Source: Octopus vulgaris | Taxonomy: Eukaryota | Assembly (NCBI GenBank): GCA_951406725.2 | Contig: OX597815.1 | Coordinates: 199,826,001-199,890,000 of the forward strand | Length of the DNA: 64,000 nucleotides | Reading direction: 5' to 3' | In this document: positions 1-64,000 of the stretch, piece after piece | Position numbering within the stretch: position 1 is the stretch's first letter | How the letters are laid out: each line of letters opens with the position of its first letter | Notes under the pieces: generated by a model | Told to the model about the DNA's origin: nothing | The model's database searches: none | The model's input: the letters and a program-made list of their open reading frames with translations, nothing else | Translations under genes and position numbers: made by a program

Positions 1-179
1 ATATATATATACATATATACGACGGGCTTCTTTCAGTTTCCGTCTACCAAATCCACTCACAAGGCTTTGGTCGGCCCGAGGCTATAGTAGAAGACACTTG
101 CCCAAGGTGCCACGCAGTGGGACTAAACCCGGAACCATGTGGTTGGTAAACAAGCTACTTACCACAGAGCCACTCCTGC

Positions 180-182
<3 letters not shown>
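1..182 (-). mobile_element. tRNA-derived SINE family A, 5' half (cut by window edge)
   Basis: The reverse complement reads GGCGCAGGAGTGGCTCTGTGGTAAGTAGC...GGGTTTAGTCCC (A/B-box-like head), then GGCACCTTGGGCAAGTGTC (CORE-like). It matches the full copies at 3237 and 38868. Confidence 0.9.
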
Positions 183-228
<46 letters not shown>

Positions 229-1316
229 GCACACATAAACTGGGAGCAAGAAGAAGAAGAAGAAGAAGAAGAAGAAGATGGTTTGTCAAAACTACTATAT
301 GGAATATTATAAAGTTGGTTGGAAGCTGAAACCTCAGAAGTCTTTACTCCGAGTTTCTCGTTTTCGATTTTCAAACCTCTGAATGTAAGGAACAGGAAGA
401 CGCGGAGTAGTGATTTATGACATGTTAGCATCCCCAAATTATCCATCTATCAATATATGCATGCATAAATATATCCTTACAGAAGCATGCATACTACCGC
501 TTACACATGTATACATACACACATATAATTGCTGTTGATTTTCTAAGGGCAAGGTCGGGTTTTTTGTGGATAGGTGTAGTAAACATCAGAGATGCTTTAC
601 CCCAAGTAGAAACTGTAGGAGGAACTAAGGGTTTTTACAAGCTTTTCTTCTAAATCCATCGTAACGTTGGAAATTCATCATTAAGTATGTCAAGGTCACA
701 AGCATTTTGCCCCTTAGCCTGTTCGCTTCACCTGAGCAGGACAACGAAAACCAGACTTGTCTTCGCCTGCAAAAAGGTTTCCCTTGCAATCTCTTATCAA
801 CCACAGCCGCTGATTTCATCTGCCTTGCCCATTCCCTTGGTGGCTTTCTTCGGTTGCTTGGGTTCCAAACCAATTTTCTGCAGGAAATAGCGCACCGATC
901 TTGCTGTAAACCGCGGCAACCGACTTCAGAAGGGAATGAGGCCGTGTGCCATCCCCCGAGACAGAGGCCTCGTTGACCAAGTACTGGTATTTGGTATTAT
1001 TTAGCTGGTGAGAAACGTAGTGTATGTCCTACCGTAGCACTGTAAGTTCAACGTGTGCTACCATTATCAGCGACTTACTGAAAGAGCTTAATAAAGAAAT
1101 TGTTGTTTTATTAAATCGTAAAGCAAAATCGGAATATAATGCCCAATGCAGAAATATCGAGAAATCAAATACTATATTTCTGAATGAAAGTACTTTATAC
1201 CACAAAAATATTCAATTTATATTTGTGACATTTCAGTTAGTAGCTGTTTTCTGTATTTTTATTAAATTCTTTGATTAATCTATAAAAATAACATTTGCCA
1301 ACTACAAAAATGTATT

Positions 1317-1572
1317 CTAACCGTTTAGTACTTAAGCCGTCCATATCAGGCCCAAATATTCTTCATCTTTACTCTTTACTCTCTTTTACTCTTTTACTTG
1401 TTTCAGTCATTTGACTGCGGCCATGCTGGAGCACCGCCTTTAGTCGAGCACATCGACCCCGGGACTTATTCTTTGTAAGCCCAGTACTTATTCTATCGGT
1501 CTCTTTTGCCGAACCGCTAAGTGACGGGGACGTAAACACACCAGCATCGGTTGTCAAGCAATGCTAGGGGGA

Positions 1573-1632
<60 letters not shown>

Positions 1633-1969
1633 TAAGACAGGCTTCTTTCAGTTTCCGTCTACCAAATCCACTTACAAGGCTTTGGTCGGCCCGGGGCTAG
1701 AGCAGAAGACACTTGCCCAAGATGCCACGCAGTGGGACTGAACCCTGAACCATGTGGTTTGTTAGCAAGCTACTTACCACACAACCACTTCCTGTTTATG
1801 TTAAATTGCCCAGATTCGGCGTCTCGCTCCTACCTGACAATCTCCTTCTAAAACTAAATGATCATATCGTCATAACCTCGGAGCTATAACATAACGCCTG
1901 ATTAATTCAAAACTATGCAAATAGATAAGCATCACATCAATCAAAATACTCTGAATGCTAAAGGGTGAA
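1317..1969 (+). mobile_element. Decayed piggyBac-type MITE interrupted by a family A SINE
   Basis: The ends CTAACCGTTTAG and CTAAAGGGTGAA and the internal sequence align with the reverse complement of the cleaner TTAA-flanked copy at 60131-60358. Confidence 0.7.
1367..1794 (-). mobile_element. SINE family A, near full length
   Basis: Reverse complement of the 3237-3660 copy, with the internal (CA)n/(TA)n tract and an (AAGAGTA)n-type tail. Confidence 0.92.
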
Positions 1970-2123
1970 GTGTTTGATGATACTGCCATTTCTGTTATAT
2001 TTAGCTTTGATTTCTAGCCTTATAGTAAGTGTACAGTAATTCCTCGCCATATCACGGTTCACCTATCGTGGTTTACTATTTAAGTTTACGTTGGTTCCTC
2101 CGTGGTATTGTTTTGCATTTATA

Positions 2124-2562
2124 AAGGCGGCGAGCTGGCAGAAACGTTAGCACGCCGGGCGAAATGCGTAGCCGTATTTCGTCTGCCGTAACGTTCTGAG
2201 TTCAAATTCCGCCGAGGTCGACTTTGCCTTTCATCCTTTCGGGGTCGATAAATTAAGTACCAGTTACGCACTGGAGTCGATGAAGTCGACTTAATCCCTT
2301 TGTTTGACCCCTCTGTGTTTAGCCCCTTGTGGGCAGTAAAGAAATGAGAAACGTTTGCACGCCGGGCGAAATGCTTTACGGCATTTCGTCTGCCGCTACG
2401 TTCTGAGTTCAAATTCCGCCGAGGTCGACTTTGCCTTTCATCCTTTCGGGGTCGATTAAATAAGTACCAGTTACGCACTGGGTCGATATAATCGACCCAA
2501 TCCGTTTGTCTGTCCTTTTTTGTCCTCTCTGTGATTAGCCCCTTGTGGGTAGTAAAGAAATA
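2124..2562 (+). mobile_element. SINE family B, head-to-tail dimer flanked by one 16-bp target-site duplication (TSD)
   Basis: Head GGCGGCGAGCTGGCAGAAACG, B-box-like GAGTTCAAATTCC, central GCCTTTCATCCTTTCGGGGTCGAT..AAGTACCAG (resembles the Nin/Deu SINE domain). TSD GGTATTGTTTTGCATT at 2104-2119 and 2563-2578. Confidence 0.92.
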
Positions 2563-2830
2563 GGTATTGTTTTGCATTCATAATGAAATAAATATATACA
2601 AATTATAAAAATAATAAAAAATTATACTAAAGCTACAGTTTACTAAAGCTATAGTTACAATTTTATGTTATTGCATTAAATTTGCGTTTTATTCAGCGTT
2701 GAGTACGTTGCTAGAAAGATTTGCACGGAAATTTAATAGTAACACATGTGCGTTCGTATTTCTGCTTGTGTGTGTGTATGTGTATGTGTGTGTGTGCTTG
2801 GATGTCAGCTGGTGGATAACAGAATACGTA

Positions 2831-3092
2831 AAATAATAAATAAATGCGCCCTTTTAAAGCCTAGCCAGGCTCATGGGCCCGGTTTCCCAGTTTCAATGGA
2901 GTATGTGTTCCCCAGCTGGATGGGACGCCAGTCCATCGCAGCATTACTCACTTTTGCCAGCTGAGTGGACTGGAGCAACGTGAAATGAAGTGTTTTGCTC
3001 AAGAACAGAACGCATCGCCCGGTCCAGGAATCGAAACCACAATCTTACGATCATGATGTTGATACCCTAACCGCTAAGCCACTCGCCTCCAC
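2831..3092 (-). mobile_element. SINE group C (CORE-type head C2 plus tail T2)
   Basis: tRNA-like head, CORE-like TTCTTGAGCAAAACACTTCATTTCACGTTGCTCCAG, tail GCTGCGATGGACTGGCGTCCCATCCAG. TSD AACAGAATAYGTA near 2818 and 3093. Confidence 0.85.
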
Positions 3093-3236
3093 AACAGAAT
3101 ATGTAGAGTGACGAAAATACCTTATAGTACTTATTTGCAACTCATTAGGTTCCATTCAGCTTTGTTTCTCCTCCCTTTGAGTTGGATAAACGGATTACCA
3201 GTAAATTAATATATTTAAATATTACATACATGTAAA

Positions 3237-3660
3237 CGCAGGAGTGGCTGTGTGGTAAGTAGCTTGCTTATCAACCTACATGCTTCCGGGTTCAGTCCCA
3301 CTGCATGGCATCTTGGACGAGTGTCTTCTACTATAGCCTCGGGCCGACCAATGCCTTGTGAGTGGATTTGGTAGACGGAAACTGAAAGAAGCCTGTCGTA
3401 TATATGTATATGTATATATATATATATGTGCATGTGTGTGTATATGTTTGTGTGTCTGTGTTTGTCCCTCTAGCATTGCTTGACAACCGATGCTGGTGTG
3501 TTTACGTCCCCGTCACTTAGCGGTTCGGCAAAAGAGACCGATAGAATAAGTACTGGGCTTACAAAGATTAAGTCCCGGGGTCGATTTGCTCGACTAAAGG
3601 CGGTGCTCCAGCATGGCCGCAGTCAAATGACTGAAACAAGTAAACGAGTAAACGAGTAAA
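3237..3660 (+). mobile_element. SINE family A, full length
   Basis: Head, CORE-like segment, internal TA/TG tract and 3' end GACTGAAACAAGTAAACGAGTAAA. Confidence 0.93.
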
Positions 3661-3667
3661 CATGTAA

Positions 3668-3828
3668 GCGCAGGAGTGGCTGTGTGGTAAGTAGCTTGCT
3701 TATCAACCACACAGCCACTCCGGGTTCAGTCCTACTGCGTGACACCTAGGGCAAGTGTCTTCTACTATAGCCTCAGACCGACTAAAGCCTTGGGAGTGGT
3801 TTTGGTAGAGGGAAACTGAAAGAATCCC
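3668..3828 (+). mobile_element. SINE family A, 5' half
   Basis: Second head directly after the full copy. CATGTAA precedes both heads. Confidence 0.85.
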
Positions 3829-4091
3829 ATGTCCCTTTTTTGTATCACCTAACTGTTTGGATGTTTTGCGTTCTTGTCCCATTTTTGTATTTTTTATTTA
3901 TAAAAATATAGCGGTGTACGTACACTTTGGTCTCTTATACATAAGTATATATTTATCTAAATTTTGTACGACTCTATTATTCTTTCTATTCTTTCATTCT
4001 TTCCTTCTTTCTATCAGCCCTTTCACACTTCGTTCATTCCACTCTTCGTTCTTTCGTTCCGCCTCTCTCACATTTCCTGGCGTTCTCTTCA

Positions 4092-4479
4092 TTTCTTTTA
4101 CTTGTTTCAGTCATCTGACTGCGGCCATGCTGGAGCACCGCCTTTAGTCGAGCAAATCGACCCCGGGACTTATTCTTTGTGTAAGCCCAGTACTTATTCT
4201 ATCGGTCTCTTTTTGCCGAACCGCTAAGAGACGGGGACGCAAACACACCAGCATCGGTTGTCAAGCAATGCTAGGGGGACAAACACAGACACACATACAT
4301 ATATATATATACATATATACGACAGGCTTCTTTCAGTTTCCGTCTACCAAATCCACTCACAAGGCATTGGTCGGCCCGAGGCTATAGCAGAAGACACTTG
4401 CCCAAGATGCCACGCAGTGGGACTGAACCCGGAATCATGTGGTTGGTTAGCAAGCTACTTAACACACAGCCACTCCTGC
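4092..4479 (-). mobile_element. SINE family A, full length
   Basis: Reverse complement of 3237-3660. Confidence 0.93.
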
Positions 4480-4582
4480 TCACGTTTTCTCCTCTTTCAC
4501 TTCATTCTGTCCCTTTCATTTTTTTCTCACCCCCTTCTTAATTCTTCTATCCTGCTGCCTCTACCTCTCTCACTTCTTTCCC

Positions 4583-5020
4583 CACGTGACCGGTGTTCGA
4601 CTAAGCCAGACATTTCTTTATTGGTTCGACTACCATCCGTGCAACATCTATATTTCTCGCTCTGCTTCTCAAATCTTATGTCCCCGCTGTAAGGATTTAC
4701 TTCCACACACGCCAGCTTTATTTAATTCGTCCTTAGTCGAAAGACACCTGATGTTATGTCGTGTTATTTGCATTTGTGTAACATTTCTCCGTTTTTTTCG
4801 TCCTTGTTTTCATATACATTTGCTGCTTTCTTCCAAGGAATCTAATGCTTTTAGCCTAGTTTTTCCTTGGAGCTGGCCAAAGTGGAACAATCTCAAGTAT
4901 AACCAGCCGAAATTGCAAAGATAATCTGGAACTCTACCGAGGAAAAGAAACTGCGAATGACTCGTCCTTGTTTCCTTGTATAGTCTGTCTGGATGTTTCG
5001 TTGTCCCATTTTTGTATTAT
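4583..5020 (+). repeat. Unclassified interspersed repeat ending in (TA)n, possibly a Penelope-like terminal repeat
   Basis: The 3' end GGATGTTT..CGTT..GTCCCATTTTTGTATT recurs at about 3858-3892. Confidence 0.45.
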
Positions 5021-5134
5021 ATATATATATATAAATGTCCCCGAAATTACCGGCCATGTGCCAAAATTTGAAACTATCATTATTTTTGCCACACCCTGAG
5101 TTTAAACCATCAACATCAACTTTGCCATTCACTC

Positions 5135-5442
5135 ATTTGTTGTTTGTTCCTTTGCGAGCAATGTTTGGCTCATAAGGGCCGGTTTCCCGGTTTCCTTGGT
5201 GTATAAGTTCCCCACCTGGACGGGACGCCGGTCCTTCGCAGGTGAGCTGCAAGATGCAGGAGGAAAGAATGAGAGAAAGTTGTGGCGAAAGAGTCAGCAG
5301 AAGTTCGCCATTACCTTCTGCCGGAGCTGCGTGGAGCTTAGGTGTATCACTCATAAACACACACATCGCCCGGCCTGAGATTCGAACCCGCGATCCCTCG
5401 ACCACGAGTCCGTTGCTCTAACCACTAGGCCATGTGCCTCTA
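5135..5442 (-). mobile_element. SINE group C variant (C1-like head, T2-like tail)
   Basis: The reverse complement has TGGCCTAGTGGTTAGAGC and GGGTTCGAATCTC boxes and an (AAC)-rich tail. CATTCACYCATTT is duplicated at both ends. Confidence 0.85.
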
Positions 5443-5859
5443 CATTCACCCATTTAGGGTAGATAAACTAAGTACCACTCAAGTACTGAGGTGGATGAAA
5501 TCAACTAACCTCAATTCCTAAAACGTCAGACCTTGTGTTTATCATAGAAACAATAGATACTACTATTACAGCATGTTTTGTATCCAAAATATTCAACTAA
5601 AATCTGTGTATCTTCTGCTGTCTCCCATGCTTATGTAATACAATAATCGCAAATTTTTTGATATAGTGAAACAAGTTGAACTGCTGGGCTCTAGAAACCC
5701 TTAACAATGGAACGGAATCGAATACGTAATCCAAATAGGTATCATTCTGAAATAAAATTGTGAGGTTCTATAAACTCATACGTCAAAATATAAATAACAT
5801 TTATACATCTTTAAAGTGTATTATATCGACTTAGAATTAGCTTTTCTGAAAAATGAATC

Positions 5860-8680
<2,821 letters not shown>

Positions 8681-9474
8681 TGTATATTTCATAAATTTAT
8701 GCAACAATTAATAAATGAAGGACAAAAGAGTGTGAGTAGCATAATCACTTTCTTTAGCTTATGATAGTTTCTGCTATAAGTGAACGTACAACTAGACTTG
8801 AGCACAAGTTTAAAATCTTACTGCTTCCTCAGAGTCATTTGAACGTGTATTTCTATTGTAGAGAGCATTCCACTATATATATTGATGGGTACATCTGAAC
8901 GCACATATAGTACAAAACAGTTAGTTAGGCATGAGGTTAAAACCACATATATACATATATACATAAATATTTCAATCAAAAATATACATATATAAAAACG
9001 TGTAAGTACATACGTCCAAGCATACACACCAGATCTCTTAGAATATCAAATAATCGCACTAATATTAATCAATAATGATGAACGTAATGTACAGGTAGTC
9101 TAATACATCAAACAACTTGGACACGAGCTACTTCAAATATTCCAACACTCGCTACGACAATATATATATAGGACAATTACATAATCCTTACTTGAAGACA
9201 CTGTGGACAACTTGTAACAATGGATGAAGTTTATGCAAATTCTTTCTACGCCTTGCTGACATGCGCAAACACCTTGGGGGACTTCCTGTCGTATCAGCTG
9301 TCTTCTTCTTCTTCTTCTTCTTCCAATCAGGACTCACGCCATTAGCCACAAAGAATAATCTCTAATTCGAGCCTACTCTAAGTTACTAAGAATGAGTGTG
9401 GAAACTTGAAGATCCACCCACCACACACGATAGACTGGCGGTTGCACGGGCGCAAAAGCTACGTTGTTATTCTC

Positions 9475-9800
9475 ATTTCGTAAATGGTGGCTTTTTTAAC
9501 GGCTGGAGAGCTGAACCATCCTGAGGTACAGAAAATTTGCAATCTAGACTAGGGTCTGGAAGTTTACCACACCATAGTGGGTTACACCATGGTTCCTCTG
9601 CTTTGTGGCAGAAGTAGGAAGAAAGTGAGAGGCAGTTGTGGTGAAAGAGTACAGCGCGGTTCACCGCTACCCCCTGCCTGAGCCTCGTGGGGCTTAGGTG
9701 TTTTTGTTCAATAAACACTCACAATGCCCGGTCTGGGAATCGAAACCGCGTTCTTACGACCGCGAGTCCGCTGCCCTAACCACTGGGCCATCGCGCCTCC
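9475..9800 (-). mobile_element. SINE group C (head C1 plus distinct tail T5)
   Basis: Head GGAGGCGCGATGGCCCAGTGGTTAGGGCAGCGGACTCGCGGTC matches the heads at 60787 and 31308. The tail differs from other copies. Confidence 0.82.
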
Positions 9801-10371
9801 GCTGTCTTTACCTATAAAAATAATACATTAACAATTTTGAAGCCCCTGGTAATTTCCGCACAAACAAGTTTCTGTTAACATGTATGTGTGTGCTAAATTT
9901 TCATACTGGCTTATACAGTGGGTTGCAATTTTTTATGTTGTATATTTGCTGACAATACCGAGAAAGTGTATTGACTTTATTGATAATTTGTTTGAACGGC
10001 TTGCGCACTAGCGGCAATCGGGTTACTGAAACACGTGTACAATATATAAAGCATAGAATATAATTAAGTTTTCTGTGTTTATACATAAATATATACATAA
10101 ATGGATATAAATGTTTATACATATCAATATATGTATACATACATACATACATGTTTATACACCCATATCTACGTATATAGATAAATATAATGAGATACAC
10201 ACATCTACATGAACTCAGGTAATATGTTGGGTACGTAGACACACGTTTATAAACGTATTTCTAACTAATATGTTTGTGATACCTTTTGTGTAAGTAAGTT
10301 TCAGATGATAAGTTAATTTATATGGAACCAGAATAGAAGAAATTTATAAAAAAGAGAAAAAGAGACACAGT

Positions 10372-10402
<31 letters not shown>

Positions 10403-10889
10403 TTAGTTACATTGTCTGTTGTGGGGTCATAAAAATGTCAGTGTATATCAGAGATAGATGCCTGCATATGATCATACATACATACATACATACATACATA
10501 CATACATACATACATACATACATACATACATACATACATACATACATACATACATACACAGTGAATTAATAACTACTTCGTGTACAGACATATATACTTA
10601 CATTTGTATATAAGGACATGCACACTCACGTGTATGTACAACAAACGGTACACATATACGAATCTACATAGATGCTCACAAATATGTATGTATATGTGTG
10701 TGTGTGTATGTATATAATTAAACACACACATATGTATATATATTTATTTGTGTGTATATATGTATATAAGCATACACACACATAATGTATATCTTTATGT
10801 ATTATTTATATATTTAACAATTGTACATACATACATATATATTATATTATATTGTATATATATATATATATTATATTATATCGTAATAT

Positions 10890-10951
<62 letters not shown>

Positions 10952-10954
<3 letters not shown>

Positions 10955-11176
10955 CCATGTTGATTCGTTAGTTACTGCACGCATTTTTTTCTCTCCTCTC
11001 CTTTTTTCTCTCCTTCTTTTGTGTTTTTCTCTCTGTGTATCTTTCTGTTGAAGAGCGTAGGCTCGAAACGTTAAAGACTTGTTTTATTTATATTTCCTGA
11101 GCGCCATACTAATACAATTGTTTGTTTGTTTTCTACCTGCCTTCGTCTTTTGTCTATTTTCATAAAGCTTCCCGTT
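10952..11176 (+). mobile_element. Short (TA)n-inserted element with variant minimal hammerhead core (subfamily 1; Penelope-like terminal repeat)
   Basis: Sits between two (TA)n arrays. 11040-11077 reads TCTTT-CTGTTGAA-GAGC GTAG GCTC-GAAA-CGT-T-AAAGA. Homologs at 18810, 41905 and 51060. Confidence 0.7.
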
Positions 11177-11268
11177 ATATATATATATATATATATGCAG
11201 GCAAATTTAACTAATTTTCCGAAGATTGAAAACTTGATGAACGGTCTAAATCGATGTTCGAAACTTAT

Positions 11269-11579
11269 TGACAGTCTCATAAGGGAATTACACCACCGCC
11301 CTAGGAAACATCGACGTTTCCTGTCGTGTTTGACACATTTTCTGTGTCCTTATATTTGCAAAGGTTGCAGCCATCTCAGCTAGCGAGACTTACTACCCTG
11401 AACTGACGATGAGCAATACACTCAGAAACATATGTCGTCAGGTGCTTAGTCCCTGCTGGCGGGGTGATTATCTCCCCTTTGCAAATATAAGGACACAGAA
11501 AATGTGTCAAAGCCGACAGGAAACGTTGATGTTTCCTAGGGCTAAATGACGGTGGTGTAATTCCTTTACGGGACTGTCA
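11269..11579 (+). mobile_element. Long inverted-repeat element enclosing a hammerhead ribozyme
   Basis: Arms 11269-11364 and 11476-11579 are reverse complements, perfect over 36 bp (11329-11364 with 11476-11511). Confidence 0.85.
11397..11442 (+). ncRNA. Type I hammerhead ribozyme with minimal palindromic stem III
   Basis: CCTGA-A, then CTGACGA (11403-11409), stem II TGAG-caataca-CTCA, GAAA (11425-11428), palindromic ACATATGT, GTC triplet ending at 11436, then G-TCAGG. There is one A.G mismatch at the base of stem I. Confidence 0.85.
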
Positions 11580-12476
11580 CGTTATGTTGACAGTATACAA
11601 CCACTCTATCGCTCCACCACCGCTCATGTCTCTCTGAGTCATTTAGAAATTCAATATTTCTCATTCTTTTATTTATAACCAGAAAAGAATGCTACGGTTG
11701 GTCTTTGCAGATTTAGGTGTAACTGTAAAAAATGATGTCGAAATGCACACATTTTAAACCAGTCTTTACACTTGTGCACTATTTTTCTTAGCACAAGTAC
11801 ATAATATTGTGTTGCACTTTTTTACTGTGATATAAATATGTTCAAAGAAAACACCCCTTTGGCATTATAGAAAAGCAACATTTAGTTCATCATGTGAGAA
11901 ATCCGATATTGTTTATTAAATATGGTGCTATACTTCCAAATCATTGATAGCGTTAATTGATGGGCGTTAACAGTGGCTCCAGTTATGCCTTCGCTAACGG
12001 TTGTTTTGCATCACTACAAGAAAGAGAGGATCTTATATATTCTAATTAAATATATATGAATTGTAGTAAAGGAAAACAAAACCATACAAATTGGATTACA
12101 GAAGAGAAACTGCAATAATATTACTGCAATAAGATGTAACCGAAGCTGAACTGATGAAAATCAGCTTTAGTTATCACTATAAGACTCTGCTTTTCGCAAT
12201 CAAAATAATCTTTAATATTTGATATTTTTCCCAGGTGTTTATATATTTCTAGTTAACGTTTTAATGCACCTCAGTATGTTAATACAAATTTCCTGATCAA
12301 ACGCAGCAGATTCATATGAATATGTAGACTAATTGAATATTCAGCAATCAAAGACGATGCAAAAACAAAGTGAGAATAATTTAAGGCAATAGATGTAGTG
12401 TACTTTCATGTCTAGTATTTTCAGTACTTCTCTCTCCTTCTACCTTCTCTCCCTCCATCCCCACCTCTCTTTCTGT

Positions 12477-12505
<29 letters not shown>

Positions 12506-12509
<4 letters not shown>

Positions 12510-13125
12510 CTTTTTGAACGACGCCAGATATTGTGTATACTTTTTCTTGAACGAGTCGCCCGTCATTCCGATATACGTCTATGCTACTCCGTTGGGGTCC
12601 GCAATTTTGGTCTTGTATACGAGTTCCTTCTCGAGACAGTTGTTGTTTATATCGCAGCGGTTTGGGAATCTACAGTTGCATTGTCTTTCGAGGGTGTTTC
12701 TGATGTGTTTATTTTTATTATGATTAAATATTATTGACCCTATATTGGGGAAGCAACTATAGGTAACTTCTGCAGTATTTTTGTTGAAGTTCTTGTGGTA
12801 TTTGTGTGAATGTGGAAAGTGGCTGTCTATTAGTCTTAAGAATTGCCTAGCTGTGTTAGTAGCTACATTCATGCTATATGGTGGTTTAAATCATAAGATT
12901 TTCCTCTGTCTGCGTCTTCTTTGTCTATTTATATTTAATTCAGTGTAGTATATACTACTCTTAAAGTTGGATTTTTCTAATGCAGCATTATAATATGGGG
13001 CGGATGTTTCAAAAATGTCTTTGACGGCAGATAAATTGGAGACGTGCCTGCTAATGTTGTTAACCATATATTTGACTACAGCTGATGGGTGGTTGGAACC
13101 TATGTCTATGTATGGGGCTTCCTCG
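12506..13125 (-). pseudogene. Penelope-like element fragment: RT C-terminal region, linker and start of the GIY-YIG endonuclease
   Basis: Joined frames give YIDIGSNHPSAVVK...RKIL*FKPPYSMNVATN...YSCFPNI...CNCRFPNRCDINNNCLEKELVYKTKI...*TYIGMTGDSFKKKYTQYLASF. These carry the SNHP, F-x-PPYS, CxC..C..C and VY...YIG motifs typical of Penelope ORFs. Stops and a frameshift are present. Confidence 0.9.
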
Positions 13126-13412
13126 TATATATATATATAAATATACATACTTGGAAATGGATGTGTGGGATTCAATCATATATTATAAATAGTATATATA
13201 TGTGCATCTGTACATACATATGTGTACATACTTTCATATATATGTACATACATAGGCATATACGAGCACAGGACGTCATAGGACATAAACAATATGAAAT
13301 ACGAAAACAACATGGTATCCATATATGCATACATATATATACATATATATATATATACATATATATGTAAGTATGTACATATATGCATGTATATATGCAC
13401 ATATATATATTA

Positions 13413-13452
<40 letters not shown>

Positions 13453-13581
13453 ATTATTATTATTATTGTTATTATTGGCCTGCTCGCTTAGCCAGCGGGG
13501 TGGCGTCATTCGAAGGCTAAAACAACAACAACAAACAAACAATTATTATTATTATTATCATCATTATTATTATTATTACTA

Positions 13582-13627
<46 letters not shown>

Positions 13628-14199
13628 GATAAAAATGATAAAAACAGAATCAATAATATAGGCGATTTCAGTCCAAAAAAGCATTAATAGCTGAAGCATT
13701 AAAATTAATCAAAGACATACTAAGTATGTCTACTTGCTCGAAATAACAGTCATAACTCTCATTTAAATCACTGAAAAAACTGATGATAACTACAGAAATC
13801 AACCATCTGCGGGCAAACAGGCCAGGACAATCTCTCAGCATACATTCAAGTATTTGGACTCACGTGGACCGGTTTCTGGATTGGCATTATAGCCTCACGT
13901 TCCTGAACACGCGTTACCATTCAAATCTTAACATACATTCATACATACATGGTGGTTGTGCCCCCTCGTTATCGAGTATGGCCATTGCACGAAGCTTAAT
14001 CAATGTTGTTATCATGCAATACCTGTACAAGATTTTTTTTAAAGTGCACTGAGTCAATCCCACTCACTAAGCAACAGCAGCCATAATCCGAAAAGAAGAA
14101 CAAGTCAACATCATCAGTAACCACTGAGCCGCAGATTTTATTTCGGAGTTATCTTCTCCTAGAAGGATGCCCTAAGAAAGGCTAGGAGTCATTCACTAC

Positions 14200-14622
14200 T
14201 AATGCATACATACATACATACATACATGCATACATACATACATACATACATACATACTTACATACTTACATACATACATACATACATACATACATGCATG
14301 CATGCATACATACATACATACATGCATGCATACATACATACATACATACATACATACATACATACATGCATACATACATACATACATGCATGCATGCATA
14401 CATACATACATACATGCATACATACATACATACATACATACATACATACATACATACATACATACATACATACATACATACATACATACATACATACATG
14501 CATACATACATACATACATACATACATACATACATACATACATACATACATACATACATACATACATACATACATACATACGTACACATACATACATACA
14601 TACATACATACGTACACATACA
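14200..14622. repeat. (CATA)n tetranucleotide array with CATG variants
   Basis: Direct inspection. Confidence 0.97.
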
Positions 14623-14706
14623 TAATCAATGGTATGCGCTTGGAACATATGTCATTTGAATGATCTTACAGGTTTGTTTCGAGTTTAATGTAATACAATA
14701 GCCGAC

Positions 14707-14744
<38 letters not shown>

Positions 14745-14749
14745 ATCAC

Positions 14750-14781
<32 letters not shown>

Positions 14782-14928
14782 CCTGTCTGTCTAAAAGTTT
14801 CGTTTTACGTCACAGCTTATATAAAAGCAATTTAACATTAAACGGAAAAAATTACCAAATACAGTTTAGTAGAGAACATATTTATCAAACTTCGAAGCCA
14901 CTGTCAACTTTTTAATTCTAAACGTTTA

Positions 14929-15011
<83 letters not shown>

Positions 15012-15032
15012 CATCCATCCATCCATCCATCC

Positions 15033-15072
<40 letters not shown>

Positions 15073-15075
<3 letters not shown>

Positions 15076-15141
15076 CCCCTTCTCTTTATCTATCTATATA
15101 CCGATATATATATATATATATATCGGTATATAGATAGATAA

Positions 15142-15201
<60 letters not shown>

Positions 15202-15289
15202 ATATAGATAGATAAAGAGAAAGGGGATGGATATATATATATATATATATATATATCGGTATATAGATAGATAAAGAGAAGGGGGATGG
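15073..15289. repeat. Fold-back palindrome centred on (AT)n plus tandem copies
   Basis: 15073-15103 is the exact reverse complement of 15257-15287. Further copies begin at 15124 and 15198. Confidence 0.9.
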
Positions 15290-15986
15290 ATATATATATA
15301 TATATTTATTTGTGAGTGTACAGAGAAAGAGGATAAAATTGAATGAATGACTATAAGAAAGGAAAAAAAAAAAGAAGAAGCAACGCAGGCAGACAGGCAA
15401 ACAGATAAAGCGACATACATGAAAGACGAGACAAGACAATTTAAGACTAGATAAGAAAATAAAGATTGATTGCTTGATTGATGCTCCACATAAATATGTG
15501 AAAGAGTTGGAAAAAGTTAAAAGCAAGCTTCCCGTTTGGTTAGTTAACGCCAGCATATTGACGAAAACTCGAGTCAAACTGCCAATTGGCGCAGTCAATT
15601 CATGATTTGTGTTCATTTTCTCTGCCCACTGATTGCTGCTGTTCGTTGCTACTTGCGATGTGTTGGATTCGTCCAAATTCGGGCTTCACCGAACGCCAGT
15701 GACAACAAACCAGACGTGACTAGTTCATTGATTGCACTTAATCATCTCAGGTGATTATGTGTCGAAACTAACCGGCTGGAAATAAAGGCAGTTTGTGAGG
15801 AGGACGAAACGCCGCCATTATTTCCCCCTAAAAACTTTTGCCAACACACCCACACCTACAGACGTCCACCCCACTCCCCAACACTTCAGTTTACACATTT
15901 TATACATTCAGACATTTATACTAGCAGACTCATACATAGGGTCACTCGCATATGTATGTGTATACGCATCGTCATATATTAAGTGT

Positions 15987-16049
<63 letters not shown>

Positions 16050-16148
16050 TATATATATACACATATATATACACACATATATATGTATCTATAAATATAT
16101 ATATATATATACACATACATATATAAATATACATATATATGCACATAC

Positions 16149-16180
<32 letters not shown>

Positions 16181-16475
16181 GATATACACACACATATATG
16201 CATTGTATGTTCGTAAGCATGTATGTATATATATGTCTGTGTATGTATATATATATATGTGCACATATTTATGTATATATGTATGCGCTTGTGTTTGTGC
16301 GTACGTGTATGTATGTGTGTATATGCGTATTTACGTGCCTATCATTCTCGCATACGTAACAGACGGATACATGTATGAATATTAGAGACACACACTCTCA
16401 TATATGGTTGTGCAGACTCGCGTCCTACACATACACATACACACCCATACATACAAACACAAGCTAGCACACACA

Positions 16476-16528
<53 letters not shown>

Positions 16529-16656
16529 ACATTCGTGCATACACACATATATAATGGAAAAATGGAGATACGGAGAAAATTAGAATAAGCAGATATAGAA
16601 ATGCAGTGTGAGATGCAAATATGAGTACAGAAGCAAATGAACACATAGTACGCATA

Positions 16657-16733
<77 letters not shown>

Positions 16734-17161
16734 ATATATATATGAAGAAAGTGAAACAAATATGTTGGTTTATACGCTCCACATACTTACATAATTACGT
16801 ATACAAATACAAAACCAGACACACTTGTATAGCTGCACGTATACATACATAATTGCAACACAGCCAATTGTACAAACACAGATTGTCGTATTAATGTAAG
16901 AATGGCGCTAATGAAAGTCACACGCATACACACACACACACGCACGTTCACACACACACGTGCACATATAAATGCGCGCATGTACACACACATACACACA
17001 CACACACACACCGATGCGCGTACACACAGAGATAGTCACGTGCGCACACACCCATGCAAACACACATACACATATATATATATACACACATGTGTGCACA
17101 TAGAACATTAACTAACAGCGGAATAAAAATAAATAGCCACACGCACACACACACACGCACA

Positions 17162-17213
<52 letters not shown>

Positions 17214-17304
17214 GAGGCACACATTTATATCAGCTTATGTATTATTCTCATACAATACATATATATATCCTCATACGTTCTTACATATAAGAATACATAC
17301 ATAC

Positions 17305-17391
<87 letters not shown>

Positions 17392-17645
17392 ACTGTCTGT
17401 CTGTCTATCGATATTGCACACCCTCGTACTTATATGCGTGAATATATGTATGCACGTGTAAGTATTGTGCTTGTATGTATATGTATGACTGTTCGCACGT
17501 AGAAAATCACATCAATGTACGTACCTATACATATATGCATACATGCATACAAACACACACACATATATATATAGATATACATACACACACACACACACAC
17601 ACACAAACACATATATATATATATTTATACATATAATTATTTATA

Positions 17646-17688
<43 letters not shown>

Positions 17689-18726
17689 ACTCTCAAGTAT
17701 GTATATATATGTATATACATATATATATACATACATATACATATACATACATATATATATATATATATATTTTACACACAAAAATAAATTTATATAGTCT
17801 AGATAACTACATTAACTCGGCAACAACAATTGTACACCGCCACCAATCATAATTACTCAAATATACGCGTACAGAATGGTCGGATAGTATGATATACACC
17901 CAACACAATCAACACACACACTCACACATACACACACACACACACATTGATACACACATATTCATTCTCACACACGCACATACACACCTATTCGCCGAGA
18001 AAACCAGTGACTCGTAAATGCAAATTTCCAACATTGGCACATATAGACATACTGAACGGACAAACACAGAACCGAAAGACAAACGAAAACAGAGAAGACA
18101 CATCGTTTAACTCTCTTACACACACCCACACACACACAAACACACACAAACACATACACACATACGCACACGTACACGCACATCATTCTCCCATATTCAA
18201 GAAAAACACACCTACGTACAGACACACGCACAGACACACGCACAGACATGCAAACTGGGAAGAAATTTTCGAGTACATGGCAATTTAGTTGATATGAATG
18301 TGGTATCTACCCAATAAATATTTACCAACATAAATCTCTCCGCTGGAGATTTTCATGCAACGTCCATTGATTTAAGCAAGAAGACGCAGAGACTGACTTT
18401 TACACTTTCTCTCAGACTATCTGCAGCTGCAAACGGAATCGTTAATATAAACTTTGTGTGTGCATCATTGTTAGGTGTCGTGTAGCGAGATTAAGTATGA
18501 ATGCATATTTCTCAGACAATACATACTTACATGCTTAGTATAAAATATTGTATACGTTATATATTCAAAATATCCAGAATGACTAATATATTTTATGTGT
18601 ATACATACATACACACCCATCTATATTCATTATTCATACACACGTATAGATGTATATCACGCGTTACTAATATATATACGTAAAGAGATATATGTGATAT
18701 ATAACATATACATGAATAAATGTATA

Positions 18727-18765
<39 letters not shown>

Positions 18766-18809
18766 CTCTCACTATCAATATTATATATGTGTGTGTGTGT
18801 GTGTGTATT

Positions 18810-18925
18810 ACTTTAGAATTATAAAGATTGGGACAGGTGAGAGGACAATAAAGTGTATTAGTTTGACGCTCAAGAAGAATGGAAATCTTTGGTGTTTCGG
18901 GCCTACGCTCTTCAATAGAAAGTAG
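18810..18925 (-). mobile_element. Decayed copy of the hammerhead-like element (subfamily 1)
   Basis: The reverse complement of 18887-18922 reads CTTT-CTATTGAA-GAGCGTAGGCCC-GAAACACC-AAAG. Confidence 0.6.
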
Positions 18926-19015
18926 AAGTCACTTGCTCAATGTGCTACGCAGTGGGACTGAACCCGGAACTATGACGTTCATAAACAAGCTACTTACCAC
19001 ACAGCCACTCCTACG

Positions 19016-19018
<3 letters not shown>
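18926..19018 (-). mobile_element. SINE family A, head fragment
   Basis: Contains GCAGTGGGACTGAACCCGGAAC...ACCACACAGCCACTCCTACGCC. Confidence 0.85.
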
Positions 19019-19065
<47 letters not shown>

Positions 19066-19139
19066 CATATATATATATATAGGGCCGGTAGCATTTGGTA
19101 AAGCTATCGAATATAGCGCCGATGACGGAAATCAAACTA

Positions 19140-19176
<37 letters not shown>

Positions 19177-19794
19177 ACTAAATTAAGACTTCTGATCAAG
19201 GCATACTATCCATCAATCCATGACCTCCCTATTATATTTTCCAAGAATCTATCCCAAACTACATTTTCCACGTCTGGGGGTATTTTTTGAGGTAATAAAA
19301 GTGCGGTTCAAAAAGAATTTAGTTTATATTTTGATCAAAACTAGATTCTGCACAGATGCTTCTTTGTTGGTTCGTGGTCAGTTCAAGAAACCTATACTGA
19401 TACTTGAACTCACAACTTCTGAACCAACTTTTGATCCAGCAATCAAATATCTAATCTATTCAAGAGTGTTTCCACTATTCACATCCTTAGTCCAATACCA
19501 CTGCTCATGAAACTCTGTTGCCTGTTCTGTGGCTTTGCTATACACGAATGCCTTTTTCTTTGTTTTTCTTAACACATACATTCATATTTGGCGCAAACAT
19601 GGTTGAAATTGTCAGGAAATTTGTTTCGTAATTGTGATGGCCCACATTCAATTTCACTCTATGGATCCTCAGGTCAGTGTAAGGCATACGAATGAAATTG
19701 GGCCGGCGAATCGCGTGTGGCCATCTGTCAGATGCATTATGCTTGTAATACAAATATCTGCATCTGCTAGCAACGAGGAAAGCAAAGATGAATT

Positions 19795-20072
19795 CGGTGA
19801 AGGATTTTAGTTCTTGGGTAACAACTCCGATGCTGGCATAAAAACTGGAAAAGCACGGGCTTAGACAGTGTGTAACAAACATAAGAGAATATGGACGTCA
19901 AGAGTGTCAAGGGGAATAAAAATCGCGCTGTTCCTTGCAACTGTTGAGTTAGCGCTCTTGTATGGCATAAAATATGGACATCTATCAAATATGCAGAGAA
20001 GAGTTTACATAGCTGTTACACAAGGATATCACGAATGGCCTTGGGTACGAAATGGCCACAGCACATGATCAA
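19795..20072 (+). pseudogene. RTE-clade LINE relic, RT C-terminal region
   Basis: Reads [38 protein letters not shown]...[19 protein letters not shown], matching the RTE pattern IW-S..K..LF.A.V...LLYG...R.L...W..H..N. Confidence 0.75.
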
Positions 20073-20121
20073 TTACCTACCTACCTACCTACCTACCTAC
20101 CTACCTACCAACATACATACA

Positions 20122-20190
<69 letters not shown>

Positions 20191-20319
20191 GCCTGTCTGT
20201 CTGTCTACCTGTCTGTCAGTCTGTCTGCCTGTCTGTGTACCCATGTACCTACCAACATACCTACCTACCTACCTACTTACCTACCTACCTACCTATCTAC
20301 CTACCTACCTACCTACCTA

Positions 20320-21245
20320 GGCGATCCATTTGCTGTCAACACCCGTTAAAAGGAGGGCTGGGCATGCCGTGGTTGATGATGCGCAGACACGCGCTGAGAC
20401 TGCAGCATCTCTGGCTCTATGTAGACGACGGTGAACAGGTGTGGTCGCCGTTTGTGAGGCACGCTTTCCCGCAGCTCGTCTCCATGACCGAACTGCAGTC
20501 GTGGATCAAAAAGAGGCCGAGGAAGGGCGAATGGCACCGCGAGTGTCGCGTTGCTCTCAAGCAACTCTGCCGTCCTGGGTCGACCTTAAGTGACTTCAAC
20601 ACAACCAAAGCATTCTATAGGGGTTTAGTGGAGGGGAGGTACGACGACGAACTCGGGGCGAACCTGGACGTCGACGAGGAGTACCTGACCCGCCTGTTCA
20701 GGACGACTTTCGGGCCAGGGCCCATGGACAACTTCCAGAGATCCCTGGCCTGGCAGTGCTACCGAGAAGCGCTACCCGTTCGGGATAAGCTCTACAGACA
20801 CGGCTCGAGAAACACGGGGCCGACCTGCCCGAGATGCGGTCAGAGCGACGAAACCGTTCTGCACGCACTCGTTCAGTGCCCAACAATTTCCGACCTGTGG
20901 GCTTATGTCGAACAACTGCTGTCACGTGTGGGACGAGTCGGTTTATCAGCTGAGTCTATCGTCAATATTGTCACGCCTCCTTCCTTCAAACGGGAAGGAA
21001 GAGCTATTTTCATCATCCTTGTGGCTATGGCGAAAGAATGTATCTGGTGGACGCGTCTGAAAGGATTGGAGACAAACACTTTCCTCTCTGGTCAATCTCT
21101 CATCAACTTCTTCAAGTACCACTTGAAAAGGAAAGTGAGAGTAGAGAGGCAAGTTTTGTCTAGCGAATGTTTTAAAAAAAGATGGGTGAATGTAGCAAGA
21201 ATGGCACGTATGAATGACGAAGCCACCTTGAGCATAGTCCTATGA
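20320..21245 (+). CDS. Tx1/L1-like ORF2 C-terminal fragment with zf-RVT zinc-binding domain; no native start
   Basis: About 300 uninterrupted codons: [12 protein letters not shown] (post-RT GGLG motif), [15 protein letters not shown] and [18 protein letters not shown] (C-x2-C-x8-H-x4-C). The N-terminal part of track ORF 20052..21245 is read through microsatellite. Confidence 0.88.
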
Positions 21246-21529
21246 ACCCAGAAATCGAAAACAGAGAGTTGCTTATTTGCAAAAAAAAAAAAAAAAAAAA
21301 AAAGAAATATAAAATGTGACTTCATTGACCGAGGTTACCGTGGTCTTTTCCGTAGGCTTTTCTTTCCACGGGTAAACCTCACCTGTCCTCCCCTTTACAC
21401 TTCATATTGACATTTCTGTGATAACGATCCCTATTGATCAATTTTTTTTCCTCTCCCCCTTTTTTTTTAACCCCCTTTTTTTGTCCTCTTTCTCTCCTTT
21501 TACGATCCCTTTTGATCGAAACTCCCCCT

Positions 21530-21563
<34 letters not shown>

Positions 21564-21638
21564 CTTCAAAAGAAAAGCTCTACCTTGTAATTTGTTCTAT
21601 CTGTGTGCAGCCCTGTGTGGCTAATAAAGAAACATATC
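20320..21638 (+). mobile_element. Young 5'-truncated L1/Tx1-clade non-LTR retrotransposon (ORF2 C-terminus plus 3' UTR)
   Basis: GC-rich insert starting abruptly after (CCTA)n. Its pyrimidine-rich 3' UTR ends AATAAAGAAACATATCT. Confidence 0.92.
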
Positions 21639-22441
21639 TGATTATGTGAGTCAACATCTAGAATGTTTGTACATTGTCTCTTTCTTTCTCTCTCTCTCTC
21701 TCTCTTTCCCCTTCTCCTTTTCCCTATCCGTTTCCCTCTCTCTTCCACTCTCTGTATCTGCAAGAATATATTTCTGCACACGCCGACGTATGTTTGTCTC
21801 CAGTATCAAAATCTACTCTCACAAAAGCAGGCTGAATGCTCAGTCAGCCATGCCACATCGTAAATCTCTTTGTCGTAAATCGTAAATATCTTAGTCGCGG
21901 CTAACATTTCATTCTGTCACGCTGATTCTGCCGAAAGATTACGTTAAGGTTACAAATCTATACGGAAAGGCTCAGCTACATATTCCATAATACAAAAATT
22001 AGTCCTATTGTTCGAAGTAACTAGAATTCTCAGCAGGGAAAGCGACGAAAAATAGATCCTTTCGCGTTGTACATTTATTCTCAAGAAAATCAACTCGTTA
22101 TTGAAGGATTCCAGAAACTATTCGCCAATTTCAAACCAGTTTGTTTGTCCACACTACATTCGACAGAAGCCAATTCTTATATTGCAAATTACGGGATCCG
22201 ATGCTGGCTACGTGAAAGGACTTGATTTCAGTTGCTGGTCCCTTCTACTTGCACGTTACTAGTATTTCATAAATTGATAGATATCTGTTTAATTTGCTTG
22301 TCAAATTTGTTTGGCTTTCTTTTGTTTGTCGTACTTGGCTCAAGGCCACCATTTTGTTAGGAAAGTCGATATAGCCACTTACGTACTCACACACACACAC
22401 ATACACACATATACGCACACACAGACACACAGACGAGAGAG

Positions 22442-22472
<31 letters not shown>

Positions 22473-22770
22473 TTTATTCTTTCCTTTTTTTATTTTTTCC
22501 ATATAATGCATACATTAAAATTAGGTGTGTGTGCGTGCATGTGTATGTGTGAATGTGTACGCATGTGTGTATGAGTGTGTGTGTGTGTGTGCACGCGTAT
22601 GTATATGGAAGGATAGAGACTGAAACAAAGAAAGAAAGAGAGAGAGAGAGAGAGAATGAGAGAGACAGAAAGAGAGACTCATTGAGAAATACATAGATTT
22701 TCATGATGTGATCATAATAATCCGCAATATGAAAGAACCGAACGTTAGAGATAAGACACTTGGAGCTTAC

Positions 22771-22867
22771 CGTTTTCTTACAGTATTGCCAGATGCTGCA
22801 ACTCTCGTCTTCACCGAGAAGACGACAGTCGTAACATTTCGCCACGTAGTAAGACGATAACAAGCAT
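22771..22867 (-). CDS. Tentative coding exon of a Cys-rich (Ly6/uPAR-like) repeat protein
   Basis: Translates as [25 protein letters not shown], followed by a phase-0 donor ACG|GTAAGC. The acceptor is weak and no partner exon was found. Confidence 0.25.
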
Positions 22868-22910
22868 CTAGTGTACACACACACATACGCATTTATACAT
22901 ATCTCTATCT

Positions 22911-22967
<57 letters not shown>

Positions 22968-22976
22968 CATCCATCC

Positions 22977-23039
<63 letters not shown>

Positions 23040-23099
23040 CATCCATCCATCCATCTATCTCTCTATCTATCTGTTTATCTATCTATCTATCTGTAATTA

Positions 23100-23545
23100 A
23101 TAATATTAAGGACTGATAAGAAATATTAGAAATTTCTACAACCAGTGGCTTAGCGTGTAAACATTTAGTCAAGAGCCTATATATTATTCATATAAATACA
23201 GTGTACATTTAAGCACATAAGAGGCATCCATCATAGGATTCCTTGCACGCTAGGGCAAGGAGTTCAATGATGGATGCCTTTTATGTGTTTAAATGTACAC
23301 TGTATTTCGTTTTTGGATTTGGTTTGCAAGATTCTTTATATGAGCTCGTGTGTTGAAGCATATTCTCTTGTGTCTGGGGAGAGTCATTTTCTTTTTGTGC
23401 CTTATAATGTAACACACTCACCGGTAAAATTTCCACTTATTTCTTATTTTTATTTTCCTAAAATTTTCGATGCGTCTTGCAACCTTTTCAATAGTCTTGA
23501 CTCTCAACTAACTTGACTCTTGCAACCTTTTCAATAGTCTTGACT
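23100..23545. repeat. Composite interspersed repeat with a 53-bp hairpin (23194-23307) and a terminal 28-bp direct repeat
   Basis: The hairpin was paired base by base. TCTTGCAACCTTTTCAATAGTCTTGACT occurs at 23475-23502 and 23518-23545. Confidence 0.7.
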
Positions 23546-24209
23546 TTGTCCGTTATTTACACTGCGTTCCTTTTTGCTTGTTTGTGCGCATGTGTGTGTG
23601 GGTCAGTGTGTGTGTGTGTGCCTATACATGCATGTACGCATGTATGTGTGTATATATGTATGCATGTGTGTATGTATGTATATATGTATGTGTATGCATA
23701 TGTATATATGTATGTATGTGTGTGCATCTGTATGTAGCCTGCATATTCATGTGCTTTTATGTCCGTGTTTGTGTATTTTCCATGTATGTGTGTGTGAGCG
23801 TGTGTTTATATATGTATGCATCTCTGTCTCCTTGTGTGTGCATGTTTGTGTATGTGTGTGTTTTGCAACTATGTACCATGTTTGTATGTATGGATGTGCA
23901 TCTCCATATGTGTGGACCCGTGTCTCCATATGTGTCCTTGTGTGAAGTAAAATGTGTGTATATATATATGGTCATGTGTTTAAGTCTCCATTTGCGTATG
24001 TGTGCTTGTCTGTTCTTATAACCTATGTACCTATCCGTCTATATGTTGATCTGTTTATTTTCATATCTATATGCTTACATACAAAAACAATTACATGTGC
24101 ACACACCCCCACACCCCCACACACACATACATACATCAATCTACATAATAGTCCACTAACTATTCTACTCTACCTGTGTAAACTGTGGGTATGGAGGTAT
24201 GTTATCTAC

Positions 24210-24300
24210 TATGTATATTTCCTAGTTAGTATTGGGGGTGTTTCATTTATGAGGACGTCCTCTTGTATTTGTCTGAGTATTGGGTCCTTTGGGTGCTTGG
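24210..24300 (-). pseudogene. Possible Penelope GIY-YIG C-terminal fragment
   Basis: KHPKDPILRQIQEDVLINETPPILTRK resembles the R-x-I-x-E-A-x-x-I...P-x-L-N-x-K end of the domain. Confidence 0.4.
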
Positions 24301-24303
24301 ATG

Positions 24304-24515
24304 TCGATGGTATGCTGTAAAGGTACTAGCTTTGGGTAAAAGTACAGGAAGACCGGTTAATTATGATTGTATTCAACATATTCCCTTCTCAGATTCACAG
24401 ACCTATTGCAACGGTCCTTCAGTTTTCTAAGCCCTGAATGAACTCGGAAGACTGGACCTCCAGCCAGGCCCTTCGCGATACCCTTAAAGTAAGGAACTTT
24501 TCAGCACCTCCTCGT
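24304..24515 (-). mobile_element. Tc1/mariner-derived MITE
   Basis: Decayed ~30-bp terminal inverted repeats (CGA..G..TGCTG.AAAG.T.CT..CTTT versus AAAGTAAGGAACTTTTCAGCACCTCCTCGT). The inside resembles a mariner transposase C-terminus (G-E-Y-V-E-like end). Confidence 0.7.
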
Positions 24516-25017
24516 TTGCATGCATGCATGCATACATACATACATGCATGCATACATACACACATACATGCTTACATACATGCATACATACATACATGCA
24601 TACATACATGCATTCATGCATGCATACATACATAATACATACATGCATGCATACATGCATACATACATAAATACAAGCATGCATACATACATGCATACAT
24701 ACATAATGCATACATGCATAAATACATATAAACATGCATACATACACACATACTTACACATATACATACATACATATATATATTCATAAGTTAAATAATG
24801 AGAATAGAAATTAATATTATTAATCAATATCAATTTAAATCAGTAGCTAGCATACTTAAAAGTGTCATGTAATAAAATATATATATATATATTTATATAT
24901 ATTTAAAAAATAGGGTAAAATCTTAATAAGATAAAATTTTAATAAGAAATTATCAAGTAGTTCGCGTGAAAACCTCATAAGAGAAAAAATCTGTAAATTT
25001 TTTCACTTGAAAATATT

Positions 25018-25172
25018 TATTTATATTATATAGAGGGCACTATTACACATAGATGCCGCACGCTAGGAGAGACTTTTAAAGTCATAACTACCAAATATAA
25101 ACAAATCGTACCGAATGCAATTCTCGAAGCGAGTCATTTATGTGTAATAATGCCCTCTATATAATATAAATA
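25018..25172. repeat. 38-bp inverted repeat with 79-bp spacer in an AT-rich element
   Basis: 25018-25055 versus 25135-25172, two mismatches. Confidence 0.85.
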
Positions 25173-25817
25173 TATTTATATATATATACTTTTATTCTTT
25201 TATACGTTTCAGCCCTAAAGCTGTGGCCATGCTGGGGCACTGCCTGTGTAATCACCTTTTCAATTATCAATCTTATTTGATTGGCGTTTGGTGAACGAAG
25301 TACGTACTACTGAAATTAAAGTACAAACAGCTAAGTATTCTAGAGACAAGTTAAACGATATGATAATTCTGAGATTGAAACAGTTATAGCAATATGTAGC
25401 AATACTGGTCAGGGTTCGTCTGCTCGCTATGTAAATAGCCTGACACAAGATGCTAAAGAGTGGGTCCGAAAGTGAAAATCAATGATTGCAAGCCAACTTA
25501 GTAACCAAACACGCTATATCTGAGTTCATAATACACACACACGCACACACACACACACACATACACAGAAGTAAACGGACTCCGACACACACACACACAC
25601 AATTATGACGATAGTGAGGTTAATCAAGTGATTAAGAAGATAATTTAAATGTCGATTTTATATTAGCTCAAGTGTTTCATACAGATATTGTGCAGTATTT
25701 TTGTAATATTATTGAGTCTTCTGAAGATGAGGTGAATAACACTTCAAACACCTGGTATGGTGTAAGTATGACCAGAAGAAAATAAACACACGCGCACACA
25801 TACATATAGGCAAAAGA

Positions 25818-25859
<42 letters not shown>

Positions 25860-26210
25860 AAAAAAAAAAAGAAATATAAAATGTGACTTCATTGACCGAG
25901 GTTACCGTGGTCTTTTCCGTAGGCTTTTCTTTCCACGGGTAAACCTCACCTGTCCTCCCCTTTACACTTCATATTGACATTTCTGTGATAACGATCCCTA
26001 TTGATCAATTTTTTTTCCTCTCCCCCTTTTTTTTTTAACCCCCCTTTTTTTTGTCCTCTTTCTCTCCTTTTACGATCCCTTTTGATCGAAACTCCCCCTT
26101 CCTTTTTTTTTTTTTTTTTTTTTTAAACCTTCAAAAGAAAAGCTCTACCTTGTAATTTGTTCTATCTGTGTGCAGCCCTGTGTGGCTAATAAAGAAACAT
26201 ATCTATCTAT
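25860..26210 (+). mobile_element. 3' UTR copy of the Tx1-like LINE inside a (TCTA)n array
   Basis: Matches 21290-21638 apart from homopolymer lengths. (TCTA)n lies on both sides. Confidence 0.93.
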
Positions 26211-26227
26211 CTATCTATCTATCTATG

Positions 26228-26470
26228 TTTTTGTTCCTTTTCCTTTTCTTTTTTTCTTTCTTTTTATTCTTTTTATTTTTATTTTATTTATTTATTTATT
26301 TTTGTTCTTTTCTTCCCTTTTACGATCCCTCTTGATCGAAAACCTACGCCACCCCTTTTTTTTTCTTTCTTTTGTTTTTTGTTTTTTTCATCCCCAAAAA
26401 AGAAAAGCTCTACCTTGTAACTTGTCCCATCTGTGTGCAGCCCTGTGTGGCCAATAAAGAAACTTATCTA
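26228..26470 (+). mobile_element. 3' end copy of the Tx1-like LINE (related subfamily)
   Basis: CGATCCCTCTTGATCG hairpin and AAAAGCTCTACCTTGTAACTTGTCCCATCTGTGTGCAGCCCTGTGTGGCCAATAAAGAAACTTATCT, then (TCTG/TCTA)n. Confidence 0.9.
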
Positions 26471-26506
26471 TCTGTCTGTCTATCTGTCTGTCTATCTGTC
26501 TGTCTA

Positions 26507-26588
<82 letters not shown>

Positions 26589-26645
26589 CATCGATCTATC
26601 TATGTGTATGTACATATATACATACGTACATACATGCACACATAC

Positions 26646-26690
<45 letters not shown>

Positions 26691-27139
26691 TATACGCGAG
26701 TGTCTGAATACATACACACACTCACACATGCATTAAAGAAGAAAGAAAATGGCAATTAGGAAATTAATAATTGTTTATTTTAGTCTGCTCAAACGAATTG
26801 ATAAGCCCACATATAACATCTTTTTTCCTCTGATGAAATTATACTCATGTCACATAAATGTAAATTTAAAGCACAAGTTTGTAATTAAATCATTGAGAAT
26901 TAATTGAAACGGCTGCAAAAAGCAAAGATGACTAATTTGTTGTTAACAATAAACGATTATTAACTTCGTAATCTCCGTTTCCTTTTGTTCTTTTAAATGG
27001 ATATAAACTATATGCTTTATGTATACCTGTTATTTTAAGAGAATTCCTTTCCTCAAAATACTAGATATTGAACCAGTATTTCCTTCGATGAAACCGTCCC
27101 TTCATGAGGTTAACATATCCTCATACTAAATTTATATAC

Positions 27140-27230
<91 letters not shown>

Positions 27231-27233
<3 letters not shown>

Positions 27234-27418
27234 GATCCCTATTGATCGGTCCCACTTTTTTTTCACGATCCCTTTTGATCGGACCCCCCCTTTTTTTTCA
27301 CGATTCCTTTGATAGGAATTCGCCCCCCCTTTCCTCCTTCTTTTCTTCCCAAAAAGAAAAGCTCTACTTTATATTTTGTCCCTTCTGTGTTTAGCCCTAC
27401 GTGGCCAATAAAGAAATC

Positions 27419-27420
<2 letters not shown>
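27231..27420 (+). mobile_element. Diverged 3' end copy of the Tx1-like LINE
   Basis: Three CGATC..GATCG-type motifs and AAAAGCTCTAC...GTGGCCAATAAAGAAA, then a long (TCTA)n. Confidence 0.85.
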
Positions 27421-27487
<67 letters not shown>

Positions 27488-27619
27488 GTCTATCTATCTA
27501 TCTATCTATCTATTGACCTAAATATGTTTGTATCAAAGACCTTTTATACTTCATATAATCAGCTAATACTTGTAGGAAAGTAATGAACATCTCTGCTGCT
27601 CTGATCTTGCGTTTGTGGG

Positions 27620-27990
27620 TGAAGGCGAATGGCCTGGTGTATCGGATTTTCAGATCATTATCACATGGTCGTGTGTTCAATTCCTGAACAAAGCAGCGCG
27701 GTGTGCCCTCGAGGCAGTCACTTTATTTCAGGTTGATACACTCTTATTTAATTGTAAATGAGCATCAATCACCCTGGTACTAATGCAGCTCCCCTATCTC
27801 CACTCATCACACTGAGCCAAAAATTAGCGTGTCAGTCTACTGTTTGTCTATGTCTGCTTGCGACAACGAAAGCACGGTAACGTTCCAAGCGATACTCGCT
27901 CGCGAGTGACAGTTCATTGTACTTCATACGTCTAGGGAAATCTCACTGTCTGACCAGACGAATGATCAAGCATTCAAGTCTATCCGATTA
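27620..27990 (+). mobile_element. Old degraded CORE-type SINE
   Basis: Decayed head TGAAGGCGAATGGCC...GTTCAATTCCTG and CACTTTATTTCAGGTTG, similar to 34711-34830. Confidence 0.55.
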
Positions 27991-28388
27991 TTGATTTTCA
28001 TGATTATAATTTAATGTGGTAGTAATCCATTACTCCATTACTGTGATCGAATACTGTGATCAGTCGCCAGACAAAACTCAAGTCAGTATTCAACACATTG
28101 AATTTTAGTAGTTATGTTAAAGTCTTCTATTGCCGAACCAGTTATTGAACTATTTCTTTTCATCCACCGAGAAACATAGTCGTATATTATATGTATGTAT
28201 ATAGTCGCCCATACACACACACTACACACACACACATATACACTCACTCAAATGTATATATATATATATAAGCATATATTTGCGCGTTACACACACTACA
28301 CACACACACATATACACTCACACAAATGTAAATATATATATATATGTGCATACATATATATGTATATATATATGTACATATATATGTA

Positions 28389-28436
<48 letters not shown>

Positions 28437-28466
28437 TATATATATATATGTATGTATGTACATACT

Positions 28467-28497
<31 letters not shown>

Positions 28498-28512
28498 GTA
28501 TGCACATACTTG

Positions 28513-28583
<71 letters not shown>

Positions 28584-28680
28584 GCTTATATTTATATATT
28601 CATACACACACACACTTATACATACATATATACATACATACACTATGAATGTGTGTATATGAGTATATATAAATTGAATG

Positions 28681-28862
28681 GAGAAGGTAAATCTGTTCTA
28701 CAAATATTTCCGAGCCAATTTGAATATGTGTTACGTAACACACATATTCCGCTTGCAATTCACACGAAAACAAAGCTAGATGCATATTCCACAGCTTGAA
28801 GTTAGGTAACACACGTTCAAATTGGCTTGGAAACAATGTAGCACAGGTTTACTTACCTCTTC
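28681..28862. repeat. Foldback/MITE-like element with ~55-bp imperfect inverted arms
   Basis: 28707-28739 pairs with 28801-28833 (4 mismatches). GTAAATCTGTTCTACA and TGTAGCACAGGTTTAC extend the pairing outward. Confidence 0.75.
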
Positions 28863-29341
28863 TGTTCCCTACAACTATCAATCTATAATCGTATAATTTA
28901 TAATTTTCGTTTCCAAACCGCGTGTTGTATAGTTGCAGCCATCTAATTCGATATGGGACGGAGTGTATAACATGCGTTTATTAATCAACTCTGTGGATCG
29001 TGTATCATCTGTTTTATGTCATTTATACGAGCCGTGTAGATGCTTGATGCTTGATGCTAAATATGTGTTTGTACCAAGAAACCAAGATCATTTTGGAACT
29101 CTCCACTCTATTACTACATACATAAATGCACACATACAAATATACATGCACCCACACACACATATACATTCACACGAACGCACATGCATTCGTACATATC
29201 TGCGCGCGCGCACATACACACACACAAGCTTACATATATCTGCATGTGCAAGCATAAAATATTTACATGCACACACACAAACACACGCACGCGCACGCGC
29301 GCACAGACACTTCGTACACATATAAACTTAGGATCACTTGA

Positions 29342-29759
29342 AGGCGGTGAGCTGGCAGAAAGGTTAGCACGCCGGGCGAAATGTTTAGAGGTATTTCGTC
29401 TGCCACTACGTTCTGAGTTCAAATTCCGCTGTGGTCGACTTTGCCTTTCATCCTTTCGGGGTCGATTAAATAAGTAACAGCTACGCACAGGAGTCAATAT
29501 AATCGACTAAATCCGTCTGTCTGTCCTTGTTTGTCCTCTCTGTGTTTAGCCCCTTGTGAGTAGTAAAGAAACAGCTATATTGTCCGTGTGAACGTTCTGC
29601 GTTCGAATTCCGCCGAGGTCGACTTTGCCTTTCATCCTTTTGGGGTCGATAAATTAAATACCAGTTACGCACTGGGGTCGATGTAATAGACTTAATCCCT
29701 TTGTCTGTCCTTGTTTGTCCACTCTATGTTTAGCCCCTTGTGGGCAATAAAGAAATAAG
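29342..29759 (+). mobile_element. SINE family B, tandem dimer
   Basis: A full unit followed by a 5'-truncated second unit from about 29592. Confidence 0.9.
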
Positions 29760-30395
29760 AGCAACAGCTCTTTGCAAGTTACAAATGATGGGCGATTTTT
29801 CTGCAAATGTTTTTTGCAATGTTTGCAACTGACGACAATACTTCTCCACATTAACCGTTTCCTGTCTTTTTATTTCGCTAGTTGTGTATAAAAATTGAAA
29901 TATGATAAAAGTTTCATAAGAAAAAAAGATATGATGCACCATTTACAAAGAAGAGAATAAAAAGTTCTTTGAAATGGAATAAAGAAGTTCATTATGGAGA
30001 ATCCATTATTCAGCTAGTAAGGCCATCGAGAAGGATTGTAGCAAAATCTATCATCCTAGTCACGACGGCCTGTAAGAGGAGCTCTTTATGCGAGTCGTTC
30101 TGTTTATTTTATCAACAAATTTTAAAAATATTTTTAATGTTACTAAAAATGTATCATGGTAGACTACATCATCCACATCTCACCGAACACAGAGTATAAC
30201 CTTTCTGGTGTATACTTCTGATTTGGGGGAATATATTCTCGTTCTTTATTGGATGTTAATCAGTTTCGTTTCATCGGCTATGATTAAAGAGAACGTGGTT
30301 ATGTTACGCATGAAAGGTTCGATAGCAGGTCTACACTTCAATGACGATCGAAGTGCAACGATTTGATTCAGCTTAGAAGCAGGTATATGATGAGA

Positions 30396-30626
30396 GGCGA
30401 CGAGCTGGCAGAAACGTTAGAGCGCCAGGCGAAATGCTTAGCGGTCTTTAGTCTGTCGCTACGTTCTGAGTTCAAATTCCGCCGAGGTCGACTTTGCCTT
30501 TCATCCTTTCGGGGTCGATTAAATAAGTACCAGTTACGCACTGGGGTTTCATATAATCGACTTAATCCGTTTCTCTGTCCATGTTTGTCCTCTCTGTGTT
30601 TAGCCCCTTGTGGTTAGTAAAGAAAT
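30396..30626 (+). mobile_element. SINE family B monomer
   Basis: TSD AGGTATATGATGAGAG at 30381-30396 and 30627-30642. Confidence 0.93.
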
Positions 30627-30871
30627 AGGTATATGATGAGAGAAGCACTGGCTAAGTTTCCAGATATTTCGAAGTTCATGAAGGTACTTTACGATGTAAG
30701 TGTGACTTGAATTGAACTGTTTTGCTAATTATTGCGGTGATTGCTTTCAATTATCCTCAACTACGCTTTTTAGAATCTCAATATCGACAGAATTTGGTCA
30801 TCCAGATTGAGACGAAACTTCAAGAAAACAATTTGCCGAACGACATTGCTTGCCCAAACCATCGTTGGCGT

Positions 30872-31308
30872 GGAAGCACTCCGTCGGTTACGACGACGAG
30901 GGTTCCGGTTGATCCGAATTACCTTGTAACTTGTCCCATCTGTGTGCAGCCCTGTGTGGCCAATAAAGAAACTTATTTATCTATCTATCTCGTGAAATTA
31001 ACGTGTAAGTGGCTGAGCACTCCACAGACACGTGTACCCTTAACGTAGTTCTCGGGGATATTCAGCGTGACACAGAGAGTGACAAGGCCGGCCCTTTTGA
31101 AATACAGGTACAACAGAAACAGGAAGTAAGAGTGATAAAAAGTTGTGGTGAAAGAGTACAGCAGGGATCACCACCATCCCCTGCCGGAGCCTCGTGGAGC
31201 TTTAGGTGTTTTCGCTCAATAAACACTCACAACGCCCGATCTGGGAATCGAAACCGCGATCCTATGACCGCGAGTCCGCTGCCCTAACCACTGGGCCATT
31301 GCGCCTCC
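30872..31308 (-). mobile_element. SINE group C (head C1 plus tail T1)
   Basis: TSD ACCATCGTTGGCGT at 30858-30871 and 31309-31322. Confidence 0.93.
30918..30990 (+). mobile_element. ~70-bp extreme 3' end of the Tx1-like LINE nested in the SINE
   Basis: TACCTTGTAACTTGTCCCATCTGTGTGCAGCCCTGTGTGGCCAATAAAGAAACTTATTTATCTATCTATCT matches 26411-26470. Confidence 0.9.
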
Positions 31309-31672
31309 ACCATCGTTGGCGTATTTGTTTACTCAAGACAGAAAGAATAATGTTTTGCCGATTCCATTGCTGTAGAGTCCATTTTGAATTCCAACAGCAA
31401 GGAGTGTCTTAAATGGATACGACCTACAGGCATTTTGAAAGGGTAAAGTCGATACAAATCCACCCACACTGGTAGCAGTTAATCTGCAAAAACAAAAAAA
31501 AAAAGGAAAAGAGAAAAAAAATGAGTATAAAAATTTATGCTTATTATACCGTAAATATTTAAAAAAAACTACGTTCATAATGATTCGAACACGCGACAGA
31601 CCTTTCTTTCCAAACACCTAACATGTGCATATATGTATGTTGGTTTACACACATACATATATACCTATATAC

Positions 31673-31729
<57 letters not shown>

Positions 31730-31809
31730 TCACTACTACTTGGCGGTTTGAGTCCTAGCTGCTCTTTCTAGTGGGTTGAATGTCCTATCGAAGCCGTTCC
31801 TCAATTGTA

Positions 31810-31851
<42 letters not shown>

Positions 31852-31909
31852 TCACAAGGCTTTGGTTGGCCCGAGAAAACACTTGCCCAAGGTGCCACGC
31901 AATGGGACT

Positions 31910-32886
31910 GAACCCAGAACCTTGTGGTTGGTAAGCAAGCTACTTACCACACAGCTACTGCTGAACCTTATACATATATACACACATGAATATATATACA
32001 TATATAAATATACACATAAATATATACTTATATAGTTACATACACACATATGTACATACAAAGATATCTACCTACCTCCTTACCTACCAACCTACCTTCG
32101 TATCTAACTACCTACCTACATACAAACTTACATACGTATACAAGATCTAGCCATTTACAAATTAGAAAAGTGTTACCGAGATCAGTGAACAAAGAGGTCA
32201 CAGAATTGTGACAAAAGACTTCGATGCCCATACAAGTTATTAAAGAAGAAAGAAGTTAATAATTATAAAATAATCAATTAATGTGTTTACTTAATTATAG
32301 ACAAAGGGAAATTGAAGAAAAAATTGCTTCCAAATACGATAGCAGCTTAAAAATAATAATAAAAAAATGTTAGCTAATCACAAACGAAGAAGAAATAATA
32401 TGCGAGAAGAAAGGGATTAGGAACTGTTGTGGCGAGAGTCATTGACACCCCTGTGAGATTGGAAGAATGGATTAACCCAACTTTTATAAAGAGAAGGATA
32501 TTGGTTGAGACGAGAGAGGTCGTAGGAGTCGCTGAGAGTTCGTGGAAGTTGTAGGAGGTCGCTGAGATCTTTGAGAGTTTGTATTTATCGGAGTATCGTG
32601 TTTAGTGGAGTAATTTGAAGTACTTAATCCCTTTGTCTGTTCTTGTTTGTCCCTTCTGTGTTTAGCCCTTTGTGGGTGGTAAAGAAATAGGTAAGTAGGT
32701 AAGAAGGTAGGTAGATATCTTTGTATGTACATATGTGTGTGTGTGTGTGTGTGTATGTAACCATATAAGTATATATTTATGTTTATATTTATGTATATAT
32801 ATGTATTCATGTGTGTATATATGAATAAGGTTCAGGAGTAGCTGTATGGTAAGTAGCTTGCTTACCAACCACAAGGTTCTAGGTTC
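31910..32886. repeat. Local inverted duplication (31910-32087 versus 32695-32886)
   Basis: The arms share a family A SINE head and over 100 bp of the same flanking sequence, e.g. CATATGTACATACAAAGATATCTACCTACC. Confidence 0.88.
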
Positions 32887-32999
32887 GAAAACTAAAACGA
32901 TGCAAAGCGCATTGTGCAAACGATGTGTAACAACATCTGATAATCTGGTCGGTCATGTGATCGCTTTATATACGTATATATATATATATATATATGTGT

Positions 33000-33245
33000 G
33001 CGTTTGTGTGTATGTTTGTGTCTATGTTTGCTCCCTGCCACCGCTCGACAGCCTATGTTGGTGTGTTGATGCCCACGTAACCTAGCGGTTCGGAAAAGAG
33101 AACCGATAGAATAAACACCAGGCTTAAAAAGGAAAAAAAAAAAAATTGGGGGGGTGGGGGTCGATACATTCAACTGAAATTTCTTCAAGGTGGTGCTCCA
33201 GCATGGCCGTAATCCAATTACTTAAACAAGTAAAAGATAAAAGAT
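33000..33245 (+). mobile_element. Diverged SINE family A, 3' half
   Basis: Contains AGCGGTTCGGAAAAGAGAACCGATAGAATAA...GGTGCTCCAGCATGGCC...AACAAGTAAAAGATAAAAGA. Confidence 0.8.
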
Positions 33246-33912
33246 ATATGTATACAATAGTAACGTGATATAATTACGTTTTATCATCGTAATCAAAATT
33301 ACAAATTTTTTTTTTTTCATCTTCCATATTAATTAATAATTCAAATAAACCTACATTTGCTGACAGTTTAATTATAACTTCATTCTTTTTTTATTCAATA
33401 AATTTGCATCTGCAATTACAATCACGTGTTTTTCACGTGAACATAAATAACATTTCTGTCTCTTTCGCTTAGTTTGGCGGCATTTGTGATACGCTACTTC
33501 ACCTTAAAATCTATAGTCTTAGATTTCAGATTCAAATCATCATTGTGTATATCGTAGTTCTTTGAATTTTCGCTATCCTGTCTGTTAGGTTACTATACTA
33601 AGCTTGGGGATTTGTGATTTATTAATCGCTTTGTTGTGATAAATACACTGAGATGTAGTCTATAGTACTTGACATGATTTACAACAGCTAATTTTCCAAA
33701 ACGACCAGAATTTATATTCTAACTCTTTATTTATATATTTCTTCCCTGTCTTTCTCTTTTATCTTTGAATTTCTCGACTGATCTTATAAAAACGGAAGTC
33801 CATTGGATAACGTAATCATAAACACAGTTCGTTTGAAGATAAGACAGAAAATAGACTCGGTTGGAATGCCTTTGATCACAGATCTAAATGACCAGGGCTG
33901 ACATAAGGCTCG

Positions 33913-33951
<39 letters not shown>

Positions 33952-34710
33952 ACGACGACGACTACGACGACGGCAACAATCACTTTTTACTAACTTATCG
34001 ACCCTGGACAGAATTGGGATTTAGAATATTCGACAAGGAGACTATAAACACTCTTATTTATTTAGTCCAACGCTCTACCATTTCTACAAACGTGGTAATT
34101 CTGTAAGCTATTGAGGGAACCTCTACACTTGAGGCTTTCCCTTTGACCTGCTAACAAACATTCTCTTAAATCACACATTTTTATCCAAGTATTTTCTCTG
34201 TTTGATTGTTTTTTTTACAATTACAACCACTGAGCTGTTTTCTAGTGGGCTTGTCACTTCGGCTGACATCGGAGACATTTTATCAGTATCGGTGATAAGA
34301 AGTAGAATTTTATCAGGCCGGTGATAAGAAGTAGAATTCGAACTTAGAACCCGAAGAGCCTAGACATCTCGTCTGATTCTCCGCCATCATTAATATTGTG
34401 TTTGGAACATAAATTAATAATGAAATTTGATGAAAGGTTTTAATTTTGCATACTCTAAATGAAAAGATTTTCACAAGCTTATTTCGTCGTGAAACCCTTA
34501 TCGGATTTTTCCCAAACCGCGGAACTTATACGTATAACTTATGGCCGTAAATTCTCATAGACATTAAAGGGGGGAAATTATTGTTTTAGTGAGAGAATGT
34601 ATTCACATAAGAAAAAAACAAAACAAAACAGCAATACTATTTGAAATGGTAAAATCACCAGAATTTTTTCTCGGTCCCATGGAGTACCTCGGTAACTATA
34701 TTGTGAAACA

Positions 34711-35041
34711 ATTGTGAGGGCGCGTGGCTTAGTGGTTAGGGCATTCGGCTCATGATCGTAAGGTTGTGAGTTCGATTCCCGGCGACGCGTTGTGTCCTTG
34801 AGCAAGACACTTTATTTCACGTTGCTCCAGTCCACTCAGCTGGCAAAAATGAGTTGTACTTGTATTTCAAAGGGTCAGCCTTGTCACTCTCTGTGTCACG
34901 CTGATTATCCCCGAGAACTACGTTAAGGGTACACGTGTCTGTGGAATGCTCAGCCATTTGCACGTTAATTTCACGAGCAAGCTGTTCCGTTGATCGTATC
35001 AGCTGGGACCCTCGTCGTCGTAACCGGCGGAGTAAGAAAGA
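34711..35041 (+). mobile_element. SINE group C (CORE-type head C2 plus tail T1)
   Basis: Boxes TGGCTTAGTGG and GAGTTCGATTCC, CORE-like GTGTCCTTGAGCAAGACACTT. TSD ATTGTGAAACA at 34700-34710 and 35042-35052. Confidence 0.92.
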
Positions 35042-35509
35042 ATTGTGAAACACTACCTTAAATCACAAAATTACTATATAAAATCTCCCCTCAAACGTGA
35101 AGGTACAATGGAAAATTGTAATCCTATATATATTTCCTGTCTCCAGAAACAAAGACGGGTGGACAGGGTTGGATCAAAGGTGAAACGGAACTGAATAACA
35201 AGAACAGCAACAACGAAATTTTTTTCAAACTTGAAATGCTACTAAAAATATTCATAAGAGACCTACCTACCCCAACCCGTCATCGTTACCCAGAAAGAAA
35301 ATAAAAAATATATATAGAGACGATAAAATACAAAAGAGTGAAACTACAAAACAAGTGAACGGCATTTCTGTACTTGGGTTGGTCAATACGTTGGTAAAAG
35401 ACTTCAAAAGTAATTAATAAATGTTGAGAGAAAAAAAAGTCGAACAGTGTAGTAGTAGTGATAGCTATTGTAGACACAGTCGTAGTAGTAGTATTAGTAG
35501 TATTAGTAA

Positions 35510-35544
<35 letters not shown>

Positions 35545-35725
35545 GTAGTAGTAGTAGTAGTAATGATGGTGGTAGTGATGGTAGACGGAGATGGTGGTGG
35601 TGGTGGTGGTGGTGGTGGTGGATTGGTAGTGGTTAAGGTGGCGAGTGAAAAGGCAAGGAATATATATACAAAAGACAAAACAAACAGGAAAAAAAAATTC
35701 GGTTGAAAAAGGGTATATACACATG

Positions 35726-35790
<65 letters not shown>

Positions 35791-35874
35791 ACAATATATA
35801 TATATATATATATACATATATATGTATGTATATATATATATACACATATATATATATATATATGTATATATATG

Positions 35875-35919
<45 letters not shown>

Positions 35920-36065
35920 TCACACAGAAACAGATACACATTCATATATACTGTGCATTATACGTGTGCGTATGCATATATTTACATACACATACACACA
36001 CGCACATATATATATATATACATACACACATACACACATAATGCACAATGTGTATGTATGTATCC

Positions 36066-36130
<65 letters not shown>

Positions 36131-36395
36131 TGTATGTATGTATATATATATACATATATGTTTACGTCTGCACATATATACAGAGACAATTCAGAGAGAG
36201 AGAGAGAGAAAGAGGGAGAGAGTGCAAGAGAGAATATGATGTGTGTCTTCGTGTGAAAGAGATTGAGAGAGCAGCACAGAGAAAAATGAAGTGTGGAAGA
36301 CGGTCCAACAGTAGCAAAATTGACGCGAAGAGTTAATTAAACGTCTAGTGAAAAACACTTACGTAAACACTTGATCAGTCACTGAATATAGAGAT

Positions 36396-36665
36396 TGTGT
36401 GAGTGCGTGTGTGTGTGTGTGTGTGTTTGTGTTTCTATGTGCCTGTGTGTGTGTGTGTGTGTGTGTGAGTGTGTTTCTATGTGCCTCTGTGTGTGTGTGT
36501 GTTTCTATGTGCCTCTGAGTGTGTGTTTCTATGTGCCTCTGTGTGTGTGTGTGTGTGTTTCTATGAGCCTCTGTGTGTGTGTGTGTGTTTGTATGTGCCT
36601 CTGTGTGTGTGTGTGTGTGTGTGTGTTTCTATGTGCCTATGTGTGTGTGTGTGTTTCTATGTACC

Positions 36666-36698
<33 letters not shown>

Positions 36699-36765
36699 CT
36701 CTGTGTGTGTGTGTGTGTGTGTTTCTATGTGCCTCTGTGTGTGTGTGTATGTGTTTGTGTTTGTG
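36396..36765. repeat. Compound minisatellite [TTCTATGTGCCTC(TG)n]
   Basis: About ten repeats of a fixed spacer separated by variable (TG)n runs. Confidence 0.9.
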
Positions 36766-36835
36766 CACGAAAGTACGAATATACGAATGTGTGTATATGC
36801 TTATTTATCTATGGAAGTGAAAAATACGTCTATAA

Positions 36836-36871
<36 letters not shown>

Positions 36872-37194
36872 TCGCGACAACACCCATACACACATACACA
36901 CAGTCGTATATATGTTATGTAAATGCGTGGGTGTGTATATATATGATTCTGTGTGTGTGTGTGTGTGTGTATGTTTATGACTGTGTGTATATATGTATGT
37001 CTATGCGTGTGTATGTTTCTTGATATATGTTCCTGTTTGCGTGTATACATACATACATACATGCGTACATATATACATATATACATACACACATATATAG
37101 ACATATATGTACGTATATGTGTATGTACATCTGTGTGTGTCTGTGTAAATATTCAATTTCTAACGTATTTATAAACATATATATATAGTATATG

Positions 37195-37229
<35 letters not shown>

Positions 37230-37256
37230 GTATATATATATATATATATATATGTG

Positions 37257-37289
<33 letters not shown>

Positions 37290-37362
37290 GTATATGTATA
37301 TGTATATATATATATATGTATATGTATATATATATATGTATATATATATATGTATATATATG

Positions 37363-37393
<31 letters not shown>

Positions 37394-37669
37394 GTATATA
37401 TATATATGTGTATATATATACACATATATATATATATGTATATATATATACCTGCTTACATACCTAGTTTACTCCTACGCATACATAGATAGATACATAC
37501 ATAAATACATACACAGACACACACACACAAATATACAAATACAGAGAATGACAGATTGGGGGAATGATAGACAAAGATGCACACACACACGTACATACAC
37601 ACACACACACTTTTCCTTCCGTCTCAGTATTTTCACTGTCTCTTTCTATACACACTGAAACGCATATGT

Positions 37670-37705
<36 letters not shown>

Positions 37706-38867
37706 ATGTTTGTCCTACGCGTGTTGTTCTATTTGATACGTTTTCAGCCAGAAGTGCTCTAGATATAATTGTAAACAGATGTATAAATATTTTCATCAAT
37801 AATAAAGAAAAAAGAATTCTTGCAGTGAGAAAAGAAATAGAGAAGACCGAAACATTCTTTATCCGAAGATATTTATTGGATGTACAATAAAGAATAGGAA
37901 GTTGAAACGGAATATTGAGGTTAGGAAAATTGGGCTATAAGGGGATTTGAGATGCTTCTGTTGAACAATGACATCTACTCTAGCTGGAGCATCACAAGGT
38001 GTGATTATTCATAATGCCTGAGGAGATTAGTACTAGCTTAGACACAGAAGGCTCTAAATGTAGGGTAAATTTTAACTGGGAGTTCATACAAGAATTGGGT
38101 CGAAATACTTTTATTGTTGATTACCGTTCGTGTATCCCCGAGTTTGTTCTGATTAAAGAAACCTGTAATAAAAGGTGTTTCAATCATGGCTGACTTGTCC
38201 TGTTCCTTCTGGGATTATCAGATTAGCGAAGGCCCCCTAGCCTGGTAATTTTTTATTGACGGAACTTTGGTAGATACAATCATGGTGTTTCGATTAGTGG
38301 TTCGATGTACTGTTTACGCCAACAGCCCACCATAATGTGGTCGCTCACGCCTACGCTTGCCCTGGCTATCGCCAAGCATAACGGTTCACTTGTAACTCGA
38401 CGACTGACTGGCGATAAATATGACTAGCTTCGTCTTTATATTTCAGACACAGTGCCTCTGCTGCTACTAATTTCTTTAATGTCTAATTAATGTTTATGAG
38501 GATTGTTTGACTTGAAGTAATGTGTTATTATGGCAAGCAGTCTCATCTTGCTTTCGTTTCATCAATTCATTAGATTTGAATCTAATTAAGCAGGTACCTT
38601 GTTTGTTTTTGTCGTGAAGCAGTGTTCGCTACATTAACATGACTGTACATTGTTTAGCTTCGAGTCAGGCTGGTCTGCAAACACATACAGTCAAAGCCGT
38701 TCAAACCGTGACAATCACTGTTTTGTTTTTGGCATTGTTCTGATACAACGGATCTCGGAAAATATTGTCCAAAATGTATCCTTCATATTTTCAGACAGTA
38801 AGGCGGCGTGATTTGAGGGAAATTTGGTGAGTTAAGTCATTGATGCGTCGATTGGAATAAATAGTAA

Positions 38868-39292
38868 AGGCGCAGGAGTGGCTGAGTGGTAAGTAGCTTA
38901 TTTACCAACCACATGGTTCCGGGTTCAGTCCCACTGCGTGGCACCTTGAGCAAGTGTCTTCTACTATAGCCTCGGGCCGACCAAAGCCTTGTGAGTGGAT
39001 TTGGTAGATGGAAACTGAAAGAAGCCCGTCGTATATATGTATATATATATATATATATATATGCGTGTGTGTGTTGTGTGTCTGTGTTTGTCCCCCTAGC
39101 ATTGCTTGACAACCGATGCTGGTGTGTTTATGTCCCCGTTACTTAGCGGTTCGGCAAAAGAGACCGATAGATTAAGTACTGGGCTTACAAAAGAATAAGT
39201 CCCGGGGTTGAGTTGCTCGATTAAAGGCGGTGCTCCAGCATGGCCGCAGCCAAATGACTGAAACAAGTAAAAGGGTAATAAATAAAGAGTAA
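38868..39292 (+). mobile_element. SINE family A, full length (a decayed older head follows at 39294-39445)
   Basis: Matches 3237-3660. Confidence 0.93.
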
Positions 39293-40049
39293 AATGGCTG
39301 GCTGTGCGGTAAGAAATTTGCTTTCCAATTACATGTTTCTGGGTTCATCCCCACTGCATGGTACTTTGGACACGAGTCTTCCATCACTATAATCCCACCT
39401 CGACCAAAGTGAATTTGGTGAATGGAATCTAAAAGCACGTCGTGTATATACATACATATATAGCTATATAGACAAATAGTTAGATAAATAGCTAACTGAT
39501 AGAAAATGGAATGAGCAACATTCTATATCTAAAATCCACTACAATTGTTTCGAAACATTTTTACGCCTATAGCACGTTGGTGAGATGTGAAGTGATTATC
39601 ATGATCCAGAGTGTAAAATGTGCTTCCTCGGGTGGTTATTTAAATAAATCCTTCGTTAGATATTCTCTTCATTGAACTCAGTGTGAGAATGCATAACCAA
39701 AGTGATGTGTCAGTCTTAGCAGTGTACAGAAAAAAAAAACTGAACCAATTGATACAGTGGTAGACATAATACCATTACTATCAAAATACAAAATACATAA
39801 ATAAGGAAATGGACGAAAAAAAGGGGTCGGGTTGACTATAAATTACCATTCTGTCTTAATGGACTGATTGCAAGGAAGAAAGAGTTAATTAACAGCTAAT
39901 AAGTATCCTAAGCTTAGTCTTCGTCCGATATATACCCGCCTTAGTATTTTTTCGTACAGCAAACTTTCAACTGAATTAAGAAGGGGTAGGCCTGTATGTT
40001 TACCGGTATGGTTGCCTCCCATTACTACTGTAGCGTTTCTTTTGCTCTA

Positions 40050-40275
40050 ACCATTGGAGAGACCGACAAGGAGAGCAATCGAATGGACAGTGAAAAGAGG
40101 GAGAAGAAAAAAGAGGCCGGACGGTGAAGACGTGACAAAGAACAGTGCGGGAAGATTTGGCCATGATGGGTGTCTCCTGGGAAGAAGGTTGCAATTTGGC
40201 TCAGAATGGCACCGATTAGAGACCTTTCATCACCAGATGCTCTTTGAGCGAACAGAGATAACATAACAAGTCTGT
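40050..40275 (+). pseudogene. RTE-clade LINE 3' end relic
   Basis: RPTRRAIEWTVKRGRRK[fs]RGRTVKT*QRTVREDLAMMGVSWEEGCNLAQNGTD*RPFITRCS matches the RTE C-terminal pattern GKR.RGRP..TW...DL...W......A.DR..WR. Confidence 0.8.
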
Positions 40276-40404
40276 CTGATCTTAATTAATGATTATTAAT
40301 TTAACCCGATGAATAATTTTATGATAACATTAGAGATATTAATTAAGCTCGCTTTCTAATTTTAACACAGCATTAGGTTACATTGTTAATATTACATGAT
40401 GTGT

Positions 40405-41280
40405 GAGGCGGCGATCTGACAGAATCGCTTGCACGCCGGATAAAATGCTTATCAGCATTTCATCCATCTTTACGTTCAAATCCTACCGTGCTCGACTTTG
40501 CCTTTCATCATTTCGGAGTTGATAAAATAAATACCAGTTGAGCACTGGGATCGATGTATTCGACTTTTCTCACTCCCCTAAAATTTCTGGCCTTATGCCA
40601 AAATTTGAAATCAATATCACATGATGTGTAAAGCAGTGACTAACAGAATCGTCAGCACGTCAGAAGGCGGCGAGCTGGCAGAAACGTTGGCACGCCGGGC
40701 GAAATGCTTAGCGGTCTTTCGTCTGCCGCTAGGTACTGAGTTCAAATTCCGCAGAGGTCGACTTCGCCTTTCATCCTTCTGGAGTCGATTAAATAAGTAC
40801 CAGTTACGCACTGGGGTAGATATTATCGACTTAATCCTTTTGTCTGTTCTTATTTGTCTCCTCTATGTTTAGCCCCTTGTGGGTAATAAAGAAATAGGTA
40901 TTTCGTTTGCCGCTATGTTCTGAGTTCAAATTCCGCCGAGGTCGACTTTGCCTTTCATCCTTTCGGGGTCGATTAAATAAGTACCAGTTACGCACTGGGG
41001 TCGATATTTTACGACTTAATCTGTTTTGTCTGTCCTTGTTTGTCCCCTCTGTGTTTAGCCCCTTGTGGGTAGTAAAGAAATAAGAATCGTCTGCACGTCA
41101 GGCGAAATACCTAGCGGCATTCCGTCCGTCTTTTTGTTTTGAGTTCAAATTCTACCGAGGTCGACTTTGCCTTCCATTTTCTTTCGGGTTCAAGAAATCA
41201 AGTACCGGTTGAGCACCAGAGCTGATTTAAATGAGTTAATCCTTTCCATACAATTATCTGTGTTGTGCCAAATTTTATAA
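40405..41280 (+). mobile_element. Nested cluster of family B SINEs: two older copies plus a young dimer at 40665-41083
   Basis: AATATYACATGATGTGT is duplicated near 40388 and 40613. AGAATCGTCWGCACGTCAG is duplicated near 40646 and 41084, around the young dimer. Confidence 0.88.
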
Positions 41281-41810
41281 GTATTATGACATGGCTTGAG
41301 GCTAAAGTTATTGACTGTTTGGAGGACGCAACAGCTTGTTTCTATAGCCTTCAGTCTATTAAAAAGAGTCGATCAATTTAGGGTATCTTAAGCGTGTCGG
41401 GAGAGAAAGCGTTCCGTGTTCGTTTCACATCCTTACGTTGTGCTGTGATACACTAAATCTGTAACCTGGTTTAATATCACCACCCGGTCCTTAAGTGACT
41501 TGGCCAAGGTCACTCGGATGTCAGTATTCAGGTCAGATGAATGAACTGAGGAAATCGTTCTCCCTTATTCCTACCAGTTCCAGAGGTTCTGCGAAAAACA
41601 TGCATATACACATATATGCACAAATACACAAATACACACACACACACATATATATATATTTATATATGCATATAAATAAGTATACACACACACTTATTTG
41701 TATATATATATATATATTATTTCTAAGTCTCTCAAAGAGAGACATTCAGTAATAGTTCTTTAAAGTAAATGATAATTGGCAACATAATGTGGTTGTCCTG
41801 AAAGGGACGA

Positions 41811-41888
41811 TGTTACTGTTGTTTTAGCCCCAAACAACAGATAGCCAGCTAGAAACGATGCTTCTTGGGGGCTAAAACAACAGCAACA
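41811..41888. repeat. 21-bp inverted repeat with 36-bp spacer
   Basis: TGTTACTGTTGTTTTAGCCCC versus GGGGCTAAAACAACAGCAACA, one mismatch. Confidence 0.8.
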
Positions 41889-41904
41889 CACACACACACA
41901 CATA

Positions 41905-42142
41905 GGGGGAGAATTCACACAAAAAAAAGACAAAAGACGAAGACAGGTGGTGTAGACAACAAACAGAAGTATTAGTATAACGCTCGGGAAGTGAAAACGT
42001 CTTTAACGTTTCGAGCCTACGCTCTTCCACAGAAAGGAACACAGAAAGAAACAAGGAGAGAAAATAAAGAATGTGTAGTGGCTAGCAATCTATCATGGCG
42101 AAGGCCAGACAGAAGGGTCACACAGGAGAGCTAGGGAGAAGT
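41905..42142 (-). mobile_element. Hammerhead-like short element, subfamily 1
   Basis: The reverse complement of 42001-42036 reads CTTT-CTGTGGAA-GAGC GTAG GCTC-GAAA-CGT-T-AAAG. It is flanked by (CA)n and (TA)n. Confidence 0.7.
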
Positions 42143-42177
<35 letters not shown>

Positions 42178-42274
42178 CATACACATATATACACACATAC
42201 ACATACACACATATACATACACACACACAAACATACACACTCACGCGCAGACATACACAGATGTACATAATTGA

Positions 42275-42372
<98 letters not shown>

Positions 42373-42462
42373 ATATATTTATGTACATATATATGCGTAC
42401 ACATATACATATACATAAATATATATGGAAATACAAACATACACACTCATAGTCACGTACAG

Positions 42463-42497
<35 letters not shown>

Positions 42498-42870
42498 TTC
42501 ACATGTATGTATTTGAAAATCTCTTAATTAATGACGCTAGTCAGTCGCTCGGTCGGCATTGCATTATGTTTAATAAGCAATCTAGCAGAGTCACACCGGA
42601 TCGTACAGGCACAGAGAGAATACCATCACTCCAGAAATGTCGGTGGAGAGATCGGGGTGAGGCAGGGTGGAATGTGTGAATAGCAGAATGGAATTCTGAA
42701 CAGGAAGAGGAGAATGAAACCTCTCAATGAAAGTGTTATGAAGTGATTGGATGAAAAGCTTTTGGCTGGCGCATAATAACGGGGATTGTATGGCCGTCTG
42801 CGTGTATATGAGTGCGTGTGTTTGTGTGCACGTGAGTGTTATTACTATCAATGGAAGTGCGTACAATCAA

Positions 42871-42926
<56 letters not shown>

Positions 42927-43030
42927 TCATGTCTATATGTATATATGTTTTGTGTGTACACATACACGTACGCACAACCAAATACACGTGCAATATGAAA
43001 ATCGATACTTACATAAATACATACATATAC

Positions 43031-43066
<36 letters not shown>

Positions 43067-43475
43067 ATAATTATATATATGTATATATATATATATATAA
43101 TTATATATATGTATATTTGTACGTATGTTTCGATGTACGATTGTGTATATATATGTGTGTGTGTATATATGTATATATGTGTGTATGTGTGTGAATGTGT
43201 GTGTTTATACTCATATATGTGTGTGTATGTGTGTTTGTACACGTACATACACACACGAGTAACCTAATACACTATTGCACTCACATCCACATCCTATAAT
43301 ACACGTGTACTATGAAAATCGATATATATATACATACATATATACATACATATATATATATACATGCGTATGTGTGTATAAGCTGAACGTGCGTATATTA
43401 TGTATGTATATTGATATGTACAATCAAACCACAGAAATTATATTCCCGACCATAGACACTGCATATATTTATATA

Positions 43476-43552
<77 letters not shown>

Positions 43553-43649
43553 ATGTTTGTGTATATATAATCTAGCATATAACGTTGTTTTCGCTAATGT
43601 AACACAAATGCATATATTTCTGATTCACTGTTATAGTAGCGGGAGTGGG

Positions 43650-45312
43650 TGGTGATGTGTTTGTGTGTGGCGGGGGGGTGGGTGCACTCTTTGGTGGTGG
43701 TGCTGGGTCTGGGGGCGGGAGGTGGGGCGGATGTCGGAGGTAAAGCCGCTGTTGGCCGTAGTGGTTGCAGCAACTGTGGTGGTGGTTGCGGTAGTGGTGG
43801 TGGTGTTGGTGGTGGTGGTGGTGGTGGTGGTGTTGGTGGTGGTGGTGGTGGTGGTGGTGGTGGTGGTGGTGTTGGTGGTGTTGGTGGTACCGTCGGATAT
43901 TGGTGAGAGCGGCCATGCTGTCGTTGGGGGTGGGTGTGTTATGTTTGTGCTAATGGCGGCGGCGATGGTGGTGGTGTTGGTGGTGGTGGCGGTGGTGGTT
44001 GGTGGCGGTGGTGGTGGTGGTGTTGGTGGTGGTTGGTGGTGGTGGTGGTGTTGGTGGTGGTGGTGGTGGTGGTTGGTGGTGGTGGTGGTTGGTGGTGGTG
44101 GTGGTGTTGGTGGTGGTGGTGGTGGTGGTGGTGGTGGTGGTGGTGGTGGTGGTGGTGGTGGTGGTGGTGGTGGTGGTGGTGTTGGTGGTACCGTCGGATA
44201 TTGGTGAGAGCGGCCATGCTGTCGTTGGGGGCGGGGGGGGGGGGGGGGAGGCTAATGTTTGTGCTAATGGCGGCGGCGGCGATGGTGGTGGTGGTGGTGG
44301 TGATGGCGGTGGCGGTGGAGGCGATGGTGGCGGTACTGGTGGTGACGTCGGGGGTGGGGGTGGGGGTGGTTGTTGTGATGGCGGACTCGGTTATTTGTGG
44401 TTTTAGTAATGGCGATAGTGCCGTGTGGATGTGGTGCTGGTGGTGATGATGGTGATGGTTGTGCTTGTAATAGGGATGTTAGTTGTGATGATGGCGGGGG
44501 TGATGGTGGTGGTGATGGTTGTGGTGGTGGTGGCGGCGGTGAATTTGGTAACGGCGGTGATGATGCTTATGGCGGAGATGGTGATGGCAGCGGTGGTGAT
44601 GGTGATGGTGATGGTGATGTCGATGGTGATCATGGTTGTGGTGGTGATGATGATGGTGATGATAATGCTCATGGTGGCGATGTGGCGGTGGTAGTGCTGA
44701 TGGTAGTTGTGGTGGTGGCGATGGTGGTGGTGGTGATGGTGGTGGTGGTGGTGGTAGTGCTGATGGTAGTTGTGGTGGTGGCGATGGTGGTGGTGGTGAT
44801 GGTGGTGGTGGTGGTGGTGATGGTGGTGGTGGTGATGCTGGTAGCGGTAGTACTGGTGGTAGTAGTGGTGATGGTAGTGGTGATGTTGTCGATGGTGGCG
44901 GTGGTGTGTTTTGGTGATGCCATTAGTGGCGATGTGGATGCTGATAATATATGTAATGGCGGTGGCGGGGGCGCTGCTGGTGGTATTGGCAGCAATTGTG
45001 ACTGTAGTGGTGTTGATGGTGGTGGTGGTCACGATATCGAAGTTTTAAATCAGTGGCGGCGGCGGCAGCAGTGGTGGTGGTGGTGGTGGTGGTTGCGGTG
45101 GTGATATTCATAAGAAGATTGATAGCATTTTTTTCTTCTGGTATATCATTGGTGTTGACAGGTAGGAATGGCACGGTAGGGGTGGTGGTGGTGATGGTGG
45201 TGGTGATGATGGTGGTGTTGTTGGTGGTGAAAGTGTTAAAGTTGATGGACGTGTAATGTTACGTTAGTGAAGACGGCAACGGTGGTGGTGATGGTGGTGG
45301 TGGTGGTGGTGT
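43650..45312. repeat. G-rich (GGT)n/(GAT)n low-complexity tract with internal tandem duplications
   Basis: GGTACCGTCGGATATTGGTGAGAGCGGCCATGCTGTCGTTGGGG occurs near 43886 and 44187. A ~63-bp unit is duplicated at 44690-44820. Confidence 0.92.
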
Positions 45313-45774
45313 TAATTTTGATTGAGGTTAGGGTTGAAGGAGAGAGAAACTGACGGAAGAAAAAGAATGAGAGAAACAGAGGAGGGAGGGGAGAGAGGAG
45401 AGAGGGAAAGAGTGGAGAGAAAGAAATAGAGGGGTGTGTGTGAGTAGAGAGTGTAAAGAGAGGATGAGGAGGAAGAGGAGGAAAAAGGGGATAGAGATTA
45501 GAGAGGAAGAATTCTGGAAAGTAAACGAGTTAGAGAGAGAGAAAGAGAGAGAGAGAGGGGAGAGAGAGGGAGAGGGAAGGGAAGGCGGGAGAAAGAGAGA
45601 AAGAGAGAAAGAAAAAGAGAAAGAATGAAGGTGAAGGAGATAGTGAGGGCTTGTACAATGAAATATGATGCACACAAACATAAACACACAAACATATATG
45701 TACACATATTTATATATATGCATACATACATATATATATACATATGTGTATGTATATGTGTATATATGTATATA

Positions 45775-45816
<42 letters not shown>

Positions 45817-45886
45817 TATGTATGTGTGTATATATATGCATACATATATACATATATACATAGTTATACATACATACATTCATATG

Positions 45887-45922
<36 letters not shown>

Positions 45923-46054
45923 TGTATGTATGTATGTATGTATGTATGTATGTATGTGTGTATATGTATATGAATGAACGAGCGAGAGAGAAGGAGGAGG
46001 CAATGGAGAGAATTTCAATGATAAAACAACACGAAGAAAACCACCACTCAAAAT

Positions 46055-46095
46055 ACCACCACCACCACCACCATCATCATCAACATCATTCTTAA

Positions 46096-46126
<31 letters not shown>

Positions 46127-46136
46127 GTCATCATCG

Positions 46137-46186
<50 letters not shown>

Positions 46187-46300
46187 GTCATCGTCATCGT
46201 CATCATCATCATCATCATCGTCATCGTCATCGTCATCATCATCATCATCATCATCATAATCATCATCGTCATCATCACGCCGCCACCGCCATCATCGTCA
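46055..46300. repeat. (CAT)n trinucleotide array
   Basis: Direct inspection. Confidence 0.95.
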
Positions 46301-46656
46301 TCAACAACAACAAGAACAATAACAACATGCAAATAAATTTAAACCAAATCGTCCAAAAATAAAGAAAGAGGGCAAAGAAATAAAATAAGAAAGGAAAGCA
46401 ACTATTGACCTTCCACCATTCCTTAACCCTTGCGTCACTGCATGTCACCCTGATTTAGAAAGGGGGGAGCGGGGAAGACAGGGGAAAAAGGGGGAGCAAG
46501 GAAAAGGAGAGCTGGCTTCCATCATCAACCGGAGCTTAAGAGTCTGATGTTAAAATGGCAGCGGTTGGTGTGTGCAATGGCCATGCCAGTGATTGTATGT
46601 GTGTGTTTGCTTGAGTGTTTGTATGTGTGTGTGTGTGTGTCAGCATGAGCATGATG

Positions 46657-46687
<31 letters not shown>

Positions 46688-46839
46688 CGTGTGAGTTTGT
46701 GTGTGTGTTTGTGTGCATATGGGTGCATGTGTATGCGTGCAAGCATTTTATTATATGTCCCTATGTGAGTATTGGTGTACTTGAGAATGTATATTATATG
46801 CATACATACATACATACATATATATATAATGTATATGTG

Positions 46840-48210
<1,371 letters not shown>

Positions 48211-48688
48211 TCATGTATACGTGTCTTATATGCATGTGAATATATATAACTATGCCTGTGTACATGTGGCTGGGCGCATGCACGTTTATGTGTATATATG
48301 CATGTTTATGTAAATATATATGTATTTGCTCTCCATGTTTATTTATAAGCATATATATATGTATTTACGAATGCATATACATGAGGTTTTGCGTGTATAT
48401 TTATGCTTACATTGCGTCTGCCCCGTTTTGCTTATATGCGTGCATACATGCGTATATGCGTTTGTGTGTGTAGATGTATACGTCAATCTATGTAAGTATG
48501 TATGTGTGTGTGTGTGGTCATAAACTTATGCGGACGTGTGTGCGTATATGCTTACATGTAAATGTGTGTGTGTGTGTGTGTGTGTGTATTTCATATATGT
48601 GTTTGTATGCGTGCGTCTATCGGCTTGCATGTGTGAGAGAGAATATGCAAAAATGATTGGAGCCTTAAAAATCAACACCACCACCACC

Positions 48689-48720
<32 letters not shown>

Positions 48721-49394
48721 CAACAACTCCACAAACACGAACACCGCTACCAATAACAACAACAATCTCAACCGCAACAATAACAACAACAATAAAACAG
48801 GTTTGGCAACCAATCAAATCTGAACAATGAATTAATGATATAAACTGCAATCTCCCCCCTTTCCCTTCCTCTCACCTTCACTCTTTCTCTTCTCTACCTC
48901 TCTCTCACACACACATACACACACACACACACATACACATACACACAAACGCACGCATGCACACACACACACACACTCTTTGCACGCATTTTGCTCTCTT
49001 GTGCCAGTATGCTTGTAGGTGCATGGTAGTATGTCTGTTTGCGTGGGTATGTACGTATATGATAGTGTATGTGTGAATGTGTGTGTATGTGTGTGTGTTT
49101 GTGTATGTGTGTGTTTGTGTGTGTGTGTGTGTGTTTCGGAAAATGAGAAGGGGCTATTATCGGATTATGACCAATCATACACACACACGCACACACACAC
49201 ACACACACACAGATAGAAGTGTGTGTGCGCATATAACATTGACTTTGGAATGATATAGGAATTACACAAGGGCGCAGAGTTTTGTGGCAGAGACCCACAA
49301 ACGTGATTTAGTTAAGTAGCTTCACACGAAATGTCAGGACACCAGAGTAACTTATAAGGTGTACTAAAAGCTGTACATGTGTATGTATGCGTAC

Positions 49395-49437
<43 letters not shown>

Positions 49438-49465
49438 TGTATATATCTATATATCTATCTATCTA

Positions 49466-49500
<35 letters not shown>

Positions 49501-49503
<3 letters not shown>

Positions 49504-49617
49504 CGTAGGAGTGGCTGTGTGGTTCCGGGTTCAGTCCTACTGCGTGGCACCTTGGACGAGTATCTTCTGCTATAGCCTCGATCCGATCAAAGCCTTGTGA
49601 GTGGATTTAGTAGATGA
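49501..49617 (+). mobile_element. SINE family A head fragment with internal deletion
   Basis: GGCGTAGGAGTGGCTGTGTGGTTCCGGGTTCAGTCC; the deletion falls between two TGGT microhomologies. Confidence 0.85.
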
Positions 49618-49790
49618 TCAGAAACCAATTGTTTTCATTTCCAAATTTATTTCTGTCGAATTTTATCCGTTATTTTTGTGGTTTACAGAACCTAGCTGTT
49701 CTATCTAGCGTGTTGAATTCCCTATAAGTGTATTCCTTATGTGTTTAAATATACACTATATCGTATGACTATATATATATATATATATAT

Positions 49791-49987
49791 AAAGTTAATC
49801 CAAACAAGAAAGCACAAAAAAAAAAGCACAACAACGCGAGGACGTGGAACAAATAAAGTATTATTGGACACTCAGGAAAGAAAGAAAGGAGGGTTTAACG
49901 TTTCGAGCGGAGCTCTTCGTCGGAAACATAGGAGAAGGAAAGATCCAGAGAAGGGAAGACAGAGGAAAACAAATCGCCAACGGTACT

Positions 49988-49992
<5 letters not shown>
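49791..49992 (-). mobile_element. Hammerhead-like short element, subfamily 2, in (TA)n
   Basis: The reverse complement of 49893-49927 reads GTTT-CCGACGAA-GAGC TCC GCTC-GAAA-CGT-T-AAAC. Close homolog of 62298-62481. Confidence 0.75.
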
Positions 49993-50070
<78 letters not shown>

Positions 50071-50274
50071 CATATAGACAAACGCTAATTTAAGATTTAA
50101 ATTCAGCTTTACCCTTTCGGTAAACTAAACAAGTTTATCTGTGTATTGGAAGACGAGAAACGGAGTTATGAAATTGAGGCTTTCTGCTAAATAAATATAA
50201 TTAGATACTCTATCTTAAGTGTTGAGTGCAGTCCTTTATGTTGAGTAAATTGAAGCCTTTGCATTCACAGGCTT

Positions 50275-50305
<31 letters not shown>

Positions 50306-50494
50306 TGTATATAAATTTGGTCCGTTTGTTTAAGTTCAACAAAAAAGTGTACTCCATCTAACGAGAGTAAATATTGTTTTTCATGACCAACTCACTTTTA
50401 GTAGCGTGGGCCATGATGTGAGGTGGTCATGAAAATCTCTCTGTCTCTGCCTGTCTGTCTGTCTCTCTCTCACTCTCTCTCTCTCTCTCTCTCT

Positions 50495-50569
<75 letters not shown>

Positions 50570-50714
50570 TATCATATAGACACATATAAAGAGTATATAT
50601 CTGGAATATAAGTATAATCGAATATATATGCTTATATGTATATATAATAATTATATATATATATATATTACATCATAGAACATAATATAAAAACCATATA
50701 TATATATATATATC

Positions 50715-51042
50715 GAAAACCCCCTTCGGTCTCGAATGACCATGGGATTGCACCAAGAAAGTTACCCTCCAGGAACAAGTCTGGGCAATGTTGTTTATGG
50801 AAGACCAGCAGTCGCCCATGCATACCGGCCTCCCCTTTCCACCCACCCCACCGACGTCATCCAAGCGAAAGGCAAAGGCCAATACAGCTCGGCACCTGTG
50901 ACGTCGCAACTCATTTCTACAGCTGAGTGAACTGGAGCAACGTGAAATAAAGTGTCTTGCTGAAGAACACAACACGCAGCCAGGTACGAGATTCGAAGTC
51001 ACAACCTGACGGTCGTAAGCTCAACGCTCTAACCATTGAGCC
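50715..51042 (-). mobile_element. SINE group C (CORE-type head plus distinct tail T4)
   Basis: The reverse complement has TGGCTCAATGGTTAGAGCG and TTCAGCAAGACACTTTATTTCACGTTGCTCCAG, then a tail not shared with other copies. Confidence 0.82.
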
Positions 51043-51059
51043 ATATATATATATATATA

Positions 51060-51263
51060 TTGAGCCTGATAGATCGTTAGCCACTACACACATGATTTTT
51101 TATTTCCTTGTTTCTCTCCTTGTTTTTTTCTGTGTCCCTTTCTGTAGAAGAGCGTAGGCTCGAAACGTAAAAGACTTTTTCTATTCCTGAGCGTTAAACT
51201 AATACATCTGTTTGTTTTGTATACCACCTGTCTCCGTCTTTTGTTTTTTTCGTGAACTCTCTC

Positions 51264-51268
<5 letters not shown>
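51060..51268 (+). mobile_element. Hammerhead-like short element, subfamily 1, in (TA)n
   Basis: 51138-51173 reads CTTT-CTGTAGAA-GAGC GTAG GCTC-GAAA-CGT-A-AAAG. Confidence 0.72.
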
Positions 51269-51325
<57 letters not shown>

Positions 51326-51789
51326 CGAGTAGATGAAACAGGGACAACTGAAGAAGGGAAATATTCTTTATGTTGTATGTCTCGTTTCTCTGTTTATTCC
51401 GTTGTTCGAAAAAAGTTCGTTTCTAAGTTTTTGCTTCTATGTTTTCGTTTCTCATTGTGTTCACCGTCTTTTTGATGTTCTGTACCCATATATGCACACA
51501 CACACACACACTCACATATATACACATATTTATATATTATTTATATTATTATATGATCGAACGCCACGCAACCTTTTCCAAGTAAGTTATATATATATAT
51601 ATACATATCAAATTAGAGATAAAACCACTATTAGTCAAATCAAACAGTGAAAAACATAAACCAAAACATAGAAATAAATTAATTAATACAATATACACAA
51701 TATATTAAATATAAAATTCAAAATTTAAATTATTTATATTTAAAGTTAACATTAAAAAATTTTTTTAAATTACTAATTTATACTTACAA

Positions 51790-51848
<59 letters not shown>

Positions 51849-51850
51849 CA

Positions 51851-51945
<95 letters not shown>

Positions 51946-52299
51946 AAAAGTAAATGCAACACACACACATGCATATCCGGCATATGTAAAAGCGCGTGCG
52001 CGCTTGTGTGAGTGTGCATTTAAATATATTACGTATTTAACACAAGCGGACATGTGTGTGGCGGGAGATAAACGACGCGATGTAAACGTACAGCTATCTT
52101 CTTCGCGTACTGTATTTGAAATTCATTTTCTTCCGTTCTAATTCTTTCGCATTTCACTAATGTAGAATTCCGTTAAATTTTTAATTACACTTTAAGCGAT
52201 TAATACTTCCTCTAACCTAGTTACGGTGTTCTTTGTGCAGATGATACGTGTATTGTTGGTAGATGTACACAAGTGTTATTCTTATCTTTCTCTTGTTCC

Positions 52300-52963
52300 A
52301 TTGATTAGATTGCAGCCGCACTAGAATACCACTTGAAAGAACTTTTTGGGGCGAATGAATCAAGCGTAGTAATTATTCTTTCGATATCATTTGCCAACCG
52401 CTAAGTCAAATGGACGTAAATACACCAGAACCGGTTGGCAAGTTTGGACGGACGGACACACACACACACACACACACGCATACACACACACACTATCTAT
52501 ATATCTATCTTTACGACGGGCTTCTTTCTGTTTCCTATTTTTTATTGCCCACAAGGGGCTAAACACAAAGGGGATAAACAAGGACAGACAAAGGGATTAA
52601 GTTCGATTACATCGATCCCAGTGCTAAGCAATTCGCCCGGCGTGCTAACGACTCTGCAAGCTTGTCGCCTTGGTTTTATGTATAATAATTATTTCAAATT
52701 TTTGCCACAAGGGCAGCTTGCGGGAGGTGGAGATAAATCGATTACATCGTCCCCAGTGTTCAAGTGGTAATTGTTTTATCGACCCCGAAAGGATGAAAGG
52801 CAAAGTCGACCACGGCGGAATTTGAACTCAGAACGTAAAGATACACGAAATACCGCAAGCGTTTCCGCTCAATAAATACTCACAATGCCCGATCTGGGAA
52901 TCGAAACCGCGATCCTACGACCGCGAGTCCACTGCCCTAAGCACTGGGCCATTACGCCTCCAC
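52300..52963 (-). mobile_element. Pile-up of SINE fragments: family A tail, family B (52536-52866) and group C head (52867-52963)
   Basis: Each segment matches the reverse complement of complete copies elsewhere in the window. Confidence 0.8.
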
Positions 52964-53239
52964 CGGCTCTTTCTATAATAATATACAATATAGCAGTACA
53001 TTTTCCTTTCAAATGTGTTTTTAGAATGATGTCGGTTACGTAGTAATTTAGTAGAGTTATAAAGGATTCGTACATGATGTTTTTGTCGTATATGTTCCGG
53101 CTCTTTGCAACCTGAGTTCAAATCCTGCCCAAGTAAAATAAGATATGAGTTTCACTTTAATTGGATCGATAAATAAACCATTCACGTAACATGAATTCTG
53201 TGTTCAAAATTTCTCTATTTAATTATATATATATAGATA

Positions 53240-53467
53240 TATATGTGTGTGTGTGTGTATGTTTGTGTGTCTGTGTTTGTCCCCCAACATCGCTTGACAA
53301 CTGATGTTGGCGTGCTTACGTCCCCGTAACGAAGCGGTTTGACCAAAGACTGATAGAACAAGTACAAGGCTTAGAAAGAATAAGTCCTGGGTTCGATTTG
53401 ATCGACTAAAGGCGGTGCTCCAGCATGGCCTCAGTTAAATGACTGAAACACGTAAAAGAATAAAAGA
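53240..53467 (+). mobile_element. SINE family A, 3' half
   Basis: Contains GACTAAAGGCGGTGCTCCAGCATGGCC...GACTGAAACACGTAAAAGAATAAAAGAA. Confidence 0.85.
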
Positions 53468-53472
53468 ATGCA

Positions 53473-53572
<100 letters not shown>

Positions 53573-53677
53573 AACCTCGGGCTTCTTTCAGTTTCTGTCT
53601 ACCAAATGCACTCTCATGGCTTGTGGTCGGCCCGATGTATATATATATATATATACAAGGAGAGAGAGAGAGAGAGA

Positions 53678-53731
<54 letters not shown>

Positions 53732-54252
53732 TACCAAACATTGCGATTAACAAACTACATTGGTGTAATATCCCATATTTATGTTTTCCTTTTACGCTAC
53801 CGTAGACACATTTGAAGGGAGTTTTTCTTGACTAATTACTCGCATAAACTCCCTTTATTAAAACCCTTATCGTATTTCTATTCAGTTCCCGAAACTAAAA
53901 ACTCTGCCCTGAGATTTTGTTCTCTTTCACTTATATTCTATGGTATTATATAAGATTGATAACGTGACGATGGTTCGTCCGGTGACCGACATTTTGCTGG
54001 TGATTCCGGTTGTGCTAGGTGTATTGGTGTTGGCGGTAGTTGTAATTGTGTTGGTACTAGTGATACAGTTGATGATGCTGGTAGCAGAGAGTTAAGAACG
54101 AGTGTGCAGTGTTGTATGACTGAATGTATGTCACCGGGTAAGAGTACATGTGTATGAATCATTTTAAGTGCGTAAGCATGCACAAATGAATGTATGAATA
54201 TATTTGTGTAGGGATATATGAATATATGCATGTAGCTATTAACGAATGCATA

Positions 54253-54387
<135 letters not shown>

Positions 54388-54492
54388 GTCTTTGATGTAT
54401 GCATATATACATTTATATATTCATACATGCATATATCTACGCATGTATGTATATCTCTATATGTGTGTCTATGTAAGCTGCGTACGGGTGTT

Positions 54493-54534
<42 letters not shown>

Positions 54535-54644
54535 AGTGTGTGTGTAGTTATCTATCTATCTATCAATCAATTTCCCTCTCTATCTCTATACATGTATATA
54601 TATGTGTGTATATATATATGTGTGTATATATATATGTGTGTATA

Positions 54645-54719
<75 letters not shown>

Positions 54720-54828
54720 TGAATATATGTATTTACGAATGTATGTGTATATGCATCCGCGAATGTGTAAACATTGTATATATTTTGAATATGCTTATAT
54801 ATACACACACACACATATATATATATAT

Positions 54829-54871
<43 letters not shown>

Positions 54872-54885
54872 CATACATAAATACA

Positions 54886-54943
<58 letters not shown>

Positions 54944-55214
54944 CATACATTTATATGTGCATACATATATATGTATGAATGTATACGTGTATGTTTGCAT
55001 GAACTTATATATCTGTGTATATATATGCGTCTTTGTCCTTTTGCCGCTATGTATGTATGTGTATATGTATGGATGTGTGTGTGTACGCGTGCATGTGAAA
55101 TAATGTGTATACATGTACATGTGTATGCTTATATATACATTCATAAAACACGCGTGTAATATATTTACCCGTTTCTAGGTTTATTTGCATATAACTGCAT
55201 GCGAATCTATATGC

Positions 55215-55275
<61 letters not shown>

Positions 55276-55799
55276 CAGGCATGCAAATAAGCATCGCACT
55301 GCACATTAATGTGCAAAAGTGTGACAGTGGGTATGGGTGCATACAATCGTGTAAATTTAAATACATGCGTGTGCATGTGTGTATATATATGAATGCGTGT
55401 ATATTTATGTCAATGCGTGCATTAGCGCGCATCGGTATTGACTAGTATGTTTGTATGAGTGATGGACTATATGTATATACGTGTGTTTATTTATTTGTGT
55501 GTGTGTGAGTGTGTGTGTGTGGTTGTGCATCGTTATTCGTGTACACCTCTGTGCGTATAATGGGTTGTTATGTGTGTATGTGGTGCGCGAGTGCGGTGTT
55601 GGTGGGTGGGGGGAGGCCGAGAAATCAAGGAGCCATCTTTAGAAGCAGCGATCAATAATACAGCGTTGTTTTTTTTGTTTTTATTTTTAAACTGCCAGCC
55701 CCCCCCCCACCACCACCAGCATCACCATCCACCACCGCCACCACTGACTTCTCTCAATACAGACACTAGGCAATTATAATAACAATGATAACAATAATA

Positions 55800-55841
<42 letters not shown>

Positions 55842-55921
55842 TGATGATGGTAGCGAAAAACAATATATAAATTATAGTAATAATAATCTTAATGAAGAAA
55901 ATGAAGAGCAAAAGAAAAACA

Positions 55922-56003
55922 AAGAAGAAGAAGAAGAAGAAGAAGAAGAAGAAGAAGAAGAAGAAGAAGAAGAAGAAGAAGAAGAAGAAGAAGAAGAAGA
56001 AGA
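55922..56003. repeat. (GAA)n array
   Basis: Direct inspection. Confidence 0.95.
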
Positions 56004-56146
56004 AATAATTACGCATCAAGTTATCAAAACAAAACAATGTCCCACCCAACCCACCATGTTCTTGTTTCCAATTGGAACTTGGAAGCCGAAGTCTTTTTCG
56101 ATCAAACGAAAAGATACATACATACATTCACCATACATATATATAT

Positions 56147-56196
<50 letters not shown>

Positions 56197-56269
56197 GTTT
56201 GTATGTATGTATGTATATACCAGAAGCAACAACAACAGAGAAACTATTTCCAATTATTCGGCCATGTTG

Positions 56270-56453
56270 CTTCTTTCTCTCCCTCTCTCTCTCTCCCTCT
56301 CTCCCTCTCATTTACATCATTTGTCCTTCTCTCCGTTTCTCTCCTTTCCTCAGTCTTACGCATCTACATTATCCATCATTCTCTTTTTATCAATGCCTTC
56401 TTTTCTATCATCCTCTTGTTCTGCTTATATACTCGATACAAATACTCTCTCTC

Positions 56454-56484
<31 letters not shown>

Positions 56485-56523
56485 AAGCCTTCCCTTTATC
56501 TCTGCCTACCACACATTGTTTCA

Positions 56524-56561
<38 letters not shown>

Positions 56562-56637
56562 CTCTCTCTCTACTTCTCTCTCTCTACTTCTCTCTCTCTC
56601 TCTACTTCTCTCTCTCTCTACTTCTCTCTCTCTCTCT

Positions 56638-56699
<62 letters not shown>

Positions 56700-56756
56700 C
56701 TCTGTCTCTACTTCTCTCTCTCTACTTCTCTCTCTCTCTACTTCTCTCTCTCTACT

Positions 56757-56788
<32 letters not shown>

Positions 56789-56792
56789 CTCT

Positions 56793-56861
<69 letters not shown>

Positions 56862-56902
56862 CTCTGTCTCTACTTCTCTCTCTCTACTTCTCTCTCTCTC
56901 TC

Positions 56903-56937
<35 letters not shown>

Positions 56938-57493
56938 CTCTCTCTCTCTTTCTTATTTTCATTCTCTCCTTCGGTCTCTCTCTCTCTCTCTCTTTTCTCT
57001 CTTATTTTCATTCTCTCCTTCGGTCTCTCGATATACCACACAATTGTTTGTTTTTATCCTCGCCCCTCCTCTCTTTTATTCAAATCCACTCTCTTTCGTT
57101 TTCCCTTCCTTTCATTTTATATTATTGTTTTCTCATTTGCTCTCTCTCTCACTCTCTCTCTCTCTCTCCCTGTCTCTCTCTCCGTTTCTCCTTCTCATTC
57201 TTTCGCTCTATCCTTAACGCATGCAATCACTCTGACGTTCTCTCACTGACTTCCTCCATTTTGTTCCCCATTTTCTCTTTTGTTTTGTCGCCCACTCTCT
57301 TCCCCCTCTCTCACACTCGCTTGTTATTCTTCTCCCTTTTGTTCTCTCCAACTTACTCTCTCTCTACCGCTCTCTTACTCACTATCTTTCTTGTTCTACT
57401 TCTCTCTCTTTTGTTCTGCCACCCACCAACACTCTCTCTCTCTGTCAATCATTTATTCTCCCTTATCTCTTTTCGGTCCTTTCTATAGTTCCT

Positions 57494-57536
<43 letters not shown>

Positions 57537-57973
57537 ATTCCTTCCGCCTCTCTCTCTCACTCTCACACACTCACAACACTCTCACATTTCTCTACCTTCG
57601 TAGTCTCCATTACTTTATCATCTCCTCCTTCTCCTCCTCATAAAAATTTCCTGCTCCCCTCTTGCATACATTTATTTCTATTAAATCTCTTCACTTTAGC
57701 TTCCCTTTCATTCTTTATTTCCACTACCTTTCTTTTCTCTCCATCTTCCCCTTCCCCAACACCTTATCAATTACTTTATCACCCACTCTCTTACTCCCTC
57801 TATTTCTCATTCTCTCGCTGTCTCTATCTCTCTCCCTCTAACCCTCTTTTTCGTCCTATCATTTACTTTCTCTCTCCTCTCTCTGCCCCATTCATTATAT
57901 TTCTTTACTTGATCTCCCCTCCTTTTTATTTCTCTCTTACCCTTTCCGTTTTGCCTTCTTTGATCATTCTCTC

Positions 57974-58022
<49 letters not shown>

Positions 58023-58380
58023 AACACTTACACACTCACCATAGTACTATTACGTGTATTTCCTACCTATTTTCTGAATCATTCTCTCTCAAACTTTCTT
58101 TTACTCTCCCATTCACATTACCGACTCATTCTCTCAATATATTTTTTTGCCGTCTCTCTCTCTCCCTCTCTCTCTCTCCATTTTCCTTCCCACTCAATTC
58201 GCTCACTCTCTTTCCCTCTTTCACAATTGCATTTTTGACTTTCTCTTTTCATCCAACCATCCTCCATTTTATTTCTCGTGAACGTTTTCCTTTTCAACTT
58301 TTGATTTACTCATCTCCCCTCCTCTTTCTCTTCCACCCCACTATACCTCCACATCCCTTAATGTTAGCCTTTCTTCTATT
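56270..58380. repeat. ~2-kb polypyrimidine tract including a compound (CT)nACTT array at 56525-56950
   Basis: Direct inspection. The 397-aa and 381-aa ORFs here are SL repeats. Confidence 0.92.
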
Positions 58381-58759
58381 CTTTCACATCACTTGTTTTA
58401 TTTAAATACTTCCCTTTTTTTTCTATTTGTTTTATTTTAAATTTAAATTTTGTATTTTCTTGCTCTCTTGTTTTCATCGAAATTGCTATCGTCTGCCTCT
58501 TCCAGTTCTTTTTATTATGGTTATGTTTCTTTTTCGCGTTTTTAAAATCAGTTTTTGTGTTAAATATATTTTCCCACACAATCTCTTCTATTTTGTTCTC
58601 TTTTGTTTTATGTGCTTTGGTTATTTCTTTTGATTCCATTTTGTTAGGATTCACTATAGTCTTTCATCCTTAATTTCATGTAATCGATTATTCTATCAAT
58701 TTATCTATCTATTTATCTATTTATTTATCTATTTATTTATGTTACTATCATCATCATCA

Positions 58760-58818
<59 letters not shown>

Positions 58819-60130
58819 TGCAGTAATAGTAATAGTAGTCGTGTTAATGTTGTTGTTATTGCTGTTGTTTGCCATGAACGGACGTTTATAAGAGAGCTCC
58901 GCAGAAGATTTTGATCTTACCAGGTTTTATTTAACAGAGGAAAAAAAATGCCAAACGAAGAGAAAGGTGCTAGCTACAAACATAGTAGTAACAGATACAC
59001 TTATAAAGATAATTTTGTAAAAAAAAAAAAAAAAAAAGAAACAGAAAACACAAATTAGAAGAAGATCAAGAAAAAAATTATGACTTTTGGAAAAGTAGAC
59101 ACTGATGTAGACATCTTAACAAATACTGACAAAAACACGAATGCATTGCTTTTATAACATTAATAGCAACAAAAGAAACAATGCCACATTTACCAGCGTT
59201 GCGAGACAGAGGGAAACATTGGATATGAGCCGGTTCTCGAAAAGACAATAACTTGATTGAAGTATGTCACAAATGAAAGTGTGTTCTGGCTCAAAGATAT
59301 AATCGTAGAAAAGTCAATAACTAAAATTATATAAATCTGTTTTAGCAGAAACGGAAGGGGCGTTAGGCACCTCTCAAAGCAGCAACGAGAGGAACAACTG
59401 AATGATGCGTGGCACAATACGTAATTCATCAAATAAGAAAGCGCGTATGGGAGTGGATGATCGTATTTGATACTAAGAACGAAATGAAACGACAGGTGGA
59501 GCGTATGACTCACATTCATGCTCATAGGGTCCTGCTGCAATATATGAGTGATTGGGGATTGTGTTGAACCTTGGTTCAGCGCCACCTTTACGGCAGAGTA
59601 CATATAGGCGGAGAGAGCACTGGAGACACACATCATAAATAAGCTGTGTTAACCTCTTCTTGATTCATTTGACAAAAACCAACGATGGAATACACTACAC
59701 TATCCACACGTATATCACATATATTTGTGTAATAATTTAAATATATAGCAGGAATTTAGTGCATTCCTCACACAAATATATATACATACACACTTACACG
59801 AAGACACAAACACACATACACGCACACACATACACACGCACACACACATAATGTTGGAAACAGGCACTGTGAAGCACATGTGTGTGTATGTGTGTGTGTG
59901 TGTATCTAAGTAAGTATATGTGTGTATCTGTGTGAGTGCGCGCGCGCCTGTGCGTTTCAGTATGCTCATGTCCCTAGGCTTCCCGTAACCCTTTCTGAGA
60001 AAATAAAAAGAACGGTGTTATGTAGATGTATATCAATTTAAAGACATAAACGGAAGCGGACCTTCCCAGAACAAGATGGTTTATGCTTGAAAAGAATTCG
60101 AAGAGGCAGACTTCAAAAATTCTGCAAACA

Positions 60131-60358
60131 TTAACCCTTTAGTGTTCAGATTACTCTGTTAAATGTAATACTTTTTCACTCAAATTGTTTTGAACTAATC
60201 ATGCATTATCTTATAGCTTTGGGGTTTCAATGATGTGATTGTTTATTTTTAGAATGTCAGTGTAGGTTAGGTGTGAGAGGCTAAATATCGCCAGTTTGAA
60301 TATAAAACATGTAGAATATCTGGGCCAGTTATGGCCGGTTTAAATACTAAAGGGTTAA
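60131..60358. mobile_element. piggyBac-type MITE
   Basis: TTAA-CCCTTTAGTGTTCA ... TAAATACTAAAGGG-TTAA gives a TTAA TSD, CCC termini and ~14-bp terminal inverted repeats. Confidence 0.9.
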
Positions 60359-60786
60359 GGTTGTATTCGAGTAAAATTTTCCCTTGAGCACCATGACAGA
60401 GAAACACTTTACCGTCTTACGAAGACCTGAAGAATTTACACTGATACTAATTTATCGGCAAACATACCATCAGAACAAGACTTCTGGTTAATGGTGAAAT
60501 GTGCTGTGTTACAAGAGCCTAACACACTGCTATGAAAAAAAAATTCGTAAAAGAAATTTAATTGAAGAAGTTTAGAAATTCATATTTAAGCGCAATCTAA
60601 GATACTAGACAGGATGTTCGATCTAATAGCGATGTTACGAGAGTGGAAACTGCAGGTGACATTGATGCGTGGAAGGTATTGATGTTACAATTGTGACAGC
60701 ACCAGTTATTCTAAGGCATTCTGCCCTGTAACAGCAAGAGAAAGTATGACTTTTGAAAGAACGCCAGCACAACTACAGCAACACCA

Positions 60787-61181
60787 GTGGAGGCGCAATG
60801 GCCAAATGGTTAGGGCAGCGGACTCGCGGTCGGAGGATCGCGGTTTCGATTCCCAGACCGGGCGTTGTGTGTGTTTATTGAGCGAAGACACCTAAAGCTC
60901 CACGAGGCTCCGGCAGGGGATGGTGGCGACCCCTGTTGTACTCTTTCGCTCCAACTTTCTCTCACTTTTTCTTCCTGTTTCTTGTCCCCGACTTCTTACG
61001 CAACCGCTGAGCCTGGAGGCTCTCGGTGTCGGGGGTTGACCTGCTTTCTCTTCTGCGGGTCTTACGAATAGCAAAGGACCACGTTTCGGACTTCTCCCAC
61101 TACAAGCAATCCTGAGGCGTGATCTTGCGAGCTCTGGGACGAAGACCGCTTCGCTCAACAAACAAACAAACAAATAAAGAA
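60787..61181 (+). mobile_element. SINE group C (head C1 plus structured tail T3, (AAAC)n end)
   Basis: TSD ACAGCAACACCA at 60775-60786 and 61182-61193. Confidence 0.92.
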
Positions 61182-61638
61182 ACAGCAACACCAACCAGGG
61201 CGGGTAACTTCAGCAACAGTGGCCTCAACTTCAGCTATAAAACGGGAAGTACTTCTCCACCAATAACAGCAATTACACCAACAGTGAAGGCATCAACAAC
61301 AAAAACTACAAAAAAAAAAGCCCCACCCCAAAGGCCACAACATCCTCGACATCAGTAACAGCAACTGAAAATTTTAAAGGAACAAGAGCGACAAAGAAGA
61401 AAACCTAGCACGACATTCCTCTTACCACTTCTGGCTACTCAAGCATGTCACGTGGTAAAGACAGCGAAAAAGCCTGAAAATATTTCGACGAAAGATAAAA
61501 TAGAAAAAGAATGTAAAAAAAATAAAAAAATAAACGTCCGGGCGGTTTGAGGTAACGGTAGAAATCCATCTCCACCGTTTCTAACAACACCAATGCTATC
61601 AGTACCGTTAACATCACTGGCACTACATGTAAGACCAA

Positions 61639-61711
<73 letters not shown>

Positions 61712-61715
<4 letters not shown>

Positions 61716-61913
61716 GGTCCCGGGTTGATTCGGGGTTAACCACAGTAAGTAAGGTACTCAATACATAGCAGAGTAAAATTAATTTATTATATAGAAGGAG
61801 CTTTACAGGACTAGTACTGTTTCATTCAAGAGAAATCTTCAGGAAGCTCCTTCCTGAAGATTTCTCTTGAATGAAACAGTACTAGTCCTGTAGAAGCTCC
61901 TTCTATATAATAA

Positions 61914-61915
<2 letters not shown>
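61712..61915. mobile_element. (TA)n-inserted element with a 65-bp-arm palindrome and hammerhead-like cores (Penelope-like inverted end)
   Basis: 61782-61846 versus 61850-61915, one indel and a 3-nt loop. Each arm reads CTGAAGA-T-TTC tctt GAA-T-GAAA-CAGTACTAG-TC. Confidence 0.8.
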
Positions 61916-61966
<51 letters not shown>

Positions 61967-61970
<4 letters not shown>

Positions 61971-62268
61971 GGCGTAATGGCCCAGTGGTTAGGGCAGCGG
62001 ACTCGCGGTCGGAGGATCACGGTTTCGATTCCCAGACCGGGCGTTGTTTATGGTTATTGAGCGAAAACACATAAAAGCTCCACGATGCTCCGGCAGGGGT
62101 TGGTGGAGACCCCTGTTGTACTCTTTCGCCCTAACTTTCTCTCACTCTCTCTTCCTGTTTCTTGAGTAATGCTGCGATGGACTGGCGTCCCGTCCAGCTG
62201 GGGTGAACACATACGCCACAGAAACCAGGAAACCGAGCCCATGAGCCTGGCTAGGCTTGAAAAGGGTG
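61967..62268 (+). mobile_element. SINE group C (head C1 plus tail T2)
   Basis: The head matches 60787 and the tail matches 2831-2950. Confidence 0.9.
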
Positions 62269-62297
62269 ACTATATATATATATATATATATATATAT

Positions 62298-62481
62298 GGC
62301 GATTGTTTTCCTCTGTCTTCCTTTCTCTGGATCTTTCCTTCTCCTATGTTTCCGACGAAGAGCTCCGCTCGAAACGTTAAACCCTCCTTCTTTCCTTCTT
62401 TAATGAGCGTCCAATAATACTATATTTGTTCCACGTCCTCGCGTTTTTGTGTTTTTTTGTGCTTTCTTGTTTGGATTAACT
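62298..62481 (+). mobile_element. Hammerhead-like short element, subfamily 2, in (TA)n
   Basis: 62348-62382 reads GTTT-CCGACGAA-GAGC TCC GCTC-GAAA-CGT-T-AAAC. Confidence 0.75.
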
Positions 62482-62908
62482 ATATATATATGTATACACA
62501 AATTCCAATTCATGTCCATATCAGCTGCCAGAACAGCATTTACAACTAACACACAGAAAAAGGAAATAATTAACTACCTGGCAATCGGTATCAGCAAGAG
62601 AATTAATGAACAAACACCAACGCACAAACATTACACGCAACGATTGCATAACATTAACAAATAGCATGGCAACATACAAAAATATCATCAACGCAACAAA
62701 AAAATGCATACACCCTTTCAAAAAACCAAATAACTCGACAGGAGCTTTTTGAGGAACACTAACACACAATTACAAATACAAACACCCACAAATAGCAGGA
62801 AGGGTGGAACAATTACAAACACCCACAAATAGCCGGAAGGGTGGAACACCTGTCCTCCCACAAGAATAATGTGAGTGGTCTTTCTCATTGGATTCATTTT
62901 CATCCAGC

Positions 62909-64000
62909 ATGGCTTTACTCAGAAGTATCAGTGTGAATGCGTGTGACCTAGGATGGCTTTGAAAGCGACCTCAGGTCACAAGTTATAGAAGCTGTGTCCA
63001 TCAACGAGACCAGAATTTCCGAAGTACGATCATCACACCCACTGTCGGCAGCTTTCATGTATTTCCATCACCAAACCACCAAGGATTGGGAGGCGGAGTC
63101 GACGTGTTGGCCAGATGCTGGGTGCCGGACGGAGTGGTTAAGTTGTTCGGTATCAGGTTTCTTCAAGATCAACAAGTGAAGAAGAACTGAGATGAGGCGG
63201 CAAGCAGAATGCAGATATATATTTTCAACACCCGTTGAATGAAGAACAGGGCATGCCGTGATTAATGGTGTTCAGACATGCGCTGAGACTGCGGCATATC
63301 CAACATCTTTGACGGTGAAACTGTTTGGTCGCCCGCCGTTTGTCAGACGCGTCTCTCCCAACTCGTCGCTTTAGCGGGGCTGCAGTTTGGGTTATGCTCA
63401 GACGTGTGTGTGTGAGAGATAGATAGATAGAGAGGGAGTGAGAGATAGAGAGAGAGAGAGTGAGAGAAAGAGTGCTTGGTATCTAGAATGTCGTCAGGCT
63501 CTCACATGTAGGATGGAATTGGCTATCGGCAGAGTCTATTTTGAAGATCGACGTCCTTCCCTCCTTTGGTCAGGAAGAGAAGATACATTTTATTTCTTCG
63601 ATGGCCTTGTCGAAAGATGTTGTGAGGTGGACAAGACTGAAAGAGCTGAAGGCTCTCACAACCTTCCACCAGTGAGGAAATGGAGTCAGTAGAAATTCCA
63701 CTCCAGCATTCGATAGATGATTAACGGCGGACAGATACCATGAATTCCTTCGAGAAAACCTAACCATTGACCAAAACTGGCATGCTAGACTATTCTGGAG
63801 GATTTCTCTTACTTGGCCCATAGATAAAGTCCCCAAATCCCTGGCCTGGTATTGCTCCCGAGGGGCATTACAGTGCTGGTAGTGCTACCAATGAATTCTT
63901 TAAGCATGGTAGTGCTGGCAACCAGACCGGCTCAAGATCCGTGCACAGCGACGAAATTGTTCTGCACACACTCGTTCAGTGCCCAATATTTGGATTTATT
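62909..64000 (+). pseudogene. Old, internally deleted Tx1/L1-like ORF2: APE endonuclease start joined to the C-terminal zf-RVT region
   Basis: MALLRSISVNACDL...DLRSQVIEAVSINETRI...GGGVDVL resembles the APE motifs N-x-x-GL, L-x-ET and GGVA. 63226 onward aligns with 20337 onward, and 63940-63990 aligns with 20835-20888. Confidence 0.8.

Follow-up and report, generated by a model that had tools for sequence, protein, structure and literature searches.

The hammerhead locus in the window (the whole 64,000-nt stretch of Octopus vulgaris DNA analysed here, microsatellite-rich and part of a 2.8-Gb genome) can be assigned with high confidence to a dispersed, head-to-tail 353-nt hammerhead repeat, or non-LTR retrozyme, of which it is one decayed copy. 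The family is very likely mobilised by Penelope machinery. As for the rod at this locus, it probably arose when a retrozyme copy was inserted by a Penelope-like reverse transcriptase/endonuclease acting in trans. The repeat adds a new family to a kind of mobile element already known; it is not a viroid-like RNA. The first-pass annotation had offered either an inverted Penelope end or a small ribozyme retroelement with a viroid-like rod. Both halves of this choice survive in part, as the locus is read here as a retrozyme copy with a Penelope-type 5′ inversion, and the viroid-like rod does not. Literature searches found no octopus retrozyme, and supplementary family lists, Repbase or Dfam may already hold the repeat.

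The hammerhead of the window copy and its 353-nt family

Positions of the parts of the locus are collected in Table 1. The element extends to 11664 and its left arm is clipped; the inverted arms and the predicted rod at 11269-11579 are real, but this interval, previously described as a rod-like foldback element, is not a fixed unit. The left arm lacks its outer 30 nt (monomer 144-173), where the older repeat meets it. That older repeat gives 24 matches at 75-81% identity (self excluded), and one relative (L190) has a hammerhead-like motif on the minus strand. A very abundant repeat at 10965-11196, with a hammerhead-like core variant near 11049-11075, also adjoins the element, and, with 11186-11283 included, three repeat ends are stacked in a single (AT)n tract. 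The window copy shows neither a target duplication nor the expected left end, is free of the ORF1-only LINE insert described below, and bears a single hammerhead instead of two complete tandem ones. The single hammerhead marks the copy as inactive offspring and does not speak against the family being a retrozyme. Elsewhere in the window, a perfect hairpin of ~83 nt with arms of 39-40 bp occupies 61807-61889, and a tandem pair of a 184-nt unit at 29408-29755 resembles what we take to be a common SINE.

Table 1. Features of the hammerhead locus and its surroundings (window coordinates; monomer positions counted from the cut site)
Feature	Position	Strand	Basis
Neighbouring older repeat; a short stretch of similarity overlaps the clipped left end	11186..11283	-	
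Inverted, 5′-truncated repeat copy, monomer 143 down to 40-43	11269..11364	-	
Inversion junction, in register with the natural hairpin of the family	11361..11364	.	
Forward copy, monomer 279-282 through the hammerhead to 228; about 300 of 353 nt	11362..11664	+	
Type I hammerhead	11397..11442	+	descriptor, alignment, fold
Hammerhead stem I	11397-11402 with 11437-11442	+	
Hammerhead stem II	11410-11424	+	
Hammerhead palindromic stem III	11428-11435	+	
First fixed 3′ end of the family (monomer 173), putative reverse-transcription start	11600..11609	+	
Tail between the two fixed ends (monomer 174-228), beyond the interval first annotated	11610..11664	+	
Decayed Penelope-like ORF fragment with Hydra-type CxCX5C linker	12513..13124	-	motifs, homologues

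The type I core begins at 11403 on the plus strand of the window, contains a 4-bp stem II, a palindromic stem III and GUC at 11434-11436, and is predicted to cut 3′ of 11436. A strict hammerhead descriptor returned this core as its only match in the 64-kb window, compared with none in 300 Markov controls, and the earlier account of a complete core with a cut at 11436 is thereby borne out. The same descriptor found no minus-strand hammerhead within the window. The suggested check with Rfam came back empty, with no match at E<10 over 11340-11500, meaning that the Rfam models miss this ribozyme; for the whole window, the matches listed (150 of 439) were mostly microsatellite matches to miRNA models. 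An ATG at 11409-11411 overlaps the start of stem II, ~27 nt ahead of the cut site. An ATG at this place is present in 37 of 101 pieces, with only a short frame after it, and one likewise overlapping the stem II start ~27 nt before the cut has been reported for an anole Penelope ORF.

The adjective "canonical" does not extend to stem I, in which A11402 opposes G11437, creating a mismatch at the first base after the cut that is private to the window copy. T stands at this position in 110 of the 113 aligned family pieces, and G appears only in the window copy as a private T-to-G change; the predicted pairing of stem I falls from 0.73-0.99 to 0-0.69. According to a review (PMC3138052), cleavage is at least 500-fold slower when this position is mismatched. 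Because of this private mismatch beside the cut site, the window ribozyme is probably impaired and would be a poor cutter.

The 353-nt period of the family comes from tandem copies, L011 and L034 being dimers. Of 2466 candidates in a genome search, 40 were scored, yielding 109 matches; searches with exact patterns found 69 hammerhead cores and, for the 3′ part, 205 and 292 matches. The 150 mapped loci were collapsed to 130 insertions. This sample consists of the top BLAST matches and the first-listed exact-pattern matches, with a bias to young copies and to contigs 1-12, and the median divergence of copies from the consensus is 4.9%. The consensus circle (44.5% GC) is predicted to fold into a branched structure with 66% of its bases paired (z -9.8 on the ribozyme strand and -6.9 on the other), in which an imperfect stem of 43 pairs ends in the hammerhead, itself left free. 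Although 42 of 130 insertions are longer than one monomer and wrap round the circle without an ORF, two tandem hammerhead cores occur in only 2 of 130, and source arrays are therefore rare or unsampled. As to coding capacity, no Penelope match lies inside the unit, and the frames that overlap it are all short.

Across 95 hammerhead contexts from the 353-nt family and its sister families, the stems change in concert. Stem II is GAG/CTC in 68, GGG/CCC in 12 and GGA/TCC in 10, and stem III is formed by palindromes of differing length; as the descriptor required pairing, the evidence lies in the variety of the stems and not in the fraction paired. Sister families retain the hammerhead fold with altered stems. 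The older ones (L098, L146, L147, L159, L231-L296) are 72-86% identical and show compensatory stem changes and the variant cores CCGA and TTGA. Contigs from runs presumed to be RNA cover the family, and those reaching 11437 read T and not the G of the window; none of them spans 11698-11950 of the window. Their depth, which is not a copy number, is far greater on the 3′ part than on the hammerhead, and the excess perhaps comes from older sister families.

Insertion ends, inversions and the origin of the rod

Analysis of the forward 3′ ends (n = 129, numbered from the cut site) placed 60 near position 173 and 57 near 230, with the other 12 outside both sites. The 117 ends at the two fixed sites, which are 57 nt apart, define an optional tail. 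Truncation at the 5′ side is variable across the family, (TA)n targets are preferred, and (AT)n lies at the 3′ side in 65 of 130 insertions. A 5′-inverted truncated copy is present in 56 of the 130. Among the 45 inverted insertions with both outer ends at fixed sites, 44 have one of each site (p = 3e-12 against 50:50); in the remaining 11 of the 56, which include the window copy, one end or both lie away from these sites. Duplications of at least 8 nt flank 18 of 56 inverted insertions, compared with 1.0 in shuffled pairings, about four of the 18 being AT-rich and doubtful, and they flank 5 of 74 plain insertions, compared with 1.9 by chance. Tail, truncation and adjacent inverted copy form the pattern described for Penelope-like elements (PMC8557442; PMC3846280). 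For the anole Penelope, in vitro work showed that the tail spans the interval between two internal sites of reverse-transcription initiation and that each of the two target strands is cut and then extended (PMC11167929). The one-site-per-end count suggests paired priming on one RNA.

All of these insertion features also match Penelope ends, as would be expected if the repeat were only the truncated end (solo pLTR) of an autonomous Penelope, with no separate retrozyme life; moreover, of 57 retrozyme families in Xenopus, 24 correspond to known elements, which are Penelope termini in almost every case (bioRxiv 2026.07.22.740005). Such an origin is improbable here, as the 42 of 130 insertions noted above wrap round the 353-nt period, a Penelope protein matched only 2 of 130 insertion flanks, neither of them contiguous, and the sole shared upstream sequence is a separate LINE-type insert. 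No sequence common to the monomer and an autonomous Penelope was found among 31 other Penelope loci of two families, and no ORF with reverse transcriptase and GIY-YIG joined to the repeat was found in these loci or in the 130 flanks.

The Penelope ORF fragment previously placed about 1 kb away is real, on the minus strand and 0.85 kb from the element, but it is not attached to the repeat. A link between the two was rejected, none of the 19 closest other copies of the fragment having the repeat within 1.5 kb. The fragment is 37% identical to intact ORFs of 727-732 aa elsewhere in the genome, which carry the RWK, DKT and CxCX5C motifs that mark the (TA)n-targeting Hydra clade. Pfam recognised neither the fragment nor an intact ORF, and the Penelope label comes from motifs and homologues, one homologue having PF01541. 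Penelope-like loci with long open frames are L111, L112 and L113-L122, the intact 727-732-aa ORFs being at L111 and L112; these two and their kin are candidate mobilisers.

The 311 nt at 11269-11579 are predicted to form a rod at -191.9 kcal/mol (z -22) on the ribozyme strand and, at -181.6 kcal/mol, on the opposite strand as well. A rod with the ribozyme at its tip occurs in 6 of 130 insertions. Relative to the register of the family's own hairpin, four rod junctions are displaced by no more than 5 nt, which accounts for arm pairing that runs on into the ribozyme; the other two are 15 nt off. Inverted-arm stops are commoner at the base of the ribozyme-bearing hairpin (12 per 583 nt at risk at positions 25-69, against 12 per 2675 at positions 70-173; n = 34, bins set post hoc). 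The rod is an inverted partial copy, a by-product likely added during insertion by a Penelope-type enzyme. The great stability of the predicted rod and a geometry common to six loci would also be expected of a fixed viroid-like ribozyme element that transposes or replicates as a 311-nt unit. Against such a unit, the six rods among the 130 sampled insertions have six different junctions. Five of the six rods were found only by BLAST with a rod query, and the window copy is the sole rod among 108 pattern-found insertions. In addition, most copies have no second arm (74 of 130 lack an inverted arm, the very observation that the first-pass annotation named as contrary to a rod element), the family circle is predicted to be branched, and the arms show no G.U bias. 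A fixed rod unit is thus highly improbable. The bias had been drawn from a count of six G.U against two A.C pairs on the ribozyme strand. A recount of the window arms gives three G.U, one A.C and two other mismatches, and five inner G.U pairs belong to the hairpin of the family and not to the arms. Over all inverted insertions the arms contain 106 G.U and 120 A.C (p 0.39), and the strand argument for the arms was rejected.

The preferred reading, insertion in trans, can be set out as follows. Tandem source copies would be transcribed, and paired hammerheads would cut the transcripts to monomers or circles, a step that is optional because insertion in the anole system did not need hammerhead cleavage (PMC11167929). 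The Penelope enzyme would nick both strands of an AT-rich target, and a single template would give rise to two cDNAs, one begun at internal monomer site 173 and one at 230. Both cDNAs would terminate early and join head to head. Where one stops in the 3′ arm of the ribozyme hairpin and the other in the 5′ arm, they could anneal by complementarity, and annealing through the hairpin would yield a continuous rod with the ribozyme at the tip. Of 308 polymorphic comparisons between the arms of single insertions, 261 show a shared allele (177 expected), which fits this reading and also inversion by fold-back self-priming, in which a site-230 cDNA folds on itself, copies back and is resolved at 173. 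Fold-back would further account for the short distance, at most 35 nt, between inner end and forward start in 16 of 34 cases (permutation gives 8.9, p 0.005), and self-priming has been proposed for head-to-head Penelope palindromes (PMC3846280). However, 42 of 73 plain insertions begin at 173, yet 173/173 inversions, which fold-back after a start at 173 should produce, number 1 of 45. Fold-back is rather unlikely, and paired priming is favoured over it by a slight balance of probability.

LINE inserts upstream of the hammerhead

The upstream sequence common to five insertions proved to be a separate 1.63-kb element with one 460-aa ORF, which contains a zinc knuckle and an RNA-binding-like domain and no reverse transcriptase. 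Judged by its sequence, this element is an ORF1-only LINE derivative. A protein found in related loci has its only database homologue in Octopus bimaculoides. The derivative is present at L223 (G000:C1:33390000-33394000), L224-L228 and L230-L296. Retrozyme sequence lies beside 22 of its 30 closest copies. In 30 loci collected by a tail pattern, which was built from composite copies, a hammerhead core follows 23-40 nt downstream in 22; by eye, the same target, shortened or followed by a further copy, is recognisable in six of the others, and the last two are a locus with a variant core and an unrelated one. More distant ORF1-only arrays showed no retrozyme. Duplications of at least 10 nt (one mismatch allowed, no control) are present in 18 of 22 ORF1-only copies with both ends.

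Several divergent retrozyme families have received the ORF1-only element at a distance of 20-40 nt upstream of the hammerhead core, and it piles up in tandem. In 42 composites, the distances of insert and host are weakly correlated (rho 0.22), and in 53 of 861 composite pairs the inserts are <12% apart and the hosts >25% apart, a few insert branches being truncation artefacts. A single ancient capture of the insert seems unlikely, as the offsets differ and near-identical inserts are found in very different hosts; switching between composites may be an alternative source of the mismatch between insert and host. Inside the insert, some composites show ends and inversions of the Penelope type.

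Two-ORF LINEs with a related ORF1 and an endonuclease-reverse transcriptase ORF2 sit 29-36 nt upstream of a hammerhead in 3 of 30 sampled. Those at L318, L320, L326 and L328 share the target site of the ORF1-only element; L328 consists of tandem copies with a period of ~5.4 kb, and the tail examined there is followed by the target motif. We infer the Tx1 label for these LINEs from their domains and target habit, not from a tree. BLASTN gave no useful match between the ORF1-only tail and 30 two-ORF LINE tails, so that a two-ORF LINE is a candidate partner of the ORF1-only element. Beside some LINE or ORF1-only copies (L236, L241, L253, L317) lies sequence that we take to be snRNA-like or tRNA-like. 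Rfam at the gathering score returned nothing for L236, L241 and L253, and thus did not confirm a presumed likeness to U1 snRNA at L236. Literature searches found no LINE that targets retrozymes.

A tentative picture, with slightly less than an even chance of being right, is one of three-level parasitism with the retrozyme as the middle layer. A Penelope dimer would copy a single RNA from its two fixed sites, each target strand priming at exactly one of them; LINEs specific for this target, an ORF1-only derivative included, would insert 20-40 nt upstream of the hammerhead across divergent subfamilies; and the resulting 2-kb composite, bearing a ribozyme and encoding an RNA-binding zinc-knuckle protein, would then be moved by Penelope machinery.

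Relation to known systems and significance

Metazoan non-LTR retrozymes have units of 350-390 nt in mussel and of 331 and 353 nt in axolotl (Cervera and de la Pena 2020, PMC7229834). The octopus family resembles those described there in its non-coding tandem unit (170-400 nt), type I hammerhead, GC content below 45% (here 44.5%) and strongly folded circle with the ribozyme free, the octopus circle being a prediction. It differs in having mostly 1-1.5 units per locus, and the Penelope tail, 5′ inversions and target duplications of the octopus family are absent from that description. These features recall the insertions of endonuclease-bearing Penelope-like elements (Arkhipova et al. 2013, PMC3846280; Craig et al. 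2021, PMC8557442; Frangieh et al. 2024, PMC11167929), which are reported to share an optional tail, two start sites, 5′ truncation, an adjacent inverted copy, (TA)n targets and a hammerhead near the end. Unlike those elements, the octopus repeat has no ORF, and its tail is 57 nt, compared with 30-40. The one-site-per-end count is what the present analysis adds to the Penelope insertion pattern.

As in the minimal hammerheads described for Penelope elements (Cervera and de la Pena 2014, PMC4209133), stem III is palindromic, for dimer activity, and a G-C pair follows an extra base after core position 9. In contrast to those motifs, stem I of the octopus ribozyme is 6 bp, as in canonical metazoan type I motifs, and the extra base opposes an extra base on the other strand (U-A, C.A, U.U or A-U). 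The LINE inserts parallel target-specific Tx1 LINEs and HAL1 (Kojima 2015, PMC4494074; Kojima 2018, PMC5753468), in which LINEs favour another mobile element and pile up in tandem and ORF1-only derivatives occur; the octopus target, the strand just upstream of a retrozyme hammerhead, differs from those given in these accounts.

The mobiliser of animal retrozymes has hitherto been argued from co-occurrence and likeness to Penelope ends, and in the octopus family a unit that encodes no protein bears the insertion signature of Penelope. For the in vitro Penelope assay already published, one site per end is a sharply defined expectation as to how tails and inverted ends originate, and the 353-nt template with its mapped, putative start sites would be a handy substrate. 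The rod itself, as a by-product, is of little importance; the value of the family lies in the one-site-per-end rule and in the targeted LINEs.

Follow-up and report, generated by a model that had tools for sequence, protein, structure and literature searches.

Several LINEs of the Tx1 group target microsatellites: the relevant part of PMC4494074 describes Kibi at (TC)n, Koshi at (TTC)n and the crocodilian Tx1-1_Crp group at (TTCC)n/(TTTC)n, and terms a family microsatellite-specific when >20% of its copies are flanked by the target repeat. How such elements find their repeat is portrayed, in a section of PMC3812793, as poorly understood and usually credited to the endonuclease. Other LINEs end in tandem repeats of their own, with AATAAA ahead of the repeat in UnaL2 and ZfL3 (PMC4758252, in excerpt) and a 3′ repeat that overlaps the target in clades CR1, L2 and RTE (PMC6007223, in excerpt). 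Table 1 of PMC3747384 lists no Tx1 or L1 partner for any animal SINE, the L1 pairs there belonging to plants and an alga. Octopus vulgaris is reported to carry 80 L1-Tx1 consensus families amounting to 56 Mb, 13 of them recently active, and the results and methods of that study hold no analysis of their targets or tails (PMC13282606).

Here we describe five LINE copies, A to E, in a 64-kb stretch of O. vulgaris DNA (the window, to which all positions refer). They are probably drawn from those L1-Tx1 families, and we read them as 5′-truncated copies of what would be one abundant L1/Tx1-like lineage ending in a conserved 42-nt motif plus TATCT. An earlier note on this DNA had offered two models, an endonuclease that targets (TATC)n or an RNA tail that primes on or seeds such arrays; the best explanation, to which we give roughly even odds (about 0.5), joins both, with a UAUC-ended RNA priming on matching DNA and so biasing insertion.

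Results

The + strand AAAGAAA termini of copies A–E lie at 21632, 26197, 26462, 27416 and 30971. At every end AATAAAGAAA is followed by a 2-nt spacer, which reads CA at A and B, CT at C and E and TC at D, and then by TATCT or (TATC)n, without poly(A); TAT(C/T)T stands 2 nt past AAAGAAA in a constant register at 5/5 ends, across three subfamily types, and AATAAA lies upstream of the terminal repeat. The five same-strand, poly(A)-free 3′ ends running into an ATCT-type repeat that the earlier note had recognized are thus present, while its literal join, AATAAAGAAAATCT, matched 0/5 ends at up to 2 mismatches, the spacer intervening. Since TATCT occurs within 11 nt of only 2.8% of random + strand positions, the 5/5 tails are not due to chance; given shared ancestry, they count as one fact and not five. 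Searched with an nhmmer profile of the terminal 69 nt, the 64-kb window gave copies A–E at E ≤ 2.3e-17 and no further LINE-type 3′ end. RNA folding of four LINE ends gave no stable stem-loop in the 3′ motif (z 0.25, 1.56, 0.11 and 1.18).

All five copies fall within 9.3 kb (clustering P 0.002, or P 0.011 counted as four sites). Their shared + orientation adds little, as 14/15 TATC arrays and 8/9 SINE 3′ ends in the window are also +, and was rejected as independent evidence. Also rejected was an assembly artefact as the whole explanation, given three distinct subfamily types and a clean SINE host with a duplication.

Coding sequence is retained in copy A (20319..21639, +) alone among the five. 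On its 5′ side lies a compound array, (TACC)n-(TATC)17-(TGTC)n-(TACC)n (20074..20319, +), whose final (TACC)n joins the truncated ORF2. The copy then runs through the C-terminal part of ORF2 (20322..21245, +; open over 303 codons, zf-RVT at E 3e-8, stop at 21243-21245), 35 nt, an internal A23 run (21281..21303, +), a pyrimidine-rich 3′ segment of ~330 nt, the terminal motif, CA and TATCT, the last being its entire tail (1.25 units). No AATAAA precedes the A23 run; copy B starts in the same run, and contig loose ends at 21254 (two sequencing runs) lead up to it. Copy A is the one copy that links ORF2 to the 330-nt 3′ segment.

The ORF2 remnant is 62–72% identical to ORF2 proteins that bear a reverse transcriptase (RT), including from Argonauta; homologues at 62–71% identity carry RVT_1 and zf-RVT, and the relatives extend upstream into the RT domain. 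A longer homologue, P0003, has human L1 ORF2p as its best solved relative (E 4e-50; 10 sequences matched) and matches R2 proteins at E 4e-24 or weaker, placing its RT nearer L1 than R2. PF03372 (APE endonuclease) was found on full-length relatives ~40–45% identical to P0003 and on no protein close to A. The zf-RVT in A, its likeness to RT-bearing ORF2 proteins and the human L1 ORF2p-like RT of the homologue uphold the LINE identity proposed earlier, and the order of domains, an L1-like RT and then a C-terminal zf-RVT, suggests an APE-type, L1-like non-LTR retrotransposon. The protein homology searches had no protein named Tx1 among the matches listed. We presume the Tx1 label of the copy A family partly from RT motifs. 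A second basis is that L1-Tx1 is the sole L1-like group in the active-family table for O. vulgaris (PMC13282606, in part). The ESM Atlas yielded generic RT clusters only. Genome collections of viruses, metagenomes and prokaryotes contained 0 matches to the 3′ motif, and the protein alignment gave 177, 101 and 64 pattern hits in them with 0 confirmed loci.

The family is very high-copy, with 29,359, 19,549, 8,338 and 3 contigs from four sequencing runs aligned to the ORF2 part, upstream of the 330-nt 3′ segment; runs X18–X24, with little or no share, do not enter these counts. Among the 18 of 1,553 loose ends listed, TATC was seen at 0/7 of those facing 5′, all of them LINE-like by eye, that is, diverged subfamilies. 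No translated microsatellites adjoined the matched part in the BLASTP-matched members of 154 homologous proteins, which are distant, frameshifted relatives and so no test of targeting.

Copies B (25860..26204, +; A-run through CATATCT) and C (26227..26464, +; a second subfamily, ending AATAAAGAAA-CT) consist of the 3′ segment only. In the repeat search, (ATCT)10.5 (25818..25859, +) lies immediately 5′ of B, (TATC)6.8 (26200..26226, +) separates the two copies and a (TATC/TGTC)35 array (26465..26603, +) follows C; because B's 3′ array doubles as C's 5′ flank, B and C are one site. Over 330 aligned nt, B and A, 4.6 kb apart, show 0 substitutions and differ in homopolymer lengths alone. Copy D (27230..27416, +) belongs to a third type, which is more diverged and bears three ACGATCC units; it has (TC)17(TA)25 on its 5′ side and an (ATCT)24.5 array (27416..27513, +) on its 3′ side, again from the repeat search.

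The 5′ flanks are (TACC)n at A, (TATC)n in phase on both sides at B and C, (TA)n at D and a SINE at E, those at A and D sharing part of the TATC unit. Of the three (TCTA)n or (CCTA)n flanks proposed earlier, the repeats at A, B and C are real, but B and C make one site, not two. Tallied strictly, there are five copies at four independent sites, with TATC on both sides of 2/5, in one array. A TATC 5′ flank at at least 2/5 copies has P=0.0035, or P=0.074 with B and C counted once (at least 1/4); admitting TACC after the fact (at least 2/4) gives P=0.0026. Fifteen TATC arrays occur in the window, of which 3/15 start at a LINE 3′ end and 10/15 have no adjoining LINE, leaving the idea that seeding is the main source of arrays unsupported there.

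Copy E (30920..30990, +), 4.5 kb from C, consists of a last 54 nt identical to C (0 substitutions) and a 17-nt tail of 4.25 units, TATT-TATC-TATC-TATC-T, which differs from C's tail at 3/17 positions. This copy, formerly placed at 30918 in non-repeat DNA, sits inside a tRNA-derived SINE (30872..31309, −) flanked by a 13–14 bp target-site duplication; the head of a paralogue of this host (34720-34789) has a weak tRNA match of 25 bits, below the gathering score, and Rfam gave below-threshold matches only (122 rows). No target-site duplication was found for E, nor for A or D. Compared with one paralogue, ~16 bp of host sequence is missing at E, with 2 nt of filler at the 5′ joint and, at the 3′ joint, 2 shared nt; with this loss and no duplication, E may be a repair-type insertion. 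The empty paralogue of the site has neither TATC nor any likeness to it, and therefore E's 4.25 units came with the template. To that extent the earlier argument from E stands: a template can bring several TATC units along. E does not decide between the models, because under endonuclease targeting an identical tail would result from read-through RNA of a donor within an array.

A second, abundant SINE shares the 3′ motif, as in an example at 30394..30632 (+) that ends AAAGAAA-T before a 13-bp duplication starting AGGTA. The last 42 nt are common to SINE and LINE, with 31–36/42 positions identical (74–86%; eight + strand SINE ends against A, C and D), and the nhmmer LINE-end profile matched all 9 SINE ends (E 4e-8 to 4e-6). 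TATC follows 0/9 of the SINE ends in the window, the continuation being mostly TA(A/G)G. Duplications of 20, 13 and 19 bp start 1–2 nt past AAAGAAA in 3/7 configurations tested, at a score equalled by 1% of 2000 random pairs. Folding of three SINE 3′ ends gave z of −0.84, −0.68 and −1.78.

Discussion

Under the reading that we prefer, the 3′ end of the LINE RNA likely consists of a few UAUC units, acquired by read-through into the donor's array or by reverse-transcriptase slippage; paired with a nicked strand of TATC-like DNA, these units would prime reverse transcription. Pairing would bias insertion toward (TATC)n arrays, a preference that should then be visible at genome scale, and would leave short tails at other sites, some of which may later grow by slippage. 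The TATC on either side of B and C speaks for a preference that pure tail seeding leaves unexplained. If the RNA end has a part in site choice, one would also expect what the SINE shows, a similar 3′ motif joined to a different terminal unit and different targets. The SINE may, however, owe its mobility to a sister LINE whose endonuclease differs, in which case it would be no valid control. Also against RNA pairing stand the P of 0.074 with B and C as one, the lack of target-site duplications at A, D and E, unlike the SINE, and the lack of a stable stem-loop, while the identity of A with B and of C with E within 5 kb and the 9.3-kb cluster hint at local copying.

Were the element instead a specialist of the Kibi/Koshi type, with an endonuclease that itself cuts (TATC)n, E's tail would be read-through RNA of an array donor inserted off target. 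The placement of B and C in a single array, each flanked by the repeat at both ends, favours this view. PMC4494074 (in part) also describes Tx1 families with (TC)n, (TTC)n, (TTCC)n and (TTTC)n as targets, the pyrimidine-rich strand is here the element's sense strand, and A and D could lie at the edges of compound arrays. We nonetheless find such a specialist rather doubtful, with a 5′ flank other than TATC in 3/5 copies (A, D and E), no TATC likeness at the site of E and a SINE of the same 3′ motif with none of its nine ends in TATC. Insertion without preference, in which the tail founds and grows GATA arrays, is very improbable: the short tails of E and A before non-array DNA and the long 3′ arrays at C and D fit it, and seeding by LINE tails has been reported for snake CR1-L3 with AATAG, but TATC on the 5′ side of B cannot derive from B's own tail, two-thirds of the arrays (10/15) lack a LINE and, in the snakes themselves, no element was found to be enriched beside ATAG arrays (PMC6050309, in part).

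Copying at the DNA level is also quite improbable. It would template B from A's 3′ segment and E from C's during break repair through short TATCT/CT homology, leaving three retrotransposition events only and an array association that is partly a repair artefact. The absence of substitutions between A and B (330 nt) and between C and E (54 nt) favours it, as do the deletion, filler and 2-nt homology at E and the confinement of all five copies to 9.3 kb; A alleles at 20404 and 20879 make up no more than ~2% of family depth (run X1), so that two A-type copies side by side are unexpected. Yet identical short copies also arise from young subfamilies, E's tail departs from C's at 3/17 positions and a fixed 3′ end with variable 5′ truncation is the pattern of reverse transcription. 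Because C's subfamily differs from B's, the B–C array would moreover have needed two different templates.

Going beyond the RNA-pairing reading, an octopod Tx1-like LINE lineage might have swapped its ancestral poly(A) end, of which the internal A-run would be the relic, for a captured 3′ module, made of the 42-nt recognition motif shared with one of the genome's dominant SINEs and an exchangeable tetranucleotide tail. Target choice would then lie with this tail rather than with the endonuclease, directing the LINE to TATC and the SINE to TA(A/G)G. We regard this as unlikely; if true, the element would specialize in GATA repeats under RNA guidance and would give a tail-sharing animal SINE its first Tx1-clade partner. 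A high-copy LINE and a motif-sharing SINE with another terminal repeat would make it possible to test directly whether enzyme specificity or RNA-end pairing is at work, and may name the mobilizing partner of an abundant octopus SINE. Caution is also due, in that some octopod GATA marker loci have repetitive flanks; the eight primer pairs in the part of PMC6404728 considered bear no likeness by eye to the LINE 3′ end.

Neither a TATC/GATA-targeting Tx1 nor a Tx1-partnered octopus SINE was found in the literature, although Repbase, Dfam, the O. vulgaris library and further target lists of PMC4494074 lay outside its scope and could overturn novelty; six short motifs from the 3′ end, looked for in paper texts, led to 37 papers, none of them with a cephalopod title. 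As in snake CR1-L3 and Rex LINEs (AATAG), the LINE 3′ ends here adjoin a purine/pyrimidine-asymmetric array (PMC6050309, in part), but clade and unit differ, most arrays here are LINE-free and some copies have the repeat on their 5′ side as well. With UnaL2 (TGTAA) and the RTE, CR1 and I-factor types they share AATAAA plus a short tandem repeat in place of poly(A), a 3′ motif held in common with a SINE and a tail that overlaps the target (PMC3747384 and PMC6007223, in part), whereas those LINEs belong to the L2, CR1, RTE or I clades and folding showed no stable 3′ stem-loop here. The Kibi/Koshi group resembles them in its L1/Tx1-like ORF2, in having the repeat on both sides and in tandem copies within one array; it differs in that TATC is absent among the targets named in the parts of PMC4494074 and PMC3812793 considered, that 3/5 copies here lack TATC on the 5′ side and that these copies are candidate members of the Tx1 clade only. 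Microsatellite-targeting Tx1 families are known, and so are repeat-tailed LINEs; what the literature searched did not provide is the TATC unit and the link to the SINE. No new element class is indicated, and the locus probably represents a new variation on familiar behaviour, not a mechanism of its own.

TATC-tailed LINE ends and their family

Five plus-strand, 5′-truncated LINE copies or 3′ fragments (A, 20319–21639; B, 25860–26204; C, 26227–26464; D, 27230–27416; E, 30920–30990) have in common a 3′ motif closing in AATAAAGAAA (at 21632, 26197, 26462, 27416 and 30971, respectively), followed in all five by a 2-nt spacer and TAT(C/T)T. A profile search of the 64-kb window with the last 69 nt returned A–E at E ≤ 2.3e-17 and nine weaker SINE ends, with nothing else below E 0.6. 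After the LINE end, A carries 1.25 TAT(C/T)-type units, B 6.8, C about 35 (TATC/TGTC), D 24.5 and E 4.25. The earlier note's five same-strand ends running into an ATCT-type repeat are thereby borne out, although it overlooked the spacer and B and C are not independent; on four independent sites, TATC-tailed LINE ends are a genuine feature. Folded in isolation, the motif at the 3′ end of LINE and SINE forms no stable hairpin. The pyrimidine-rich 3′ segment of about 330 nt also carries ACGATCC...GAT(C) units, each a small palindrome (21424–21519, 26324–26340 and 27231–27317; two in A, two in B, one in C and three in D).

Copy A opens abruptly within the reading frame at 20319–20322 and continues for 303 stop-free codons to 21245, encoding a zf-RVT domain and showing 62% identity to an Argonauta hians protein. 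Because homologues at 62–71% identity have a reverse transcriptase (RT) domain upstream, the longest finds its best solved relative in human L1 ORF2p (E 4e-50, versus 4e-24 for R2) and full-length relatives at 40–45% identity carry an APE-type endonuclease, the element is, judged by sequence and together with its zf-RVT domain, an L1-like LINE. Its Tx1 label presumably follows from RT motifs; no protein named Tx1 was among the matches listed in protein searches. With L1-Tx1 as the sole active L1-like group of O. vulgaris, putative membership in Tx1 proper is likely. Among the active families in the excerpted source, L1-Tx1 is the only L1-like group; the supplement lists 80 L1-Tx1 families covering 56 Mb (PMC13282606). 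The first 46 residues of an O. bimaculoides Rho-GEF gene model (P0005) are 83% identical to the LINE ORF2, which reflects either exon capture or an error of annotation. Also related to copy A is an ORF2 fragment at 63214–63986 that is old and rearranged (short pieces in scrambled order, 39–59% amino-acid identity) and is broken by a (GATA)3(GA)n tract oriented opposite to the TATC tails.

Contigs matching the 959-nt ORF part numbered 29,359, 19,549 and 8,338 in three of four sequencing runs and 3 in the fourth, marking a very large family; contig depth is no copy number, yet it suggests something on the order of ten thousand copies. The allele of A at 20879 accounts for at most 2.4% of depth in run X1 and less than 0.1% in X3 and X7, suggesting that A belongs to a small, young, lineage-biased subfamily. 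Fragments B–E fall into three types, with no substitutions between A and B over 330 nt or between C and E over 54 nt. ORF2 is joined to the 3′ segment in copy A only, via an A23 run 35 nt past the stop (21281–21303). Since B starts inside this same run (25860–25870) and further copies extend towards it (in each of two sequencing runs, 20 contigs have loose ends at 21254), the A-run belongs to the LINE family; it could be the remnant of a poly(A) tail that predates the present 3′ end.

Insertion sites and a SINE sharing the 3′ motif

B lies between (ATCT)10.5 and (TATC)6.8; C, of a different subfamily, directly abuts the latter array and runs into a longer one, so that two subfamilies occupy one array. 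The 5′ flank of A is (TACC)n closing a compound array with (TATC)17, and that of D is (TC)17(TA)25. E, which the earlier note had placed at 30918 in non-repeat DNA, in fact sits inside a tRNA-derived SINE (30872–31309, minus strand) with its own 13–14 bp duplication; relative to one empty, TATC-free paralogue (34977–35033), about 16 bp are lost; the 5′ joint contains 2 filler nucleotides, and at the 3′ joint CT is common to both. No target-site duplication was found at A, D or E. TATC lies directly 5′ of 1.9% of plus-strand positions in the window, giving P = 0.0035 for at least two of five such flanks, 0.074 with B and C counted as one, and 0.0026 for at least two of four sites with TACC admitted post hoc.

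Nine copies of a second, abundant SINE, whose body we take to be of Deu/Nin type (2125–2560, 29342–29755, 30394–30632, 32622–32687, 40665–41080 and 52538–52865), have their last 42 nt in common with the LINE (31–36 of 42 identical in eight plus-strand ends). None of the nine ends in TATC, most having TA(A/G)G. Duplications of 20, 13 and 19 bp in three of seven configurations begin 1–2 nt past AAAGAAA with GGTA, AGGTA or AGA (equal scores in 1% of 2000 random pairs); the other four have none, and of these two are mosaic or truncated copies and one overlaps with a positive configuration. These SINEs are often dimers or nested in older copies of themselves, and their 13–20 bp duplications begin with AG or GG. 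A similar 3′ motif is thus accompanied by a different terminal unit and by ordinary targets. Should one enzyme mobilise both elements, the RNA end would determine the target; should the SINE be mobilised by a sister LINE, it is void as a control.

Mechanism and alternatives

The observations to be explained are a constant TATCT end, delivery of units to a TATC-free site, two copies within an array and two beside related repeats. We favour, at a probability of about 0.5, priming by UAUC-ended RNA biased to TATC arrays. The LINE transcript would terminate in a few UAUC units that, after the endonuclease nick, would anneal to the released DNA end, most readily on (TATC)n; arrays, about 2% of the window, would then receive an outsized share of insertions, and other sites would get short tails able to grow later. 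A strictly specialised endonuclease, combined with read-through RNA, is a less probable account of the same sites. That B and E were copied locally at the DNA level would fit the crowding of five copies within 9.3 kb (P 0.002–0.011), and we consider it unlikely.

Pure tail seeding is slightly less probable still. The window is microsatellite-rich (235 tandem-repeat rows), and of its 15 arrays of at least four perfect TATC units, three start at a LINE 3′ end and five touch or nearly touch a LINE copy, but ten are without any; LINE seeding is therefore not supported as their main source here. Fourteen of the 15 lie on the plus strand, so the common strand of the five LINE ends is weak evidence. 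TACC, TGTC and TCCA arrays are likewise all on the plus strand (11 of 11), with CA arrays balanced (16:15), a bias perhaps linked, as for TATC, to the direction of transcription or replication. Long spurious open frames arise from extended trinucleotide-type (CAC/CAT/GAT/GAA) and (CT)n tracts (43572–46291, 55801–57250).

Comparison with known elements

Our literature search, which lay outside Repbase, Dfam, the original Tx1 papers and the original octopus SINE papers, turned up neither a Tx1 linked to TATC/GATA nor an animal SINE with a Tx1-shared tail. In the excerpts of the sources cited here, 3′ repeats overlapping the target are described for CR1, L2 and RTE LINEs (PMC6007223), slippage on TGTAA for UnaL2 (PMC3747384), and microsatellite seeding from LINE tails for snakes (PMC6050309, PMC8303610). 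SINEU is mobilised by Tx1, poly(A)-tailed and without a LINE-like 3′ part (PMC4494074). LINEs of other clades target ACAY, AC and TAA (PMC3812793). The targets described for Tx1 families in the excerpt of PMC4494074 are (TC)n, (TTC)n, (TTCC)n and (TTTC)n, whereas the unit here is TATC.
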